From a virus (Duplodnaviria > Heunggongvirae > Uroviricota > Caudoviricetes), in the IMG/VR virus record IMGVR_UViG_2695420687_000018: a stretch of DNA of 2,649 bases. One strand, written 5' to 3'. Below are positions 1 through 2,649 of the stretch, one piece after another. How positions within the stretch are numbered: the first letter of the stretch is position 1; each line of letters begins with the position of its first letter. Position numbers and translations under genes: made by a program. The notes below the pieces were generated by a model. It made no database searches. It saw nothing but the letters and a program-made list of their open reading frames with translations, and was not told where the DNA came from.

Positions 1-216
1 GTGCTTGCCGGTGGTGAACCCATCACCCCACGTCTGTTTATCGGGCGCATGTTGCTCGGTGGTTTTGTCTCGATGGTTGCCGGTGTTGTTCTGGTGCAGT
101 TTCCTGACCTGTCACTGCCTGCGGTGTGCGGCATCGGCTCCATGCTGGGTATCGCCGGTTATCAGGTGATTGAGATTGCCATTCAGCGCCGCTTTAAGGG
201 CAGGGGGAAACAGTAA
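1..216 (+). CDS. Y: Holin (P2 gpY-like), C-terminal portion only; the true start lies upstream of the window and the GTG at position 1 is a window-edge artefact
   Basis: Open frame from the window edge to TAA at 214-216. Translation has hydrophobic membrane-spanning stretches (FIGRMLLGGFVSMVAGVVLV, AVCGIGSMLGIAGY) followed by a highly basic C-terminal tail (RRFKGRGKQ), typical of holins. It sits immediately upstream of, and overlaps by 1 nt (TAATG), an endolysin gene, as in the P2 lysis cassette. Confidence 0.8.
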   Translation: MLAGGEPITPRLFIGRMLLGGFVSMVAGVVLVQFPDLSLPAVCGIGSMLGIAGYQVIEIAIQRRFKGRGKQ

Positions 217-713
217 TGCCGGTAATTAACACGCATCAGAATATCGCCGCCTTTCTCGACATGCTGGCCGTTTCCGAAGGGACGGCGAATCACCCGCTGA
301 CGAAAAACCGGGGTTATGACGTGATAGTCACCGGAGTGGACGGAAAGCCGGAAATTTTCACCGACTACAGTGACCACCCGTTCGCGCATGGCCGACCGGC
401 GAAGGTGTTTAACCGTCGCGGTGAAAAATCCACGGCCTCCGGTCGCTATCAGCAGCTTTACCTGTTCTGGCCGCACTACCGCAAACAGCTTGCCCTGCCG
501 GATTTCAGTCCGTTGTCACAGGACAGACTCGCCATTCAGTTGATCCGCGAACGCGGTGCGCTGGACGACATCCGGGCGGGACGCATTGAGCGCGCCATTT
601 CACGCTGTCGCAATATCTGGGCGTCCCTGCCGGGTGCCGGTTACGGTCAGCGTGAGCATTCACTGGAAAAACTGGTCACCGTCTGGCGTACCGCTGGCGG
701 CGTACCGGCTTAA
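216..713 (+). CDS. K: Endolysin, lambda R-like lytic transglycosylase / lysozyme family (P2 gpK-like), 165 aa
   Basis: ATG at 216 preceded by a G-rich Shine-Dalgarno (AGGGGGA, 202-208; 8-nt spacer); stop TAA 711-713. The N-terminal FLDMLAVSEGT motif (putative catalytic Glu) and the C-terminal NIWASLPGAGYGQ(R)EH motif are recognisable as lambda R / P2 K family. No N-terminal hydrophobic signal-arrest-release segment, so it is expected to depend on the holin. Confidence 0.93.
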   Translation: MPVINTHQNIAAFLDMLAVSEGTANHPLTKNRGYDVIVTGVDGKPEIFTDYSDHPFAHGRPAKVFNRRGEKSTASGRYQQLYLFWPHYRKQLALPDFSPLSQDRLAIQLIRERGALDDIRAGRIERAISRCRNIWASLPGAGYGQREHSLEKLVTVWRTAGGVPA

Positions 714-727
714 ACGGAGTAAACACC

Positions 728-1153
728 ATGAAGAAATTATCCCTTTCACTGATGCTGAATGTGTCGCTGGCGCTGATGCTGGCACTGTCCCTGATTTACC
801 CGCAGAGCGTGGCCGTCAGTTTTGTCGCCACCTGGGAGATTCTGGCGACGGTTATCTGTGTGGTTGCCGGTGGTGTCGGCGTGTATGTCACTGAGTATGT
901 GCTGGAACGCTACGGGCGGGAGCTGCCGCCGGAATCGCAGGCCGTGAAGATTGTCACGTCGCTGTTTTTGCAGCCGGTGACGTGGTGCAGACGGGCGGTG
1001 GGTCTGGTGGTGATGGTGGCGACGTTTATCTCGCTGGTCGCTGCCGGGTGGATTTTTACTGCGCTGATTTACCTCGTGGCGTCGCTGTTCTTCCGGCTGA
1101 TACGTACGGCCTGCCGTCAGCGTTTTGAGGGGCGGGAACCATGTCAAAACTGA
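728..1153 (+). CDS. lysA: LysA-like accessory lysis protein, predicted multi-pass inner-membrane protein (about 4 hydrophobic segments), lysis-timing function, 141 aa
   Basis: ATG at 728 with GGAG at 716-719 (8-nt spacer); stop TGA 1151-1153. Translation is dominated by four hydrophobic stretches separated by short charged loops. Its position between endolysin and spanin genes and its 141-aa length match P2 lysA. Confidence 0.88.
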   Translation: MKKLSLSLMLNVSLALMLALSLIYPQSVAVSFVATWEILATVICVVAGGVGVYVTEYVLERYGRELPPESQAVKIVTSLFLQPVTWCRRAVGLVVMVATFISLVAAGWIFTALIYLVASLFFRLIRTACRQRFEGREPCQN

Positions 1154-1566
1154 TGATTGTGCTGGTTGTGTTGTTATCACTGGCGGTGGCGGGGCTGTTT
1201 CTGGCGAAGCATGAAAACGCCAGCCTGCGCGCCTCGCTGGACAGGGTGAACAACGTCGCCAGTGAACAGCAGGTGACCATCACCATGCTGAAAAATCAGC
1301 TTCATGTTGCCCTCACCAGAGCAGACAAAAACGAGCTGGCGCAGGTGGCACTGCGTCAGGAACTGGAGAACGCCGCGAAGCGTGAAGCACAGCGCGAGAA
1401 AACCATCACGAGGTTACTTAATGAAAACGAAGATTTTCGCCGCTGGTACGGTGCTGACCTGCCTGATGCTGTGCGCCGGTTGCACCAGCGCCCGGCCTGC
1501 ACCGACGCCAGTGATTGTCGCCAACGCCTGCCCGAAAGTGAGTCTTTGCCCGATGCCGGGCAGTGA
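1141..1566 (+). CDS. lysB: Inner-membrane spanin subunit (i-spanin, Rz-like; P2 LysB-like), 141 aa
   Basis: ATG at 1141 with GAGGGG at 1127-1132 (8-nt spacer); overlaps the lysA stop by 13 nt; stop TGA 1564-1566. N-terminal signal-anchor (MSKLMIVLVVLLSLAVAGLFLA) followed by a charged, helix-prone periplasmic region (EQQVTITMLKNQLHVALTRADKNELAQVALRQELENAAKREAQREKTI) and two Cys near the C-terminus: Rz-like architecture. Confidence 0.9.
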   Translation: MSKLMIVLVVLLSLAVAGLFLAKHENASLRASLDRVNNVASEQQVTITMLKNQLHVALTRADKNELAQVALRQELENAAKREAQREKTITRLLNENEDFRRWYGADLPDAVRRLHQRPACTDASDCRQRLPESESLPDAGQ

Positions 1567-1711
1567 CCCGGAGACGAACGGTGATTTAAGTGCCGATATC
1601 CGGCAGCTTGAGAACGCGCTGGCACGCTGTGCCAGCCAGGTAAAAATGATTAAACACTGTCAGGACGAAAACGATGCTCAAACCCGACAGCCTGCGCAGG
1701 GCGCTGACTGA
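1421..1711 (+). CDS. lysC: Outer-membrane lipoprotein spanin subunit (o-spanin, Rz1-like; P2 LysC-like), 96 aa, encoded in the +1 frame overlapping the 3' part of lysB and the 5' part of R
   Basis: Internal ATG at 1421 preceded by AGGT at 1411-1414 (6-nt spacer). The product starts MKTKIFAAGTVLTCLMLCAGC, a lipoprotein-type signal peptide with a Cys-containing lipobox-like end, followed by a Pro-rich periplasmic segment (TSARPAPTPVIVANACPKVSLCPMPGSDPE). Stop TGA 1709-1711. The longer six-frame ORF from 1304 is taken to be an artefactual 5' extension. Confidence 0.85.
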   Translation: MKTKIFAAGTVLTCLMLCAGCTSARPAPTPVIVANACPKVSLCPMPGSDPETNGDLSADIRQLENALARCASQVKMIKHCQDENDAQTRQPAQGAD

Positions 1712-2141
1712 TGCCGTCACGGTGCTGAAAACTAACCCCGATATGCTGCGGATATTCGTGGATAACGGGAGTATTGCCTCCACACTGGCGACGTCGCTGT
1801 CATTCGAAAAGCGTTACACGCTCAATGTCATTGTGACCGACTTTACCGGTGATTTTGACCTGCTCATCGTGCCGGTGCTGGCGTGGCTGCGGGAAAATCA
1901 GCCCGACATCATGACCACCGACGAAGGCCAGAAAAAGGGCTTCACGTTTTATGCAGACATCAACAATGACAGCAGCTTTGATATCAGCATCAGCCTGATG
2001 CTGACCGAGCGCACGCTGGTCAGTGAGGTGGAAGGCGCGCTGCATGTGAAGAATATCCCGGAACCCACGCCGCCGGAGCCGGTCACCCGCCCGATGGAGC
2101 TTTATATCAATGGAGAACTGGTGAGCAAGTGGGATGAATGA
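1674..2141 (+). CDS. R: Tail completion protein R (P2 gpR-like), 155 aa
   Basis: ATG at 1674 with AGGA at 1662-1665 (8-nt spacer); stop TGA 2139-2141. Length and sequence (MLKPDSLRRALTDAVTVLKTNPDMLRIFVDNGS...) are recognisable as P2 gpR; the position after the lysis genes matches P2 gene order. Confidence 0.9.
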   Translation: MLKPDSLRRALTDAVTVLKTNPDMLRIFVDNGSIASTLATSLSFEKRYTLNVIVTDFTGDFDLLIVPVLAWLRENQPDIMTTDEGQKKGFTFYADINNDSSFDISISLMLTERTLVSEVEGALHVKNIPEPTPPEPVTRPMELYINGELVSKWDE

Positions 2142-2586
2142 GTTTAAGCGTTTTGAAGACCGGCTGACCGGACTGACTGAATCGCTGTCACCGTCAGGGC
2201 GTCGGCGACTGAGTGCCGAACTGGCAAAACGTCTGCGACAGAGTCAGCAGCGTCGGGTGATGGCACAGAAAGCCCCGGACGGCACACCCTACGCGCCACG
2301 CCAGCAGCAGAGCGCCAGAAAAAAGACTGGTCGTGTTAAGCGAAAAATGTTTGCGAAACTTATTACCAGTCGTTTTTTGCATATCCGCGCCAGCCCGGAA
2401 CAGGCATCAATGGAATTTTACGGCGGGAAGTCGCCGAAAATCGCCAGTGTGCATCAGTTCGGTCTGTCGGAAGAAACCCGGAAAGACGGTAAGAAAATTG
2501 ATTATCCGGCGCGTCCTCTGCTCGGCTTTACCGGTGAGGATGTGCAGATGATTGAAGAGATTATTCTGGCTCACCTGAATCGCTAA
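2134..2586 (+). CDS. S: Tail completion / virion morphogenesis protein S (P2 gpS-like), 150 aa
   Basis: ATG at 2134 overlaps the R stop (ATGAATGA); GGTGAG at 2120-2125 is a possible SD. Stop TAA 2584-2586. The sequence (MNEFKRFEDRLTGL...KRKMFAKLITSRFLHIRASPEQ...) is recognisable as P2 gpS. Confidence 0.9.
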   Translation: MNEFKRFEDRLTGLTESLSPSGRRRLSAELAKRLRQSQQRRVMAQKAPDGTPYAPRQQQSARKKTGRVKRKMFAKLITSRFLHIRASPEQASMEFYGGKSPKIASVHQFGLSEETRKDGKKIDYPARPLLGFTGEDVQMIEEIILAHLNR

Positions 2587-2622
2587 ATTTCCTTGTCAGC
2601 GAAAAAAATTGCGGATAAGGTG

Positions 2623-2649
2623 ATGAACACATCAGATTTCCTGGTGTAA
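2623..2649 (+). other. 8-codon ORF (MNTSDFLV-stop) with an upstream SD-like GGATAAGGTG, at the position where baseplate gene V would be expected; identity unresolved
   Basis: ATG 2623-2625 is followed in frame by AAC ACA TCA GAT TTC CTG GTG and TAA at 2647-2649, which is the window edge. GGATAAGGTG at 2613-2622 looks like a ribosome-binding site. In P2-like genomes the next gene after S is V, but this frame terminates after 8 codons. Confidence 0.25.

Follow-up and report, generated by a model that had tools for sequence, protein, structure and literature searches.

DicF and IpeX of lambdoid remnants are regulatory sRNAs encoded by prophages. In P2-like phages the interval between genes S and V is one of three classical moron sites, occupied by orf30 in P2 and by a 741-bp ORF in R18C (PMC6823313). 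In E. coli and its relatives the sRNA gene dsrA is found in the order yedP - dsrA - yodD. Stem-loop 1 of DsrA, the end of the RNA pairing with the rpoS leader, covers nucleotides 4-22 (NMR study, PMC5766208), and the AT content of the dsrA promoter spacer matters for the promoter (review, PMC2613000). Described here is a stretch of viral DNA of 2,649 nt (hereafter the window, meaning the whole sequence analysed), in which late genes of a P2-like phage run directly into dsrA. Both elements are known; their join is new among everything searched.

Positions 1-2585 of the window correspond to the P2-like late genes Y', K, lysA, lysB, lysC, R and S, all on the plus strand. The window starts in frame inside the P2-type holin gene Y, of which the last 71 of 93 codons are present (1-216); the complete gene, matching PF04550, lies at 7802-8083 of prophage locus L013, equivalent to window -65 to 216. 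Y is followed by K, an endolysin of 165 aa annotated as glycoside hydrolase family 24 / K lysozyme (216-713), by lysA (728-1153, 141 aa, PF28015 LysA) and by lysB, encoding a Rz-like spanin of 141 aa (1141-1566), assigned from the ORF list and annotated relatives. The Rz1-like spanin gene lysC (1466-1711, PF23793) overlaps both lysB and R; its start is placed as in L013 (9333-9578, 81 aa), and other callers begin it at 1553. The tail completion gene R (1674-2141, 155 aa, PF06891) and gene S, encoding a tail completion / virion morphogenesis protein of 150 aa (2134-2586, PF05069), complete the series. S is of full length and ends with a TAA stop.

All this part is 100% identical to prophage L020, and 99.9% identical to several other prophages. 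The exact S protein is found in complete, intact-looking P2-like prophages. Searches with the whole window in 5,426 complete E. coli genomes and 50,697 phage records retrieved many matches at 97-99% identity, all ending at positions 2576-2585. At position 30, within the holin gene, A marks the lineage of the window, and G is found in the other P2-like lineages compared.

The initial annotation had singled out the end of S as the only place where the window leaves the P2 layout, and this is borne out, phage identity ending at 2585. The window leaves the L020 lineage at 2586, the third base of the S stop codon, which is TAA in the window and TAG in L020. In the three other S-V sequence types examined divergence sets in at exactly the same point, the S stop codon.

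The same annotation expected baseplate gene V directly after S, an expectation that the relatives correct. P2 itself has orf30 there (PMC6823313), and the closest relatives feature 1.2-1.9 kb of cargo. In relatives with an identical S, the gene ends with ...CTGAATCGCTAG and continues as CTTTAATCATCTGAG...; a hairpin, an IS200-family transposase and a 389-aa ORF on the other strand then precede V. The hairpin, AAAAGGCCAGTTATTGGCCTTTT, is located about 95 nt past S. Slots with differing cargo were delimited at L013 10454-12351 (also in L014, L015 and L021), L012 10454-11715 and L003 22587-23526. Their contents are of three types, an IS200-family transposase (144 aa) plus the opposite-strand 389-aa ORF, a lone ORF of 347-357 aa, and a 261-aa ORF. 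No significant Pfam or PADLOC family was recognized in the S-V cargo ORFs of these relatives, a single Pfam match being below threshold, so these ORFs may be uncharacterised accessory or defence genes. Two further variable sites were observed in the LD27-1 prophage. The first, upstream of the portal gene, encodes a DprA-like and a hypothetical protein (L003 10756-13015); the second, after the tail-fibre assembly gene, encodes a HEPN-domain protein (L003 28647-29579). Both look like candidate defence cargo.

The DNA that follows S in the window is of host-chromosome type. It consists of the dsrA promoter from -39 and of the first 24 nt of DsrA, and holds no coding start. Window 2587-2649 is identical at 63/63 positions to the -39 to +24 segment of the chromosomal dsrA gene in a metagenome contig (L025 8781-8843), and at 62/63 positions to nearly every E. 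coli genome. Matches to bases 2579-2649 were detected by blastn in 5341/5426 complete E. coli genomes (E about 1e-22 to 3e-24), always at a single, unannotated site between yedP and yodD; the same bases match none of 50,697 phage records. The matching chromosomal site is recognized by Rfam as DsrA (RF00014), with 102.5 bits in L001 and 92.9 bits in L025. Only 24 nt of the RNA lie inside the window, and nothing in it reaches the gathering score of RF00014 (60 bits); at permissive thresholds window 2626-2649 is identified as a 3'-truncated DsrA (model positions 1-24, 26.7 bits, E 0.0011). In the alignment, DsrA nucleotide +1 corresponds to window 2626.

The promoter region (2587-2625, plus strand, -39 to -1) is identical to L025 over its whole length and to E. 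coli from 2592. By alignment, the native promoter appears to be kept in the window, from -39 to -1 as in L025 and from -34 to -1 as in the E. coli loci examined. It includes TTGTCA (2593-2598), a 17-nt A/T-rich spacer with an A7 run (2599-2615), and TAAGGT (2616-2621), followed by GATG. A scan against the promoter consensus did not call the dsrA promoter, TAAGGT fitting the consensus at 3/6 positions. For this reason the two hexamers, which we take to be the -35 and -10 elements of dsrA, were assigned by position, by their resemblance to the consensus, and after the promoter reportedly described by Repoila & Gottesman 2003. The first 24 nt of DsrA (2626-2649, plus strand, RF00014) are cut by the window edge. 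Stem-loop 1, in contrast to the RNA as a whole, is complete; folding predicts a 7-bp stem closed by an AUUUC loop (2636-2640) at 2629-2647, with an energy of -7.5 kcal/mol, and the sequence is that of E. coli DsrA. Judging from the identity to dsrA, the RNA is expected to continue past 2649 as CGAATTTTTTAAGTGC.... A minimal promoter of 36 bp has reportedly been delimited in dsrA-promoter studies.

The same bases had been read as the opening of a gene. All the features then listed are indeed in the sequence. Past the S stop (2584-2586) comes an interval of 36 nt (2587-2622), in which an A7 run spans 2602-2608; a purine-rich stretch, GGATAAGGTG, is found at 2613-2622, ahead of an ATG at 2623; the frame opened by this ATG translates as MNTSDFLV and terminates at TAA 2647-2649, the last bases of the window; TGATGA occurs at 2621-2626. 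Their meaning is different. The 27 nt of the reported ORF (2623-2649, plus strand) are dsrA from -3 to +24 read as codons, and not a gene. The ORF stop corresponds to DsrA nucleotides 22-24, Rfam placing 2626-2649 at DsrA 1-24, and the same 27 nt are found in the E. coli dsrA loci examined and, by blastn, in 5341/5426 genomes. Since the ATG occupies -3 to -1, upstream of the RNA 5' end, transcripts initiated at the dsrA promoter do not include it. The case for a good ribosome binding site is weak, as AAGG ends 2 nt before the ATG; GGATAAGGTG covers the dsrA -10 region, which explains these bases better. The 8-codon ORF by itself is no more than expected by chance, while the identity of the tail to dsrA is far beyond it.

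A relation to V had been suspected too, either as a frameshifted or disrupted gene or as one starting slightly downstream. The likeness to the start of gpV is restricted to 8 nt, ATGAACAC, encoding MNT (window 2623-2630, L004 5653-5660). These 8 nt are common to V of Wphi and of O157 prophages, and after them the window follows dsrA exactly. About 0.07 matches of 8 nt are expected, by our estimate, for the lengths compared, and the identity between dsrA and gpV is a chance one; it is because of it that the DsrA 5' end resembles a truncated V start. Comparison with gpV reveals no similarity past these 8 nt, and no later start of V occurs in the visible sequence. That the tail encodes a small peptide or leader preceded by a strong ribosome binding site, or a V gene in any of these forms, is consequently most improbable, in spite of the purine-rich run before the ATG and of an MNT start as in gpV. 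What was first posed as a broken or tiny gene after S is accounted for by known elements. The 5' end of a sRNA gene can mimic a mini-gene with ribosome binding site, ATG and stop, and here it mimics even the MNT of gpV.

The dsrA allele of the window is a rare one. E. coli has T, not C, at 2591, and differs further just upstream. A metagenome scan for the allele with C at 2591 retrieved a single contig, L025, in which yedP, dsrA and yodD are in their normal order. Across the locus L025 shares 85-94% identity with E. coli, Salmonella and Klebsiella being far more distant; its YodD has about 95% identity with the E. coli protein and 83% with that of E. fergusonii. On these comparisons the tail is assigned to an Escherichia-type chromosome other than E. 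coli, and this origin may be the reason for which the junction is missing from complete E. coli genomes. The L025 and E. coli loci differ also in SL3, the terminator stem-loop (CCCGACCCGUACAAGGGCCGGG at L025 8880-8907, CCCGACCCCCUCAGGGUCGGG at L001 6108-6135). Two non-standard pairs are flagged by Rfam in SL3 of L025; SL1, SL2 and the promoter are identical to E. coli.

Phage and chromosomal DNA meet at 2586-2591, in the sequence CTGAATCGCTAAATTTCCTTGTCAGCG. Phage identity ends at 2585 and the chromosome-type sequence runs from 2587; base 2586 is A, unlike both parents, which have G (phage) and T (chromosome). ATTT (2587-2590) may represent a 4-nt microhomology, as some phage lineages read TAG-ATTT at the junction. 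S keeps its full length and its stop, and the core promoter of dsrA is whole, with 6 nt to spare. In the first BLAST alignments the overlap between the S stop and the chromosome was inflated by a variant of E. coli H5 and H6, in which the dsrA -35 is preceded by ATCGCTAAT, against ATCGCGAAT in most E. coli (L001 against L002, 6001-6010).

Scans of species-representative genomes, viral contigs and metagenome contigs retrieved no copy of the exact 32-nt junction, which is missing from the 50,697 phage records too, and in a junction-centred BLAST of 5,426 complete E. coli genomes no locus covers both sides. These genomes host about 1,800 P2-like copies, none of which has dsrA within reach of S. 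Places encoding exactly the same S protein continue with the usual cargo, not with dsrA, in 10/10 cases among the matches listed. The window joins a phage structural gene cleanly to the promoter of a global stress regulator. A join unique among all collections searched raises the suspicion of an artefact, in which the last 63-64 nt would derive from a chimeric read or from a wrong join where a contig ends, the real S leading into the usual cargo, CTTTAATCATCTGAG.... The foreign DNA is brief and located at the very end of a short sequence, base 2586 fits neither parent, and every relative with an identical S gene continues differently. Such an accident would nevertheless have to break the sequence exactly at the stop codon, between parents that share at most 4 nt and hence offer no k-mer-sized overlap for a graph mis-join. 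It would also have to involve the rare allele with C at 2591, a genuine one otherwise present in one metagenome contig only, which argues for a real host background. An assembly chimera is unlikely, and less likely than either of the two biological explanations discussed below.

The initial annotation had also proposed that the junction of an inserted element could be found at this place. Non-phage DNA does start here, which comes close to this proposal. An att junction (attL or attR) was considered and dismissed, because the join is at S, mid-map, and not near int or ogr, and touches the promoter side of dsrA. The hypothesis that the yedP-dsrA interval is a P2 attachment site, with an internal deletion in the prophage, was likewise discarded, the interval being uninterrupted in 5334/5341 E. 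coli genomes. The exceptions to an intact yedP-dsrA-yodD order are seven, and the two examined are IS insertions.

We favour by a small margin, with a probability of about 0.42, the interpretation that a prophage was truncated and fused to the chromosomal dsrA gene, the window showing the end of what is left of it. A single illegitimate recombination event would have joined phage and host DNA, at a microhomology of at most 4 nt (ATTT) and with one non-parental base. The deletion would have begun just after S and ended 39 nt short of dsrA, taking with it the cargo, the genes from V to ogr, attR and the host DNA in between. Beyond the window the order dsrA-yodD-dsrB-rcsA would be encountered. 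The dsrA gene would retain its core promoter and lose all native upstream DNA, and would directly follow the phage late O-to-S operon without an intervening terminator. In a remnant devoid of ogr this operon should be silent, and DsrA would then be made from the core promoter alone. If so, the locus would be a case of ordinary prophage decay leaving dsrA with its core promoter only.

One event suffices for this outcome, and decay of prophages by deletion is common. A genuine chromosomal allele matches the tail at 100% identity, and no phage-borne dsrA was found in any phage record or viral contig searched. The orientation also fits. With a prophage located at yegR/yegQ (L003, L028), S reads toward yegQ-bae-mdt...dcm-yedP-dsrA, and dsrA is on the same strand. 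The dsrA neighbourhood hosts other rearrangement end points, as the IS1 found exactly at dsrA +1 in strain F41. Several observations weigh against the deletion. The phage-side break falls exactly on the S stop, with TAA regenerated, an outcome with a chance of about 1 in 10,000 if the break had occurred at random in a 33-kb prophage, and this is the very point at which the three S-V sequence types examined begin. The host-side break spares the core promoter by 6 nt. All seven phage ORFs in the window are intact and identical to those of functional-looking prophages, and there is therefore no sign of decay. From the yegR/yegQ site a large deletion would be needed, presumably of about 150 kb and including his and the O-antigen cluster. 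Finally, no such junction is present in any collection searched.

The coincidence of the break with the left edge of the variable slot is what a different history would predict. A P2-like phage may have exchanged the contents of its S-V moron site for a host fragment carrying a self-contained dsrA (core promoter, RNA and terminator), V being located beyond the window. This is possible, and only somewhat less probable than the deletion. The break lies exactly at the left edge of the slot, where the three examined types diverge, and S-V is a documented moron site (PMC6823313). Retention of both the S stop and the whole core promoter of dsrA fits a moron architecture of promoter, gene and terminator, and the phage genes show no decay, with 100% identity to intact prophages. 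If the 2,649-nt window is a whole assembly contig, its end inside dsrA fits with dsrA being a repeat in the sample. The comparison of window ends with repeat boundaries is nonetheless inconsistent, since 29 nt are common before the first lineage SNP at the left end and 58-63 nt at the right end, values that do not agree with one k-mer size.

The acquisition of dsrA as cargo would moreover be unprecedented, and would demand two junctions, the second beyond the window. No recurrence of dsrA as cargo was detected in the other P2-like phages and prophages searched. No copy of the gene is present among 50,697 phage records or, in scans with three distinct exact patterns, among 2.9 million viral contigs, and no P2-like prophage of the 5,426 E. 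coli genomes has it in the S-V slot; as none was found in phage records, in viral contigs or near S in E. coli, a phage-borne dsrA is without precedent. No Rfam RNA was identified in the S-V slot of the six P2-like prophage loci scanned, and a literature search retrieved no mention of phage-borne dsrA or of dsrA as a prophage junction. The dsrA matches labelled as plasmid are pieces of chromosome with a wrong label, and do not represent mobile copies of the gene.

A capture of dsrA anchored by IS200 was considered, since the nearest relatives have an IS200-family element after S, and E. coli 7/2 has IS200C after dsrA, both in the same orientation. For these copies the model failed, which also counts against an acquisition as cargo: the element found after S in the relatives and IS200C after dsrA in 7/2 share only 35 nt at 83% identity.

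Were dsrA carried as cargo, lysogens would gain an extra copy of DsrA, with more RpoS translation and less H-NS silencing. In lytic growth, late read-through from the O-to-S operon would give rise to a 5'-extended DsrA, tying its output to induction. The phage would be the first found with a copy of a core Hfq-dependent sRNA, complete with the core (thermosensing) promoter. The P2 S-V slot would then be able to take up host regulatory RNA genes, a new class of lysogenic conversion acting by tuning of RpoS and H-NS.

Under either history, the window can be compared with chromosomal dsrA, with the moron slot of its phage, and with other loci at which mobile DNA adjoins a sRNA gene. The promoter and the rpoS-pairing stem-loop 1 are common to the window and to chromosomal dsrA (RF00014, yedP-yodD interval). 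The chromosomal gene is preceded upstream of -39 by yedP-dsrA intergenic DNA, and its usual neighbour is yedP; in the window the place is taken by phage gene S. The chromosomal RNA measures about 87 nt and includes SL2, SL3 and the terminator, whereas the window ends after 24 nt. The S-V moron slot of Peduovirus starts at the S stop codon, exactly where the window departs from its relatives. Known contents of the slot are AT-rich foreign ORFs or IS elements; the window has host core DNA there, encoding a non-coding RNA.

The dsrA locus is seen as a rearrangement end point or insertion point also in strains F41 and 7/2. In E. coli F41 (L029 6249-6265, NZ_CM135134.3) the yedP-dsrA homology stops one base before dsrA +1, where IS1B begins, with ybcL and ybcM next to it; an IS1-mediated rearrangement appears to have removed dsrA and the neighbouring yodD-rcsA-fli region from the locus in this strain. 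In E. coli 7/2 (L030 1840-2560, NZ_CP023820.1) IS200C is inserted directly after the dsrA terminator, before yodD and in the orientation of dsrA. Both events are IS-mediated and left an IS at the junction, in contrast to the clean join, free of IS, of the window.

A P2-type prophage adjoins a conserved Hfq-dependent sRNA gene also at cyaR/ogrK. CyaR (RF00112, 100.7 bits) is located at L003 36683-36768, some 100 nt past ogrK, where the LD27-1 prophage has its right end, and is the sole Rfam RNA in the six P2-like prophage loci scanned. That adjacency results from site-specific integration, and involves the ogr/attR end of the prophage and the 3' side of the sRNA gene, whereas the window joins S, mid-map, to the promoter side. 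If dsrA were phage cargo, the closest parallel would be offered by DicF and IpeX, likewise phage-carried Hfq-dependent sRNAs acting on host mRNAs. These are phage-specific genes, in contrast to the dsrA of the window, a core sRNA gene of the host provided with its own promoter.
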